Shown piece after piece: positions 1 through 64,000 of a DNA stretch of 64,000 bases; positions within the stretch are counted from its first letter, which is position 1, and each line of letters begins with the position of its first letter. Both the position numbers and the translations under genes were made by a program. The stretch is from Candidatus Cloacimonadota bacterium (lineage in GTDB: Bacteria > Cloacimonadota > Cloacimonadia > Cloacimonadales > Cloacimonadaceae): NCBI GenBank assembly GCA_023392795.1, contig JAEWNJ010000115.1:10952-74951 (forward strand), given 5' to 3'. The notes under the pieces were generated by a model. The model saw nothing but the letters and a program-made list of their open reading frames with translations. It was not told where the DNA came from and made no database searches.

Positions 1-623
1 AAAGCCTGCGGCTGGAGCAGATCCCCAATACTCTTGCCATTGATAGCAAGGATTTTCTGAAGTATATGGAGCGCATCGTGAATCTCCCCGCGCGGGACAT
101 TGAGCTGCAGATCATCTGGAGCGCCAGCCTGCAATACAGCATCACCGGTGCACCAGTCTTCAGCCTGGATACGATATTCCTGACTGCGGATAACAATCTG
201 ATCGCCTTCGATAAAAAGAGTCGGAAACTGAAGTGGAAGAAATACTTCGATGCGCCGATCAGCTCTGTTTTGTACATGGACAACGCCCTGATGGTATGCT
301 TGCAGAGCGATTCCGCCAGCGCTTTCAGCGAAGATGGCACGCTGCTCTGGGAGGCGGATATGACCTGCCCCGCGCAGGCTTCCGTAAATCTCAATCCTCT
401 TAGGATCAGCGGGGAAGATGATCCTCGCCTGGATCGTCCGATTCTGATGATTCCCAGCCGGGAAGTGATCAGCATTGTAGATGCTGGCAGGGGAGAAAGC
501 CTGTCTTCGATCACTTTTGTGGACGACATCGCGGCCATCTCAGCGTACGACAATTTCGCCAATTGCTTTTATGCCATTGTGGATGACGCGCTGATCTGCA
601 TTCAACTGAAGATCGTAAACTAA
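1..623 (+). CDS. beta-propeller (PQQ-like/BamB-like repeat) protein, 5' end probably outside window
   Basis: Frame is open from nt 3 to TAA at 621-623, with first ATG at 66. Short strand-turn motifs (NLIAFDKKSRKLKWK, EDGTLLWEADM) resemble PQQ-like propeller blades. Assignment is by eye only. Confidence 0.35.
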   Translation, partial: SLRLEQIPNTLAIDSKDFLKYMERIVNLPARDIELQIIWSASLQYSITGAPVFSLDTIFLTADNNLIAFDKKSRKLKWKKYFDAPISSVLYMDNALMVCLQSDSASAFSEDGTLLWEADMTCPAQASVNLNPLRISGEDDPRLDRPILMIPSREVISIVDAGRGESLSSITFVDDIAAISAYDNFANCFYAIVDDALICIQLKIVN

Positions 624-635
624 AGGACCTCCGGC

Positions 636-1298
636 TTGAGACACGTGTTTATCATATCCCTGATCCTGATAGCTGCCTTGCTTCAGGCACAGGAAAGCAC
701 AGTGAAGACGGGATTTGCCCGTCTGCAATATGATGGGGGAGGGGATTGGTACAATGATCCGGAAGTCCTACCCAATCTGGCAAAGTATATCAATACCACT
801 CTTGCTTCCGGGATGCCGATTGACCAAAGCGTTGTCCGGGCAGGCGATAGCAAACTCTACGATTTCCCCTTCGTCTATCTGACCGGACACGGTAACATTC
901 GCTTCACTGAAGGCGAAGTGCAGAATCTGCGTCAGTGGATGCTCCGCGGGGGATTCCTCTATGCCGATGATGACTACGGCATGGATGAGAGCTTTCGCCG
1001 CGAAATAAAGCGCGTATTTCCTGAAAAGGAACTGGTGGAGCTGGATGCCAGCCATCCGCTTTATACTTCGTACTACGATTTCAGTGGCGGTATCCCCAAG
1101 ATCCATCTGCATGACGAGAAACCCCCTCAGGCCTATGGCATCTTCGATGACAACGGCCGGATGATGCTTTACTACACGTATGAAACCAATATCAGCGACG
1201 GTTGGGCTGATCCTGACACGCATAACGATCCCCCAGAGCTGCGGGATACTGCTCTGCGATTTGGGCTAAACATAGTCCATTACATCATGACGAGGTAA
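636..1298 (+). CDS. DUF4159-family secreted protein
   Basis: TTG start and signal peptide MRHVFIISLILIAALLQAQ. Motifs LQYDGGGDWYNDPEVLPNL and FVYLTGHG recall the DUF4159 family. Confidence 0.55.
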   Translation: MRHVFIISLILIAALLQAQESTVKTGFARLQYDGGGDWYNDPEVLPNLAKYINTTLASGMPIDQSVVRAGDSKLYDFPFVYLTGHGNIRFTEGEVQNLRQWMLRGGFLYADDDYGMDESFRREIKRVFPEKELVELDASHPLYTSYYDFSGGIPKIHLHDEKPPQAYGIFDDNGRMMLYYTYETNISDGWADPDTHNDPPELRDTALRFGLNIVHYIMTR

Positions 1299-1299
1299 G

Positions 1300-2052
1300 A
1301 TGCGCGTCTGTGTGATCTCCGATTTGCATTACAAGTACACCGATCCTTGTCCTGAGGACAGGGAAAACAGCGCCCTGGTGCTTTCATTCCTGGCTGAGGC
1401 CAAGGGTAAGTACGACCTCATGATCCTCAATGGGGATATCTTCGATCTGTGGTTCGATTGGCGTTATGGGATCATCAAGCAGTATTTCCCCCTGCTGGTG
1501 AAGCTCTATGAATTGAAACAATCAGGCTGCCGCCTGGTGATGATCAGCGGAAACCATGATTTCTGGTTTGGCGACTTTTTGCCTGAATATCTGGGGATAG
1601 AGCTACATAGCGAGTTCTACGAGTTCCAGGCGGATGGCAAAAAAATCTATGTATGTCATGGTGATACGCATACCGTGAACGACCTGCGTTATCAGATTTT
1701 CCGCAGGCTCATCCGCCTCAGGATCGTCAAAAGGATCTTCAGCATCTTGCATCCCGACCTGGCTTTGGGGCTGGGCTCATTACTCTCCCGGAGCAGCAGG
1801 GCTCGTAAGGATCCCCCTGATATGCGGGTGAGAAAGAATGCAGGCTTACTGTCTTACGCAGGTAGTATCATCAGAAAGGGCCGTGCGGATTACGTGCTGA
1901 TGGGGCACAGCCACAATCCCCTGGTCAAAGATATTGATGGTGGAGTATATGCCAATTCCGGAGATTGGATTTCGCATCATTCATACATTGAAATCATCTC
2001 TGGCACATTAAACGTGAAACACTATTTTATAAATAAGGAGAATCAAGCATGA
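1300..2052 (+). CDS. lpxH: UDP-2,3-diacylglucosamine diphosphatase (LpxH-type metallophosphoesterase)
   Basis: Metallophosphoesterase motifs ISDLH, NGDIFDLWF, GNHDFW, HGD and GHSH in LpxH order and spacing. Confidence 0.7.
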   Translation: MRVCVISDLHYKYTDPCPEDRENSALVLSFLAEAKGKYDLMILNGDIFDLWFDWRYGIIKQYFPLLVKLYELKQSGCRLVMISGNHDFWFGDFLPEYLGIELHSEFYEFQADGKKIYVCHGDTHTVNDLRYQIFRRLIRLRIVKRIFSILHPDLALGLGSLLSRSSRARKDPPDMRVRKNAGLLSYAGSIIRKGRADYVLMGHSHNPLVKDIDGGVYANSGDWISHHSYIEIISGTLNVKHYFINKENQA

Positions 2053-2906
2053 AAACAAAAGCTAACTACATAGCATTGATCCTGATCCCTGTGATCCTCA
2101 TTTTGGGGCTCACCTACCTCTATACTCAAAACAGAACTCAGCTCACAAATACCAAGGAGGAAACTGTGACAACTGACCCTGTGCAAAAAGTAAGAACCAT
2201 TATCAATACCACTTATGGTGAGATCGAATTGGAGCTTTGGCCGGATTTAGCTCCCAAGACCGTGGCAAACTTCGTAAAACTCGGGAGCGAAGGATATTAC
2301 ACCAGTACCTATTTTCATCGCGTCATCCCGGATTTTATGATTCAGGGCGGTTGCCCCAACACTAAAGACGATAATCGGGGAAATGATGGTCAGGGCGGTC
2401 CCGGCTACATGTTTGAAGATGAAACCTATAGCGATGGGGCGGAAGTGACCGGAAAGATCGGTAACCACGCCACTGCGGAACTAGTGTGGAATCAGGTAAT
2501 CGTTCCTCATATGCAAAACAACCGAACTCCTAATGCCGATATCGCAGCCATAGTGAAGCAGTGTCAGGAAGCTCGTCAGCTCAACCCCATGTTTGATAAA
2601 ACAGTGGAATATTTTACCGCGCTTGCCGGCCATGAGGGAAAAGTCAGTAACCGCACCCTCAAAGCTCACGTTCTCTACGGCAACATCGCCATGGCTAATA
2701 GCGGTCCCAACACCAATGGCAGCCAGTTCTTCATCGTTACCAAGAAGGAAGGCACCCCGTGGTTGGACGGCAAACACACTGTATTTGGCAAGGTGACCAA
2801 GGGGATGGATATAGTTCACAAGATCGAAGGCTTGCCTCGTGACCGTGCTGACAACCCCAATCCTGAAAATCAGGCATTCATCCTGGGAGTGTCTTTCCCC
2901 AAATAA
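2049..2906 (+). CDS. cyclophilin-type peptidyl-prolyl cis-trans isomerase with N-terminal membrane anchor and internal insertion
   Basis: FHRVIPDFMIQGG, MANSGPNTNGSQFFI and LDGKHTVFGKV cyclophilin motifs. N-terminal hydrophobic helix. ATGA overlap with lpxH stop. Confidence 0.85.
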   Translation: MKTKANYIALILIPVILILGLTYLYTQNRTQLTNTKEETVTTDPVQKVRTIINTTYGEIELELWPDLAPKTVANFVKLGSEGYYTSTYFHRVIPDFMIQGGCPNTKDDNRGNDGQGGPGYMFEDETYSDGAEVTGKIGNHATAELVWNQVIVPHMQNNRTPNADIAAIVKQCQEARQLNPMFDKTVEYFTALAGHEGKVSNRTLKAHVLYGNIAMANSGPNTNGSQFFIVTKKEGTPWLDGKHTVFGKVTKGMDIVHKIEGLPRDRADNPNPENQAFILGVSFPK

Positions 2907-2917
2907 AGGATACACAA

Positions 2918-3361
2918 ATGGCTAGAACCAACGAATCTGCTTTGCAACAAGAGATCCTGGCATGGATCAAACAAAACCAGTATGTATATCTTGCCACCAG
3001 TGACAAGAGACAGGCAAGAGTGCGCCCTGTGGTTTTGTTTACCATCGAGGATTCCTATTTCTTCGCCACCTTCAGTGGGGATGCCAAGGTTTCGCAGATT
3101 CAGGCCAATAAACTCGTAGAAGTATGCGTACCGCTTAGCGAAGATGGTCAAACTGGCTACATCCGGCTCAGCGGTATCGCCAGGATAGTATCAAACGCGG
3201 CGCTCAAGGCAGAGGCCTCTGAGCGCTGCTACTTTTTTGACGAATACTTTCATGGCTATGATGATCCGGATTACACACTGGTGGAGTTCGATCCTGACTA
3301 CGCCGAGTACCTGCGCCCTGGCGAAACTTTCAGCCAAAGCTGCAATCTGAAACGCTACTGA
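2918..3361 (+). CDS. pyridoxamine 5'-phosphate oxidase-family (split-barrel FMN-binding) protein
   Basis: 147 aa. The pattern YVYLATSDKRQARVRPVVL...FFATFSGDAKVSQI is typical of PNPOx-like proteins. Confidence 0.5.
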   Translation: MARTNESALQQEILAWIKQNQYVYLATSDKRQARVRPVVLFTIEDSYFFATFSGDAKVSQIQANKLVEVCVPLSEDGQTGYIRLSGIARIVSNAALKAEASERCYFFDEYFHGYDDPDYTLVEFDPDYAEYLRPGETFSQSCNLKRY

Positions 3362-3390
3362 TCCAGCCTGAATCCGGCAAGGAAGACCTT

Positions 3391-3582
3391 ATGAAACGTG
3401 TGTTTGAATATCACGACGAGCACTTGGGCAAGAGCTACATCGTTATCGACAAGATCAGGGAACTCAGGAAGACCCTTGGGGAACTGGTAATTACATTTGA
3501 TAATGGCGAGAAGCGTGTGCTCTCGGTGGAAGATCCAAATGCTACCCTAAAAGCCCTGGTAGATGCCATCGAACAACTCTGA
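3391..3582 (+). CDS. hypothetical small protein (63 aa)
   Basis: ORF with an upstream GGAAG purine tract, followed by a terminator hairpin. No recognisable family. Confidence 0.35.
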   Translation: MKRVFEYHDEHLGKSYIVIDKIRELRKTLGELVITFDNGEKRVLSVEDPNATLKALVDAIEQL

Positions 3583-3635
3583 TCCAGATAGCCTGACCGC
3601 CATTCCGCTCTCCCAAAGGATATCTTGATACCTAT

Positions 3636-3665
3636 AAAAAAAGCCATCCGTCGGATGGCTTTATG
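3636..3665. terminator. bidirectional intrinsic terminator between convergent genes
   Basis: AAGCCATCC(3641-3649)/GGATGGCTT(3653-3661) 9-bp stem, flanked by an A-run upstream and T-rich sequence downstream. Confidence 0.6.
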
Positions 3666-3670
3666 TATTA

Positions 3671-4618
3671 TCAGTGGACGATTCGCGTTCCCGTCTTACC
3701 CTCAAAGGCATCCACGATTCTATCGATCGAAGTGATCAATACCTCTGAACCGCCTCTTTGCAGGAAGTCAATGGCAGCCAATATCTTGGGCCCCATACTC
3801 CCCGCGGGGAATTGTTTATCGTCATAATGTTTCTGCGCTTCGGTAACAGTCATCACATCCACATCCTGCTGGTTTTCCTTGCCGTAATTGATAGCTACTT
3901 TATCCACTCCTGTAAGGATCACAAAGAGATCGGCTTTGATGTTCAGTGCGAGCAGGGCACTGGCAAAATCCTTGTCGATCACGGCATCCACGCCTTCCAA
4001 TTTGCCGCTGTCCTCTCTGTAAACAGGAATTCCGCCTCCACCAACCGCGATCACCACTTCACCGCGATGTACCAGTTCATTGATGGTCTCCGCGGGAATA
4101 ATCTCTTTGGGCATTGGTGATGGCACCACTCTGCGATAGCCTTTTCCGGAATCCTCTTTGAGGGTCCAGCCAAGGCTTATCTTCAATTCTTCGGCTTGCT
4201 CTGCGCTGTAATATGTAGAACCCACAAACTTCGTGGGGTTCTTCATGCTGGGATCGTTCTTATCCACTACTACTTGGGAAACAATGGTGATCACCTGTTT
4301 GGTAATGCCATGTTCCAGCAATTTGTTTTGCAGGCTTTGTTCGATCATGTACCCCATCGTGCCTTCTGTGGCAGCGTTTAAAACACCAAGGGGTAGAGCG
4401 GCCATGCCTTCTTTTTCACCGGCTTCCTGCTGACGCAGCAGATTGCCTACCTGGGGGCCGTTTCCGTGAGTAATGCTAAGCTGATAACCACGGCTGATCA
4501 GCTCTACGATGCCGTCCAGAGAATCCCTCGTATTGGCAAATTGCTCTGTGATGGTCCCTTTTTGACCGGCTTTGATGATGGCATTTCCACCCAAAGCCAG
4601 AACTGCAGTCTTCTTCAT
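3671..4618 (-). CDS. arcC: carbamate kinase
   Basis: MKKTAVLALGGNAI, THGNGPQVGNLL and VIAVGGGGIPV, all carbamate kinase signatures. 315 aa. Confidence 0.85.
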   Translation of the reverse strand: MKKTAVLALGGNAIIKAGQKGTITEQFANTRDSLDGIVELISRGYQLSITHGNGPQVGNLLRQQEAGEKEGMAALPLGVLNAATEGTMGYMIEQSLQNKLLEHGITKQVITIVSQVVVDKNDPSMKNPTKFVGSTYYSAEQAEELKISLGWTLKEDSGKGYRRVVPSPMPKEIIPAETINELVHRGEVVIAVGGGGIPVYREDSGKLEGVDAVIDKDFASALLALNIKADLFVILTGVDKVAINYGKENQQDVDVMTVTEAQKHYDDKQFPAGSMGPKILAAIDFLQRGGSEVLITSIDRIVDAFEGKTGTRIVH

Positions 4619-4652
4619 TCTATATCCTCTGATTTTCTCTATAAAGCTAAAG

Positions 4653-4674
4653 CCGGGGGTGGTGTCACCCCCGG
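4653..4674 (-). terminator. GC-rich hairpin between the COG2403-like gene and arcC (possible attenuating terminator)
   Basis: CCGGGGGTG/CACCCCCGG 9-bp stem with a 4-nt loop. On the minus strand it is followed by CTTTAGCTTTAT, only moderately T-rich. Confidence 0.4.
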
Positions 4675-4701
4675 TATCTTATTGATAGCTATATGTTTAG
4701 T

Positions 4702-6087
4702 TTATTTCTTCTTGGGAGCTGCTTTCTTAGGAGCAGGCTTCTTGGGCTCGGCTTTCTTGGCAGCTTTCTTGGTGGCAAAGCCTTCTAATACTTCAGCGAT
4801 GGTGGGGACGCCAATCTCTTGCAGTTCATACTGAACCTGGCAAGCGGGCTTCTTGATCTTCACGATGCGGCGAAGGTCGATAGGAGTGGCAATAACCACA
4901 GCGTCGCATTCGGTATCGTTGATGGTCTTTTCCAGGTCTTTGATCTGCTTGGCGCTGTAACCCATGGCGGGAAGAAGGATTCCGATATCCGGATACTTTC
5001 TGAAGGTATCGGCGATTTCGCCAACTGCCCATTCGCGGGGATCCACGAGGTCGTTGCAACCGTATTTCTCAGCGGCGACCACACCGGCTCCGAAGGTCAT
5101 CTCACCGTGGGTGAGGGTAGGACCGTCTTCCACCACGAGCACATCTTTGCCAAAGATCAGTTCGGGCTTGTCCACAAAGAGCGGAGAAGCGGCTTCGATG
5201 ATCTTGGCAGTGGGGTTGATGGCGCGGACATTGGCGCGCACTTCATTGATGTCGTCGAGATCGGCGCTGTCGATCTTGTTGATCACGACTACGTCTGCCA
5301 TGTAAACGTTAGTTTCGCCAGGATAGTAGGTGATTTCGTCGCCGGGGCGATGAGGATCGACCACTACAATGCGAACCATTTCATCGGAGCAGTAGAAGGG
5401 AATATCGTTATTTCCGCCGTCCCAAATGATGACGTCGGCTTCTTTCTCGGCTTCGCGAACGATAGCTTCATAATCCACACCAGCATAAATCACGCTGCCC
5501 ATGGCAATATGCGGCTCGTATTCTTCCATCTCTTCGATGGTGCATTTGTGTTTCTTGAGATCGGCAAGCTCGGCATACCGTTGCACTTTTTGAGCTACAA
5601 GGTCTCCATAAGGCATGGGGTGGCGGATGGAAACCACTTTCAGACCGCGGGCTTTGAGGGCTTTCACGACCGCACGGGTGGTCTGGGATTTGCCGCAACC
5701 GGTACGGGCAGCGCAAATGGTAACCAGGGGCTTGGTGGTCTTCACTGTGGTGTTATCGGCACCCATCAGCATGAAATCGGCGCCAGTGGCATTCACCAAA
5801 GCGGCTTTATGCATCACCACTTCGTAGGGAAGGTCACTGTAAGCCAGCACCACGAGATCAACGTTGTTTTTCTTGATCAGGTTTTTCAGTTCGCTTTCGG
5901 GTTTGATCTCGATGCCCTTCGGATAGAGCTTTCCAGCCAGTGCGGCGGGGTATTTCTTGTCGTCAATACCAGGAATCTGCGTAGCGGTAAATGCTACTAC
6001 TTCATAATCTTTGTTGTCGCGGAAGAAGACGTTGAAATTGTGGAAGTCACGTCCTGCTGCGCCCATAATGATAACTTTACGTTTCAT
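4702..6087 (-). CDS. P-loop protein of the cyclic 2,3-diphosphoglycerate synthetase-like / COG2403 predicted GTPase family, with lysine-rich C-terminal tail
   Basis: MKRKVIIMGAAGRDFHNFN N-terminus, P-loop ARTGCGKSQT and NKID motif. C-terminal KKAAKKAEPKKPAPKKAAPKKK. Lies upstream of arcC. Confidence 0.6.
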   Translation of the reverse strand: MKRKVIIMGAAGRDFHNFNVFFRDNKDYEVVAFTATQIPGIDDKKYPAALAGKLYPKGIEIKPESELKNLIKKNNVDLVVLAYSDLPYEVVMHKAALVNATGADFMLMGADNTTVKTTKPLVTICAARTGCGKSQTTRAVVKALKARGLKVVSIRHPMPYGDLVAQKVQRYAELADLKKHKCTIEEMEEYEPHIAMGSVIYAGVDYEAIVREAEKEADVIIWDGGNNDIPFYCSDEMVRIVVVDPHRPGDEITYYPGETNVYMADVVVINKIDSADLDDINEVRANVRAINPTAKIIEAASPLFVDKPELIFGKDVLVVEDGPTLTHGEMTFGAGVVAAEKYGCNDLVDPREWAVGEIADTFRKYPDIGILLPAMGYSAKQIKDLEKTINDTECDAVVIATPIDLRRIVKIKKPACQVQYELQEIGVPTIAEVLEGFATKKAAKKAEPKKPAPKKAAPKKK

Positions 6088-6302
6088 TGGGAATCTCCTT
6101 TATTTACTTTGATTTATATCATTTGTTTCAAGCTTTCAGATGGCAGTATCCAGTCAAGTAAAATCTAATCCTGGTTGTGAACTACTCACCGGAAATCCTA
6201 GATCCCCAAACCCTAAAACTCTAAAACCATAAGACTCAACAATCCTCTGGCCATTCCCTCCAAATCCCCTATTCTATCTACATACGGCACCTGGAGGTTA
6301 CC

Positions 6303-6698
6303 TTGAAGATCAGATCCTATGATAAAACCAAAGACGAGGCCCGGCTCATGCAAATGCTGGAAGATGAAGGCGAAGATTGGTCTTGCTATTGGGCGGAATC
6401 TGTTTCTGCTAAATACCGGGAGGCTCTGGCCGCTTCCATCACCTATGTAGCCTATGATGGGCAGACCCTCTGCGGTTACTCCCGTTCTTTGGAAGACTGT
6501 GGATTTTATATATACGTCTGCGACCTTCTTGTAAAGCCCCAATACCGCGGGCAGGATCTCGGCCGCAAACTCATGGAAATCATCTATAGAGACCATCCCG
6601 ATACCACTGTCTATGTAATGTCCGATGTCGATGGCTATTACTCCCGGCTGGGCTACCATCGCGAAGGCTCCGTCTATGAGGTAAGCAGATCAGATTGA
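6303..6698 (+). CDS. GNAT-family N-acetyltransferase
   Basis: TTG start. Acetyl-CoA binding motif LLVKPQYRGQDLGRKLME. 131 aa. Confidence 0.7.
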   Translation: MKIRSYDKTKDEARLMQMLEDEGEDWSCYWAESVSAKYREALAASITYVAYDGQTLCGYSRSLEDCGFYIYVCDLLVKPQYRGQDLGRKLMEIIYRDHPDTTVYVMSDVDGYYSRLGYHREGSVYEVSRSD

Positions 6699-6813
6699 TA
6701 AGGTGCGGCGTTCGCTGAAGAGCCCGCAGGGGACATTTCACAAAAAGGCTCTCTTCCAACTCGAGTGGGTAATAATGTGTTTAGTTTGAAATGACATAGT
6801 CCATGCCCGGCCG

Positions 6814-6981
6814 TTACGTAACGTAGCATTCCGGTGCTACGATAGCCCAGAGGAAGACACCATACCCCACGGTTTTCGGAGCTTTAAGAAAACTCCCTTA
6901 CGTAACGTAGCATTCCAGTGCTACGAATGCCCAGGGGGAGACATCATACCCCACGGATTTCGGAGCTTTAGGAAAGCTCCG
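6814..6981. repeat. two complete tandem units of an 84-bp repeat; a third unit is split by the intron (6982-6986 + 8866-8895)
   Basis: Units 6814-6897 and 6898-6981 are about 90% identical by eye. Each carries hairpins GTAGCA-N6-TGCTAC and GGAGCTTT-N3-AAAGCTCC. Confidence 0.85.
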
Positions 6982-6986
6982 CAACG

Positions 6987-8865
6987 ATAGGGGTAGGGGA
7001 GCGATCCGTTACCGGGCTCCCCTCCCTCCGAACCGTACGTGCGGTTCTCCCGCATACGGCTCTCCAGAAAACAGGTATCTCATGTAAGAGACCGGCATAA
7101 TTCACTGTGGGCTTTGACCATTGAGAAAAACCCACGGCTATCGAAGATGGCATTCGGATATCTTTGGTTATCTTTATGGTTCGTCGCTATTCCTCTGCGT
7201 TTCTCGTGTTTCCTGAGGATACTGCGAAGTCTGCGTCTTACCCAGCTGTCTTGTTCGGGGAAACTGTTTCTGTGGGCATGCTTGAAGTATTCAAACCAAC
7301 CTCGTTGGATAGGTGTTATCCTGTTGATGATGGTCTGGAGGCTGTGTGCATTACTGCGTTTGGTGTGTTTCCTGATGTTGTCTCTGAACTTCTTGATACT
7401 CTTGTCTGAAGGGAACTTCATCCCTTTCTTGAACTTATAGCCCAAGAACTCAAAGATATCTGTTTCGGTATCCACAATCTTCGTCTTCGTTGGATGCAAG
7501 GTTAGCCCTGCTTCCTGTGTCCAGATTCTGATTGTTTCCAGAGCTTGTCTTGCTTCAGCCTCTGTCTTGCATTGCACCACAAAGTCATCGGCATAGCGCG
7601 TCATCTGATATCTCTCCTTCAGCATCAACCAGTCCAATGGATCAAGGTAGATGTTGGCTAGTAAGGGACTTATGACCGCTCCTTGAGGTGTTCCTGCCTC
7701 GGGCGTCCAGCTTGCTGCTGTATCTATCACCTTCTGTGAGAGATATTGTTCAAGCAGAGCCAGGATGCGACTATCGGCAATCTTATTCTCAATCAATAGC
7801 ATCAGCTTATCTTGCGGGATATTATCAAAGTATCCCTTGATATCTGCATCCACCACATATCTGTAACCCTGCTTCAGTAGTCCATCGACTCTTCTGAGGG
7901 CGTCTTTACATGATCTGCGGGGGCGAAAGCCATAGCTATATTCACAGAATTCTCTCTCAAAGATTGGTTCAATGACGTTGCGCAGTGCGGTTTGTACCAC
8001 TCTGTCCGTGACAGTTGGTATCCCCAATGGACGTTTATCCTTACTGCCTGCTTTATCAATCCAAACACGTTTAACGCCTGCTGGTTGATATAGGCCTTGT
8101 TTGAGCAGTTCGGATGTCCGGTTCAGACGTTCTGCAGCGTGCCTGCGATAGTGTTTGATACTGATGTTATCAATACCAGCACTACCACGGTTTGCTGCCA
8201 CTTGCTTCCAGGCTGATTCCAGGTTTGGTAGATACCATACCTTATCGATCAGACTGAACCACTTGCCACCTTTTACTCCCCATTCGAGAGCTGCCAGCAT
8301 TTTGTCAGTCCATACCACTGGTTCGACCCATGCCCATTGGGCTGGGATCTCTCGTTCTTGTTTAGCCTTTTCAGGCACTGACGATCGTTGTTCTTCCATC
8401 TGTACTCCTTTCAAAATCTGTTTTCCTGTGCCCCTTAGCTCCTTTCGGGTTATGTTGTCCCGAATATCGTCGCTACTATGAGCACTCTGACTCCTGTCGA
8501 TCTCTCATGCCAATCGACAGGTCTCCCTGCTTTACATTGCGTACCTTCCTTACCATTCCGTCTCCAACCACATGACAGCTCCTGAACTGGCTTCAAATAT
8601 TACGTCCTTCAACCGCTCAGGTCTTCCCCGGGGGAGGCATCGGCACCACACCGCTGCGCCATTCCGGGGTCTTAGTCTTCGCCGTACGTTAGGGGGCTCG
8701 ACAACTAATCCTGCCGAATCGAGTTCGTTATCCTACGGACTGGTAGTTCGCTTCCGGTTGCTCTCCACCCCACCTCACGGTGACGCAGTTACCTTCAGCT
8801 ACAGGGCTTGACGATACCCTGGATCGGACTTGCACCGATCTGTTATGCAATGCGCACAGGCGCAC
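6987..8865 (-). mobile_element. complete ORF-containing bacterial group II intron (about 1.88 kb)
   Basis: Minus strand starts GTGCGCC at 8865. Domain V GAGCCGTATGCGGGAGAACCGCACGTACGGTTC at 7062-7030. Domain VI helix has a bulged A at 6994, 7 nt before the 3' end ...CCCCTAT (6987). The RT ORF sits in domain IV behind AAGGAG. Confidence 0.9.
7080..8399 (-). CDS. group II intron reverse transcriptase/maturase (no endonuclease domain evident)
   Basis: RT blocks (GIPTVTDRVVQ, RYADDFVV) and maturase X region (RGWFEYFKHA). ATG 8399 lies 7 nt after AAGGAG; the track start 8414 is an upstream TTG. No C-terminal HNH motifs seen. Confidence 0.9.
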   Translation of the reverse strand: MEEQRSSVPEKAKQEREIPAQWAWVEPVVWTDKMLAALEWGVKGGKWFSLIDKVWYLPNLESAWKQVAANRGSAGIDNISIKHYRRHAAERLNRTSELLKQGLYQPAGVKRVWIDKAGSKDKRPLGIPTVTDRVVQTALRNVIEPIFEREFCEYSYGFRPRRSCKDALRRVDGLLKQGYRYVVDADIKGYFDNIPQDKLMLLIENKIADSRILALLEQYLSQKVIDTAASWTPEAGTPQGAVISPLLANIYLDPLDWLMLKERYQMTRYADDFVVQCKTEAEARQALETIRIWTQEAGLTLHPTKTKIVDTETDIFEFLGYKFKKGMKFPSDKSIKKFRDNIRKHTKRSNAHSLQTIINRITPIQRGWFEYFKHAHRNSFPEQDSWVRRRLRSILRKHEKRRGIATNHKDNQRYPNAIFDSRGFFSMVKAHSELCRSLT

Positions 8866-8953
8866 TAACGTAGCATTCCGGTGCTACGAATGCCTAAACA
8901 AGACTGTTGACTTTCAGATTGTAGTATACCGCTGACTATTGGACTTGATCCAT

Positions 8954-9022
8954 AGGCTGATCGAGATGGAACCTATCTACAAAAACGCTCCGCCAAGCTT
9001 TAGCCACATGGTTTGAAAGTGA
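8954..9022. repeat. direct repeat copy 1 (about 69 bp) flanking a 350-bp repeat-rich module
   Basis: AGGCTGATCGAGATGGAACCTATCTACAAAAACGCTCCGCCAAGCTTTAGCCACATGGTTTGAAAGTGA recurs at 9370-9436 with few changes. Confidence 0.8.
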
Positions 9023-9085
9023 TCCAAATCATCCCCAACCGGTTCCATGATCTTCCTATCTTGAGCTTCATACGCATTCGGTGAG

Positions 9086-9142
9086 CCTCCCATACACCGG
9101 TCATACGATTGTACGACCGGTGTATGACCGGTGTATGGGAGG
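9086..9142. repeat. perfect 21-bp inverted repeat with 15-nt loop
   Basis: CCTCCCATACACCGGTCATAC (9086-9106) is the exact reverse complement of GTATGACCGGTGTATGGGAGG (9122-9142). Confidence 0.9.
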
Positions 9143-9369
9143 CGTATCATATACAAGATAGCAAGGGGTAGATCATTGAGAGTTGAGAATTGAGAATTGG
9201 CTGCGCACACTGATAGATAGAGGGTTTTTGGCATAGGGCAGTGTACAATGAAGAATGAAGAACCCGCAACGCATAACGCATAACCCTTAACATAATGATA
9301 CAATGCAACTAAGGCTCACACCCCCGCGCAACCTGAAAACCTGAAAACTCGAAAACCTGAAAACACCAA

Positions 9370-9436
9370 AGGCTGATCGATGGAACCTATCTACAGAAAC
9401 GCTCCGCCAAACTTTAGCTACTTGGTTTGAGAGTGA
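9370..9436. repeat. direct repeat copy 2
   Basis: AGGCTGATCGATGGAACCTATCTACAGAAACGCTCCGCCAAACTTTAGCTACTTGGTTTGAGAGTGA, homologous to 8954-9022. Confidence 0.8.
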
Positions 9437-9518
9437 GCCTTGTAACATAAATCTTGACATTCTGCTCTTCGTGTAAACAATTGTTCATATGCTCACACAG
9501 GATATCAAAGAAGGAGAT

Positions 9519-11558
9519 ATGATGACGCAAGTAGTGCCAAGCTATCCGATTACGCCCAAAGAAGATGTTACTGAAGACCACTTTGGAATCAGGATCGAAG
9601 ATCCCTACCGCAAGCTGGAGAATGACAGATCTGAGGCAACCGTTGCCTGGCTAAAAGAGCAACAGGCCGTCACGGATGATTTTCTAAGCCGGTATCCTCA
9701 TCGCAAAGCTATGTTGGAGCGTCTAAAGGAACTGATCGATTACCCCAAACAAAGCGTCCCTTTCAAGATGGGGGATTGGTATTATTACAGCAGAAATGAC
9801 GGACTCCAGAATCAGTGGGTGCTCTATCGTAAAGCCTCTTTAGACGGGGTGGAAGAAGTATTCCTGGATCCAAACACGCTTTCTGAAGATGGCACCACCA
9901 GGGCTTCATGGTGCGGGTATTCAAAGGATTATCGTTACTTTTCCTTTATGGTTTCACCTTCCGGCGCAGATGCCGGCGAGATTTGGACATTGGATAGCAG
10001 AACCAAGGCATTTTTACCGGATAAGATCACCAATGTACGCCATTCTGGTGCGTCCTGGTGGAAGGATGGATTCTTCTACTCCCGTTATGATAATAAGCAG
10101 GACTATCAGAGCCAGGATGCCAACATGAAGATCTATTATCATACACTCGGCGAGGGCACAGCTCAAGATAGACTGATCTATCAAGATCCCGATAATCCCC
10201 TGCGCTTTCACCACATCTGGGTATCGGACGACGAAAAGACGATGTTCCTTCACAGTTCCGAGGGTACTCGGGGCACGCGAATCTTGTATCGGGCTGTGGA
10301 TGGTGATACAGAGTGGAAGACGCTGTTCGAAGGTTTCGAATACGACGCGTATCTGTTTGATTCCTACGATGAAGGTTTTGTATATCTATTCACGAACAAG
10401 AACGCGCCAAATTTCCGCTTACTGAAGGTAGATCTTGCCAATCCGCAGGAAGAACACTGGCAGGAGATCATTCCCGAACGGGACTATGTTCTAGATAGCG
10501 CTCAAATAGCCGGAGGCAAACTGCTGGCGATCTTTACTAAAGATGTAAGCTCCCAGATCGAGGTCTTTGATACTGCAGGTAACTTTCTGTATCCCATCCC
10601 GATGCCTTACCAGGGAGCGGCATATCTGCATGTGCTGAAGAAAGAAGAAGATGAAGCGTATTTTGGCTTTGATTCCTTCATCCATCCCCATGAATACTAT
10701 CATTATGATATCAAAGATAATAAACTCACTTACTTCCACAGCGATCCCATAAAGGCAGATGTAAGCAAGATCGTGAGCGAACAGGTCTTTTATCCTTCTC
10801 TGGATGGTACCATGATCCCGCTTACCATCATTTATCGGGAGGGGATGCTAAGAAACGGTCTCAATCCCTGCCTGCTCTATGGATATGGTGGTTTCAGTAT
10901 CTCGCTGATGCCTTCATTCAGCGATACCCGGGTAGCCTTGCTGGAAAAAGGATTCATCTATGCCATTGCCAATCTGCGTGGGGGTAATGAATATGGCGAA
11001 GCCTGGCACGAAGCAGGTATGAAACTGCAAAAGCAGAATGTCTTTGACGATTTCATTGCGGCAGCCGAGTATCTGATCCGGGAAGGATATACCTCCTCCC
11101 AAAAGCTTGCCATCAATGGCGGCTCAAATGGGGGACTGCTGGTGGGAGCCTGCCTTACGCAGCGTCCTGATCTGTATAAAGTGGCTGTGCCTCAGATGGG
11201 AGTACTGGATATGCTGCGTTACCACAAGTTTACTTGCGGTTGGGGATGGATGAAGGAATATGGCAATCCCGAAGAAGCAGAGCACTTCAAGAACCTGCTG
11301 GCATACTCTCCGCTACACAACATCAAAGCTGGGCAGAAGTATCCTGCCACCATGATCACTACCGCTGATCACGATGATAGAGTGATACCGGGACACTCCT
11401 TCAAATTCGCCGCAACCCTGCAGGAAAAAGCCGATCCGGGCAATCCAGTACTGCTTTACACTCAGTTTCAATCATCTCACGGCCCCAGCAGCACCACCAA
11501 GAGCCTGGAATTGATAGCCGATGTATATAGCTTCATCTGCATGACTATGGGAGTGTGA
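9519..11558 (+). CDS. prolyl oligopeptidase (S9A serine peptidase)
   Basis: N-terminal propeller plus C-terminal hydrolase with the GGSNGGLL serine motif and the ADHDDRV and HGPS region. GAAGGAG precedes ATG 9519/9522; the track start 9489 lacks an SD. Confidence 0.85.
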   Translation: MMTQVVPSYPITPKEDVTEDHFGIRIEDPYRKLENDRSEATVAWLKEQQAVTDDFLSRYPHRKAMLERLKELIDYPKQSVPFKMGDWYYYSRNDGLQNQWVLYRKASLDGVEEVFLDPNTLSEDGTTRASWCGYSKDYRYFSFMVSPSGADAGEIWTLDSRTKAFLPDKITNVRHSGASWWKDGFFYSRYDNKQDYQSQDANMKIYYHTLGEGTAQDRLIYQDPDNPLRFHHIWVSDDEKTMFLHSSEGTRGTRILYRAVDGDTEWKTLFEGFEYDAYLFDSYDEGFVYLFTNKNAPNFRLLKVDLANPQEEHWQEIIPERDYVLDSAQIAGGKLLAIFTKDVSSQIEVFDTAGNFLYPIPMPYQGAAYLHVLKKEEDEAYFGFDSFIHPHEYYHYDIKDNKLTYFHSDPIKADVSKIVSEQVFYPSLDGTMIPLTIIYREGMLRNGLNPCLLYGYGGFSISLMPSFSDTRVALLEKGFIYAIANLRGGNEYGEAWHEAGMKLQKQNVFDDFIAAAEYLIREGYTSSQKLAINGGSNGGLLVGACLTQRPDLYKVAVPQMGVLDMLRYHKFTCGWGWMKEYGNPEEAEHFKNLLAYSPLHNIKAGQKYPATMITTADHDDRVIPGHSFKFAATLQEKADPGNPVLLYTQFQSSHGPSSTTKSLELIADVYSFICMTMGV

Positions 11559-11612
11559 TTTGTGAGAACTGAGGAAAGATTATCAGTACCAAACCAGTAA
11601 TAAGGAGTTACG

Positions 11613-11984
11613 ATGCAATTAGGAGCTTTTTCGATCAGTCTGAGCGTGAAGGACATCAAAGCCTCTGAGGCTTTTTACACCAAGCTCGGTTTTACCACAT
11701 TGGGTGGAGATATCTCGCAGAAATGGTTGATCCTGCGCAATGGAGACACTGTGATTGGGTTGTTTCAAGGCATGTTTTCCGGCAATCTGCTCACTTTCAA
11801 TCCGGGCTGGGCTCAATCTGCCCAAAACCTTGATTCATTTACTGATATCAGGGAGTTGAGACAGCTTATGGAGAAGCAGGGATTGGGTCCCACGGCTCTG
11901 GATAATGATACTGAGTCAGGCCCCGCCAGCTTCACTATTACTGATCCTGACGGCAACATGATCCTGTTTGATCAGCACCGATAG
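11613..11984 (+). CDS. VOC/glyoxalase-bleomycin resistance family protein
   Basis: 123 aa. The pattern FSISLSVKDIKASEAFYTKLGF...ITDPDGNMILFDQH is typical of VOC fold proteins. Confidence 0.6.
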   Translation: MQLGAFSISLSVKDIKASEAFYTKLGFTTLGGDISQKWLILRNGDTVIGLFQGMFSGNLLTFNPGWAQSAQNLDSFTDIRELRQLMEKQGLGPTALDNDTESGPASFTITDPDGNMILFDQHR

Positions 11985-12019
11985 CCAAGGGGATTTTTTA
12001 ATCAAATGAGGTATGCTGT

Positions 12020-12775
12020 TTGAATCTACGAATAGCCGCAGCGGTGTTTCCTCCTGTTACGCACTCCAACGGTGCCATTCAAAGGATGCTAGAGCAGGTG
12101 GAAAAGGCTAAAAGTCAGAATTGCGATCTGATCATGTTCCCTGAAGCAGTATTGGGGGGATTGGACACCTTGGGGGATTATCAGTCTGATCTGGAGATAT
12201 CATATCAGGAAGACTCTCCTGAACTACGGCGCATCAGGGACTTTACCAAAAGAGAATCCATCGGCATTGGATTCGGATTTCTGGAAAACGCCGATGGATT
12301 CATCTATGATGCATACCTGATCTACGATCATACCGGAGAGCTTTGTCTGCATTATCGCAGAATTTCCGACACCTGGATGCCCTCTGAGGTATCCCGTGAT
12401 CATTATGCTTGCGGTGAAGAGCTACTGATCAGTGACACTGCGTATGGCAGGCTTGGCGTCCTGCTCTGCGGCGATTTGTTCGATGAGGAGCTAGTTCAGC
12501 AATTGTGCAGCCAGAAGCCAAACCTGTGTTTACATCCCATGGCGCGCGCATTTCCATTGACCGATGATATTCAGCAGAGCTGGGATGAGCAGGAGTTTCC
12601 CTTTTATCTGGAAGAATACTGCAAGCTCAAGACCGATGTTCTGGTCTGCAATATGCTGGATTTTACGCCAGATGTTGGCGCTATCTATTGTGGTGGAGCC
12701 TGGTTCATCCGGAATGGTCAGGTGCATAGCAGCTTGCCCTTGATGCAGCAAGGGCTGCTAATTGTTGATATATAA
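12020..12775 (+). CDS. carbon-nitrogen hydrolase (nitrilase superfamily) protein
   Basis: TTG start. Catalytic context FPEAVLGG (Glu) and VLLCGDLF (Cys). Confidence 0.6.
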   Translation: MNLRIAAAVFPPVTHSNGAIQRMLEQVEKAKSQNCDLIMFPEAVLGGLDTLGDYQSDLEISYQEDSPELRRIRDFTKRESIGIGFGFLENADGFIYDAYLIYDHTGELCLHYRRISDTWMPSEVSRDHYACGEELLISDTAYGRLGVLLCGDLFDEELVQQLCSQKPNLCLHPMARAFPLTDDIQQSWDEQEFPFYLEEYCKLKTDVLVCNMLDFTPDVGAIYCGGAWFIRNGQVHSSLPLMQQGLLIVDI

Positions 12776-12799
12776 ATCCAAAATGTAAGGAGAATAAAC

Positions 12800-13246
12800 A
12801 TGAGAGAATCAAAAGACTATCTATGTTACTGCGGTCTATACTGCAAGATGTGCAGCATTGTAAATGGACTGCCTCAGGCTGCGCGCTCCCTGCATCAGAT
12901 CATGCTGGAAGATGGCTGGGAAGGTTTTGGTAGCTTTATGTATCCGGAGTTTGGCGATTTTTGGAAAGTGCTGACTGAACTGAAGGAAATGGACAGCACT
13001 TCGCCCCTCTGCATCGGCGGTTGTGGTAATCCAGCTTGTGAAATCCGCATCTGCGCAAAGACAAAAGGCTTGGACGTTTGCGCGTTTTGCGACGAATATC
13101 CCTGTGCCAAACTAAGGGCTTTTACCGATGCCTATCCCTTTATTCTGAAGAATAATGAGCGGATCAGAGAAATCGGTATCGAGGCTTGGTTAAAGGAACA
13201 AGACGAACTGGTAGCCAGGGGAGTTACCCATAAAAGCCTGAAATAG
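12800..13246 (+). CDS. DUF3795-like cysteine-rich protein
   Basis: CYCGLYCKMCS near the N-terminus, plus CIGGCGNPACEIRIC and CAFCDEYPC clusters. AAGGAG precedes the ATG. Confidence 0.55.
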   Translation: MRESKDYLCYCGLYCKMCSIVNGLPQAARSLHQIMLEDGWEGFGSFMYPEFGDFWKVLTELKEMDSTSPLCIGGCGNPACEIRICAKTKGLDVCAFCDEYPCAKLRAFTDAYPFILKNNERIREIGIEAWLKEQDELVARGVTHKSLK

Positions 13247-13565
13247 CTTCTCTTTACCGAAAGCTCCAGCGCTCATCCTTGTATTTGAAGGATCCGGAGC
13301 CCGGTACATTCAACTCATTGTCTGATACATACCAGTCTTCAGGCCCGTGAAAGATGGCATTTGACCCTTTCATGGCCTCAGTGCTTTGAGCTGTGTATAC
13401 GCGCATTCCGGGCTTGGATACCTGACTGGACTGACGGTACAGAATGGATTGATCTACCTCACGCGGATTACGCGGATGACGCGGATTTAGTGACAAAACG
13501 GCTGTGCATGGAAGATGGAAACCTGACAGGACTGACAGAACTGAAAAACTAAAGGACAATTCTGC

Positions 13566-13594
13566 TTGACAATTGAGGTGACTTGCTCTAAATG
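13566..13594 (+). promoter_or_regulatory. candidate sigma70-type promoter for the Cache-domain gene
   Basis: TTGACA (13566-13571), 17-nt spacer, TAAATG (13589-13594), 43 nt upstream of ATG 13637. Confidence 0.4.
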
Positions 13595-13636
13595 GCGGGC
13601 GTTTCATAGATCAAACAACAATAGAAGGAGTAAACA

Positions 13637-14152
13637 ATGCTTTTCAGTTTCAGAACCCGTGATTTGGTGATCTGCGCTTTAGCGCTACTCACGTTTTGCG
13701 TAATGCCTCTATTCGCTCAGGACAAAATAGAGCTTGAAGTACAGCGGGAGGTCCTGGTCAATAGCACTCAGGTCGCGGCTCAGGGCCTAAGTGGTCTTCT
13801 TAGTAATCTGGATCCCAAAGAGCACATAGAGATATGCCGCGATTTTATCAGGCAAATCCGATACTTTGACGACAAATCAGGTTACTTCTACATCTACGAC
13901 ATGAAGGGTGTGAATATCGCCCATGCCACCCAGCCCGAAAATGAAGGGAAGGACCTCTTTGAATACCGCGATTCCAAGGGTAATCTCCTGATTCAGGGCT
14001 TGATCAAAGCTGCCGCCGAGGGGGGAGGCTTTGTGGATTTCTGGTGGGAAAACCCGCTCACTGAAAAAGAAGAAAAGAAGTTAGGTTACGCCGTACCGAT
14101 CAAGGGAACAGATTTTTTTATCGGCTCCGGCATTTATGTGGAACAAGAGTAG
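13637..14152 (+). CDS. secreted stand-alone Cache-like (sCache_2-type) sensor domain protein
   Basis: Signal peptide. YFYIYDMKGVNIAHATQPENEGKDL and GGGFVDFWWENP motifs resemble single-Cache domains. No output domain. Confidence 0.5.
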   Translation: MLFSFRTRDLVICALALLTFCVMPLFAQDKIELEVQREVLVNSTQVAAQGLSGLLSNLDPKEHIEICRDFIRQIRYFDDKSGYFYIYDMKGVNIAHATQPENEGKDLFEYRDSKGNLLIQGLIKAAAEGGGFVDFWWENPLTEKEEKKLGYAVPIKGTDFFIGSGIYVEQE

Positions 14153-14255
14153 ATGAATTCACGAATCCAATCAGTTTCGGGAATCTTGCGGCCAGTGAAA
14201 GACGCCTGTAGGTGATCCAGCTCATTGGATCAGCGCATTTGGACTTGACAAAAAG

Positions 14256-14282
14256 TTAGCAGTCTAAAAAAGTGTTTGCTAA
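14256..14282 (+). promoter_or_regulatory. CIRCE-like HrcA operator upstream of groES
   Basis: TTAGCAGTC-N9-GTTTGCTAA against consensus TTAGCACTC-N9-GAGTGCTAA (1+2 mismatches). Overlaps TTGACA at 14245 and lies 60 nt before groES. Confidence 0.65.
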
Positions 14283-14341
14283 GAACATGCTTCTGACTAT
14301 AATAGAGTATAGCAAGCTTAAGATAACAAATGGAGGTTATT

Positions 14342-14614
14342 ATGAAACTGAGACCCATTGAAGATCATGTTGTGGTTAAAATTGCCGCGGCAGCCCAGGA
14401 AAAGACTATTGGTGGCATTATCATCCCGGATACTGCCAAGGAAAAACCCCAAATTGCCGAGATCGTAGCGGTCGGAACTGATGAAGACCTGCAAAAGATC
14501 GTCAAGGTGGGCGATAAAGTTCTCTATGGCAAGTATGCCGGAACCGAGATCGAACTCGACGGAATCAAATACCTCATTCTTTCCAAGAGCGACATCCTGG
14601 CAGTAGTCGAGTAG
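14342..14614 (+). CDS. groES: co-chaperonin GroES
   Basis: [13 protein letters not shown]...[13 protein letters not shown]...[18 protein letters not shown] lies 5 nt before ATG 14342. Confidence 0.9.
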
Positions 14615-14620
14615 GGCATC

Positions 14621-14941
14621 ATGGCTATTACGGAAGTAAAGACCGATACCTTTGAAGCCGAGGTCCTAAAGAGCGATATCCCTGTTCTGGTGGATTTCTG
14701 GGCTCCCTGGTGTGGTCCCTGTAAAGCCCTCATCCCCATAATTCAGAAACTTGCAGATGAAGTGGATGGCAAAGTGAAAGTATGCAAGGTGAATATCGAT
14801 GAAAGCCCTGATATTGCGTCTAAATACTCCATCATGTCCATTCCTACACTGTTGGTCTTTGTCGGCGGTACAGTCAGCGACCAATTGGTCGGACTTGTGC
14901 AAAAAGACAAGATCATGGACAAGCTGAAACCTCATATGTAA
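14621..14941 (+). CDS. trxA: thioredoxin
   Basis: WAPWCGPCK active site. 106 aa. Starts 6 nt after the groES stop. Confidence 0.9.
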   Translation: MAITEVKTDTFEAEVLKSDIPVLVDFWAPWCGPCKALIPIIQKLADEVDGKVKVCKVNIDESPDIASKYSIMSIPTLLVFVGGTVSDQLVGLVQKDKIMDKLKPHM

Positions 14942-14966
14942 AGATATCGACCAGACCTTTGAGATA

Positions 14967-14990
14967 GGGGACAGTATTCTGTCCCCTTTC
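14967..14990 (+). terminator. intrinsic terminator after trxA
   Basis: GGGGACAG (14967-14974)/CTGTCCCC (14979-14986) stem with a 4-nt loop, followed by TTTCC. Confidence 0.6.
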
Positions 14991-15110
14991 CTTATCTCTG
15001 GTGCAAGAGATTTGCTTGGTGAGACGTGACAAAACGCTTGACTTAATTGGCAGGGCAAAAATTCTGGCGTTCTAAATGAAAAAATGTGAATATCATAAGG
15101 AGATAGATCA

Positions 15111-15245
15111 ATGAAAAGGACTTATCAGCCCTCAAACAGATCCCGTAAGAACACCCATGGCTTCCGCCTGCGGATGTCTACCAAAAACGGACGCAAAGTG
15201 CTTGCCCGTCGCAGAGCTAAAGGGAGAAAAGTACTCTGTGTATAA
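15111..15245 (+). CDS. rpmH: 50S ribosomal protein L34 (44 aa, below the ORF-track size cutoff)
   Basis: Own translation: [50 protein letters not shown] lies 8 nt upstream. Followed by rnpA. Confidence 0.9.
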
Positions 15246-15248
15246 CCC

Positions 15249-15566
15249 ATGATCCGTTGGATCAAAACCCATCAGGAATATACGGACTTTATGCAGGCAG
15301 TATCTGCTTGCCGGACGGCGCATTTCTATGCTCCAATCCTTGCTTCTGCCCAGGGATTGGCTTTGGGAATTACGATCAGCAAAAAGGTGGGAAACGCCGT
15401 GTTGCGTAACCGTCTGAAACGCAGGATCAAAGCCTGGTGCATGACGAACACTGCATCTCTGCCGCAGGATCGAAAGCTAAACATCATCGCACGCAGGGGA
15501 GCGGCTCAGCTCTCCTGGGACGAGCTTTCTGCAGAGCTACTTGCTTTGTTGGGAGCGGTGAAATGA
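15249..15566 (+). CDS. rnpA: ribonuclease P protein component
   Basis: ISKKVGNAVLRNRLKRRIK motif. Conserved position between rpmH and yidD. Confidence 0.8.
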   Translation: MIRWIKTHQEYTDFMQAVSACRTAHFYAPILASAQGLALGITISKKVGNAVLRNRLKRRIKAWCMTNTASLPQDRKLNIIARRGAAQLSWDELSAELLALLGAVK

Positions 15567-15799
15567 TCCTATCCGCTGTGTACAGCGTGCCAAATCGCCT
15601 GGTCATGCTGATCATCCGCTTTTACCAAGGCTTCATATCACCGGCTTTACCGCGCAGTTGCCGCTTTACACCAAGTTGTTCGAACTACGCTCTTCAGGCA
15701 TTTCAAAAGTATTCACTGCCCAAAGCCATGTATCTCAGCGTTTGGCGCATCTTACGCTGCAATCCCTTTTGCCGGGGTGGATACGATCCACTACCCTAA
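15563..15799 (+). CDS. yidD: membrane protein insertion efficiency factor YidD
   Basis: RFYQGFISP...CRFTPSCSNYALQA...RILRCNPF..GGYDP. ATG 15563 overlaps the rnpA stop (ATGA). The track start 15437 lies inside rnpA. Confidence 0.85.
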   Translation: MILSAVYSVPNRLVMLIIRFYQGFISPALPRSCRFTPSCSNYALQAFQKYSLPKAMYLSVWRILRCNPFCRGGYDPLP

Positions 15800-15808
15800 G
15801 GAGACATT

Positions 15809-17449
15809 TTGGATAAACGTACGATAACCGCTCTTTTGATGATGCTCGTCTTGTATCTGGCTTTCGACATGTTGGTCTGGAAACCACAACGCCAGGCCGC
15901 TCAGTTGGCCACTGCAGCTAAAACTCAGGAAGCAGACGCTCCTGTGGACAGCACTCTCCAAACAGACCCAGAAGCTGAGTATGATGCAGTGATAGCAGAT
16001 AGCCTGCTCGGCAATGCTACCGCTGTTTCCAGCATAGTGAGCCTGGAAAATGAGCATTTAATCGCGCGTTTTGATAGCAAGGGCGCTGTGATCACTTCTT
16101 TGGAACTGAAGAACTACAGCTACGATGAAAACCGTAAGGTTGATCTCGTTCCCCAAGGGGAAAACCTTGGTGGATTGAGTCTGTATCTGGGTAGCAGCAG
16201 CACTACGCTCGCCGGTACTGTGTTTGAATATCAGTTGGATGAAGCCAGGCGTGAACTGAAGTTTTACCTCGGCACTGCGGACAACCCTAATGTGGTGAAA
16301 AGCTATACATTGGACGATTCTTTCGGTCTGAAGATGGATGTAGCAGTGCAAAACATGGGTCCCGTCAGCGGGATCCGTTGGGATTTTGAAGCAGGGATTG
16401 CCGATAGCGAGAAGAATACCAAATCCAAGCATCAAGATTACCGTTTTTACCTGAATGCCGATAACAACATCATGAAGCTTGCCCTTTCCAAGATGCGCAA
16501 GAATCCCCCACAGGGCAGCTTCGGCAGCTTTGCCTGGATGGCAGTACGCAGCAAGTATTTCACCATTGCTTTGCGCGAGCAGGAACCGCCCCTGTCCCGC
16601 AGCTTTAGCAGTGTGGTGAATCCCGAAACTGCCAATCCCGGATTCAGTCTGGATAGCTTCAATCGTGGGGCCAAACAATCCTGGCAGCAGAGCTTTGTGC
16701 TCTATGCTGGCCCTGCCGATGCCAATCTCTTGAAAACTTATGGCAAGCAGATGGAAAACATCGCTGAGCGCGGAGCTAATTGGCTGCGCTGGCTGGCAAA
16801 TATCTTTGCCTGGTTCCTCACTTGGTTGCACGGCTATATCAAGAATTACGGCATCGTGATCCTCATCCTGGCGCTCATTTTGAAGGTCGTTTTGCATCCT
16901 CTGACGCATAAAAGCATGTCGGCATCGATGAAGATGCAAAAGATCCAGCCCCAATTGCAGGCCCTGCAAAAGAAGTATAAGGACGATCCCAAGACCTTGC
17001 AGCTCGAAATGAGCAAGCTTTACAAGGAAGCGGGTGCCAGTCCGCTGTCAGGATGCCTTCCTCTTCTGCTGCAGATGCCTATCTTCCTCTCATTGTACAA
17101 TGTTCTGCGTTACTCTCTGGATATGCGTAACGCCGGTTTCGGGCTTTGGCTTACCGACCTTTCCGAGCCCGATCCTTACATGATTTTACCCATCATCATG
17201 GGCGTTTTTATGGTTATCCAATCCCTGATGATGCAGCCCAAAAAAGCTGATACTGAAGAAATGGACGAAAAGCAGAAAGCCATGCAGTCATCGCAAAAGA
17301 TGATGACCTGGATGATGCCGGTCATGATGTTCTTCATCTTCCGCGGCATGCCCGCCGGATTGGTGCTTTATTGGACCACTTTCAACATCTTCTCGGTAAT
17401 CCAGCAGTATTACCTGATGAAGAATTACAAAAACAAGGATTTAGTTTAA
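15809..17449 (+). CDS. yidC: membrane protein insertase YidC
   Basis: TTG start after AAGGAGA. Large periplasmic domain plus C-terminal 60-kDa insertase core (KMQKIQPQLQALQKKYKDDP, LPLLLQMPIF). Confidence 0.9.
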   Translation: MDKRTITALLMMLVLYLAFDMLVWKPQRQAAQLATAAKTQEADAPVDSTLQTDPEAEYDAVIADSLLGNATAVSSIVSLENEHLIARFDSKGAVITSLELKNYSYDENRKVDLVPQGENLGGLSLYLGSSSTTLAGTVFEYQLDEARRELKFYLGTADNPNVVKSYTLDDSFGLKMDVAVQNMGPVSGIRWDFEAGIADSEKNTKSKHQDYRFYLNADNNIMKLALSKMRKNPPQGSFGSFAWMAVRSKYFTIALREQEPPLSRSFSSVVNPETANPGFSLDSFNRGAKQSWQQSFVLYAGPADANLLKTYGKQMENIAERGANWLRWLANIFAWFLTWLHGYIKNYGIVILILALILKVVLHPLTHKSMSASMKMQKIQPQLQALQKKYKDDPKTLQLEMSKLYKEAGASPLSGCLPLLLQMPIFLSLYNVLRYSLDMRNAGFGLWLTDLSEPDPYMILPIIMGVFMVIQSLMMQPKKADTEEMDEKQKAMQSSQKMMTWMMPVMMFFIFRGMPAGLVLYWTTFNIFSVIQQYYLMKNYKNKDLV

Positions 17450-18352
17450 ATGAATACGATCGATAAGAGCGGATTGAGCGTCGAAGACATCATCCGCGAG
17501 TTTCGCCTTGAGCACAATATACGTGATCATGAATTGAAGTATGAGATCATCAAAAGGCCTTCGAAGGGCATTTTTGGTCTCTTTGCCAATAAACTCGCCC
17601 TGGTTAGATTCCAGGTGCCGGAAAGCTCAGACCGGGTGAGGCTCTTTACCGAGACCTTGCTCAAAAAAATGGGCATCAGCTATAGCAATATCACCAGTAA
17701 GATGGAAGGGAAGACCCTGTATCTGACCATAGAAGGTATCGTGGAGACAGGATTCATCATCGGAAAGAACGGTTCCATGCTGGAAACCATCCAATATCTG
17801 GTAAATCGGGTCTTTGAAGGCGACCGCAAGCTGGAACGCATCTATCTGGACGCCGATGGCTACCGCGAACGCCGTGAATCGCAATTCCTGCACAAGTATC
17901 TGCCTCAGATCAACAAGATCAAGGTACATGGCAAGGCTTTGACCCTGGAACCCATGAGCCCCGGCGAACGCCGAATCATCCACCGTCACATTGAGCGCGA
18001 TAAAGGACTGAGAACCCTCACTATCGGTGACGGCGAAAACAAACGCATCGTGATCTTCTCCTCCAAACAGAAGGAGAGCGAAGTATTGCAACAGACCAAA
18101 CAGGATGGCAAACCGGAAGCCAGACGCAATGGTAAACCGCAAAGCCAGGAAAACGAGCCAGCGGATAAACCTGCCCGCACACCCCGTCCCCGCCCTCGCC
18201 CGGAGCAAAAGACCGAAGCCAGACCGGAAATGAAACGGAATACTAACAGGCCAAACTCCGAGCCGGATTCTGCCGACAAACCCAGAAAGCCCCGCCCGCG
18301 CAGACCCCGTCCTCCCCGCAGGGATGATGGCACACCCAGATCTGGGGACTAA
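17450..18352 (+). CDS. jag: Jag/SpoIIIJ-associated KH + R3H RNA-binding protein with Arg/Pro-rich C-terminal extension
   Basis: Position after yidC. KH-like region GFIIGKNGSMLETIQYLV. R3H region PMSPGERRIIHRHI. About 95 basic Pro/Arg-rich residues at the C-terminus. Confidence 0.75.
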   Translation: MNTIDKSGLSVEDIIREFRLEHNIRDHELKYEIIKRPSKGIFGLFANKLALVRFQVPESSDRVRLFTETLLKKMGISYSNITSKMEGKTLYLTIEGIVETGFIIGKNGSMLETIQYLVNRVFEGDRKLERIYLDADGYRERRESQFLHKYLPQINKIKVHGKALTLEPMSPGERRIIHRHIERDKGLRTLTIGDGENKRIVIFSSKQKESEVLQQTKQDGKPEARRNGKPQSQENEPADKPARTPRPRPRPEQKTEARPEMKRNTNRPNSEPDSADKPRKPRPRRPRPPRRDDGTPRSGD

Positions 18353-19147
18353 GTGAAGCTTTTCAAAATCTACGCCGGGCATTATTGGTCGGATGGGGGA
18401 GCCCTGATGGGGGTTTTGCCATACGCGATCTGGAAGGATAAAATCGGTGTGGATGAACGCAGACGTCAGAAGATGGATCTGAATCTGCTGCTTATCGTAA
18501 GCGAAGAGCGGCGGATTCTGGTCGATACGGGTCTGGGCAACCGTCTCAGTGACAAGCAAAAGGAGATCTATCGTCCCAGTGACTTCGCTCTGCCTCTTGC
18601 CCTCGGTGAGCTCGGATATCGGGATATCGACATCACCGACGTGATCATGACTCACCTCCATTTTGACCATGCCGGCGGAATAGTAACCGGTTTTGGAGAT
18701 CGGGACACGCTTACATTTCCCCAGGCTACATATTGGATTCAGAAATCAGAATGGGAGATCGCCAAAGCCCCTGATGGTTTGAATCAGGCTGCCTACGCCT
18801 TTTCTCATCAGCTTTCACTGTTGGAAGAGCGGGGGAAGATAAACCTTATCGAGGGAGAAGTTCAAATAGCCCAGGGAGTTAGCTGCGTACTTTGCGGGGG
18901 ACATACGATCGGCTCGCAGTTTGTACAGGTAGATGCTGATAATGGACTGCACATATACGCCGGAGACATTATCCCCACCAAGTTTCACACGTCGCCAGCC
19001 ATCACATCGGCTTATGATGTATGCCGCAGAGATACCTTCAAGGCCAAAATGGACATCTACGGACGTTTAAAAGCGAAGGATGGTTATCTGCTCCTGGATC
19101 ACGATACCCGAGAATGGGAGATACCCATCTCACAACTCAGGGTGTAG
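18353..19147 (+). CDS. MBL-fold metallo-hydrolase
   Basis: GTG start directly after the jag stop. MTHLHFDHAGG metal-binding motif. Confidence 0.7.
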   Translation: MKLFKIYAGHYWSDGGALMGVLPYAIWKDKIGVDERRRQKMDLNLLLIVSEERRILVDTGLGNRLSDKQKEIYRPSDFALPLALGELGYRDIDITDVIMTHLHFDHAGGIVTGFGDRDTLTFPQATYWIQKSEWEIAKAPDGLNQAAYAFSHQLSLLEERGKINLIEGEVQIAQGVSCVLCGGHTIGSQFVQVDADNGLHIYAGDIIPTKFHTSPAITSAYDVCRRDTFKAKMDIYGRLKAKDGYLLLDHDTREWEIPISQLRV

Positions 19148-19154
19148 AAGTTAT

Positions 19155-19180
19155 TCGGGCCGTTTTTTTTACCGGCCCGA
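19155..19180. terminator. bidirectional terminator hairpin between convergent genes
   Basis: TCGGGCCG (19155-19162)/CGGCCCGA (19173-19180) with a T8-containing loop. Confidence 0.5.
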
Positions 19181-19190
19181 TCTTATATCA

Positions 19191-19844
19191 CTATTTCTTT
19201 AGCTTATCCTGAAGATCCTTGTACAACTGCTGCAGTTGATCATCGGAAAACTCTTCATCAAAGTGGCTGCCTTCTTCCTCAGAATCCAAGCTTAAAGCTG
19301 TGTCCAGCGCGGTCTTTGCTTCCTGGTAGCGTTCAAGCTTTGATAGTGCCATCGCATACCAGATGTAAGCGTCATAATGCTCCTCATTGGTCTCAATCGC
19401 CATTTCCAGTGATGTTATCGCTGCCGGGTAATCACCTGATTTGTACAGGGCTTCACCTTTATGACGCCAGGGGCAGGACCACTTGGGGCTTTCCTTGTTC
19501 AGCATATCATAGAGCCTGATTGCTTCCGCATACTTTTCCCTACCCAGGTACATATTGGCCAAACTGAAGCGTTCCGCTGGCTTGAGCTCTTTCTCCTGGC
19601 TCAGAGCCAGATCCATCAGACGTTTGGCTTCATAATCGGCAATATAAGCCAGGTTCAGCTTTGTCTGCATGGAAGATGAGCTATCCTTGTCCATCTGAGC
19701 GAGGTATTGAACAGCAGCGCCGAAGGTATCAGTGCCGGGGTTATCCAGATAGGCGCGAACCGGATTGGTATCGGCGGCAAAGATCATAGCACAGGCGCAG
19801 GCGATGAGGATGATCAGGTAACAACGTTTGATCATCATGCGCAC
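19191..19844 (-). CDS. secreted TPR-repeat protein
   Basis: Signal peptide MRMMIKRCYLIILIACACAMIFA. Several 34-aa TPR-like repeats (YAEAIRLYDML, GDYPAAITSLEMAIE, YQEAKTALDTAL). Confidence 0.6.
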   Translation of the reverse strand: MRMMIKRCYLIILIACACAMIFAADTNPVRAYLDNPGTDTFGAAVQYLAQMDKDSSSSMQTKLNLAYIADYEAKRLMDLALSQEKELKPAERFSLANMYLGREKYAEAIRLYDMLNKESPKWSCPWRHKGEALYKSGDYPAAITSLEMAIETNEEHYDAYIWYAMALSKLERYQEAKTALDTALSLDSEEEGSHFDEEFSDDQLQQLYKDLQDKLKK

Positions 19845-20126
19845 CTATTCGTAACGGCACAGATATGCGGTCTGCTCAGTTACCTTGAGCTGAAACTTGT
19901 TATTGGCAGGCACGATGAAAGTCTCATTGGCACCAAAGGTCTTCCACTGTGTAGCGCCTGGCAGCATCACTGTTAGAGCTCCTGAAACCACTGTCATGTA
20001 CTCCACTGTGGATGTTCCAAACTCATATTCACCGATATCCATCACGCCCACGGTTTGTCTGCCCAGGGCATTGTTCAGCGCGACAGACTTCACTTTTCCG
20101 TCGAAGTATTCATTGGATTGTAACAT
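19845..20126 (-). CDS. ppnP: pyrimidine/purine nucleoside phosphorylase PpnP (DUF1255)
   Basis: [16 protein letters not shown]-terminus typical of PpnP. The internal ATG 20126 is preceded by GAAGAGGA. The track start 20195 adds 23 unlikely residues. Confidence 0.7.
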
Positions 20127-20260
20127 GTTAAGTATCCTCTTCACTTTATATTTTGGATCTGGTGTCAGGCTAACAGACCATGGGATGGGGGTCAAGCAGA
20201 ATATTGTGGCAGAATGTACACAGCATCCTCAGGGAACCGCATCGATCGTCCATAAACTGC

Positions 20261-20288
20261 TTGACAATGTGCTGTGCTCAATTATACT
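20261..20288 (+). promoter_or_regulatory. candidate sigma70-type promoter for the lipoprotein/LruC gene pair
   Basis: TTGACA (20261-20266), 16-nt spacer, TATACT (20283-20288). Confidence 0.45.
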
Positions 20289-20397
20289 TACACCGATAAT
20301 AGGTAAATGGCGCTGTGTTTGAAGCAGATTGCATCTTAAGCAATTCTGCCTCCGGCACTGTGATAGATTACATGTTTTTAGTTAACAAGGAGACATC

Positions 20398-20760
20398 ATG
20401 AAGAGACTGCTTATCATTGCTCTCGGCCTTACGCTTCTGTTCCTGGCCGCCTGTAAAGATGACGTCGCCAAACTCACTCAGGTCGATGTGAGCGAATTGG
20501 ATATACCAGCAGATTTTAACTACGCTATGACTCACGACCTTAACCTCGATATACAGGGTTCCTGGCGCTTGCCGGTGTATCTGAAAACCACCGATGGCGA
20601 CTTGCTGTTCAAGGCTCAATTGAATCCCGCCACCGGGCTTTCCACCAAGCTCACCATTCCCACGACCACCAAGAAGGTCGTGCTGCAGTATCAGATGTAC
20701 TCGCTGACGATTGATGTCAGCTCCGGTTCTTTGACCAAAGATTTCCGGGTCGCCAGGTAG
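20398..20760 (+). CDS. small lipoprotein, unknown function
   Basis: Lipobox LFLAAC after a signal peptide. AAGGAGA precedes the ATG. Confidence 0.5.
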   Translation: MKRLLIIALGLTLLFLAACKDDVAKLTQVDVSELDIPADFNYAMTHDLNLDIQGSWRLPVYLKTTDGDLLFKAQLNPATGLSTKLTIPTTTKKVVLQYQMYSLTIDVSSGSLTKDFRVAR

Positions 20761-20766
20761 GGGGAG

Positions 20767-22503
20767 ATGATGAAAAGACTTCTCATTCTCAGTCTGATCC
20801 TATTCCTTGGTATTGGTCTTCATGCTCAGGGCACCATAGTGGTTTGGGGAAATCCTCATAAAAAAGTAGCAAACCATGTTCCCCCCGGAGACGATTTCAT
20901 CGAAATCGCCGGCGGTAACGATTTCGCTATAGCTCTGCGCAGCGACGGCTCCCTGGAAAGCTGGGGTAATAACAACACCGTTGTAAACAACACTCCTCCA
21001 GGAAACGACTTTATAGCGATTGCTGCGGGTGAATATCATGCCATCGCGCTAAAATCCAATGGCTCTGTAGTAGGTTGGGGGGGGAATGGCTACGGACAAA
21101 GCAATACTCCACCCCATAGTGATTTCGTTAAGATAGCTGCCGGGACCAGACACAATATTGGCTTACGGGCAAATGGTGAAGTGTATGCCTGGGGCGACAA
21201 TACTCATGGTAAATGTAACGTAACCCCCGGCAACTATATAGATATAGCTGGAGGTATCTCTTACAGCCTGGCGATCAAGAGCGACGGCTCCATCGTAGGC
21301 TGGGGGGGAGGTTGGAATGGAGAACTGAACGTACCGAGCGGCAATAACTTTGTTCAGATATCTGCCAAGTACCAACATGCTATTGCGCGTCGGGCGAATG
21401 GCACAATCGTAGCTTGGGGTAACAACACTGGCAGCCTGAATGTCCCTGCCGGTAACTATATTGACATGGCAGCAGGCTGGCAGGGTAATGTCGCCATCAA
21501 TACTGATGAAGAGCTGGTTGCCTGGGCTAACCTTTGGGTGTTGAAAACAATCCCGGCATGGGTGCAGGATTTGACGATTGTCAAAGTAGATGGTGGAAAC
21601 AGCTTCAATATCGGTCTTACCGGAGAGTTTACCAGCGATGACATCGATGGTGACGGTGTGGCCAATGGCATCGATGAATTCCCGGAAGATCCTCTGCGAG
21701 CTTATACACTGAAGTATCCTCTGGGATCGTCAACCGATTGGGGTACCCTGGCCTATGAGGATTTATGGCCTCGACAGGGAGATTATGAATTCAACGATCT
21801 TGTCCTGGGATATCAAATCAACTTAGTTTTGGATGCCGGGATGAAGGTGAAGGATATCAATGGCGATTTCTTGCTACGCGCAATCGGTGCAAACAAGAAG
21901 AATGCCTTTGCAATCGAGTTTCCCTTTGCCAGTACGGCTATTGAAACGATAACCAGTTCTGTCAACGGGTCATCCTATGACATGCCGTTAATTGCGGCAG
22001 GGGATCACGTGATCCTGAAAGTAATATCTTCAACCGTTGATTTTGTGGGTGTCCTGAGCAATGGCTTCTATTGGAATACTCAGCCTGATCATCCTAATCA
22101 CGATCCCATACCAATCAATTTCAAAATAACGTTGACTGATACATACGATCTAAACATCGCTCCCGCATGGGGACTCTGGAATCCTTACCTGATGGTAGGA
22201 GGGGATCCCGGGCATGAAATCCATTTACCGGGTTTTCCGCCCACAGTGCAAGCCGATCCTTCCCGTTTTGCCACCGAAGATGATACCACTGATCTGACTC
22301 AGGGGAGATACTACAAGACCATCGACAACCTTCCCTGGGCCTTGAACCTTCCCATTAGCTGGAAGTATCCGATTGAAGGCTCACCAATCACTAATGCCTA
22401 TATGGCCTTTGCGCCCTGGGCAGAAAGCAATGGAACACAGTATCAGGATTGGTATGAGATGATCCCCGGCAATATCAACGCTGACCTGATCTATAATCCT
22501 TGA
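20767..22503 (+). CDS. secreted RCC1-like repeat protein with Ca-binding DxDxDG linker and LruC-type C-terminal domain
   Basis: About five repeats of the G.NDF..IA.G..H.IAL...G....WG type. DIDGDGVANGIDEFPEDP. Then the GTLAYEDLWPRQGDYEFNDLVLGY motif recalled from LruC/DUF4842 domains. Confidence 0.6.
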   Translation: MMKRLLILSLILFLGIGLHAQGTIVVWGNPHKKVANHVPPGDDFIEIAGGNDFAIALRSDGSLESWGNNNTVVNNTPPGNDFIAIAAGEYHAIALKSNGSVVGWGGNGYGQSNTPPHSDFVKIAAGTRHNIGLRANGEVYAWGDNTHGKCNVTPGNYIDIAGGISYSLAIKSDGSIVGWGGGWNGELNVPSGNNFVQISAKYQHAIARRANGTIVAWGNNTGSLNVPAGNYIDMAAGWQGNVAINTDEELVAWANLWVLKTIPAWVQDLTIVKVDGGNSFNIGLTGEFTSDDIDGDGVANGIDEFPEDPLRAYTLKYPLGSSTDWGTLAYEDLWPRQGDYEFNDLVLGYQINLVLDAGMKVKDINGDFLLRAIGANKKNAFAIEFPFASTAIETITSSVNGSSYDMPLIAAGDHVILKVISSTVDFVGVLSNGFYWNTQPDHPNHDPIPINFKITLTDTYDLNIAPAWGLWNPYLMVGGDPGHEIHLPGFPPTVQADPSRFATEDDTTDLTQGRYYKTIDNLPWALNLPISWKYPIEGSPITNAYMAFAPWAESNGTQYQDWYEMIPGNINADLIYNP

Positions 22504-22525
22504 TCCATTTCTAGAACTTATAAAG

Positions 22526-22552
22526 CTCCGGATTGTTCGTCCGGAGTTTTTT
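22526..22552 (+). terminator. intrinsic terminator after the LruC-domain gene
   Basis: CTCCGGA/TCCGGAG stem with a 7-nt loop, followed by TTTTTT. Confidence 0.75.
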
Positions 22553-22602
22553 ATTCCATTACGCATCGGAGTACTCCGAGAGAAGTGAACCCTTTAGCAT
22601 AG

Positions 22603-22627
22603 AAAAAGCCGGCATTATGCCGGCTTT
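22603..22627 (-). terminator. intrinsic terminator after the small ACT-like gene (minus strand)
   Basis: GCCGGCA/TGCCGGC stem. On the minus strand it is followed by TTTTTCT. Confidence 0.7.
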
Positions 22628-22650
22628 CAAGACTATGGGGTAATAGCGCG

Positions 22651-22899
22651 CTACATCTCGATCATTTTTGCGTTTACAAACTCAATGGCATTGAGTTTGT
22701 CCAGCATCTGAGCGATGGTGGCGGCTTCACCTTCCACTTCCAGCACCACTAGACCGTCGTTGGCGCAGAATTCCCTGGAAACTTCATGCAGACCCAGGCG
22801 CACTTTGATGTTGCAGCCGTACTCTGTGAGGATTCCCTGAACTCTGGTAGCCTCGGTGGCGCGGTGGTCGATCTTGATTAGTACTACTTTGTATGTCAT
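22651..22899 (-). CDS. small ACT/NikR-C-like fold protein (TM1266-like putative regulator)
   Basis: 82 aa. The pattern VVLIKIDHRATEATRVQGILTEYGCNIKVRLGLHE resembles my recollection of the TM1266 family. Low certainty. Confidence 0.35.
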   Translation of the reverse strand: MTYKVVLIKIDHRATEATRVQGILTEYGCNIKVRLGLHEVSREFCANDGLVVLEVEGEAATIAQMLDKLNAIEFVNAKMIEM

Positions 22900-22920
22900 A
22901 TTGTTCCTCCTTGTCGGTTG

Positions 22921-24615
22921 CTATGCACCCGAGCTGTTTTTATTCTGTTGTTTCGCCCAGCTGTCCCGAAGGCTGCTGACGCGGTTAAAAATCGGTTCAT
23001 CGCTGTTATGATCGTAGTCGGGTGAAAAATAGCCCAGACGCAGGAATTGGAAGCTTTGCCCTTGTGTGGCTTCTGCCAGTGAGCTTTCGCCCAGGGCAGA
23101 CTTATTCACGATCAGGCTTTCCGGATTCAGGTAATCCAGATAGCTTTTCCCTTCTTCGATATCGCCAAGATCAGGAATGCTGAAGAGATGCTCATAGAGC
23201 CTTACTTCCAGCGGGATGGCGTGTTCCGCGGATACCCAATGCAGAGTACCTTTTACCTTGCGACCGTCGTCACTCCAGCCACCTCGGCTTTTGGGATCGT
23301 AACTGCAAATCAACTCGGTGATATTGCCACTATCATCCTTGATTACGTCTGTGCATGTGATGTAGTAGGCATGTTTTAACCTCACTTCCTTCCCGGGGGC
23401 GAGGCGGAACCAGCCCTTGGCTGGATTTTCGCTGAAATCATCCCGCTCTACGTATAATGTGCGGCTAAACATGATCTTGCGGCTTCCTGCACTGGGATCT
23501 TCAGGATTGTTCTCAGCCTCAAGTTCTTCACTGCCTTCAGGATAGTTGCTGATGGTCAGCTTCAAGGGATTGAGCACGGCCATGCGGCGGAGGGCTTTCT
23601 TGTTCAAATCCTCGCGTACGCAGAAATTGAGTAATTCATAGTCCACCATGGAATTGGCCTTTGCCACGCCGATGCGATCGGCAAAATCGCGGATGGCTTC
23701 AGGAGTGTATCCCCGGCGACGCATTCCAGCGATGGTGGGCATGCGGGGATCGTCCCATCCCTTCACATAGCCCTTCTTTACCAATTCCAGCAGCAGGCGT
23801 TTACTCATCACAGTATAGCTCAGGTTCAGACGCGCAAACTCTATTTGTTGAGGGTGACAGGGTACCGGCAGTTGATCCAAAAACCAGTCATACAAGGGAC
23901 GGTGGTCTTCAAATTCCAATGTGCATATACTGTGAGTGATCCCTTCCAAGGCGTCTGATACGCAATGGGTATAGTCATACATGGGATAAATCTGCCAGCT
24001 GTCTCCGGTGCGATGATGCTCGGTCTTTTTGATGCGGTAGATCACGGGGTCACGCATGTTCAGATTTGGACTCGCCATGTCTATCTTCGCGCGCAGGGAT
24101 TTGCTGCCATCGGGGAATTCTCCAGCTCGCATTCTGCGGAAAAGATCGAGATTCTCTGCCACGCTCCGGTTCCGATAAGGGCTTTCTTTGCCCGGTACAG
24201 TCAAGGTCCCGCGATACTCGCGCAATTCGTCCATACTCAGTTCGCACACAAAAGCTTTGCCATCCTGGATCAGTATTTCAGCAAATTCGTATAGCTTCTC
24301 AAAATAATCCGAGGCATAAAAGAGCTTGTCGTTCCAATCCCAGCCCAGCCAGCGGACGTCTTCCATGATGCTGTCCACGTACTCCAGATCTTCTTTTACG
24401 GGATTGGTATCGTCAAAACGTAGATGGCATCTACCCTGATAATCCCTGGCAATGCCAAAATTCAAACAGATGGATTTGGCGTGACCGATGTGCAGATAGC
24501 CATTGGGCTCAGGGGGAAAGCGGGTAACGATATAGTCATGCTTTCCACTTTCCAGATCTTTATCTATGATGTTGCGAATAAAGTTCGAAGTCTTCTCTTC
24601 GTTGGGCTTTTCCAT
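22921..24615 (-). CDS. glnS: glutamine--tRNA ligase
   Basis: [18 protein letters not shown] (HIGH) and VMSKR (KMSKS-type) motifs. ATG 24615 is preceded by AAGGA; the track start 24648 is a TTG. Confidence 0.9.
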
Positions 24616-24931
24616 TGCTGTTCCTTGATATTCTTCTTTTAAGGTCAAGTGTTTTGTCTGTCACATTCAAGTCAAGTGAAAAGACAGCCCGGGGAACTAG
24701 TATGACCTGGTTATGATATGTGTACAATATCCCCAGTGTGGATATTATACCCAGGTTTGAGAGGCTTATGGCCCTGGTCAGATATGGATTGAAGCATGGT
24801 TAATATCTTGACCTGTAATTAGATATACTGTCATCTGATACAATATAAAGATTTGGCTCGCAATCTGCGTACATTTGTGGTTCGACGGCATGGACGCATG
24901 TCAGCGTCCCAGCCGCTAAGAGAGGTTCACA

Positions 24932-25264
24932 ATGGCGATAAACAAGAAGACCATTATGCTGAATGAGAATATGGAGCCGTTCATTAAGAAGGATTATTTG
25001 GATCGTTCTTTTATCCATTCAGGTTTGTGCGCCTATTGTGCCCGTCGCGAGTCCTGTTCACTCAGCGGAAGCTTTGGCCTGATCTATGATTGTGATGAAT
25101 ATCTGCCCGGAGATGAGGCGAGCTGTGATCTCCACGTATCCCGCTTGAAAGAAGTGCCAGACACAGATGACTGCCATGGTCTATGTGTCCATTGTCAGAA
25201 TCGGGATTTTTGCTCTCTGAAGAACATCAATGGCGGTGTATGGCACTGCGAAGAATACATTTAA
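24932..25264 (+). CDS. small cysteine-rich protein with an internally duplicated Cys motif
   Basis: GLCAYCARRESCSL..x11..CDEY and GLCVHCQNRDFCSL..x11..CEEY. Followed by a strong terminator. Confidence 0.5.
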   Translation: MAINKKTIMLNENMEPFIKKDYLDRSFIHSGLCAYCARRESCSLSGSFGLIYDCDEYLPGDEASCDLHVSRLKEVPDTDDCHGLCVHCQNRDFCSLKNINGGVWHCEEYI

Positions 25265-25295
25265 CACACAATAACACATACCTCAACACACACAC

Positions 25296-25321
25296 AGGGG
25301 GCGCCCGCCCCCTACTTTTTT
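25296..25321 (+). terminator. intrinsic terminator
   Basis: AGGGGGC/GCCCCCT stem with a 4-nt loop, then ACTTTTTT. Confidence 0.8.
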
Positions 25322-26063
25322 GCCCAATTACCTCTTCTCTGGCATCCTGACCGCGGCAGGATGGACCTATCCGGTTGCTACCGTGAACATAGCATACTTT
25401 CATTGATGACTATCTACCCATGGTCTTTGCCGAATTGCAATACCGAATCGTTTGGATTGCCGTGGCGCTCACATCTGGCCCCCTTTTGACGGCGTTTATC
25501 ACTCTCTCATCAAGCTTCAATCAAGCCTTAACATTAAGGCTTGATTAGGACTTGGCTATCGCTTGATCAAGAGCCGGAAGAGGGAGGGGCAGTCCGCTGA
25601 CAATAGCCGGATTGGATAAAAGCAACATCATTTCCAGGATCTTTGTTCCACACCTCGCCAGCTACCACTCTTCATAAGCGCTGCCATGGACTTCTTTACA
25701 GCCTCTTACTAAGCTGCCTGTCCAGCCCGACACATTAGCCATGGACACCGGATATCAGGAGCGGGAGGCATGTGCTTCAGATCTCATCATCTCCGGTCGT
25801 CAATGACTTATGGTCAATTTTTTGTCCATTTGGCTATTTCATGTGTGTGCGGTACGCTAAGAGAATTGCTGTTAAAGAGATAGCTAAAACCTGGGTGATA
25901 TTGAAAACCTGCGAGTAATGTACCTAACATCTTGATCAATATCGCATTAAAAGCGAGTTCATGCCAATGTAATGGAAGTCCCGCCCACTTTGGGAAAGAA
26001 ATCAGTTGACGGAATCCGAAATGCTAAAAAACTTGGCGTAAAGAATAATCAACAGGGGTTATC

Positions 26064-27233
26064 ATGAGATTTGCCATAGAGAAAAAGGAACTTCTGCAGA
26101 GCATACAGCATCTTGTAAGCGTGGCTCCCACCAAAAACACATCTCCCATACTCACAAATTACCTGATCCAGGCATCAGCTGAGGAGAGTTCGGTCAAGAT
26201 CACCACATCTGATCTCGAAATCACTGTAGTTGTGGAGTTTAGCGCAGCAGTAAGCGAGAGTGGTTCTATTGCAGTATCCGCGCGTCATTTCAATGAGATC
26301 ATAAACTTCATGCCCGATGCCATGATCAATTTTTGGCGACATGATGAGCTGCTGGTGATCCAATGCAACAAGATTGATTTCAATCTGCTGATCGCGGATC
26401 CTACGCTGTTTCCGGTGGTGCCGGAAGTAAAGCTGGATAAAGCCATAAACCTTGACGCAAAGCTCTTTAACCGCATGATTTCCAAAACTCAGTTTGCCGT
26501 TTCCACCGATGTTAATCGCGCAGTTCTTACCGGTGTATGCTGGAAGATAATGCCGGATATGCATCTGATGGCGGCTACTGACGGTCGCAAGGTAGCTGAG
26601 ATTAAGATTTTGAATAGCAATATCTTGCCTACTGCTCCTGAGGGAGAAGGCGATGAAGTGAGCATCTTTGCCGATAGCCCCGAAAACGGAGTGGAAAAGA
26701 TCATTCCCGTGAAAACCCTCGCCTTCCTGCAAAAGATATTCGATGGCTCCGTCAGTGAGATCAAAGTGCTGATCGAGCGGAGTAAAGTGATCTTTAGTTA
26801 CGGGAAATATCTGGTTTTCTCCTCGGTGCTGGAGCACAAATATCCTGAATATCAAAAGGCTTTCATCAGTGACCTGCCAAATCAATTTACCATCGATAAG
26901 GAAACCCTGCGCAATGCCATTCGCCGCGTGGCGCTGGTAGCCCCGGATGAGAATATGCGCATCCGCTTTGAGCTGGATAGCGAGCAATTTGAAGTGAATA
27001 CATCAAACCGCGATACTGGGGAAGCGAAGGAAAATCTGGACGGTTACTCCTTTGCCGGCAATCATACTGGAGTATCCTTCAATTTCAAGTATATGCTGGG
27101 TATTCTGGAAGCCATCGACAGTGAGAAAGTGATCATCAAATTGGGCAGTTCGAAGGATCCCATGATGATCTACAACACCACGGACAGCGACACAGAAAAG
27201 ATCACCTTCCTGCTGATGCCATTGAGGTCATAA
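26064..27233 (+). CDS. dnaN: DNA polymerase III beta sliding clamp
   Basis: MRFAIEKKELLQSIQHLVSVAPTKNTSPILTNYLI N-terminus. Three-domain length of 389 aa. Followed by recF. Confidence 0.9.
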   Translation: MRFAIEKKELLQSIQHLVSVAPTKNTSPILTNYLIQASAEESSVKITTSDLEITVVVEFSAAVSESGSIAVSARHFNEIINFMPDAMINFWRHDELLVIQCNKIDFNLLIADPTLFPVVPEVKLDKAINLDAKLFNRMISKTQFAVSTDVNRAVLTGVCWKIMPDMHLMAATDGRKVAEIKILNSNILPTAPEGEGDEVSIFADSPENGVEKIIPVKTLAFLQKIFDGSVSEIKVLIERSKVIFSYGKYLVFSSVLEHKYPEYQKAFISDLPNQFTIDKETLRNAIRRVALVAPDENMRIRFELDSEQFEVNTSNRDTGEAKENLDGYSFAGNHTGVSFNFKYMLGILEAIDSEKVIIKLGSSKDPMMIYNTTDSDTEKITFLLMPLRS

Positions 27234-27246
27234 TCGGCATAGACGA

Positions 27247-28320
27247 TTGAATATCAATAGCATTGAGCTGCGAAACTTCCGAAGCTATCAGAAGCGCGCT
27301 TTCAGCTTTGTCCCTTCGGGAAATCTACTGATCGGACCCAATGGCAGCGGCAAGACCAATCTCCTGGAAGCAATCGCTTATACTTCCATCGGCAAGTCCA
27401 TCCGCTATCACAAAGACGAAGAATTGCTCACTAAGGGGGAGGATTTCTTTGCTCTTGAGGCTGTATATGCGCAGGATAGCGGAAATGCTCTGAAAGTGCA
27501 GCTGAGCTTTGATGGAACGCGAAAAAGCCTGAAGCTGGATACGGTGCTAAACCGGCAGCTTAGTTCCCTCCTCGGTATCGTGAAAGTGATCTATTCAGCT
27601 CCGGATGACATTCAATTGATCAATGGCTCGCCTCGAAATCGCCGTCAGTATTTTGATATGGCGGTCTCGCAGCTCTTCCCGGAATACTTGGGCACATTGC
27701 GGGCTTATCTGCATGTGGTGGAACAACGTAACGCTCTCTTGAAACAAAGCTTCAATGACGCTCAGATCACCAGTTGGGATCAAAGATATGCTCTTACCCT
27801 GGTGGATGTGTATGCGTATCGCAAGAAGTATCTGGACCTTTTGAATCAAGCGTTTCGGGAATCATACGCTAATATCTCGGATACCTATCTTGATCTGGCT
27901 GTAGAGTATCGCGCTGTGTTGAAAGATGGGCTCGAAACCACTGTGGAGCGCATTTTACAGAACCTATCCGAACTCAGATCACGCGAGAAGACCTGGCAGC
28001 GCTGCCTCACAGGGGCTCACCTGGACGATTACAGCTTCCGCTTTGGAGCACACGGCATGCGGGCTTTCGGATCCGGCGGGCAGAAACGCATCGCTGTCAT
28101 CATCCTCAAACTGGTGCAGGCCAGACTGATAGAAGAGCATACGCATATTCATCCAGTGATGCTTTTTGACGATATCTTTGCCGAATTGGATCATACCCAC
28201 AGCCTGAGAATAAAAGAGCTGTGCAACGATCGCTTTCAGAGCATTATAGCCGGTCCCAAAGACGATTTGAAGCAGATTTTCCAGGATTACCATGAAATCC
28301 GTCTGGGGTGCGAGCAATGA
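27247..28320 (+). CDS. recF: DNA replication and repair protein RecF
   Basis: TTG start. LRNFRSY, Walker A GPNGSGKTNLLEAI, signature GSGGQKR and Walker B MLFDDIFAELD. Confidence 0.9.
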   Translation: MNINSIELRNFRSYQKRAFSFVPSGNLLIGPNGSGKTNLLEAIAYTSIGKSIRYHKDEELLTKGEDFFALEAVYAQDSGNALKVQLSFDGTRKSLKLDTVLNRQLSSLLGIVKVIYSAPDDIQLINGSPRNRRQYFDMAVSQLFPEYLGTLRAYLHVVEQRNALLKQSFNDAQITSWDQRYALTLVDVYAYRKKYLDLLNQAFRESYANISDTYLDLAVEYRAVLKDGLETTVERILQNLSELRSREKTWQRCLTGAHLDDYSFRFGAHGMRAFGSGGQKRIAVIILKLVQARLIEEHTHIHPVMLFDDIFAELDHTHSLRIKELCNDRFQSIIAGPKDDLKQIFQDYHEIRLGCEQ

Positions 28321-29567
28321 AGCTGAGTAAGCAGCTCTTCGGCTGGATGATGTATGACTTTGCCAATAGTGCTTTTACCACCATCATCGTAACTGTGGTA
28401 TACAGCGTGTATTTCATCAATAGCGTGGTGGGGGGAGAAGCAGGATACGGAGAAATGCTGTGGGGGAGAGCCATCGGTATCTCAATGACCATGGTCGCGC
28501 TGACCGCTCCGATTCTTGGGGCTGTGGCAGATTTTTCCCGTTCCAAGAAGAAGTTCCTCTTTATAAATTGCTATCTTACTGTGATTTTCACAGCTTTGCT
28601 CTACTATGTCGGTCCCGGACAGATAACCAGAGGGATGATCTTCTTCATCATTGCCAATTTTGGATTTAACTCTGCCAATGTGTTTTACGACTCATTCTTA
28701 CCCGAGATCACTACGCCCGATAATATCGGGAAGATATCTGGATATGGTTGGGCTTTGGGCTATCTGGGGGGACTGCTGTCCCTTGTCCTGTCGCTTGTAT
28801 TGATCAATTATGATGTGCGCTGGGTTTTCCCGATGATATCTCTGCACTTCTTCATCTTCAGCCTATTCACTTTTGTGTGGCTGAAGGAAGTGCGATTGCC
28901 CTCAAAACGGACGAACTATCTGAAGGTCGCCTACAAAAGGGTATATGGCTCTTTGAAGAATATCCGCCAATACCCTCAATTGCTGAAGTTTATCCTCAGC
29001 TATTTCATCTATAATGACGGAATCACCACAGTGATCGCCTTTGCCTCCATATATGGCATCACGCGATTTGGGATGGATACCAGGGCCATGTTGATCTACT
29101 TCATCCTGGCGCAGCTCACATCGATCATTGGTTCTGCCGCTTTTGGCTGGTTAACCGATCGGAAGGGAGTGAAGCTATCGCTTTCCATCTCGCTAAGTAT
29201 ATGGTTGGCAGTAGTCTTGTGGGCATTCTTTTGCTCCAGTGCCCGTGAATATTACTATGTGGGGCTGCTAGCCGGATTGGCGATCGGGAGTTCACAAGCC
29301 AACAGCCGCACTATGCTGTCCATGCTTACTCCCACAGAGCGCGAGGCGGAATTCTTCGGTTTTTATACCTTGACAGGCAGGCTGTCCTCAATTATTGGAC
29401 CTATATTGTATGGATGGATTGCCCTAAAAACTGGTGATATCCGCTATTCCATCCTTACTTTGATCTTGTTCTTTGGCCTTGGCTTGGTTTTGTTACAGTT
29501 TGTGGACCCTCAGAAGGGTCTTTCCAATGCCAGAACCCACACTCATAAGCACATGGAGGAAACATGA
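28317..29567 (+). CDS. MFS transporter, UMF1/Atg22-like family
   Basis: WMMYDFANSAFTT N-terminal motif and about 12 hydrophobic segments. ATG 28317 overlaps the recF stop. Confidence 0.7.
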   Translation: MKLSKQLFGWMMYDFANSAFTTIIVTVVYSVYFINSVVGGEAGYGEMLWGRAIGISMTMVALTAPILGAVADFSRSKKKFLFINCYLTVIFTALLYYVGPGQITRGMIFFIIANFGFNSANVFYDSFLPEITTPDNIGKISGYGWALGYLGGLLSLVLSLVLINYDVRWVFPMISLHFFIFSLFTFVWLKEVRLPSKRTNYLKVAYKRVYGSLKNIRQYPQLLKFILSYFIYNDGITTVIAFASIYGITRFGMDTRAMLIYFILAQLTSIIGSAAFGWLTDRKGVKLSLSISLSIWLAVVLWAFFCSSAREYYYVGLLAGLAIGSSQANSRTMLSMLTPTEREAEFFGFYTLTGRLSSIIGPILYGWIALKTGDIRYSILTLILFFGLGLVLLQFVDPQKGLSNARTHTHKHMEET

Positions 29568-30625
29568 CAAGAAACATAATACTCATCGGTATGCTCGTTC
29601 TATTGAGCTTCACGCTTGCTTTGAGCGGATGCGCAAAAAGCAAAGAAACCCTGTATATATTCAATTGGAGCGATTACATCGATCCAGACATCATCAGCGA
29701 GTTTGAGGCTGCCAATAACTGCCGCATCAAATACAGCACCTTCGATTCCAATGAAAACATGCTTACCAAGGTAAAGAGCACCACAGAATCCTTCGATCTA
29801 ATCTTTCCCAGTGGGGATCACGTAAGCATCCTCCGGGAACTGGATATGCTGGAAGAATTGGACAGAAGCAAGCTGCAAAACTACCCGAACCTGGATCCTT
29901 CACTCCTGGCCAAAGCAGCGTCATTTGACCAGGGCAATAAATACTCAATCCCCTACGCTTGGGGGCTGACGGGATTGCTGTACAACAAAGAGTATGTCCC
30001 TCAGGAGATCGTTGCCTCTGGTGGCTGGAATGTGCTGGCAGATTCCTTCTTTGATGGCAAAAACAAGATCACCATGCTCGACGACGCTCGTGAAGTGATC
30101 GGCGCTGCCCTGATCTACAGCGGCTATTCCTTGAACGATACATCCGAAGCCGCCATGAAAGCCGCGCATGAGGTTTTGAAGGTATGGGATCGCAATATCA
30201 CTCAGTTTGACAGCGATTCTTACAAGAATGAAGTCCCCGATGGCACTACCTGGCTGGCTCAGGCATACAACGGCGACGCCCTGCAGCAGATGGCAGAAAA
30301 TGAAAACCTCGGCTTTTTCCTGCCCAAGGAGGGATCTGCCATGTGGATGGATAACATCGTGATGCTCAAATCCTCAAAGGCCAAAGACCTCGCATACAAG
30401 TTCATCGACTTCATGCTGGATGCTGAAATCGCTAAACGCAATGCCGAGTACACTCAGTACGCCACTCCAAACAAGGCTGCTCTCCAGCTCCTGGGTGAGG
30501 AGTTTCAGGCTAATCCTCTGATCAATCCAGATCCTGCTTATCTCCAGAAATGCACCATGATCGAGTATCTGGGGGAAGCTGTGAAGAGCATCGATCAGAT
30601 CTACGAAGCTATAAAACTAAACTAA
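29564..30625 (+). CDS. PotD-like polyamine (spermidine/putrescine) ABC substrate-binding lipoprotein, orphan
   Basis: Lipobox LALSGC. The [12 protein letters not shown] start is typical of PotD/PotF. ATGA overlap with the MFS gene. No potABC nearby. Confidence 0.7.
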
Positions 30626-30635
30626 AGGATATTTC

Positions 30636-32414
30636 ATGGACAATCTCGGCTCACTTACCCGCAGCCATTACAGCACTGAGCTTAGCGTAAAGAACATTGA
30701 TCAAAAGGTAACCCTGATGGGTTGGGTGCACCGTCGCAGAGATCTCGGCGGTCTCATCTTCATCGACCTCAGAGACGTAAAAGGGATCATCCAGATCGTT
30801 ATTCACCCCGAAGACAAGGATATATTCAGCAAAGCAGAGAAGGTGCGCAATGAATACGTGCTAGCCGTCACCGGCACTCTGGCGATGCGTTCTGAAGGCA
30901 ATGTAAACGCACAAATGCGCACGGGTGAAATCGAGGTGATTGGGGAAGAAATACACATATTGAACGATACCCTCCCCCTACCCATCCAGATCGATGGCAG
31001 TGCCATGGCTGATGAGGATCTACGGCTTACCTACAGATACCTGGACCTGCGTCGCCCAAAACTGCAGCAGATCTTGATCACCCGTGCCAAAGTGACCAGT
31101 CTGATGCGCCGCTTTCTGGACGCGGAAGGCTTTTACGAGATTGAAACTCCGATGTTGATGAAAAGCACTCCTGAGGGCGCCAGAGACTATCTGGTGCCCA
31201 GCAGGGTGCATCCGGGCAAGTTCTATGCCCTTCCCCAATCCCCCCAGATTTTTAAGCAACTGCTGATGATCTCCGGCTTTGACCGTTATTATCAGATTGC
31301 CCGCTGTTTCAGAGATGAAGATTTGCGTGCTGACAGGCAGCCGGAATTTACCCAATTGGATATAGAACTTTCCTTTACCAATCAGGAACAGATCTTCGAT
31401 CTCCTGGAAAGGCTAATGGCAGCCATCTTCAAAGAGATCCTGGGTCAAGACTTAGCCACGCCTTTCCCTCGTTTGAGCTATGATGAAGCCATGAATCGTT
31501 TCGGCTGCGATAAGCCAGACTTGCGTTTTGGGCTGGAGCTTGTAGACCTTTCTGATATCCTTTCTGCCAGTGAGTTTCAGGTCTTCAAGAGTTGTCTGGA
31601 GACAGGCGGCAGGATCAAAGCTATCGCCATTCCAGGGGGAGCAAGCTATTCCCGCAAGCAGCAGGATGAGATGGTGAACCTTGCCAAACACTTGGGCGGC
31701 AAGGGAGTAGCCTTTGCGAAAGTGGCAGAAGCAAATCTTGAATCCGGGATTGCCAAGTTCCTCAGCCCTGTCGAAGCCGGAGCTATGATCGAAGCTTGTA
31801 AGGCCAAGCCTGGTGATCTTCTGGCCATAGTGGCCGATGAATGGGATATCTGTTGCAAGGTGCTCGCGGGATTGCGTAATCAATTGGGAACTGAACTGAA
31901 GCTATACGATCCTGCGTCCTTTGCTTTCTGCTGGATCACCGATTTCCCGCTTTTCAACTGGGACAAGGACAACCAGCGCTGGGAACCCGCGCATCACATG
32001 TTCACTTTACCCAAGGAAGAACACGTGCCATACTTTGACGATCCCGCAAAGATCGGTGATATCCAGGGTCAGCTTTACGACATGGTCTGCAACGGTATGG
32101 AGCTTTCCAGCGGTAGCATCCGTTGTCACCGTTACGACATCCAGAGGAAGATTTTCGATGTGTTGGGATTTGAAGAAACCGAGCTGAAACGCCGTTTCGG
32201 CTTTTTCCTCGATGCCTTGAAATACGGTACTCCTCCTCACGGCGGCATCGCACCTGGTTTGGACCGTCTGATCATGATCCTCACACAAGCCGAATCCATT
32301 CGCGACGTGATCGCTTTCCCCAAGACTCTGAGAGCCACAGACCTGATGAATCAGGCACCGGGCGAGGTGGACGATATCCAGTGGAAAGAACTGCATCTGA
32401 AGTTCGACGAATAA
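30636..32414 (+). CDS. aspS: aspartate--tRNA ligase
   Basis: OB-fold N-terminus ([19 protein letters not shown]). Class II motifs [18 protein letters not shown] and [10 protein letters not shown]. Confidence 0.95.
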
Positions 32415-34234
32415 TTACTCTTAGCAGTGGTCATTCCCGGGGGTCAAATCTCCTGGCAATACATCGCTATATCCAGGAAAATGCGCTGCCGATAGTGCTG
32501 CACTCTGCCGTGTTTACCTCTTCTAAAGCTCCTGCTGTGGCTGAATGCTTACAGCGGGGGATCCCTACCAGAGTGATATCGGCAAGGGATATGCGCTGCT
32601 TTGAGACTGAATTGCTTAGCCTGATAAAGAATCAAGAGATTTCTCTGATCGCTCTGTGCGGCTTCATGAAGCTGCTCTCAGCCGATTTCATTGCAGCCTG
32701 CGGCATCCCAATCTTGAACATCCATCCCGCCCTCCTGCCTAAATATGGCGGTGTCGGGATGTATGGATCAAGGGTGCACGAAGCCGTGTTTACTGCGGGT
32801 GAGCAACGTTCCGGTGCCACGGTCCATTTGGCGGATCCAGTCTATGATCACGGTAGGATCCTGGCGCAGAAGAGCGTTGATATCACAGAGTGTAAGACCC
32901 ATGAAGAGATAGGGGCAACCGTGTTACAGGTGGAGCATTTCCTCTATCCCCGCACGATTGCGGCCCTTTTGGACAAGCATCCCCTCCGGGTAGCGATCAA
33001 CACTTTGGGTTGTAAGACCAATTTCTATGAATCGGCTGCGATCTTCGAGAGCTTTCATCAGGCTACCCTGGTGGACTTTGGTTGTCCAGCAGATGTCTAT
33101 GTGATAAACACTTGCTCAGTGACCAATCGTTCAGATTACAAGAGCCGCAATCTGATCCGTAAGGCGCTGGCTGCCAAGGATCAGAATCCTCTTACCAAGG
33201 TCATTGTAACGGGTTGTTTTGCGCAAAGATCCCGTGACGAAATCATGGCCTTGGGCGATGTGGACTACGTAGTGGATAACCAAAGTAAGCTCGACATAGC
33301 CAATCTCTTGAGCGGGACGGAATTGCCCTGGCAGGATATCATGTTGGCAGAGGATTTTGTCTACCGTCCAGTCACCAATATGCTCAGTCATACTCGCGCT
33401 TTTCAGAAGATACAGGATGGCTGCGATTTTTACTGCGCATACTGCGCCGTTCCCTATGGCCGTGGTCACAGCCGTAGCGCGCGTTTTACCGAGGTCGTGG
33501 AACAGGCTCGCTTGTTCACAGAGGCTGGATTCAAAGAGATTGTCCTGGGGGGAGTAAATCTGGGGCTTTATCGCGATGGGACAAAGGATCTTGCCGACGT
33601 TGTGAAAGCTCTCAGCGAGATTGAAGCTCTAAAGATGATCCGGATATCATCTATCGAGCCTCAATTGCTCAATGGTGATCTGCTGGGAAGGCTACGGGGA
33701 ATAACCAAGCTCTGCCCGCATTTCCACATCCCTCTGCAGAGTGGATCGGATAGCATTCTACAACGCATGGGGCGACGTTATGATACAGCTCTGATCAGGG
33801 GGTTGGTCTCGGATATTCTTAGTTCATTTCCCCATGCCGCCATCGGTTTTGACGTGATCACCGGATTCCCTGGTGAAAGTGAAGAGCTTTTCGAGGAAAC
33901 CAGGGCATTCCTACTCAGTTTACCTATCGCCTATCTCCATGTATTCGCCTATTCACGCCGCAGGGGAACTCCGGCGGACACGATGCCAGGCCAAGTGGCA
34001 AACATGGAAAAGAATCGGCGTAGTAAGATCCTCGGTACGCTCAGCGAAGCCAAGAAAACTCAATATAGGGATTTGTTGCTGGCTAACGACGTGGAACTAA
34101 GCGGAATAGTGGAAACCAATAACGAAATGCTTAGCGATCACTACCTGAGAGTGAAGCTGCCGTTCGTAGCTGCCCAAGGGGATTACCAGGTCCATAAAGC
34201 TTCAGAACTGGAGTTCATTCTCCAGGGCAATTAG
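32381..34234 (+). CDS. single ORF fusing a PurN-like formyltransferase domain (aa 10-195) to an MtaB-type radical-SAM methylthiotransferase (aa 203-617)
   Basis: N-terminus has [25 protein letters not shown] and [21 protein letters not shown]-terminus has [13 protein letters not shown] and the radical-SAM cluster CDFYCAYC. No stop codon lies between the two parts. Confidence 0.7.
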
Positions 34235-35376
34235 TTCGTTAAGGATCCTGTTCTTCCAAGGCGGATTCCAAAATCTCCGTCTGCAGAGTGCATGGGCAAT
34301 CCAATGCAGCGGATTCTAAGCAGGCAGCCATAGTTGTCACTTTGCCATCCGGCACCCTTAACAGATCTATGGGTTCCTGTGTTTGCGCCATGTGGGTTTG
34401 TGTAGCTGCCGTAACTTCCTGTGCTGTAAATATCCCAACACCATTCATACACATTCCCCGTCATATCAAACAAACCCAGTTCATTGGGCGCTTTGTTCCC
34501 AACTGGGTGAACCCCATGATCAGAGTGCCCGGGGGGCATAAGGTATGAATTTTGATCATACCAGGCAACATCATCCAGGATGTTACTCCCGCTGTATGTA
34601 TATCCAAGGGATGAAGCCCCACCCCTGCCGGCATACAGCCACTCCAATTCGCTAAGTAGCCTGTAGCCATTAACATCCCAGTTACATTGGATGAGCGTAT
34701 GATTGCTGTTCTGTAAATTCCAACCTACTGGCCAATCATCCACATCTGTTCCGTAAGCCTCGTAAGAATAGCAAGGTGTGAATCCCTCCAGCGCACTTCT
34801 GCGGTTGCAATACTCTATTGCCTTGTACCAGTCCACATTATACACGGGAAAATCTGGTCCCGTATTGTAGCCATGCGAGGGATTCTCACGCATGACATAT
34901 TCGTAACTGCCTTGAGTAACCTCATACTTGCTAACATAGTAGTCTGACAGTGTATAGTAGTTGCCATCGACAAAAATTTCCCCAGCTGGGATATATACAA
35001 AATTGCTGTCGACATTATAAGTACCTGTTGCAATTACTCGAAACAAGTATGAAGTACCATCAAGTATGTAATTTTCCAATCCTGCGTCCCATTCGATATG
35101 CTTGTTCTCTCCCGGCATGACTCCATTACCGATATCACCATACAAAAGGCTACGTGTAGGGATCAGATTGAAATCGATGCCCCCATTGCTGGATAATGCG
35201 AGACTTACGGTGCAACTATCCATGAAGTTCAGATCATAATAGATATCAATAATCTTGCTACCATCAGTGCGCTGAGAGGCCTCAACGTTGAATACGACAG
35301 GAGCCTGTGCGTTCAACATGGCACCGAAAATCCAGAATAGTATGGGGAGCATGCTGTACATTATGTGTCTCTTCAT
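34231..35376 (-). CDS. secreted protein with FGE-sulfatase (SUMF1/C-type-lectin-fold) domain
   Basis: Signal peptide. YVSKYEVTQGSYEYVM, VAWYDQNS, NELGLFDMTGNVYEWCWD and RSVKGAGW are hallmark FGE-sulfatase motifs. Confidence 0.75.
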   Translation of the reverse strand: MKRHIMYSMLPILFWIFGAMLNAQAPVVFNVEASQRTDGSKIIDIYYDLNFMDSCTVSLALSSNGGIDFNLIPTRSLLYGDIGNGVMPGENKHIEWDAGLENYILDGTSYLFRVIATGTYNVDSNFVYIPAGEIFVDGNYYTLSDYYVSKYEVTQGSYEYVMRENPSHGYNTGPDFPVYNVDWYKAIEYCNRRSALEGFTPCYSYEAYGTDVDDWPVGWNLQNSNHTLIQCNWDVNGYRLLSELEWLYAGRGGASSLGYTYSGSNILDDVAWYDQNSYLMPPGHSDHGVHPVGNKAPNELGLFDMTGNVYEWCWDIYSTGSYGSYTNPHGANTGTHRSVKGAGWQSDNYGCLLRIRCIGLPMHSADGDFGIRLGRTGSLTN

Positions 35377-36122
35377 CGCTGTAACCTCAAAGCCTTATCC
35401 TGTCGGGTCATTTCCTGAGGCTCCATGAGAATCGGATCGCAAAGGGGAGAGGGTACATCCGGGACGTAGGCATACACTTTGTAAAAGAGTCTGTCCCAAT
35501 GTTCCAAGGCTTTAATGTGAACACATGAGCAACCTTCCGTAACGTTCTCCAAAAGGTAGAAACTACTATCGTCGGTGGGAGACATCTCGCTGTAGTATAC
35601 CTTATACCCCTGCACCTGTATGTCCTGTCCAAAGCTTCCCTGGTTTACTGGTGTCCAGGAGATTTGCATATCGGTGGGATTAATAGCATGGAGTACCATA
35701 TCCTGTGGGGGAAGCGGAATCAAGGGACCTATGATGAAGCTTTCAGAGCTGGTGCACGCACCAACATTGCCAAAGCTGTCGTGGGTCACAACCTTGATCA
35801 TTGCATTTTCTATCGTCTCATTAGGACTCGTCCATACATAGCTGTTACCTTCACCATATCCTAAGACTATTGGGGAATAAACATCACCTCCGTCAACAGA
35901 TAGATAAATATCTGTGCTATTTTCTGCCAGATTCTGTTCAGTGACATTCCATACGATTTCCAAGGGGAAACCCTGCTGTATAAAACCTTGATCAAGGGGA
36001 TACAATATCTGAACTACAGGGTCTTTGGTATCGCCTATGAACACATTTGAGTGGGCAAACCCGGTCAAAGCAGACAAGCCAGTCAGTGCCAGCAAAAATG
36101 TAACTGTTAACGTACCTTTCAT
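35373..36122 (-). CDS. secreted protein with Ig-like and fibronectin type III-like domains
   Basis: Signal peptide. FN3-like segment PPQDMVLHAINPTDMQISWTPV...GYKVYY. 4-nt overlap with the downstream FGE-domain gene. Confidence 0.5.
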   Translation of the reverse strand: MKGTLTVTFLLALTGLSALTGFAHSNVFIGDTKDPVVQILYPLDQGFIQQGFPLEIVWNVTEQNLAENSTDIYLSVDGGDVYSPIVLGYGEGNSYVWTSPNETIENAMIKVVTHDSFGNVGACTSSESFIIGPLIPLPPQDMVLHAINPTDMQISWTPVNQGSFGQDIQVQGYKVYYSEMSPTDDSSFYLLENVTEGCSCVHIKALEHWDRLFYKVYAYVPDVPSPLCDPILMEPQEMTRQDKALRLQR

Positions 36123-36378
36123 GCATATCCTCTTCTACTATTTCCTATATACCACCAGTCAAACATATCAGTATTATCTGTCAAGAACTAATTTTGATGG
36201 CTTCTCCTGCCAGGATTCACACAAAAGTGAGCAGGACTGGTCTTTGACCCCTTCATACCATGTTTGAAGATTCAATCCTGGTCCCATCAGCAAGGATACT
36301 GCATGTGAGTGGTGAGTGTTCCGGCAAACGATGTAGATCTAATCGGGATTGCAGAGACTCACTGATACTTTATGCACT

Positions 36379-36477
36379 CTTCTGGCTCACTCGCAACCAT
36401 CAAGCCTCTTGGACTCCTCCCACGTGGGAGGGAAGAGGAATGCGGGAGAGTGGAAAGTGGCCAGAAAGCCAGCAGAT
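36379..36477. repeat. 99-nt structured element, copy A (inverted relative to copy B at 59319-59417)
   Basis: Gap-free 99-nt alignment to the reverse complement of copy B, 74/99 identical by hand count. Three helices are kept by compensatory changes (see findings). Confidence 0.75.
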
Positions 36478-36505
36478 AGTACTGCTTTTGGGAAAACAAA
36501 TTGCC

Positions 36506-37225
36506 TCACAAAGCGTTTTGAATGTGCTCTTTTAGAATTCTCTGGCTGTGTTCATCCAGCCGGTTATCCACCTGAAAACTTGCCACAAAGAGCCCATCCT
36601 TCATCACTTCGATGCGGTCGGAAAGCTTGATGGCTTCGTCGATATCGTGGGTAACCAGGATGATGGCCAGCGACAGATTGTGAACCACTTCACCCAGCCA
36701 GTCCTGTAACCCGCTGCGAGTGATGGCATCGAGGTTTGCCAGGGGTTCATCCAACAGCAGCACTTTACTGCCGGTCATGTAGGTGCGTGCCAGAGCAGCC
36801 CTTTGGCGCAAGCCACCGGAGAGTTGCCAGGGAAGATGATCGGCATAGCTTTCTAGACCGAAAACCGGCAGCAATCTGGCTGCTTTCTCTCTTTCGATGT
36901 GGATGTTCTTGCCTTGCACTCTGACGGGAAGCAGAATGTTATCGATCGTCTTCAGCCAGGGGAAGAGGAGATCATCCTGGGGCATGTATCCCAGGATGCC
37001 CGCCTTGCCGGTTACCATTTGAGAATCGTAAAAGATGTCACCGCTGTCGGGAAGACTAATTCCCGACAGCAGTTCCAATAACGTGGATTTTCCACAGCCG
37101 CTGGCACCCACAATACTGATGAATTCATTTTCTTCCAGCTTCAGATTGATGCCATGCAGCACTTTGCTGAGTTCACCTTTGAAGAGGAATGATTTGTGGA
37201 TGTCTCTGGCTTCGAGGATGGCCAT
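36506..37225 (-). CDS. ABC transporter ATP-binding protein (NitT/TauT-type)
   Basis: Walker A GASGCGKSTLL, signature LSGGLRQR and Walker B LLLDEPLANLD. ATG 37225 overlaps the upstream stop (TAATG). The track start 37321 lies inside the upstream gene. Confidence 0.85.
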   Translation of the reverse strand: MAILEARDIHKSFLFKGELSKVLHGINLKLEENEFISIVGASGCGKSTLLELLSGISLPDSGDIFYDSQMVTGKAGILGYMPQDDLLFPWLKTIDNILLPVRVQGKNIHIEREKAARLLPVFGLESYADHLPWQLSGGLRQRAALARTYMTGSKVLLLDEPLANLDAITRSGLQDWLGEVVHNLSLAIILVTHDIDEAIKLSDRIEVMKDGLFVASFQVDNRLDEHSQRILKEHIQNAL

Positions 37226-38205
37226 TAGTTTCCCAGATACTTGTTTGTATAGGCGTTTTCTATGGAGATGGGATTGTTGATCAGCTTTTCCTGGTCCATC
37301 CAATTGGCGAAGTTGGACCAAACATCGCGATCCTGAAAACCCCAGTATGCAGCATCATTTTGGTACTCTTTAGCCAAATAGTTCATGCTCAGTTTCACTT
37401 GTTCATAATCCAGTTCGGGTACGTTTTTGATCAGGATATCAGCCGCTTTGGCAGGCTCAGCGATGCAATACTCGTAGCCCTTTTTCACTGCGGTCATAAA
37501 CTTTTTGGTAAGCTCCTCATTATCGGCCAGGAACTTCTCGCTGCTGATGATCACCGGCGTGTAGTAGTCAAAGATGGGGTTCAGGTCGCGCAGGGGGATG
37601 TAGTCAATCTCTACGCCACGATGATCTGTAGCCACTCCATCCCAGCCGTAATAAATCCATTCGAAATCGGCATCTTTCCCGATGGTGGAGAAGAAATCAT
37701 AGACTCCGGAGATCACCTGAACTTTATTGAAGTCAGCGCCATTACGCTCCATCACGTTCTTCAAGATGGCGATCTCGGAAGGGCTGTCCCAACTGCCATA
37801 ACGTTTCCCCTCAAAATCTTTGGGGCTCTTGATGTTTGCCGATTTTAGGGACGCAAATCCTGAGGTATTGTGTTGAATCACCGCTGCGATAGAAATCAGC
37901 GGGATACCTTCACTGCGGGCGCGGATCACGTTTTCCTGATAACTGACGCCAAAGTGACTTTTCCCGGTGGCGACGATCTGATCGGTGATATTCTGACCAG
38001 GTTGTTGGATCTGGACATCCAGGCCTTGCTCGGTGAAATGGCCAAGTTCTTTAGCCACGTACAGGCCGGTATGATTGGTATTTGGGGTCCAATCCAGAGT
38101 GATGCTAACTTTCTGCAGTTCCTGCTGATTCTTCTTGCACGAGGGTAAAAGTACCAGAAGCAGGATGGCGATTAAGAACAGAGTTTTCTTCATTTTTGTC
38201 TCCAT
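37225..38205 (-). CDS. NMT1/THI5-like ABC substrate-binding lipoprotein
   Basis: Lipobox LLPSCKK. The ITLDWTPNTNHTGLYVAKELGHF motif is typical of NMT1/ThiY-like binding proteins. Confidence 0.7.
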   Translation of the reverse strand: METKMKKTLFLIAILLLVLLPSCKKNQQELQKVSITLDWTPNTNHTGLYVAKELGHFTEQGLDVQIQQPGQNITDQIVATGKSHFGVSYQENVIRARSEGIPLISIAAVIQHNTSGFASLKSANIKSPKDFEGKRYGSWDSPSEIAILKNVMERNGADFNKVQVISGVYDFFSTIGKDADFEWIYYGWDGVATDHRGVEIDYIPLRDLNPIFDYYTPVIISSEKFLADNEELTKKFMTAVKKGYEYCIAEPAKAADILIKNVPELDYEQVKLSMNYLAKEYQNDAAYWGFQDRDVWSNFANWMDQEKLINNPISIENAYTNKYLGN

Positions 38206-38224
38206 TTGTTATTTATTGATTTAC

Positions 38225-42302
<4,078 letters not shown>

Positions 42303-42306
<4 letters not shown>

Positions 42307-45300
42307 CTGCCACCTTCTTGCAAGAGCTTCAGGTATTCCATGATCAGTTGCTGATACTCCTTCGGGTAGCTCCTAAAGCCATCTTCCAGCAAAGTGGCCT
42401 TGCGCAAGGACTCATAGTCGATCCCCTTGCCCGTGGGAGACATAGGAAGACCGGAGGCTTGCTCAGCCTGACGCCTTTCACTGGTATCGCGTTTATTGAT
42501 GGAGCGCTGGGCGTCCAGAAGTCGGCTGAGGATGTTCTCCTGGCGCTTCATCAGCTCAGGATTGAATTGGTTTTGCTTTAGTTGGCGGGCAACCGCTTCT
42601 GCTTCATCGATGATCTGTTTGATGGCATTACCTTGCTTCTGGGCTTCGGGATTGTTTTGCAGGGCACGTTTAAGGTTCTCAGCCAGGCGTTCCTGATCGG
42701 AGGCCAGTTTACCCACCTGATCACTAGTAGCGCTGTCCATCCTGCCTCCCTGAGCCTGCATCTGCATCATCAATTGCTCGGTAAGCATATTCATAGCCAT
42801 CTGTTCTTGCCCCATCTGCTCCAGCATCTGCATCATGGATTGCATCCCTCCGCCGCCTCCACCTGATGAGGAGTTTTGCAGCGCTTGCATAAGGTCATAG
42901 ACCATCAGGTTTAGACCCTTTTGCACGTTCTCCAGATGCGGGCGGATGTTTGGTGTATAGGTCTGTCCCAGGGTACTGAAGATGTCCCTATAGGCCTTGT
43001 TGGTATCGGTAAGATCGATAAAGAACTTCGGCGGGATCATCATACTCACTTGGGGCTGGCTAAATAGTTTGTTCAGGGATATCTGCAAACCCTCATATGC
43101 CGAGATCAGATCTGGCACAATGGGGTAGGGGTTATTTTCATAACGTGCCTTGGTCGCCTCGTGTTGCTTTGAAAAGATCAAAAGCTCGCGGATGGAGAGC
43201 TCAATGGCCTGCACGATTGCTGCCTGAGCGCCTGAACTCATGGATTCCTTCATCTGTGAGAGCTTCAGGGAAAATCTGCGCATCTTTTCCATCGCGGCTG
43301 ACTGGGACTGCTGTGCCTGAGAACGTTTATTCTGCTGCAGGGATTGCTGGCTGTTTTGCATATCCTGCTTGGCGTCGCTTTGCTGCATGTCTTTGAGCAG
43401 GTCATCCAATTGCTTTTTGGCATCAGGATCCTCTTTCAGCATATCTTTCAGTTTTTCCAGCTCTTCTTTCAAAGTGTCGTACTTATCCTGAATCTGCTGC
43501 TGATCCTGAGCCAGTTTATCGGTATTTTGGCTGGAGTCCATGGTCTTGTCGTGCAGTGCTTTCTGCATCTTTTCCATCTCTTCGGATATCTGCAGTGCTT
43601 TCTGCACGGCCTGCTCGTTTTTGATGCTCTCCAAAAGGGCAAGAGTTTGCTCAATCTTCTTGGCAAAGTCTTCCATGGAAAACTTGAAGTCTTCCATCGC
43701 TTGTTTCAAAGCATCGGCTGAGACATTCTGCATGGCCTCTTCCAGCTTTCGCATGGCCTGCATCATTTCGTCGGTCGCGATCTCCTGCATCAATTCCTGG
43801 ATCTTCATCATCTTCTGCAAGGTATCCTGAGACAGAGTGCTGTTTGCTTGCATCTTGTTGATCAGATCCCGATAATTCTCCGCGATGTCTTCCACCTGCT
43901 GGCTGATGTCTTCCTGTTTCTGCAGGATGTCTTGGAGCTCTTGTTTATCTTCCCACTTCAGGTTTGGGTCTTTCAGCATTTCCCGGCGCTTTTCCTCAAA
44001 ACGTTCCTGCAGCTTTTCGCTTTCCTGCAGGCTGCTGCTGAGTTCATCCTGTTTCTGCTTTTCGTTTTGTTCGATCTCAGCGTAGATCTCCTCAATGGAG
44101 GGGAAGCGGGCGCGGAACTTGCTACTGGATGCCTTTTGAGGTGTGGGAGCGTTATCGTAAACCTCAGCCCAGTAGGTAACGACGTCACCGGGGAAGAGAT
44201 CGAGATCTTTCATATCCCACACATAATCTGTGTTGTACAGCTTGGACCGGATCACACTCTGCACTGTTATATTATGCGCAGGATCGCTATTGATCTGGTA
44301 ATACAGGGAGCAATTGGCCAGTCCGAAATCATCATCGGCGCTGATGATCAGGGGCAACATCAGATCCTGATTCAGGCTGATATCCTGGCCGGGGAAGACA
44401 ATCCTGATCTGAGGGGGATTATCCGGCAGCACCCTGATTTGCTTCTCTTCGGGGCGGGACAGGCGTCCCAGCTCATCCTCCATTTCCAGATACCAGGTAG
44501 TGGCTTTATTGATCTTGAATTGCGCGATGAACTCAGCGGGAGCTCTTTTGGTGAGCTCTTTACGGCTGGCATCTTCAAAGACCATGGTCGCCCGCACTAT
44601 GGGGATATTGGCCTTGATCCCCAAGGAAACCACGGTTCCCGCGTAAGCTTCAATGTTGCCGTAGCTGAGGCTATCTGAGAATGCGGAAAGCCCCGTATAA
44701 GCAGGATATTGATACCGTACCTGCCATTCTCTGACGATGGGTTCGTCCAGTACACTTATCTTGTATATCGGGCTTTTGGCCACCTCATTTTCCACATAGT
44801 ACTCGATGCTATTTTCCAGCCGGTTAAAGATATAGCTGTTTTGGCTGAGCCCCAATTCACGCCAAGATTCGGTAAAACGGTAATACAGCCGATGCTCCAG
44901 CCGGGGATCGGGGTCGAGCACGCGAATCATCACGGGTTGGTTCTTGCCGATCCTGATGCTACCCGGGCTGAGGGTGATATCACTTTTATAGCTGATTGCC
45001 GGAGCTCTATTTGTATAAAACTGTCGAAAGGCGTAACCGAAATCAGACCAAAGGTAAGACCAGTAAAAGAAGATACCTGCCAATAGGAAGCCGATGACCA
45101 TTGCCTGATGCTTTCCAATGGGTTTAGGTATCTGATAGTCCCGTTTGCTGATTCTATCGGATGCGTTTTGAGCCAGCGCCAGACTCACAGGGGTATCGCC
45201 GTCCCGTTCGTATATCTCGTAGCTATTTTGGTACAGATCGTCCTTCTCGTCGGATAATCCGTCCAGATAGCGCGCTACTCCATTCAGATCATAGAAATTG

Positions 45301-45527
45301 CGGTAAGCCTGCCAGAGCAGTGATATGATACTTAGCGCCAAGGCTGAGCGTAAAGCCAGATTCGCATAGAGCAGTGCCGGAGAATAGGCAGTGAGAGTTT
45401 GCCAGAGCAGAAACCAGAGATGAACCGCGCAGACAAAGAGCACAAGACTGCCCAGGACCGCCCTGATGGCTATTCCTCTGTTAATACGGGACTTATACTT
45501 GTTTAGTCTGCTCTTGAACTCTCGCAT
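42303..45527 (-). CDS. large membrane-anchored coiled-coil protein (DUF4175-like)
   Basis: N-terminal transmembrane helices and a central beta-rich region. Then about 450 aa of E/K/Q/M-rich coiled coil including SSSGGGGGGMQSMMQMLEQMGQEQMAMNML. Family name is from memory of architecture only. Confidence 0.5.
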
Positions 45528-45631
45528 CCGTCATTTCTCCCTTGTCCAATCTAAACAAAATGGGGTGGGTATTGTGTCAAGCAGGAAATGCGAGCATGAT
45601 AGTGGACGTTCCTCCGCCATTTATCGATCAC

Positions 45632-45658
45632 AAAAAAAGGCACGCCGAAACGTGCCTT
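45632..45658 (-). terminator. intrinsic terminator after the porin-like gene
   Basis: AAGGCACG/CGTGCCTT stem with a 6-nt loop. On the minus strand it is followed by TTTTTTT. Confidence 0.8.
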
Positions 45659-45679
45659 GAATGTGCAATCTATCGATTC

Positions 45680-46771
45680 TTAGAATTCCACCTTAAGAGT
45701 GCTGCCAAAGAGGTAGTTTGCAGTATCGTTGTCATGAGAACCGTAAGCTCCGTAAACAGCGAGGTTGAAGAGATCGGGGATGATCTCATATTCGATTCCA
45801 GCATTCACTTCCATGCCAATATCAGTAAGTATACCGGCTGCGGCGAAAGCATCGATCTTATCGTTAAGCGGGGCCTTTATGGAGCCAACCAGGCTCATGA
45901 AAGTATCGCTGTTTCCAGTATATGGGGTTCTCCAATAGAGGTTTGTCCCGTCGTGATGCTTGCCGATACCGTAAATGTATAGTCCGTTCTGATACCAGGG
46001 GCTGATGGTGGTTAGGCCGTATTCAGTGGCAATAAGGGCATCCAGACCAACTTCCATAACGTCCAGATCTGCTTTGGCTTTTGCTGCACCGCCGAATCCG
46101 ATATTGGTATCATCGTCATCCATCTGCATATCCATGAAGGCAGCCAGATCCAGGGTGAGAGGATCAACAGCGAGGTTGAGGTAGGGATACAGTGTGAAGT
46201 TGTTAACCTTATCTCTGGGAATGAGGTTGTTTCCAAATAGGGCATAGACACCAGCAGGAGCCTTATCGGCCATATTGACATGGGCCATAAAGATGTCATA
46301 ATCGCGGTCGTCGTAGTGACCCCCTTCAGTGTGTTTCATCCAGCCAAACTCAGTATTAAATCCGGCAAGATCTTCCTTTTGGACCAAGATGCCTGAGAAA
46401 TAATCATCCATGATCAAGCCCATCTTATCCATCCAATATAGCTGACCAATACTGATATCAGCTTCAATGGCATGCAATCTGTATTTGATAAAGGCTTCGG
46501 TTACATGAATGCTTTCTCCGGTGGAGATTGCACCGCCGCCATTACCCCAGGTGGTATTACCGATTTCCACGGCAAGCCGAAGGGCAAGATCAGGGTGAAG
46601 CTGAGAATCTAAACCCAGGTTCATGCGATTGTCCACCCAGGCACCGTCGTTTTCGCTTCTATCGTTGGCAACGGCTCCACGAGTGCGGTTTTCACCGCTG
46701 ATGTCAAATTCGATAGCGCTGAGAAGCGTAATCATCAGCAGGACAGACAGAACTAGTAGTGTTCTTTTCAT
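45680..46771 (-). CDS. outer-membrane beta-barrel (porin-like) protein
   Basis: ATG 46771 follows AAGGAG. Signal peptide MKRTLLVLSVLLMITLLSA. Alternating hydrophobic beta-strand pattern and terminal ...LKVEF (C-terminal Phe). The track start 46963 overlaps the upstream gene. Confidence 0.65.
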   Translation of the reverse strand: MKRTLLVLSVLLMITLLSAIEFDISGENRTRGAVANDRSENDGAWVDNRMNLGLDSQLHPDLALRLAVEIGNTTWGNGGGAISTGESIHVTEAFIKYRLHAIEADISIGQLYWMDKMGLIMDDYFSGILVQKEDLAGFNTEFGWMKHTEGGHYDDRDYDIFMAHVNMADKAPAGVYALFGNNLIPRDKVNNFTLYPYLNLAVDPLTLDLAAFMDMQMDDDDTNIGFGGAAKAKADLDVMEVGLDALIATEYGLTTISPWYQNGLYIYGIGKHHDGTNLYWRTPYTGNSDTFMSLVGSIKAPLNDKIDAFAAAGILTDIGMEVNAGIEYEIIPDLFNLAVYGAYGSHDNDTANYLFGSTLKVEF

Positions 46772-46853
46772 TTTTAGTACTCCTTTATTGGCTTTATTTT
46801 TTTGGATTATGCCATATAGGATAAGTGTTTTTCGCATATCCGCAAGCAAAAAA

Positions 46854-47945
46854 TCAGCAATCGATAAGGTTGATACCAATTTCTTCTTGCATGGCGCGTA
46901 TGTTTTTCGCCAGATTGGGTACGATCGGAATCCCTTTTTCACGCACTTCCAGGCTCTTTTCATATTCTTTTTCTCCGGCGACCCAGATGCGGTCTTTACC
47001 GGGGATAAGCTGCGAGTTTTGTAGCTGCTTACAGATGTCTGTGCTGATTGCTTTAAAGCTCTCCGGCTCTGTGAAGAAATCGATGTTTATGGCTACAAAC
47101 AAATGTCCCAAACGGTAGGGAGCTGCCTTCCCGGATTCATCCCTGCCCAAAAGCATGTTCAGATAGCTGCCGTTTTGCAATGCCGCGCAGAGGATTTCCA
47201 CCATGGTGCTGAGGCCGTAACCCTTATGGCTGCCGCTTAGCTCGTCAGTACCGCCAAGGGGTAGCATGGACGCGGTTTGATCTATCAGATCTTTCAGCAG
47301 GCGCTGGGTATCGGTGTGTGCCTCGCCCTGCAGATTGATCGCCCAGCCTTCGGGAGTAGCTTTTTCTTCACGCGCCAGTTGCTCGATCTTTCCCCTTTGG
47401 GAGATTGATGTGGCGGCATCATAAAGGAAGGGATAGGGAAGGTTTGTTGGGGCTCCAAAACAGATGGGATTGGTGCCCAAAAGGGGAGAAACACCGCCAG
47501 TGGGGCAGATCGAAGGACGGGCATTGGTGAAAACCAGACCCAGCATGTCCTGTTTGGTCGCCATTTCGGCATAGTACCCGCAGATCCCGAAATGGGTGGA
47601 ATTGCGCACAGCCACAGCGCCCAGCCCATATAGTTTGGCCTTTTCGATAGCCGTTTGCATCGCTTTATAGGCCACCACGTGACCCATCCCATGATTCCCG
47701 TCCCATACCGCTGTGGCATAACGGTCGCGGATTACGTCGATCTTCGTTACAGGCTTCTGAATGCCCTGTTTAATGCGGTCGTAATACATCTTCAATCTGC
47801 CGATGCCGTGGGATTCAATCCCGCTGAGATCGCTGGCGATCAATACATTGCTGCAGATCCGGGCATCCGCTTCCGGAACTCCATTTTTCACAAAGACTTC
47901 CATCATAAAGTCGTACATTTGCTGGACGGGTAGACGTAGCATCAC
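46854..47945 (-). CDS. Ldh_2-family (malate/L-lactate dehydrogenase type 2) oxidoreductase
   Basis: IESHGIGRLKMY, NPICFGAP and HKGYGLS motifs of the Ldh_2 family. ATGA overlap with the upstream decarboxylase. Confidence 0.7.
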   Translation of the reverse strand: MMLRLPVQQMYDFMMEVFVKNGVPEADARICSNVLIASDLSGIESHGIGRLKMYYDRIKQGIQKPVTKIDVIRDRYATAVWDGNHGMGHVVAYKAMQTAIEKAKLYGLGAVAVRNSTHFGICGYYAEMATKQDMLGLVFTNARPSICPTGGVSPLLGTNPICFGAPTNLPYPFLYDAATSISQRGKIEQLAREEKATPEGWAINLQGEAHTDTQRLLKDLIDQTASMLPLGGTDELSGSHKGYGLSTMVEILCAALQNGSYLNMLLGRDESGKAAPYRLGHLFVAINIDFFTEPESFKAISTDICKQLQNSQLIPGKDRIWVAGEKEYEKSLEVREKGIPIVPNLAKNIRAMQEEIGINLIDC

Positions 47946-49129
47946 ACTTCTCCTTCGCTAAAGATTACAGCGTTCAAGGGGGGGAAACCGTTGAAGCAGA
48001 TCGAGGAATAGCTTCTAGTGTAGGCTCCAGTGGTAAAGATATACACTTTGTCTCCGGGCACAGTGGTATCGGGCATATGATACTTGACGTTTTCATATAG
48101 GATATCCATGCTATCACAGGTCGGTCCAGCCAGGATGATCTCATCCGCCAGACCCTCTCGCTCAAAGTAAATGGGGAACTTAATTGATTCATCGATCGTT
48201 TCGATCAACCCGCCAAACTTCCCGATGTCCAGAAACACCCATTGGTACATGTTATTCTTGGATTTACGGCTGATATTGACCACTTCACTTACGATCAGTC
48301 CGGCGTCGGCGACCAAGGAACGTCCCGGTTCCAGGATAATTTGGGGTATGTTCTCGCCAAAATCTTCCGTGATAAACCGCATGATTTCGTCCGCGTACTC
48401 CTGCAAGGAATAGGTTGGATCCACATAGGAAGCGGGAAAACCGCCTCCCAGATTGATCATCTGCAGCTCGATCCCGTCTTCAGCAACCGCGTCAAAGAGG
48501 TATTTACAGCGGGCAATGGCGTCGTCCCACTGACCAATGTCGCGCTGCTGCGAGCCCACGTGGAAAGACAGACCATAAGGCGTCAACCCCAGATCTCTGG
48601 CTTGCAGGATCAGGTAGTATATGATGTCGGAGTGTGAACCGAATTTCCGGGAAAGCGGCCAGTCGGCTCCGGTACCCTCTGTCAAAATGCGGAAGAAAAC
48701 CTTGGCTTGAGGGGCTGCCGCGGCAATGTTTAGCAGATCATTCTCGCTATCTGTGGCAAAGAGCCGCACTCCTTTTTGGTAGAAATACTCTATATCTTTT
48801 CGTTTCTTGATTGTATTGCCATAGCTGAGCCGGGAGGGATCCACTCCCAGTTCCAACATCATATCAAGTTCATAACGGGAGGCGATATCAAAACACGATC
48901 CCTTGGTGTTCAGGAGCGTCAATATCTCTTTCATCGGATTAGCTTTTACGGCATAATAAATCCTGGCTTCAGGAAAACTAGCGGTGAGCTCTGCATATTT
49001 GTGCCCGATCAGCTGCAGGTCCATCACCAAGGTGGGAGTAGGTAGATCCTTCGCGAAGTGTTTAATCTGCTCAAAGCGCAGTGGATCTATATAACGTTCC
49101 ACGTTGAAATGATATGCTTCTTTGTACAT
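47942..49129 (-). CDS. PLP-dependent ornithine/lysine/DAP-type decarboxylase (alanine racemase fold)
   Basis: YAVKANP (PLP lysine), NLGGGFP and GPTCDSMD motifs. ATG 49129 is preferred over track start 49162. Confidence 0.75.
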   Translation of the reverse strand: MYKEAYHFNVERYIDPLRFEQIKHFAKDLPTPTLVMDLQLIGHKYAELTASFPEARIYYAVKANPMKEILTLLNTKGSCFDIASRYELDMMLELGVDPSRLSYGNTIKKRKDIEYFYQKGVRLFATDSENDLLNIAAAAPQAKVFFRILTEGTGADWPLSRKFGSHSDIIYYLILQARDLGLTPYGLSFHVGSQQRDIGQWDDAIARCKYLFDAVAEDGIELQMINLGGGFPASYVDPTYSLQEYADEIMRFITEDFGENIPQIILEPGRSLVADAGLIVSEVVNISRKSKNNMYQWVFLDIGKFGGLIETIDESIKFPIYFEREGLADEIILAGPTCDSMDILYENVKYHMPDTTVPGDKVYIFTTGAYTRSYSSICFNGFPPLNAVIFSEGEV

Positions 49130-49358
49130 GGCAAGTCCTTCGTTCGATAATGATCTGATCAAGCTATTTGGGGGGGCAGATTATGTCAATCGATTATGCT
49201 TATTCTGCTCTGCCTTTTTTATGATGGGTAACTCTCCTCCCCCTCCATGAGGCCCAAATTAGCTCCCTTCTGACCAATACTTGGGATTATAAGTGCTCAG
49301 AAAAAGGGACAAGGCTCAATTCGCCCAAGCGTGGAGCAGTGAAGAAAAACAATGGATC

Positions 49359-51851
49359 CTACCGGATCAATGTCAGCTTCTTCCCGCTGACCTTCCTGCC
49401 ATTCACCATTAGGTTGACTATGTAAACTCCGCTGCTGCATCGCATATCATCGGCATCTCTGCCATCCCAGAAGGTGATTTGCTCACCCGATTTCCCTGGA
49501 TCTAGCTTTATGCTTTTTACTCTTTGCCCCTTGATGTTGTAGATTGAGATGTTTGCACTTTGTGCGCCTGTCTGTATTGTCTGTGAACTGCTCAGGGCGC
49601 TCACCTTGATGTTGGTAAAAGCGGAAAAAGGATTGGGATAAGCTGTCAGATTGACTTCGGGAATAGCCGGGATCACAGGATCAAAAATTGATACGTATGA
49701 TTCCGATCCATACTCATAGCAGCCCATATCGATCCTGCCATCCCAAACCCGATGATTGCCGGCTAGATCGTAGGGAAGTAAAGCCAGGCCTATAGTATCT
49801 GGATTGGCAGCGTTTATGCAAGGTGAGGAAGCGGTTAACTGAGCAAAAAACCGGTTTTCAGAATGCAGGCTATAGAACTCTGGATTGCCGTTGATGTTGG
49901 TGGTGCCATATTCCACAAAGCAATTGGGCCCGGTGATGATGCCATCCGTTCCGCCGCGGACACTGTTGTAGTCCAGATAGATATGGGAAATCGGCGAGAT
50001 GGGTACTGTCATCACCGATAGCTCATAACTGCACTGTGGGTTGTAGAAGATGTTGTTTTGTAATTGGTGGTTACCTATCAGTAACAGCGCTGCTGCCCAG
50101 CCCTCAAGGTTTACAAAGGTGTTGTTCGTAATCTTGAAGCTTTCGGTACTTTGATTGCCAAACGTTATCGGGGGATAAGTATCTAAACTCATGTTACTAA
50201 AAAGGCAACCGCTGATGTTTACATTGAGCGGAGCATTGTCGTTCAGGCCATCGGTTATGGCAAAGGGGACCTGCCCGGGTACAGTCTCAAAATCACTGAA
50301 GATGCAATTCTGGATGGTCAGAGAATCGTTTACATTTATAGTGAACATATCCACTGGATCCTCTCCGGGATCATTGAAAACTGACCGGATATTGCGGAAC
50401 TCACAGTCGATGATAGCGCCACTTTCCCACTCTGAAGAGTAGATAACCCCCCTATCTTCAGCCTCAATATTGTAAACCTTTATGTCCTTTAGAAGGGCGT
50501 TAATTGGTTCTGTTATCATTATACAGCCTCGATTACTAGTAACGAGATCCTGTATTGTTACATTTGAAATTATGGAGTTTTCTAGGGAGCATAAGTTTAT
50601 TATCGGCCAAACACCATCTGTTATTGACGATGTGATGCTAAAACCAGATATTTGGGTATTGCTACTATACAATCCGGATACTATGTTGTTATTGATACCT
50701 TCAATGTTATTCGTAACCACAAGCAGGGTGGAATCTGGACCCGCACCAACGATATTTACATGGGACTTGATGGGAACCATGGGGTTAAATTGATCCTCAC
50801 TGGTGTATATTCCCGGCAGGATGTGTACGGTTTTGGTATTGGTGCTGTCCGGGGCGATTTTGTGTATAGCTTTGGCGATGTTTTTCATAGCTTGTTCCGG
50901 AATCAAACCGCTGTCGTCGTCGTCCCCCTCCGGACTCACATAGATATCGCAGTTGACTTCCTGCCGAAAAGCGCGTAGATGATGATAGTTATCGTTATAA
51001 CCCTGTGTAGCCGTGAAGTTGGCATGACGGCCAAAGTAAAAATCACCAGGATTGGGCACGGAAACCATATCCAGATAAATCTCCAGATTAGTCATCAGGT
51101 CGGTCACCATGATGTCACAGGGGCTTGTGCCGTAGTTTTCGTACACGGAGCAGCGATTGACCTCATCAAAAACGATGTCTGGAGTTGAGTGTCTTGAACC
51201 CCAAATGAACATCCCCCCTCCTGAAGCGGAGGCATGATTGTTGTAAATCTTTGTCCCTGCAATGTTAACAGATGACTCATTAGCAAAAACTCCTCCTCCC
51301 AAAACAGCTCTATTGTTTGTTATCACACAGTTTGTGATGCTGATTTCACAGTTAAAATACATGAACACTCCTCCCCCATATCTTTCATCATTAGCCCCAG
51401 CTAGGTGACCGATGCCGTGTTCCAGGGTCAGACCCCGCAGGGTAACGCCTTGTTCTTCATTGATGAATCTCACGCAGGGATTGGCGTTGTTGCCATCGAT
51501 GATCGTGGTACTGATGAAGCTGCTGTCATTGGTAACTGCTTCCAACGAACAGAGGGTGATTATCTTACCGCCAAATACAACGTTCTCGTAGTAACGTCCC
51601 GGATACACCAGAACCGTGTCACCATTGTTGCAGTCGTTTATCGCGTTTTGGATGCTGCTGTATGTCTGTGAACCGTCCAGGGCTACGGAGCGGGTAAGAG
51701 CGGATAAGGGTAAAAGAAAGCACAGAGGAATATAGATAATCAGGCATCGGAATGCCCATTGGGGATTGAATGTACTCAGCAGAGACTTTGTTTGCTTCGC
51801 TGAGATCACTCGGGCAGCTATGTCAGTTTGTCTTCTTTCCGATGTCTTCAT
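49359..51851 (-). CDS. large right-handed beta-helix surface protein with C-terminal T9SS/FlgD-Ig-type sorting domain (cassette copy 2, gene 2)
   Basis: N-terminal membrane/signal helix. GDTVLVYPGRYYENV start of a pectate-lyase-like beta-helix with repeated N..I..N motifs. C-terminus YPNPF...IYNIKGQRV...GVYIVNL. Paralog of 53594-56074. Confidence 0.75.
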   Translation of the reverse strand: MKTSERRQTDIAARVISAKQTKSLLSTFNPQWAFRCLIIYIPLCFLLPLSALTRSVALDGSQTYSSIQNAINDCNNGDTVLVYPGRYYENVVFGGKIITLCSLEAVTNDSSFISTTIIDGNNANPCVRFINEEQGVTLRGLTLEHGIGHLAGANDERYGGGVFMYFNCEISITNCVITNNRAVLGGGVFANESSVNIAGTKIYNNHASASGGGMFIWGSRHSTPDIVFDEVNRCSVYENYGTSPCDIMVTDLMTNLEIYLDMVSVPNPGDFYFGRHANFTATQGYNDNYHHLRAFRQEVNCDIYVSPEGDDDDSGLIPEQAMKNIAKAIHKIAPDSTNTKTVHILPGIYTSEDQFNPMVPIKSHVNIVGAGPDSTLLVVTNNIEGINNNIVSGLYSSNTQISGFSITSSITDGVWPIINLCSLENSIISNVTIQDLVTSNRGCIMITEPINALLKDIKVYNIEAEDRGVIYSSEWESGAIIDCEFRNIRSVFNDPGEDPVDMFTINVNDSLTIQNCIFSDFETVPGQVPFAITDGLNDNAPLNVNISGCLFSNMSLDTYPPITFGNQSTESFKITNNTFVNLEGWAAALLLIGNHQLQNNIFYNPQCSYELSVMTVPISPISHIYLDYNSVRGGTDGIITGPNCFVEYGTTNINGNPEFYSLHSENRFFAQLTASSPCINAANPDTIGLALLPYDLAGNHRVWDGRIDMGCYEYGSESYVSIFDPVIPAIPEVNLTAYPNPFSAFTNIKVSALSSSQTIQTGAQSANISIYNIKGQRVKSIKLDPGKSGEQITFWDGRDADDMRCSSGVYIVNLMVNGRKVSGKKLTLIR

Positions 51852-51880
51852 AATGTATATTCCTCTGTGGTCATATGATA

Positions 51881-52784
51881 CTATTTCAGCATGAGCATCT
51901 TTTTGCTTACGCTCTTACCATTTGTGGTTAAGCGATAGTAGTACACGCCGCTGGAGCATTTATTGCCCCGGGAATCAGTGCCATCCCAGACCACGGTATG
52001 AGGTCCGATGGAATCTCGTTTGTTCAGGAGTCGCTTCACAAGCTGCCCCTTCAGATTGTAAACTGTCAACTGCACTTCCCCGTCTTCAGGTAAATCGTAG
52101 CCTATGTTTGTAATCGGATTGAAGGGGTTGGGGAAGTTCTGCTTCAGTTCCGCCACGGGTGATACGCTGGTGCAATTCTGGGGATCGGATATGGCTATCA
52201 GGTAGTAAGGGTTTGGTCCTTTTGATACTTGAAATTGCTTACTATCCATCCGGTAGATTTTTTTGTTGGATGCTCCGGATTTTGAGGGATAATAGAATAC
52301 CAGGAAGGAATTCTCCGGCGTAATTTCTTCTCCCTCATCCAGATATGCGCAAATATGCAACAGACTATCTTCCACTACCACCGCACCTTTGCAGATATCA
52401 TTTACATATAGACCAATCTCCGCTGGCAAATCTGCGTCTTTACTTTGGGGTAATGTAACGTAGAAAGGAGTATAGGATTATCGTATTATCAATCAGCTCT
52501 TCACTATTCAACTCTGGGTCATAAGTACTCCTAAAAGTCAGGTCACGGGGAAAGCCTATAAGCTGAATGTTCTCGATGTACACTCCGGGTAGTATGACAA
52601 TATCATCTACTGAATCGTCTCCCAATGCTCGTGCCACAGCGTCGTTCACGGTAGGGAATGGATACTCCTCTGACCCATCAGGATTGAGGGCGGTAGAATC
52701 GTCATCAACATACAGCGAAGTTGCCCACGCTGAGCTGAGAGTAAGGATAAAAAGAGAGAACAGCAGTGCTTTAAAGAAGCGCAT
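51881..52784 (-). pseudogene. internally deleted, frameshifted paralog of the 901-aa beta-helix gene (cassette copy 2, gene 1)
   Basis: ORF 52440-52784 matches about the first 105 aa of 56103-58802. ORF 51881-52429 matches its last 182 aa at about 88% identity by eye. The junction near 52430-52470 changes frame. Confidence 0.8.
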
Positions 52785-52792
52785 TGCTACTA

Positions 52793-52802
52793 GGGGGGGG
52801 GG
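52793..52802 (-). repeat. homopolymeric tract G10 (C10 on coding strand) in the leader of the decayed cassette gene
   Basis: Counted directly. Lies between SD-led ATG 52821 and ATG 52784. Confidence 0.9.
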
Positions 52803-53238
52803 CTTGATGTGTCTTGATCATGGTTCGATCTCCTTTTTTATGTTGCCGGTTTATCCCGGCGTTTTGATAAGAGAATGATCCGTTCATCGTCTTCAATTCT
52901 GCAGGCAGCACAAAATGTTCCAGTTTACAAGTTCAGGTCTGAGCTGGGTGTTTTCAAATATTTTTTAGTGGCCTGAGCTTGTCAAGAGATATCTTGCGAT
53001 ACACACATATTGTCTGAATATTTCTACTAGAGCCCATTACAAAAGGAAAGCACGGATTTCTTATCCGGGGATTTACTCTTAGCGCGGAATCTTTATCAAT
53101 GTGGAAGCTATGCTAACAAGCAAGCGCAGAGGGGCTCAGAGGATTGACAAATTCCATTGTTTCCATAATTGGCAAGCATGGGTAGCACCCTGAGCCCCGA
53201 AGGGGCGCAGGCTGTTGACAAAATCCACTTTCCACGAA

Positions 53239-53508
53239 GGCCGGAGGCCGAGAAAATCAAGCGACTGCAGCGGTTCGCCCTCCCATAGGATTCGACACGT
53301 CCCGTGTCGAAAGCGAGCAACGCTCGCTTCTCAAAAGATAAGCAGCTGCGCTGCTTATCTTTTCTCGGCCTCCGGCCTCGTTCGACACAACCGGGGTCCC
53401 CAAGGCGGAGCAAAGCGAAGTCTTGGGGTGGAGCCGGGGTCCCCAAATCGGAGCGCAGCGAAGGTTTGGGGTGGAACTGGCGTGTCGAATCCTATGGGAG
53501 GGCGAACC
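53239..53508. repeat. GC-rich island of interleaved perfect inverted repeats, small hairpins and a 43-nt tandem duplication
   Basis: 28-bp inverted repeat 53272-53299/53481-53508. 18-bp inverted repeat 53239-53256/53360-53377. Tandem units 53391-53433 and 53434-53476. Hairpins at 53293-53309, 53313-53327 and 53337-53361. Confidence 0.85.
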
Positions 53509-53593
53509 GCCGTTCGCCCCTACAGTGGGTGATGTGATGAAGGGATTCAAACAGGCGCTACGGCGAGCGCCGGTACATTCGCGGCGCAGCCGC

Positions 53594-56074
53594 CTATTTC
53601 ATAAGAAGCATTCTCTTGGTTTGGGTATTCTTGGGGCTGCTGACGCGGTAGAAATATACGCCGCTGGCTACAGCCTGATTATTCATGTCTCTGCCGTCCC
53701 ACACCACACTGTGCATTCCGGCAGGCATCTCAGCATTGACAAGGCTCTTGACCAATTGTCCCTTGATGTTATAGATGTCAAGCTGCACATTCGAGGCTTC
53801 CGGTAAGCTGTAAGCGATGGTGGTAGTGGGATTGAAGGGATTGGGGTAGTTTTGCTTAAGCATCAGCTTATCCAGAACAGGCAGCTCCGGATCATCCACT
53901 GATACATAGGACTCCGAACCATATTCAAAGCATCCCATATCGATCCTGCCATCCCACACCCGGTGATTGCCGGCCAGGTCATAGGGAAGCAAAGCCAGGC
54001 CCGTGGTATCGGGAGTGGCAGCGTTTATGCATGGTGAGGATGCAGCTAGCTGCGCAAAAAAGGGACTCTCGGAATGTAGGCTGTAAAATTCTGGATTACC
54101 GCTGATATTGGTATCTGAATAATAGACGTTAGTATTAGATAGATCGCTCAATATTCCTGCTATGCCATTTCGGATATTATTGTAATCAAGATATGCATTG
54201 GAGATAGGAACAATGGGGGGAGAATTCATAACCAAAAGCTCGTATGTGCACTCAGGATTGTAGAAGATATTGTTATGCAACTGAATATTGCCGATAAGGT
54301 TAACTGCTGCCGGCCAGCCATAATTATTGATGAAAGTGTTATTGCTGAGCTTAAAACTATCTATACTCCTATTAGAAAAATGTATCGGACGGTAAATGTC
54401 TGACGATAGATTACTAAAGAGGCAATTGCTGATATTAACGTCAACAGGATTATTATCGCTGCGCCCATTTGAAATGTTTAAAGCAGGTTGCTGAGGAGCT
54501 GTAAAAAAATCTCGGAACACACAATTTTGTACTGCAATATTCTCTGTTACATTCACGTCAAACATGGTCATTGGCTCTCCATCAGGATCATTGAATACGG
54601 AAGCTATGTTACTGAATTCGCAATCAACAATAGAGCCACTTATCATATCCGGACTGTATACCCCCCCAATTTCCTGAGCACTTACATTCGCAACTTTCAC
54701 TTTTTCTAATTTGATGTTATGTGGAGCCAAAAGTAGAATGCTGCCAAGTTCATTTACAACAGAATCCGATATAATAATATCAGATAGTAATATGTTCTTA
54801 GATGTGCCACTTAGCCTGATATGCATAATCGGTTCTGTTATCGTTGCAGAAATTGATAGCCCCGCTAATGTTATATCTGACCTTTGTGTACCATTTATCA
54901 CCCCATTGGTTATTCCATCCATACTACTTGTTACAACAATGGAAGTTATGCTCGATCCTCCTCCGATGATATTTACATATGACTTCAATGGGATCGGAGG
55001 GCATAGCTGATCCTCACTTGTGTATGTCCCTGGCAGTATGTGTACGGTTTTTTTGTTAGTACTGTCTGCCGCTATCTTATGTACTGCCTTGGCGATAGTT
55101 TTCATGGCTTGTTCCGGAATTAAACCGCTGTTGTCGTCGTCCCCCTCAGGACTTACATAGATATCGCAGTTTACTTCCTGCCGAAAAGCGCGAAGATAAT
55201 GATAGTTATCACTGTAACCCTGTGTAGCCGTGAAATTGGCATGACGGCCAAAGTAGAAATCACCCGGATTAGGAACCGAGACCATATCCAGATAGATCTC
55301 CAGATTGGTCATCAGATCGGTTACCATGATGTCACAAGGGTTTGTGCTGTAGTTTTCGTACACGGAGCAGCGATTGACCTCATCGAAAACGATGTCTGGG
55401 GTGACACTTCTGGTACTCATGATGAAAATGCCACCTCCCGAAGCGGAGGCATGATTGCCGTGAACCTTGGTTCCAGCCAGATATAGTGAGGACTTATAGG
55501 CTGAAATACCTCCTCCCAATACTGCCCGGTTATTATTGATTACGCAGTTTATGATACTCACGCTGCAATTTGTACGGATAAAAACTCCACCACCCCATCT
55601 CTCGTCCTGAGCCCCAAAGGGATGACCGATGCCGTGTTCCAGGGTTAGCCCCCGCAGGGTAACGCCTTGTTCTTCATTGACGAATCTCACGCAAGGATTG
55701 GCGTTGTTGCCATCGATGATCGTGGTACTGATGAAGCTGCTGTCACCGGTGGCTGCTTCCAAAGAGCAGAGGGTGATTATCTTACCGCCAAACACTACAT
55801 TCTCAAAATACCTGCCCGGATACACCATGACTGTATCACCATTATTACAATCATTGATTGCGCTCTGGATGCTGGTGTAATCCTGTGAACCATCCAGGGC
55901 TACGGAGCGGGTTAGGGCGGATAAAGGAAGTACAAAGATAATGCACAGAGGAATATAAATAATCAGGAATCGGAAAGCCCAATTATAACTGAGCATAAGC
56001 CGGAGATGATCTGTCAGAGCCGGCATGAATGCCAGAGTACTTATAGTTGTATTGCTTTTTCTGGATGTCTTCAT
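53594..56074 (-). CDS. large right-handed beta-helix surface protein with C-terminal T9SS/FlgD-Ig-type sorting domain (cassette copy 1, gene 2)
   Basis: Same architecture as 49359-51851. ATG 56074 (MKTSRK) aligns with the paralog start and follows GAGGA. C-terminus NYPNPFNPTTTIAY...IYNIKGQLV...GVYFYRV. Confidence 0.75.
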   Translation of the reverse strand: MKTSRKSNTTISTLAFMPALTDHLRLMLSYNWAFRFLIIYIPLCIIFVLPLSALTRSVALDGSQDYTSIQSAINDCNNGDTVMVYPGRYFENVVFGGKIITLCSLEAATGDSSFISTTIIDGNNANPCVRFVNEEQGVTLRGLTLEHGIGHPFGAQDERWGGGVFIRTNCSVSIINCVINNNRAVLGGGISAYKSSLYLAGTKVHGNHASASGGGIFIMSTRSVTPDIVFDEVNRCSVYENYSTNPCDIMVTDLMTNLEIYLDMVSVPNPGDFYFGRHANFTATQGYSDNYHYLRAFRQEVNCDIYVSPEGDDDNSGLIPEQAMKTIAKAVHKIAADSTNKKTVHILPGTYTSEDQLCPPIPLKSYVNIIGGGSSITSIVVTSSMDGITNGVINGTQRSDITLAGLSISATITEPIMHIRLSGTSKNILLSDIIISDSVVNELGSILLLAPHNIKLEKVKVANVSAQEIGGVYSPDMISGSIVDCEFSNIASVFNDPDGEPMTMFDVNVTENIAVQNCVFRDFFTAPQQPALNISNGRSDNNPVDVNISNCLFSNLSSDIYRPIHFSNRSIDSFKLSNNTFINNYGWPAAVNLIGNIQLHNNIFYNPECTYELLVMNSPPIVPISNAYLDYNNIRNGIAGILSDLSNTNVYYSDTNISGNPEFYSLHSESPFFAQLAASSPCINAATPDTTGLALLPYDLAGNHRVWDGRIDMGCFEYGSESYVSVDDPELPVLDKLMLKQNYPNPFNPTTTIAYSLPEASNVQLDIYNIKGQLVKSLVNAEMPAGMHSVVWDGRDMNNQAVASGVYFYRVSSPKNTQTKRMLLMK

Positions 56075-56102
56075 ATCATATATTCCTCTGTGTTCCATTA
56101 TG

Positions 56103-58802
56103 TTACTTCAGCATGAGCATCTTTTTGGTGAGGCTCTTGCCGCCTGTGGTTAAGCGATAATAATAAACGCCACTGGAGCACTTATTGCCCCGGGAATCCT
56201 TGCCATCCCAGACCACGGTATGCGGGCCGAGAGAATCTCGTTTGTTCAAAAGCTGCTTAACAAGCTGTCCCTTCAGATTGTAAACTGATAACCGCACATC
56301 CCCGTCCTCAGGTAAATCATAGCTGATATTCGTAGTGGGATTGAAGGGATTGGGGTAGTTTTGCTTCAGTCCGACCAGAGGTGAAACACTAGTACAATTC
56401 TGGGGATCAGAAATTGCCAGGAAATAGTATGGATTTGTGTTTTTTGACATTTGCAATTGCTTGCTGTCCATGCGGTAGATTTTCTTGGTGGATGCTCCGG
56501 ACTTTGAAGGGTAGTAGAATACCAGGAAGGAATTCTCCGGCGTAATCTCTTCTCCCTCATCCAGATATGCGCAAATATGCAACAGACTATCTTCCACTAC
56601 CACCGCGCCCTTGCAGATATCATTTACATACAGACCAATCTCAGCCGGCAATTCTGCATCTTTACTTTGCGGCAAAGTTACGTAGAAAGGAGTATAGGAG
56701 GATTTCCCATCATAGCTGAATGCGGTTGGAGTGCTAAGGGTGAAGGGACGGACCGGATTGGGATTGTTCCAGGAAAAGGAGCAATCCTGGTCACTATACA
56801 GGATTACCAAGTCGCCGTAATTCAGAACAAAGCTCTTAGCGTGAATCCAGGAGCCATTGGGTTGCTTGATCATGGTCCATCTTTGGGTTTCGATGCGATA
56901 CACATGGTCAAGTACGGCGGCGAGCGCGTCCAAAGGCTTAGCGCTTTCTCGCTGGAAATAGCCCACCCAATTATCGCCGTATGAACCGTAACTATGCAAA
57001 TCTAGCACTGTTTCGGGTGGAATTAAAGATCCGGGTGTATGGATACTTATCAGGTCCGGGCAATCTTCCTGGAGCAGAACTTTGTAGCCTTGATGGCTGT
57101 TGACAATCTCATTACCCAGTATTAGCTCTCCACCACTATGCCTCATCTCATGTATGCTTGCCTGCTGGAATGGCTTATACATAACGTAGTCCAGAATATC
57201 TATATCAACTATTGGTTCAAAGAAAACTTCATTAACGCATGCATCAGTAGTTATGTCGTTCAATACCGGGAAGCACATCCATTTTGGAACTGTTGAGCCG
57301 GGTTCTGGCATCGTGTACCTGTCATAGTCGTGGGCAATCAGATATGGCCTTGCCCCCATATCTATCGGAGTTAGATCAAGTTCGTCCAAGACCTCTGGGT
57401 TGCCGCGGTCAATACATGGGCTGACGGCTACGGTGTCCCATCTCAGATTGTAACTGCTTTCATAAGAGCTTACAAACAGGGGATCAAGATCGATACTGCC
57501 ATCACCTTCGTCATTGTAAATATTTGAATCATGGGCATCATTTACACAGCAAAAACGGATTGGGATCATGATTGGGATAAAAACTCCCTGATTGTTGAAG
57601 GAACCACCATACAACTGCTGTATCTGTGTAGTGTTTTGATTGAATAAATTAGTCCCAGAAGTATTGTCATAGATAATGTTGTTGTTTATGGTTCCCCGGA
57701 TATGCTCCTCATCAGTTAGTCTGAGTATCCCTACTGCACAGTTCACATAAGGGCTAAAAACGCTTGATTCTTCAATAATCCTGTTATCTGTGATGGTGCA
57801 TTGGTTGATTTCCACATGATTATACCCACTTTCTCCTGGCACAATCACATGAAGCCCTCTTTGAATCTGGATTGTGGTTCTAAAAGGCCAATCAAATGTA
57901 GCCATCTGATCATTGATAGTTTTAGTAACATTATCGAATACTTCACAATATTCCATAATCAATCCGATATCATTAACAGCACAGGTATTGCGCCACACAA
58001 GAGCTGCAGCATTCCCGTAACACAAAGGGTTGTATAGCTCATGTTCTTGGTCCAGGAAAGATCTGTTTGAGTAGATCTTGCAGTGGGAAATCGTGCTATA
58101 ACCTCCAGCGAGGTACACTCCAGCGCCCTTAGATCCGTTTACAAGACCTCCGCCATGTGTATCAGGAGGCAATACTGAGTGTAGAAAATACAGAGCGTTA
58201 TCATGGATATTGGTGTTCGAAACCACGATGCTGGCATACAATCCGTAGATTCCTCCACCCCAACAAGCATAGTTTTCATATACATCGCACCATTTCATGC
58301 TCACATGCTGTTCCAAAGATGCTGTTCCAATTACGCAGATTCCTCCGCCCATTGTCCAGTTTTCCGGGTTTACCTGAGATTCCACAAAATGTCCCTTACC
58401 ATTTGTGATGCTCAACCCATAGAAACTGATTGTTGCATTGGCAGCACAATTTTTGATGTAGAACACGGGGTCGTAAGACTGGTCCATTCCACGAATTACA
58501 GTTGACTGTATTACTTCATCATTCCCTAAATCCGGATTATAGGTACTCCTAAAATTCAAGTTGCGTAGAAAACCTATAAGCTCAATATTCTCGTTGTACA
58601 CTCCCGGAAGTATGACTATATCATCAACGGTTGCATCTTCCCAAGCCTGGGTCACAGCTGCGTTCACATTTGCGAATGGGTGCTGTTCAGATCCGTCAGG
58701 ACTAATCGCGGTTGAGTTTATATCGACATATAACGATGTAGCCCATCCTGAACAGATGGTAAACAAAAAAATAACAATCAGCAATGCTTTGCTAGAGCGC
58801 AT
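56103..58802 (-). CDS. 901-aa beta-helix surface protein with C-terminal T9SS/FlgD-Ig-type sorting domain (cassette copy 1, gene 1)
   Basis: Signal peptide MRSSKALLIVIFLFTICSGWA. ILPGVYNENIELIG beta-helix start. C-terminus NYPNPFNPTTNISY...VYNLKGQLV...GVYYYRL. See the poly-C finding for an alternative upstream start. Confidence 0.75.
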   Translation of the reverse strand: MRSSKALLIVIFLFTICSGWATSLYVDINSTAISPDGSEQHPFANVNAAVTQAWEDATVDDIVILPGVYNENIELIGFLRNLNFRSTYNPDLGNDEVIQSTVIRGMDQSYDPVFYIKNCAANATISFYGLSITNGKGHFVESQVNPENWTMGGGICVIGTASLEQHVSMKWCDVYENYACWGGGIYGLYASIVVSNTNIHDNALYFLHSVLPPDTHGGGLVNGSKGAGVYLAGGYSTISHCKIYSNRSFLDQEHELYNPLCYGNAAALVWRNTCAVNDIGLIMEYCEVFDNVTKTINDQMATFDWPFRTTIQIQRGLHVIVPGESGYNHVEINQCTITDNRIIEESSVFSPYVNCAVGILRLTDEEHIRGTINNNIIYDNTSGTNLFNQNTTQIQQLYGGSFNNQGVFIPIMIPIRFCCVNDAHDSNIYNDEGDGSIDLDPLFVSSYESSYNLRWDTVAVSPCIDRGNPEVLDELDLTPIDMGARPYLIAHDYDRYTMPEPGSTVPKWMCFPVLNDITTDACVNEVFFEPIVDIDILDYVMYKPFQQASIHEMRHSGGELILGNEIVNSHQGYKVLLQEDCPDLISIHTPGSLIPPETVLDLHSYGSYGDNWVGYFQRESAKPLDALAAVLDHVYRIETQRWTMIKQPNGSWIHAKSFVLNYGDLVILYSDQDCSFSWNNPNPVRPFTLSTPTAFSYDGKSSYTPFYVTLPQSKDAELPAEIGLYVNDICKGAVVVEDSLLHICAYLDEGEEITPENSFLVFYYPSKSGASTKKIYRMDSKQLQMSKNTNPYYFLAISDPQNCTSVSPLVGLKQNYPNPFNPTTNISYDLPEDGDVRLSVYNLKGQLVKQLLNKRDSLGPHTVVWDGKDSRGNKCSSGVYYYRLTTGGKSLTKKMLMLK

Positions 58803-58814
58803 TGCCACTAGTGT

Positions 58815-58825
58815 GGGGGGGGGGG
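58815..58825 (-). repeat. homopolymeric tract G11 (C11 on coding strand) in the leader of the 901-aa gene
   Basis: Counted directly. Lies between SD-led ATG 58845 and ATG 58802. Confidence 0.9.
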
Positions 58826-59318
58826 AGCTGATGTGTATTGATCATGGTTTGATCTCCTTTTTTTTGTTCCGGTTCATCCCGGTATTTTTGCAAGAGAATG
58901 ATCTGTTCATCAACACCGATTCAGTTTCAATAACACACGGGTTCAGATTGCAGCTTCGGCACTTTTATAAAGCTGACGACATTTTTCAGACCTATTTGGT
59001 AATGTCAAGAGATATTTTGTCGTCTTCTGAAACATCCCAAAAATTCAGGTCATTTCAGAGTGCATGGGAAAGTAGAATAATTGGTACTAAAAGAATTATA
59101 GTGTGACAGAACACTCCCTGATGCGCAACTTTGCGTGATTATGCCAATGAATTGGACTGCTGATCTCCCTTGACACATAATCACTCGTTAATTAGCTGCA
59201 TATTTATGAAAAAGAACTGGCTCATACCTGATTACCTCCATCATGACTAGGCTTACCAAGCCAAAAGTATGGCGGGATTACCCGGATGGGATTCGGAGGA
59301 TTTGACCTGCGGTAACCG

Positions 59319-59417
59319 TCTGCTGGTTCACAGGCCACCTGCAACTCAGTTGGAACTCTCCTGCATCTCACGTGAGAGGAGTCCAGGAGGCTTGCTAGTT
59401 GCGAGCGAACCAGAAGA
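59319..59417. repeat. 99-nt structured element, copy B
   Basis: See copy A. Helices TCTGCTGGTTC/GAACCAGAAGA, CTCCT/AGGAG and the palindrome TCTCACGTGAGA. Confidence 0.75.
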
Positions 59418-59482
59418 GATGAACAGCTCTTCATCCTCTTCTTTTTCTTGACCACAAAGCCACTGTTGTGGAGATTGATCTG

Positions 59483-60544
59483 ATGAAGAGAATCATCCAC
59501 ATTGATATGGACGCTTATTTCGCTGCGATCGAGATCCGCGAGAATCCCTCGCTAAAGGGTAAATGCGTGATCGTGGGCGGCTCGCCGCACAGCCGGGGTG
59601 TGGTTTCCACCTGCTCCTATGAGGCGCGTAAGTACGGCGTGCACAGCGGGATGAGTTCATATCAGGCTTGGAAGCTTTGTCCCCAGGGAGTTTTCGTGCA
59701 TAGCAGCTTCCATCTCTATAAAGAGATCAGTCGCCAGGTGAGAGATATCTTCTATCAGGTGACCGAATTGGTGGAGCCCATGAGCTTGGATGAGGCCTAT
59801 CTGGATGTGACTGAAAACAAGCTTGGGGAGAGCGATCCAGCCGTCATCGCCAGATGGATAAAGGATGAAGTATTTCGGCAAACTCAGCTAACCTGCTCTG
59901 CCGGGGTTTCTTACAACAAGTTTTTGGCGAAGATCGGATCGGACATGAACAAACCGGACGGACTTACTGTGATCAATCCCGAGGATGTGCAGAATATTCT
60001 CTTTCACCTGCCCATCGGTAAGTTTCACGGCATCGGCAAAGTGACGGCAGCCCGTATGAAAAAGATGGGTATTCACAATGGGGAAGACCTCTATCAGCGA
60101 GACATGAGGGAACTCATCAAACACTTTGGCAAGGCTGGATTGTTTTATTACAATGTGGTGCGGGGTATCGATGAACGGGAATTGCACACCAGTTGGGAAC
60201 CGAAATCAATCTCTTGTGAAAGTACTTTTTACGAGGATATCGGGGATATGCAGGAACTGCTGGAACAGCTTCGACGCCTTTGCGATAAACTGGCTACCCG
60301 CATGAGTTTCAAAAACATCCAGGGGCAAAACCTGGTCTTGAAGCTGAAGTATGACAATTTTGAGTTGATCACCCGCAGTATGAGTTTACCGGAAATGACC
60401 AATGAACGGGAAATCCTGTATCAATACGCCGAGCAATTGATGGTGGGAAACTGGGACGCAGAGCGTAAGGTGCGTTTGATCGGGATCGGAGTTGGCAAGC
60501 TGGACAATCGCAGCGACAATGAGCAGCTGACTTTCCTCCCCTGA
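59483..60544 (+). CDS. dinB: DNA polymerase IV (Y-family)
   Basis: MKRIIHIDMDAYFAAIE, SLDEAYLDV and a little-finger region. ATG 59483 is preferred over the GTG at 59468. Confidence 0.9.
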   Translation: MKRIIHIDMDAYFAAIEIRENPSLKGKCVIVGGSPHSRGVVSTCSYEARKYGVHSGMSSYQAWKLCPQGVFVHSSFHLYKEISRQVRDIFYQVTELVEPMSLDEAYLDVTENKLGESDPAVIARWIKDEVFRQTQLTCSAGVSYNKFLAKIGSDMNKPDGLTVINPEDVQNILFHLPIGKFHGIGKVTAARMKKMGIHNGEDLYQRDMRELIKHFGKAGLFYYNVVRGIDERELHTSWEPKSISCESTFYEDIGDMQELLEQLRRLCDKLATRMSFKNIQGQNLVLKLKYDNFELITRSMSLPEMTNEREILYQYAEQLMVGNWDAERKVRLIGIGVGKLDNRSDNEQLTFLP

Positions 60545-60595
60545 TAATGACCTACCACAATTGTACATCGTAAATCGTACATTGTACATTGTACA

Positions 60596-61546
60596 TCACA
60601 GGCTGTGGCTGAAGAAGTTCAGCAGGTGTTCCCTGATTTCATCCGCGCTCTGGCAGTGGTTGATCGTGTTACGAAGTTCCGCACCTCCGGGCAGGCCTTT
60701 GGTGTAATGACAAAGTTGAGAGCGCATTTCCCGCACCACCACGTCTTCGCGCTTATCTTCCAGGGAATACTTCAGATGCTTTAGCGCAGTATCCAATAGA
60801 TCGCCTTTGGTGATAGGATCATAGCTGTCGTGGCTGATGAATTGTTTGATCTGCTTGAATAACCAGGGTTTACCCAATGCCCCGCGTCCGATCATGATGC
60901 CGTCGCAGGCAGTACATTGCTTCATTTGCAGAGCAGTCTCCGGGGAAGACACATCACCATTACCGATCAAGGGGATGCTGAGCCTTTGTTTCAATTCCCG
61001 GATGTGCTCCCAATTGCTTAGCCCGGAAAACATCTGTTTCTGAGTTCGGGGATGCAGACAGAGCAGATCAGCTCCGGCGTCCTGCATTTTCATGCCGAAA
61101 TCGAGAAAGTTTATGCTGTTACTATCCCACCCGCTGCGAAACTTGACCGAGACTGGGATCCTTCCAGCCAATGCCCTTTTCACTTCTTTGACCATCTCCA
61201 CAGCCCGGGGGACATCCTTCATCAAGGCGGATCCGGCACCGCGCCTTACCACTTTTTTTACCGGGCAGCCCATGTTTATATCTATCCAATCCGGATTCAT
61301 GGGAATCAGGAATTCGGCGGCTTTTGCCATTACCGATGGATCGGAACCGAATAGCTGGATCACAAAGGGCCGTTCATACTCACTGAAACGGATGAAATCG
61401 ATAGTCTTACGCGAATCGCGGATCAGGCCGTCGGCGCTTACCATCTCACTTACCAGATAGTCCACGCCCCAGTCCTTGCACAGACGGCGAAAAGCGGCGT
61501 CGGTGTAACCTGCCAGAGGAGCCAGATAGAGCGGGATATCAGCCAA
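60596..61546 (-). CDS. dusB: tRNA-dihydrouridine synthase
   Basis: LAPLAGYTDAAFRRLC, DINMGCP and LHPRT motifs. Confidence 0.85.
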   Translation of the reverse strand: MADIPLYLAPLAGYTDAAFRRLCKDWGVDYLVSEMVSADGLIRDSRKTIDFIRFSEYERPFVIQLFGSDPSVMAKAAEFLIPMNPDWIDINMGCPVKKVVRRGAGSALMKDVPRAVEMVKEVKRALAGRIPVSVKFRSGWDSNSINFLDFGMKMQDAGADLLCLHPRTQKQMFSGLSNWEHIRELKQRLSIPLIGNGDVSSPETALQMKQCTACDGIMIGRGALGKPWLFKQIKQFISHDSYDPITKGDLLDTALKHLKYSLEDKREDVVVREMRSQLCHYTKGLPGGAELRNTINHCQSADEIREHLLNFFSHSL

Positions 61547-63227
61547 GCCGGTATTTACTCTTGATCAGCGAGATGTCCACCGTGTCGATCTGCTCCGGCT
61601 TCATGTAGTCACGGGCAAACTCCAGATAGAGATTGCTATCCATGAAGAGATCGAGCAGATCCAAATCCAGATGCCCGGCCTTTGCCATATTGGCCATGAT
61701 CATCAAGGCTTCAGACAGGGGTTTTGGTGTTTTGTAAGGCCGATCGGCGGCAGTGAGCGCTTCAAAGATATCCACCACGGCTATCATGCGTGATTGCAGC
61801 GGCAGTCTGGGCGCGTCTAAACCTTTGGGATAGCCCTTCCCATTCAGGGTTTCGTGATGCGTGGAGGCGTAGAAAGCTACATTTTTGTATTTTTTAGGGA
61901 AGCTGAGTTCCGAGAGCATCTCCCAGGTGATGGAGGCGTGCGCACGCATGACGTCGAGTTCCTCGCTATTCAGAGTTCCCCTTCTGATGCTGAGGTTTTT
62001 CCTGTCCAGTTCGTCCAGCAGATAGTAACGTTGTCCATCATACTCAAAATCAATGGCGGCAAGGGCTTCCATGCGGGCGATATCCTCATCGGGGACAAAC
62101 TCCCCGCCCACATTCAGCTTTTCTACAAAGCTCTGCGCTTCATCCAGATAGGTGAGGATGCCATCCGCATCAAGCTCAGGATTGATGTGTTCCTGGATAA
62201 ACGCGGTTAGCTCCGGGGATGATAGCTTGTGCGCCAAATGCTTGCAAAGTAGCTTCAGCCGGGCAAAACGTTCCTGCACCAGAGTGATGCCATCCATGAT
62301 GCGTTCCAGCTTGCGGCTTTTATCCATCACAAACTCCGGCGTGATGATCTTGCCCACATCGTGCATCCATCCCGCCATGGAGATTTCTTTGAGTTCGTTG
62401 GGGCTAAAGTTTACATCGGCAAAGTGCCCCTCGGAGGCAGCGTTTATCTTTGCTGCCAGCATTTCAGTAAGCATAGCCACCCGCATGATATGATCGGAGC
62501 TGTATTTGCTTTTACGCTCGATGGCAACGGCGATGGAGCGGATAAATTGCATCAAAAGGCCTTCCAGATCATCGATCAGCTTGCGATTGGATAGTGCGAT
62601 CGCGGCTTGTGAAGCCAGCGAGTGCAGCATGATCTTGTGCTCTTCGCTGAAGCTGATGATATTCCCTTCATCGTCCATCGCATTGATGAATTGCATCACG
62701 CCCAGTACTTCTTCCTCGTGATTCATCAGAGGAATGGTGATCATGGACTTGCATCGATAACCGTAGCTGCTGTCTGTCTTCAGGGTCCCGGAGATATCAT
62801 AGTCCTTCGTTTCATAGACATCATCGAATGTGAGAGTGTCTTTGCTGTGATATACCGCGGTAACGATGTGCGAGAGCTTGGGGCTGCCATCCTCGTTAAA
62901 AAGTGAGATCACCGGCCAGCCCACGGGGCCATGGGATCCGCCTTCACGCATCTTCATGGTGGCGTTGTACACGATCTCAAACTCCAGCGCGCGAGCTTCG
63001 TCCGTAACCATGTAGATGGTGGCGGCATCGGCCTTTGTGAAGGCGATTCCTTCATCCAGGATGAGATCGAAGATTTTATCCAGATCGGTTTCGCTGGAGA
63101 GCGATTTTCCGATCATGGTGAGCTGATCGATGTGTTTTAGTTGCTCTTCGGCTAGATGGCTGAGATTTTGCACCACTAGATTGAGGGTGTGGTTGATCTT
63201 TTGATTGTCGCTGAATTTGTACTCCAT
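61539..63227 (-). CDS. GAF-domain HD-GYP-type phosphohydrolase (putative cyclic-di-GMP phosphodiesterase)
   Basis: WMHDVGKI (HD) and HHETLNGKGYPKGL (GYP) motifs. GAF-like N-terminal half. Confidence 0.75.
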   Translation of the reverse strand: MEYKFSDNQKINHTLNLVVQNLSHLAEEQLKHIDQLTMIGKSLSSETDLDKIFDLILDEGIAFTKADAATIYMVTDEARALEFEIVYNATMKMREGGSHGPVGWPVISLFNEDGSPKLSHIVTAVYHSKDTLTFDDVYETKDYDISGTLKTDSSYGYRCKSMITIPLMNHEEEVLGVMQFINAMDDEGNIISFSEEHKIMLHSLASQAAIALSNRKLIDDLEGLLMQFIRSIAVAIERKSKYSSDHIMRVAMLTEMLAAKINAASEGHFADVNFSPNELKEISMAGWMHDVGKIITPEFVMDKSRKLERIMDGITLVQERFARLKLLCKHLAHKLSSPELTAFIQEHINPELDADGILTYLDEAQSFVEKLNVGGEFVPDEDIARMEALAAIDFEYDGQRYYLLDELDRKNLSIRRGTLNSEELDVMRAHASITWEMLSELSFPKKYKNVAFYASTHHETLNGKGYPKGLDAPRLPLQSRMIAVVDIFEALTAADRPYKTPKPLSEALMIMANMAKAGHLDLDLLDLFMDSNLYLEFARDYMKPEQIDTVDISLIKSKYRLG

Positions 63228-63236
63228 CGAGGCTCC

Positions 63237-63842
63237 TTAGATCCTTTTATACAGCATAAAGTGAGGGTCAAAACCATTACGTTTTTGCTCCAATTCAAAC
63301 CAGGTGCTCACGTGCTCATCCAGATTTGGTTCAAATTGGATGGGGGATTCCTGCACTGAAGTGAAGTGTGGGCTCTTGAGGAACTCCTCGGCAATCCAGG
63401 CCGCGTATTCACTGTGGTCGGTGGAGACTTGCACTGTGGCTTCAGGGATCAGGATCTCAGCCAGTGCATCCAGAAAATCCTGTTGGATCAGGCGCCGGCG
63501 ATGATGTTTGCGCTTGGGCCAGGGATCCGGATGCTGGATAAAGACGCCACTAACGCTTTGACTGCGAAAGAGATCACGGATACCGGCATCGACAAACTTA
63601 CGTACCATTCGCACATTCGGATTCTGCTGTATGGATAGCTTTTTCAGGCAGTTGCGGATACGCTTTTCGCTCATCTCCAGGCCGATGAAGTTCCAATTTG
63701 GATGATATGTGGGATACTTTGATATAAATTCGCCTTTGCCAGAGCCGATTTCCACATACAAAGGGTTGCCGTCATTGAAGATATCGTTTAGATAACTATC
63801 TGCAATTGGCTCAATTACGAAAAAATCCCGGTCTTCAATCAT
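63237..63842 (-). CDS. trmB: tRNA (guanine-N7)-methyltransferase
   Basis: VEIGSGKGEF SAM motif and FIQHPDPWPKRKHHRRR motif. Confidence 0.85.
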   Translation of the reverse strand: MIEDRDFFVIEPIADSYLNDIFNDGNPLYVEIGSGKGEFISKYPTYHPNWNFIGLEMSEKRIRNCLKKLSIQQNPNVRMVRKFVDAGIRDLFRSQSVSGVFIQHPDPWPKRKHHRRRLIQQDFLDALAEILIPEATVQVSTDHSEYAAWIAEEFLKSPHFTSVQESPIQFEPNLDEHVSTWFELEQKRNGFDPHFMLYKRI

Positions 63843-63999
63843 CGGGCTGATCTGCCTCAGCTTTCATACGTTTTACCTCTATCTGCACGATGATCAGATC
63901 GGCCACCGACATCGCGAATGAGATAAAGACAAATATGATCAGGCCATTGAGCAGCCTGGCCTGAGTGTTTTGCAGCAGCACATCGCGCAGGAATAGGAC
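63839..63999 (-). CDS. 3' end of a membrane protein gene running off the window
   Basis: Own translation of the minus strand: ...LRDVLLQNTQARLLNGLIIFVFISFAMSVADLIIVQIEVKRMKAEADQPDD*. Its TGA overlaps the trmB ATG (ATGATTGA). Confidence 0.4.
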
Positions 64000-64000
64000 C

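Follow-up and report, generated by a model that had tools for sequence, protein, structure and literature searches.

Two hairpin elements in a Candidatus Cloacimonadota genome are probably old, diverged copies of a non-autonomous intergenic repeat family

The window analysed here, a 64,000-nt stretch of one contig (C64) of a Candidatus Cloacimonadota bacterium, carries two related hairpin-forming elements that we call copy A and copy B. Copy A (36374..36478, family orientation on the + strand of the window; nhmmer match at C64:47325-47429) lies between two genes whose products were assigned with Pfam, 29 nt past the stop codon of an ABC-ATPase gene (37321..36506, –) and 256 nt 5′ of a gene for an fn3-domain protein (36122..35373, –), and it is antisense to both. 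Copy B (59318..59419, family orientation –; nhmmer match at C64:70269-70370) lies 64 nt 5′ of the ATG of a dinB-like DNA polymerase IV gene (59483..60544, +; Pfam IMS, IMS_C and IMS_HHH), which is part of the context and falls outside the element. Between copy B and dinB is a stretch with a –35-like TTGAC that is conserved with the nearest species (genome G005). The exact DinB protein is also encoded on other metagenome contigs; one independent contig with an identical DinB protein (L108, ENA ERZ28597312 scaffold_888) ends at the first base of copy B.

On its other side, copy B is preceded by the 5′ remnant of a SAM-dependent methyltransferase-like gene (59206..59301, +), detected by blastn against contig C49 of G005. 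The remnant has an in-frame stop at 59248-59250, and its homology stops 17 nt before copy B. In the nearest species the gene is intact and its ORF runs on into a GCGAG methyltransferase motif; the methyltransferase-like function that we ascribe to the remnant would follow from this motif. At this site 304 nt here replace 89 nt in the nearest species, and the remnant and copy B together make up most of the 304 nt. This replacement rules out a clean insertion of copy B. Since the remnant ends 17 nt before it, copy B marks the junction of a deletion or rearrangement 5′ of dinB. The intergenic region of copy A had no alignable counterpart in the sister species except for one G005 contig (C88:687-1487), which is 100% identical to window positions 35950-36750 although dinB of G005 is only 90% identical. 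Judged from these identities, the contig is probably a contaminant or the product of a recent transfer and provides no independent ortholog of copy A.

A first-pass annotation made from the sequence of the window had described A and B as a 99-nt element present twice in inverted orientation. The similarity was borne out with a shift of one nucleotide: the reverse complement of 36378-36476 aligns without gaps to 59319-59417 with 74 of 99 positions identical, whereas 36379-36477, the coordinates first given, yields only 23 of 99. When copy B was slid over the window on both strands, the mean was 24.7 identities (sd 4.3) and the top unrelated match had 43, so the similarity of A and B is real and far above chance. 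The three helices proposed for the two copies were found as described. Copy B matches its own reverse complement at 58 of 99 positions and copy A on the same strand at 62 of 99; the element is thus a quasi-palindrome. Folded on either strand, both copies gave hairpins of roughly –39 to –40 kcal/mol (z –1.8 to –2.4 against dinucleotide shuffles), and copy A in its family orientation folds at –40.1 kcal/mol (z –2.4 to –2.9). The element is therefore a hairpin former and a homologous repeat, as first proposed, and not a chance resemblance.

The element is, however, not confined to two places. BLAST of either copy against the whole genome (2.30 Mb, 148 contigs, 93.6% complete) returned dozens of matches on many contigs. 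BLAST alone gave 40 matches, and an iterated nhmmer search gave 57 loci, of which ~50 are convincing. To orient the copies, unambiguous main-clade members served as the seed, and each copy was aligned globally to the consensus. Orientation was unambiguous for 37 copies, leaving ~13 diverged ones that include A and B; for copy A the global alignment to the family consensus scored 80 in the orientation given above against 43 in the other.

The shared unit is ~108 bp long and has the form TGTCCATTC-CTGGCTT…AAGCCAG-TGAAGCCC (full family consensus TGTCCATTC-CTGGCTTCCCTCGCTGTTCCAACCCTCTTGCCACCCTCCTGCGTGCCACGGAAGAGGAATCCGGGTGGGTGGCAAGTGGCCGGAAAGCCAG-TGAAGCCC). Its ends are discrete: information content reached background ~9 nt before CTGG and ~8 nt after CCAG, and all-against-all BLAST with ±300-nt flanks bounded the shared unit at about –3 to +110, except where other repeats lie beside it. 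An alignment of 46 copies (A2) was nearly gapless. A quick maximum-likelihood tree separated an older 12-copy clade, which contains A and B, from a 34-copy main clade that is specific to this species. The 36 best-scoring copies among the 37 of clear orientation had a mean pairwise identity of 76% and were 74–95% identical to their own consensus. Conservation was highest at the centre of the element, in the blocks CTCTTGCCACCCTC, GGAAGAGGA and GAGTGGCAAGTGG, and the paired columns were more conserved than the unpaired stretch of the left arm. One arm is strongly CT-rich and the other GA-rich. Copy A was 74% identical to C74:934, 73% to C6:4568 and 72% to copy B (105 compared columns). Its identity to the main consensus was 64%, compared with 52% for copy B, the most diverged member of the family. 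In the tree A and B are sisters with weak support (SH-aLRT 89). Both carry a central CACGTG, where most copies have CGTGCCACG.

All copies lie outside long ORFs and are intergenic. Where long ORFs overlapped a copy, their starts were over-extended, and the short overlapping ones were spurious ORFs over the elements; the peptide SLLDSSHV common to ORFs 36349-36630(+) and 59222-59500(–) is, as first suggested, a side effect of the repeat. Flanking genes occurred in all four arrangements (15, 9, 6 and 5 copies). The oriented copies showed no orientation rule and no fixed distance to gene starts or stops, which rules out a cis-regulatory 5′-UTR element, and no gene class was found to be linked to the copies. 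No T-run follows the hairpin on its 3′ side, and an intrinsic terminator is likewise ruled out. No conserved promoter or terminator signal was found at the element ends, the information content outside the unit being that of background.

Inspection of the insertion sites gave no sign of target-site duplication: the longest direct repeat between the two flanks of the same copy averaged 2.78 nt compared with 2.86 ± 0.14 nt for mismatched flanks, although in copies of this age very short duplications may have been lost to decay. Neither end of the element was found in the assembly outside complete copies when up to 3 mismatches were allowed, so no longer autonomous partner came to light there; MAG assemblies often lack IS elements. 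A blastn search of a plasmid collection gave no match. With neither a target-site duplication nor the ends of a parent IS, the element is not a classic MITE. At three copies (C21:20111, C24:38607 and C9:10881) the right flank carries a further common repeat, GTTAGGATTGCAGGCG…CCTGCAT-AAGCAGC…GCTGCTT, and the sharing of this repeat by a subset of copies indicates that the intergenic regions are BIME-like mosaics of several small hairpin families.

The consensus and most copies form a long imperfect hairpin, with a mean MFE of –40.7 kcal/mol and a mean z of –2.8 over the 46 copies, 31 of which fell below z –2. We tested two structures on alignment A2, the three helices of the first-pass annotation and an alternative that fits the main clade better, consisting of the outer stem CTGGCTT/AAGCCAG, the middle stem CTTGCCAC/GTGGCAAG and a 10-bp apical helix. 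Read from the alignment of the main clade, the CTTGCCAC/GTGGCAAG pairing lies ~5 nt off the axis of the outer and apical helices. Paired states filled 74.2% of the cells in the first structure and 84.2% in the alternative, compared with 39–53% when the partners were slid by 1–3 columns. Shuffling within columns nevertheless gave the same levels, 73.9% for the first structure (observed value reached in 163 of 500 shuffles) and 84.1% for the alternative (215 of 500). Pairs changed on both sides numbered 6 compared with 5.3 in shuffles for the first structure and 5 compared with 5.6 for the alternative. Pairing did not exceed that of shuffles in the 10 old-clade copies, in the 36 main copies or in all 46 together, and RNAalifold found essentially no consensus structure (–0.11 kcal/mol, 4 pairs, 0 compensatory).

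A structure-free comparison led to the same result. When every left arm was combined with every right arm, own partners folded at –39.7 kcal/mol and swapped partners at –40.6 kcal/mol (permutation p = 0.94); the own partner ranked 40th of 46 for copy A and 39th for copy B. Pairing within this genome is thus fully explained by column composition, which indicates that the hairpin was inherited and is not upheld copy by copy. On the + strand of the family, G:T cells outnumbered A:C cells in both structures (53 vs 33 and 46 vs 20), an excess that we treat as weak because the pair positions showing each state were nearly equal in number (12 vs 11 and 9 vs 9). Rfam searches of the window, of A and B and of a main-clade copy returned nothing relevant at gathering or permissive thresholds, so the element could not be referred to a known RNA family. 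The one Rfam match within the window was a group II intron elsewhere than A and B; the best matches at A, B and the main-clade copy were far below threshold, with both strands matching the same generic miRNA-hairpin model.

These results bear on the compensatory differences between A and B, which the first-pass annotation took as a sign of selection on a hairpin or a dyad-symmetric site. Tallied on its 22 base pairs, the three double changes are present and all give Watson-Crick pairs, but there are also two single changes, both leaving the pair broken in copy B. All three doubles are transition pairs. At columns 24:106 and 58:65, which hold two of them, U:G states are common in other copies, and these changes may lie one step from a wobble state. 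By a rough post hoc estimate, chance would give ~0.2–0.3 compensated doubles compared with the 3 seen; this is nominally unusual, but the helices were picked on the same two sequences. The shuffle controls and the arm swap do not support selection at these two loci, and the homologues in the 46-copy alignment show no significant covariation. The compensated differences would instead be differences between source variants or occasional templated corrections within the quasi-palindrome, and neither origin requires a selected function at the two loci. Template switching during replication, in which one arm of the quasi-palindrome is copied from the other, is a mutagenic process established in E. 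coli and a possible, if rather doubtful, source of the A/B compensation as a whole. The three matched doubles against two unmatched singles, their being transitions throughout and the frequent U:G states at two of the pairs would all fit it; if such events were frequent, however, own arms should do better than shuffled arms across the family, and they do not.

The family is sparsely represented outside this genome. A BLAST search of 40 related genomes with the consensus found no independent relative: matches occurred in two other genomes only, the best on a contig with 98% identity to this genome, the second, a weak one (E = 5e-4), in G006. A covariance model built from A2 and searched over 98 genomes of the same family (this one and 97 others) matched in 14 of the 97, representing 5 of 11 genera with its own included, at up to 9 copies per genome; the repeat is almost entirely missing from 23 sister species within the genus. 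Conservation beyond this genome, on which the first-pass annotation had made its reading depend in part, thus exists in the form of relatives that are patchy and multi-copy. Matches within the genus (G006, G008 and G010) have the old-clade ends TCTTCTGGCT…AGCCAGAAGA and much of the left arm of copy B, and the remoter ones are other long hairpins with one CT-rich and one GA-rich arm. An IS200-type tnpA near the model match in G061 proved unrelated to the hairpin.

Across genomes the arms did match. At 16 cross-genome loci, all selected and aligned by the one model, arms paired with their own partners at 79.6% compared with 62.4 ± 1.6% after shuffling (reached in 0 of 1000 shuffles). We read this as self-complementarity being a property of the variant amplified in each lineage, with the inserted copies then decaying without maintenance.

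A pattern scan of one genome per species found the repeat only on four contigs of the MAG 'Spirochaetia bacterium BF4_5' (L058-L061; JAVEYV010000306, 407, 383 and 362). Three of these are 97–99% identical over their whole length to contigs of the present genome, which suggests that contigs of this species were mis-binned into the BF4_5 MAG. The fourth matches in the repeat only and, to judge from this, may represent a region missing from our assembly. A comparison of G006 (C241:2560-3807) with C68:7780-8410 of the present genome revealed a difference in presence: the flanks are 98.6% identical, and G006 has a family member where a different 72 nt stand here. These 72 nt may hold remnants of the element ends (CCATCTT…GCGAACCATAGA), and the case is not a clean insertion. 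Around a RAYT-like gene in this region, additional hairpin repeats (GGATTCGACACGTCCCGTGTCGAA, AAGCAGC…GCTGCTT) form a mosaic.

The genome encodes three complete RAYT-like Y1/HUH genes (C95:363-1277, C89:13587-14384 and C90:14992-15699) and a fourth cut by a contig end (~8060-8410 on C68) whose ortholog in G006 is intact. The best NCBIfam model for the three was 'REP-associated tyrosine transposase', at 56–79 bits and under the 80-bit cut-off. Within the 93.6%-complete assembly no 108-bp copy flanked a RAYT-like gene at C95, C89, C90 or the C68 end. Instead, each gene is flanked by its own, different short hairpin repeats; at C95 a ~140-nt block of three hairpins occurs in direct orientation on both sides of the gene. 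One short REP, a family separate from the 108-bp repeat, has the stem variants GGCGGTACGGCGACCGCC and GGCGCTACGGCGAGCGCC, which differ by a matched G:C to C:G swap. It has ~48 matches genome-wide, one of them, GGCGCTACGGCGAGCGCC, at 53554..53571 (+) in the window (pattern search, up to 3 mismatches), and forms inverted doublets around the C89 gene (C89:13400-14850). The C89 gene and these REPs are a textbook REP/REPIN-RAYT arrangement.

This same REP connects the 108-bp repeat to a RAYT-like gene by position. The sequence GGCGGTACGGCGACCGCC-TGTACA or a remnant of it lies directly 5′ of the left end, in one orientation, at 16 of 34 main-clade copies and at none of the 12 old-clade copies. On the tree the adjacency is scattered (12 changes compared with 13.4 in shuffles). 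Because it is not clustered, we rejected it as evidence for a composite amplified unit; an insertion preference beside REPs, or repeated loss, fits it equally well. In G006 a family member on contig C241 lies 265 nt upstream of the RAYT-like gene, outside the REP modules of that gene. The REP adjacency and the G006 case keep a RAYT link open.

Public metagenomes indicate how stable the copies are. The copy A locus was present in full in at least 18 DNA metagenomes from landfill, digesters, sludge and wastewater (2018–2023) and was 98–99% covered in two more, one of them from manure. Occurrence in digesters and landfill fits a member of the Cloacimonadota. Copies C138:12538, C135:35014 and C135:42887 were present in all 8 DNA metagenomes examined, and neither an empty site nor an excision joint was found at these three loci. 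Metagenome contigs typically break inside the younger copies. The family looks old and is fixed in the species.

REPINs are ~100-nt hairpins in which two REPs stand in inverted orientation; they are extragenic, occur in many copies and are associated with RAYT genes. Compensatory changes are frequent among them, and their two ends are the most conserved part (Bertels & Rainey 2011; PMC3116915). The 108-bp element resembles them in its length of about 100 nt, its single long imperfect hairpin, its tens of strictly extragenic copies, its want of target-site duplication and its lineage-specific populations, persistent and fixed within the species, in a genome that encodes RAYT-like Y1 genes and in which many copies adjoin a bona fide REP. 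It departs from them in that no RAYT gene is flanked by the element, each having a short REP of its own, and in that the element is not visibly two short REP palindromes with a spacer, its halves not being short palindromes. The arms are strongly CT-rich and GA-rich, compensatory changes are not detectable among the copies, and conservation peaks centrally and not in two terminal 16-mers, even though the outer stem CTGGCTT/AAGCCAG is conserved. We therefore describe the element as working like a REPIN- or MITE-type repeat and do not assign it as a REPIN.

Other bacterial MITEs and palindromic intergenic repeats include the Correia elements of Neisseria, ERIC/IRU of enterobacteria, RUP of pneumococci and RPE of Rickettsia. 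They share with the 108-bp element a non-coding length of ~100–150 bp, inverted-repeat ends, hairpin formation, dispersal and a copy number specific to species or genus. MITEs whose origin is known share their terminal inverted repeats with a parent IS and duplicate the target site (TA, for example); the 108-bp element differs from them in having no detectable duplication and in that no IS in the assembly shares its ends. It behaves as a MITE/REP-type repeat, which largely agrees with an outcome that the first-pass annotation had named as contrary to its reading. BIMEs, found between the genes of enterobacteria, combine REPs with other short motifs into mosaics. Like them, the 108-bp unit often stands in mosaics, with a GGCGG-type REP to the left and different hairpin modules to the right; unlike them it also occurs alone with sharp ends and is far longer than BIME motifs.

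Taken together, A and B are probably old, diverged copies of a ~108-bp imperfect-palindrome family with at least 50 members, non-autonomous repetitive DNA of REP/REPIN or MITE type. A source sequence folding into a long hairpin would have been copied to many intergenic sites, most likely by a single-strand, hairpin-dependent mechanism such as that of HUH/Y1 enzymes (RAYT or IS200-type), and the inserted copies would have drifted afterwards. We infer that transposition, and no other copying process, gave rise to the copies. The hairpin would have mattered at the copying step; if it was needed there, this would explain why the arms are self-complementary in each lineage and genome without being maintained in place. 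A Y1 enzyme would have done the copying, and the absence of target-site duplication fits the single-strand chemistry of such enzymes better than DDE transposition. Against this explanation stand the RAYT and transposase genes, none of which is flanked by the element, the lack of isolated ends, the lack of any movement seen, the maximum of conservation at the centre and the A/B doubles, which exceed their estimated chance number. The excess of G:T over A:C leaves some weak room for strand-specific constraint.

Such constraint would be expected if the copies were cis-acting RNA structures maintained by the host, for example 3′-UTR stabilisers or processing sites in read-through mRNAs, a role that has been proposed for some REPs. 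We consider this improbable. The stable folds, the greater conservation of paired columns than of the unpaired left-arm stretch, the G:T excess on the family + strand and the fixation of copies in landfill, digester, sludge and manure populations would agree with it, as would metatranscriptome contigs over copy A at a depth similar to that of the flanking genes. That depth is low, however, and the contigs are unstranded and may include DNA. The G:T excess occupies no more pair positions than A:C (12 vs 11), the family shows no covariation, and own arms do no better than swapped ones. The copies obey no rule of gene orientation or of distance to starts and stops, the hairpin has no T-run, copy A stands on the strand opposite to that of its operon, and copy B precedes the conserved promoter-like stretch of dinB.

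About as unlikely, in our estimate, is that hairpins with CT-rich (CCTCC/CCCTC) and GA-rich (GGAGG/AAGAGG) arms form an undescribed class spread throughout this bacterial family, moved by an agent other than the RAYTs near them or kept for the host. Words such as CCTCC/CCCTC resemble the end of 16S rRNA that carries the anti-Shine-Dalgarno sequence; as RNA or as single-stranded DNA, the elements might sequester ribosome-binding-like sequences or form triplex-prone DNA. Selection of the hairpin in each round of copying would explain why the arms match within the variants of each genome.

Two further readings are less probable still. It is very unlikely that the copies are a family of small-RNA genes, each transcribed on its own: a stable, intergenic fold of ~108 nt with some RNA-derived contigs over copy A is what such genes would give, but conserved promoter or terminator signals at the ends, an Rfam match and covariation are all missing, the mean pairwise identity of 76% looks like neutral decay and the repeat is nearly absent from the 23 sister species of its genus. 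We give equally little credence to dyad-symmetric double-stranded sites at which dimer binding of a host protein (nucleoid-associated protein, gyrase or regulator, such binding being reported for BIMEs) keeps both arms, since the quasi-palindromy, the conserved central blocks and the CACGTG of A and B are countered by main-clade arms that are not mirror images, with CTTGCCAC/GTGGCAAG off axis, by the absence of CACGTG from most copies, by a length of 108 bp that far exceeds a typical operator and by the want of a link to any gene class.

Reading A and B as members of a non-autonomous repeat family removes a false lead, as the apparent RNA-style covariation resulted from a comparison between two copies of one palindromic family. 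Little-studied uncultured bacteria of anaerobic digesters also gain a repeat family that is documented by its consensus, ends, copy list and covariance model. The family is useful for annotation, where the elements yield spurious ORFs, for assembly, where contigs break inside them, and for strain typing. If a link to a RAYT-type or other hairpin-dependent enzyme is true, the range of REPIN-like elements would extend beyond Proteobacteria and Cyanobacteria.

Follow-up and report, generated by a model that had tools for sequence, protein, structure and literature searches.

Can the length of a single homopolymer decide whether a surface protein is made? The question is raised by a gene in the 64,000-nucleotide stretch of Candidatus Cloacimonadota DNA analysed here (the window), in which eleven consecutive cytosines separate an ATG led by a Shine-Dalgarno (SD) sequence from the start codon chosen by gene callers. 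The position of this tract lets a change in its length alter the frame that is read from the SD-led ATG. A preliminary description had recognised the layout as that of slipped-strand phase variation, and our analysis supports this reading through the conservation of the leader, indels found only in the tract, the occurrence of all three frames and the presence of in-frame ON alleles. Thus, the C11 tract is probably a hypermutable frame switch, operated by strand slippage, in the 5' coding region of a T9SS surface-protein gene.

Anatomy of the leader and its gene

The coordinates given in the preliminary description for the SD, its spacer, the ATG, the tract, the stop codon and the internal ATG were each re-read as claimed (Table 1). 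Between the SD-led ATG and the tract, the minus strand reads ATC AAT ACA CAT CAG CT, and after the tract it continues ACAC TAG TGG CA. With C11, the SD-led ATG indeed opens only a 17-codon ORF that is out of frame with the gene. The two ATG codons are 43 nt apart (3n+1), and therefore a tract of C10 or C13 would fuse them to yield MINTHQLPPPTLVAMRSSK..., as had been proposed. The main frame is open upstream as far as a TGA at 58844-58842 and also includes a GTG at 58808. Neither ATG 58802 nor GTG 58808 has an SD of its own, not even a 4-mer, and an SD is found at 31 of the 37 long ORFs of the window, in agreement with earlier statements on both points.

Table 1. Coordinates of features at the candidate switch site, its gene cassette and the second leader copy in the window
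Feature	Position	Strand	Remarks
Promoter-like site	59008-58981	minus	TTGACA, 16 nt, AAAAAT
Pyrimidine stretch CTCTT	58896-58892	minus	Predicted folds allow pairing with the SD's AGGAG
5'UTR hairpin	58882-58869	minus	CCGG-GATGAA-CCGG; small; 9 nt 5' of the SD
Shine-Dalgarno AAGGAG	58859-58854	minus	Within conserved AAAAGGAGATC
SD-led ATG	58845-58843	minus	8-nt spacer from SD; likely family start (MIK/MIN...)
17-codon ORF	58845-58792	minus	Encodes MINTHQLPPPHTSGNAL, then TAG (58794-58792); out of frame in present assembly; spans internal ATG
Poly-C(11) tract	58825-58815	minus	Candidate slipped-strand frame switch
Internal ATG	58802-58800	minus	Gene callers' start; kept in orthologue group (..RIAM/..LVAM)
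Sec-type signal peptide coding region	58802-58740	minus	MRSSKALLIVIFLFTICSGWA, then TS; canonical-looking by eye
899-aa T9SS type A cargo protein gene	58802-56103	minus	ON phase would extend it to 58845
Cassette gene 2, T9SS cargo, 834/826 aa	56098-53594	minus	Own SD; weak beta-helix matches
Paralogue promoter-like site	52985-52957	minus	TTGACA, 17 nt, AATATT
Paralogous leader	52835-52771	minus	AAGGAG 52835-52830; ATG 52821; C10 52802-52793; internal ATG 52784; TAA 52773-52771
Remnant of paralogous 899-aa gene	52784-51881	minus	114-aa and 182-aa ORFs remain

The 899-aa protein matches both TIGR04183 (type A sorting domain; 39.5 bits versus a cutoff of 23) and PF18962 (Pfam Por_Secre_tail; 31.2 bits versus 27), which upholds its previously suggested identity as T9SS-type cargo. 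Its homologues bear T9SS cargo names in Cloacimonadota MAGs. When GTDB species genomes were scanned at the protein level for the 899-aa protein, no relative was returned. The source habitat is probably anaerobic digesters.

The C11 tract stands out from its surroundings. G/C runs of six, seven and eight nucleotides occur 11 times, four times and once in the window, respectively, and the only runs of at least nine are the tract itself and a C10 tract (52793-52802), with about 0.02 runs of at least 11 expected from a composition estimate. The PPP triplet is absent from the 15,859 codons of 33 window genes. Furthermore, 24 of the 30 G/C runs of at least eight nucleotides in 149 kb of related loci fall at this same leader position. 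A chance origin of the C11 tract is excluded. As an uninterrupted run it is also long enough for instability, for which a G/C run of about eight or more is needed.

The C10 tract belongs to a second copy of the leader, located 6 kb from the first, whose upstream ORF likewise has a frame offset of +1. Its gene has suffered a 1.83-kb internal deletion relative to the full-length version in the related contig L003, and five assemblies agree on C10 for its tract, including one that is 2.7% diverged. Such a deleted remnant that still carries its leader might indicate that the frameshift at C11 merely inactivates a dispensable, decaying paralogue, as might two relatives (L121/L178) that have an interrupted tract (C7TC5) and no long ORF. 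However, three assemblies show the same intact 899-aa ORF downstream of C11, and the tract is kept uninterrupted across orthologues with only 43-61% protein identity. We therefore consider gene decay to be extremely improbable.

Upstream of the SD, the sequence cTTGACA is unchanged across 13 related leaders, about 160 nt 5' of the ATG. The hairpin stems of relatives differ in sequence and yet appear able to pair (GAC/GTC, GACC/GGTC and CAGCC/GGCTG); MAFFT placed the stems of separate subfamilies in unlike registers, and these pairings were therefore listed directly from the sequences. Speculatively, the predicted pairing between CTCTT and AGGAG could form a helix that sequesters the SD. A scan of positions 52000-59600 against Rfam (E<=1) gave no match.

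Tract length among relatives

Relatives of the leader were found with a DNA-pattern scan, whose hits were mostly chance SD and ATG matches and were therefore filtered for a downstream C-run. The relatives share a promoter, a 5'UTR, an SD and the ATGATCAA leader, followed by an uninterrupted run of C7 to C19, although the pattern itself demanded GGAGATC...ATGATCAA, an ascertainment effect that accounts in part for how constant these bases are among matches. Tract length ranges from C7 (L059), C8 (L128) and C9 (L001, L004/L005, L145) through C10 (L003, L083, L212, L213), C11 (L002, L026, L191), C12 (L058, L208) and C13 (L206, L214) to C16 (L006, L209-L211) and C19 (L115). The comparison with related genomes that the preliminary description had suggested thus reveals variation, and instead of orthologues that lack the tract or the upstream ATG, which it had named as contrary evidence, we find the leader ATG and the C-run shared by many relatives.

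In each of three near-identical pairs of contigs, the tract holds the sole indel. Specifically, L208 and L209 are 99.85% identical over 4,615 bp and differ as C12 versus C16, L004 and L206 are 99.2% identical over 4,086 bp and differ as C9 versus C13, and L191 and L006 are 100% identical over 2,742 bp and differ as C11 versus C16. Because the same leader and run precede many related genes with lengths from 7 to 19, the tract is most likely an ON/OFF switch driven by slippage.

Frame offsets of 0, +1 and +2 are all present among the relatives. ON alleles are seen in L004/L005, L208, L058, P0142/P0144 and probably L006, and OFF alleles in the window, L026, L128, L191, L206, L209 and others. Within the same 90% clusters, gene callers have given in-frame alleles longer proteins (P0004, MIKLKQGVFAPPRIAM; P0136, MIITKQGTFTPPPRIAM; and P0142/P0144). 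The commonest offset is +1, with 8-9 of about 17 states, an excess that is not significant. This excess is compatible with a preferred frame.

Could these lengths be artefacts of sequencing or assembly, with C11 a homopolymer miscall of an invariant, in-frame C10? Contigs frequently break at the tract (L006, L211, L137, P0003 and P0134), and clustered substitutions and noisy contig ends lie beside it in L001, L207 and L210, such that short-read data are unreliable at the tract. Nevertheless, C11 recurs in L002, an independent assembly with 100% identity across 5.6 kb, and repeated lengths are also seen for C16 (three samples) and for C10 (five). Moreover, differences of 4-10 nt between relatives are too large for miscalls of plus or minus one nucleotide. 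The miscall that the preliminary description had offered as an alternative is therefore highly improbable.

Evidence for length variation at the exact window locus is weak. C11 stands at this position in the window, in its parent contig and also in L002, counted as three assemblies. The C9 of L001 is accompanied by only three substitutions in 8.4 kb, and because all of these lie within 50 nt of the tract, this allele looks like read or assembly noise beside a homopolymer and was downgraded as evidence of variation. A C17 allele at this locus (L207) lies at a noisy contig end.

Operation of the proposed switch

We infer that translation in this gene family natively starts at the SD-led ATG, because this codon of the ATGATCAA leader reads uninterrupted into the signal peptide in tract-less L143 and in L181 (C6), and because L058 and L145, from two further leader-bearing gene families, offer no ATG from the tract to the hydrophobic core. 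Transcription would begin from the conserved TTGACA-type promoter, and the strong AAAAGGAG site would recruit ribosomes, which would initiate at ATG 58845. The tract would then occupy the n-region of the signal peptide. An in-frame tract (C10, C13 and so on) would give the full pre-protein for Sec export and T9SS display. Strand slippage during replication would add or remove cytosines and shift the frame, causing translation to stop within about 10 nt of internal ATG 58802. We propose that the C11 state of the assembly, with its offset of +1, is phase OFF or at most low.

We infer slippage as the cause of the length changes, along with reversibility within a population, an effect on protein output and a selective reason, which is possibly phage or adhesion variation. 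OFF states may leak via the internal ATG or via +1 ribosomal slippage; the conservation of that ATG in the orthologue group means that OFF is perhaps not fully off.

A quite unlikely alternative grants the leader ORF a fixed, out-of-frame role in stable DNA. The gene would then be reached by +1 slippage of tRNA-Pro on CCC-C or by termination and reinitiation at ATG 58802, and it would be EF-P, tRNA modification or the supply of proline, not mutation, that adjusts its output. The motif CCC-C is known to be prone to +1 shifts, which are restrained by EF-P and m1G37. Consistent with recoding are the +1 offset of both window copies, the unchanging C10 of the paralogue in five assemblies, the predominance of +1 among relatives and the fact that both OFF frames stop no more than about 12 nt from the conserved internal ATG. 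However, close relatives show all three offsets, in-frame alleles included, and contigs that are otherwise identical differ by 4-5 nt in their tracts. Recoding also fits poorly with the one continuous ORF of tract-less relatives and the lack of the internal ATG in other leader-bearing families. A fixed overlapping upstream ORF with a conserved frame was rejected, because all three offsets occur, and on the same ground the tract does not match a programmed +1 frameshift site, where every homologue would share one offset.

Slippage might instead take place during transcription, where RNA polymerase would stutter on the C-run to produce mRNAs of mixed length, and every DNA allele would yield some in-frame message, its share alone depending on DNA length. 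Runs of 9-19 identical bases suffice for RNA polymerase slippage elsewhere, but this is documented mainly for A/T runs and far less for C/G runs. We regard transcriptional slippage as very unlikely: it is compatible with all data here but leaves the variation in DNA length unexplained.

Slippage at replication may also act beyond this one gene. Several Cloacimonadota T9SS cargo genes, both paralogous and unrelated, have the module of promoter, 5'UTR, SD, MIK leader and poly-C before them, which suggests that the lineage holds a number of loci that can switch independently of one another. It is conceivable, though doubtful, that the module is a conserved, portable cassette set before many T9SS cargo genes across Cloacimonadota, which would equip a free-living, uncultured digester syntroph with multi-locus phase variation, perhaps with three-level control and perhaps with the SD masked by a 5'UTR helix. 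In a three-level variant, in-frame tracts would give high output, an offset of +1 low output and an offset of +2 none, with low output arising through +1 slippage on CCC-C or through reinitiation at the conserved internal ATG.

Significance and relation to known switches

The phylum that carries this module before several of its T9SS surface-protein genes is uncultured, not associated with hosts and abundant in anaerobic digesters. Once confirmed with reads, the proposed switch would extend contingency loci to an environmental syntroph and would suggest phage or surface-attachment pressure as the driver. There are also practical consequences, in that gene callers choose the wrong ATG or split these genes, short-read assemblies break at the tract, and tract length could help to tell strains or populations apart in digester metagenomes.

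The literature searched held nothing relevant on phase variation in Cloacimonadota or on slipped-strand phase variation of T9SS genes, in line with the earlier remark that no description was known for this lineage or for T9SS-type cargo operons. Slipped-strand switches are already known as a kind, mainly from pathogens. In Campylobacter jejuni and Helicobacter, which are without mismatch repair, each genome has many poly-G/C tracts in surface-related genes, and their lengths vary between and within strains. Those tracts are scattered in ORFs that lack a shared leader cassette, whereas the tracts described here belong to one.

The opa genes of Neisseria carry repeats (CTCTT/CTTCT) in the region coding for the signal peptide, and the repeat is listed as genic CTTCT (7-21). 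Here too, a multi-copy surface-protein family has its own repeat in each leader-peptide region, and opa copies switch independently. The opa repeat differs in being a pentamer, in a host-adapted pathogen, before outer-membrane beta-barrels, rather than a homopolymer before T9SS cargo.

Bordetella fim and Neisseria opc/porA resemble the present locus in that a poly-C/G tract of variable length precedes a surface-protein gene, but those tracts lie between or near -35 and -10 and alter transcription. Promoter-spacer phase variation of the Bordetella fim type was rejected for the C11 tract, because it lies about 180 nt downstream of TTGACA (59008-59003), past the SD and ATG, and neither between nor adjoining -35 and -10. 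In Streptococcus gallolyticus pil1, leader-peptide phase variation depends on ribosomes that disrupt a transcription terminator (PMC3894217). Attenuation of this type was likewise rejected, because no terminator-like site is predicted in positions 58700-59500 and because the leader ORF, as the 5' end of the gene, runs into it in L143, L181, L004 and L208.

Neisseria pilC1/pilC2 have a poly-G/C tract inside the reading frame (Jonsson et al. 1991, cited in PMC5953494). Like the pilC tracts, the one described here is a G/C run of about 9-20 nucleotides in the 5' coding part of a gene for a surface structure, where length would shift the frame between ON and OFF. Unlike pilC, it is found in uncultured Cloacimonadota before T9SS cargo, it is closely followed by a conserved internal ATG, and it belongs to a promoter, 5'UTR, SD and MIK leader module that is common to several gene families.

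Leader anatomy and the native start codon

The minus strand at the gene for the 899-aa T9SS type A cargo protein (copy A) carries a Shine-Dalgarno (SD) sequence, an ATG, the C11 tract, an out-of-frame TAG and an internal ATG, arranged and positioned as in the preliminary description. As had also been proposed there, the internal start lacks an SD of its own, with not even a 4-mer match at ATG 58802 or GTG 58808, whereas 31 of the 37 long ORFs in the window have one. Because ATG 58802 lies 43 nt beyond ATG 58845, a tract of C10 or C13 would join them in frame, again as first suggested.

Coordinates of the two leaders and of neighboring features in the window
Feature	Position	Strand	Remark
SD AAGGAG, copy A	58859-58854	minus	8 nt before ATG 58845
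SD-led ATG	58845	minus	then ATC AAT ACA CAT CAG CT
C11 tract	58825-58815	minus	then ACAC TAG TGG CA
Internal ATG	58802	minus	directly after ACAC TAG TGG CA
SD-led short ORF, product MINTHQLPPPHTSGNAL	stop TAG 58794-58792	minus
Long ORF	56103-58802	minus	upstream open until TGA 58844-58842
Hairpin and pyrimidine stretch	58869-58896	minus	hairpin 8-14 nt upstream of SD
Copy B leader	ATG 52821; internal ATG 52784	minus	AAGGAG, 8 nt, ATG, C10
G10 run	52793-52802		part of copy B leader
Copy B leader and gene remnant	51881-52985	minus	promoter, 5′UTR, SD, ATG, C10; remnant of paralogous 899-aa gene
Intergenic block	53100-53590		GC-rich
Tandem repeat	53391-53475		43-nt unit
G7, second cassette gene	54661-54667		on coding strand
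DinB/Pol IV-family gene	59468-60544	plus	divergent

Related loci indicate which start is native. L143, which has no tract, has this SD and ATGATCAAA and continues straight into MIKNKTNRIYTPSTVMSVPKILLCMLLMLVVFGVLYA, and L181, with only C6, is also in frame. In L058 and L145, representing two other gene families with this leader, no ATG occurs from the tract to the hydrophobic core. From these sequences we infer that the SD-led ATG is the native start codon. The tract is located in the n-region of the signal peptide.

The C11 tract is a far outlier in the homopolymer distribution of the window, where the only other G/C run of at least 9 nt belongs to a second copy of this leader. The triplet PPP is absent from the 15,859 codons of 33 window genes. 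Moreover, 24 of the 30 G/C runs of at least 8 nt in 149 kb of related loci are found at the leader position. Separately, a G8 (21077-21084) and a G7 (21302-21308) reside within a long plus-strand ORF (20767-22503), away from its 5′ end.

Tract length among relatives

The preliminary description called for a comparison of tract length in related genomes. Orthologue DNA and pattern-scan matches display the same leader followed by uninterrupted C-runs of differing length. Homologues bear the names Candidatus Cloacimonetes or Cloacimonadota, and one cluster member derives from an anaerobic digester metagenome. Protein P0004 begins MIKLKQGVFAPPRIAMRISK, with the upstream ATG in frame, and P0136 begins MIITKQGTFTPPPRIAMCVNK. 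The partial proteins P0003 and P0134 start with a poly-proline stretch at, or a few residues from, the contig edge. In L121/L178 the tract has decayed to C7TC5.

Tract lengths in related loci (L) and proteins (P); each line holds leaders of one orthologue cluster or otherwise close kin
Loci	Tract
L001	C9
L002	C11
L003, L083, L212, L213	C10
L004, L005	C9
L206, L214	C13
L026	C11
L128	C8
L191 / P0147 / L006	C11 / C12 / C16
L208 / L209-L211	C12 / C16
L058 / L059	C12 / C7
L115 / L145	C19 / C9

L115, a contig of 13 kb, has two poly-C leader tracts, a C16 at the contig edge (9-24) and the C19 (8637-8655). In L026 a G8 (741-748) directly adjoins the leader's -35 TTGACA on its upstream side.

The tract is the sole indel within three near-identical contig pairs: L208 and L209 (4,615 bp, 99.85% identity; C12 versus C16), L004 and L206 (4,086 bp, 99.2% identity; C9 versus C13), and L191 and L006, which are 100% identical over 2,742 bp and then have C11 versus C16. 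All three frame offsets occur, with about four ON states, eight or nine at +1 and four or five at +2. Such diversity speaks against both a fixed overlapping uORF and a fixed programmed frameshift, and is consistent with a contingency locus.

Copy A has C11 in both the window and L002. Over 8,427 aligned bases (8.4 kb), the window and L001 differ only by C11 versus C9 and by three substitutions (58837, 58849 and 58866), all on the 5′ side and within 50 nt of the tract. L207 and L210 are likewise noisy on the 5′ side, at contig ends. The substitutions are probably due to reads degrading past the homopolymer; possible alternatives are mutagenesis confined to this site and gene conversion with the paralogous leader as donor. 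Short-read data beside the tract are therefore unreliable, and single differences of 1-2 nt in tract length should not be over-read.

A second leader in a duplicated cassette

The region is a two-gene cassette duplicated in tandem, and both genes encode T9SS type A cargo. The copies share their 5′UTR and a promoter-like cTTGACA site about 160 nt upstream. Copy B, with its ATGs 37 nt apart, is at offset +1, as is copy A. Its first gene survives as a remnant that, compared with the full-length allele of other metagenomes (P0002, L003), lacks an internal 1.83 kb, and its tract is C10 in five assemblies, including one that is 2.7% diverged.

The block separating the cassettes contains, besides its tandem repeat, long inverted repeats such as taggggcgaacggcggttcgccctcccataggattcgacac and its complement, and the L001 contig terminates within it. 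This block has no Rfam match and could be a repeat element or a structured RNA. In the second cassette gene, the site of the G7 is a G8 in the L003 paralogue (4673-4680), which is split exactly there into ORFs of 483 and 370 aa. Either this site too is prone to slippage, or the split stems from a sequencing error.

A candidate slipped-strand switch and known counterparts

The sole-indel pairs, the three offsets and the tract-less relatives lend comparative support to the original ON/OFF reading, and we consider a slipped-strand switch at the C11 tract likely. Transcription would start at the conserved promoter and translation at AAAAGGAG/ATG 58845. The length of the C-tract, altered by replication slippage, would set the frame. 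The in-frame product would be a pre-protein with an n-region 14 residues longer, exported by Sec and then T9SS, and the assembled window would represent the OFF (+1) phase. OFF could be leaky through reinitiation at the internal ATG, since this codon is conserved within the orthologue group and both OFF frames reach a stop no more than about 12 nt away from it. The common +1 state could also be rescued by a +1 slip on CCC-C. Since about 180 nt separate the tract from the -35 element upstream of it, an effect on promoter spacing is ruled out.

Searches near the leader revealed no terminator-like site and no Rfam family match. The small hairpin upstream of the SD recurs in ten related loci (L004, L026, L128, L115, L137, L143, L058, L059, L121 and L160). 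Its stems vary by subfamily yet pair (CCGG/CCGG; GAC/GTC with a UUCG loop; GACC/GGTC; CAGCC/GGCTG with a GCAA loop), and the hairpin has no Rfam match. About 35 nt upstream, a pyrimidine stretch (CTCTT/CCCTT/CTTTT) can pair with AAGGAG in predicted folds. A structured, SD-masking 5′UTR may be common to these T9SS cargo genes.

The divergent neighbor of the switch encodes a DinB/Pol IV-family (IMS) translesion polymerase, an adjacency kept in L001. Enzymes of this class make -1 frameshifts in homopolymer runs, and the proximity may be coincidence.

The literature searched contains no description of such a switch for Cloacimonadota or for T9SS cargo, in line with the preliminary description. Like the opa genes, the leader belongs to a family of several paralogues that carry a repeat in the leader-peptide region; the opa repeat lies in the signal-peptide region. 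It differs from Bordetella fim-type systems, whose tracts are in promoters. The layout is also like that of Neisseria pilC, which has genic poly-G/C tracts of 9-20 (PMC5953494), and unlike the leader-peptide attenuation switch of Streptococcus gallolyticus pil1 (PMC3894217). The putative C11 switch joins a known kind, the slipped-strand switches.
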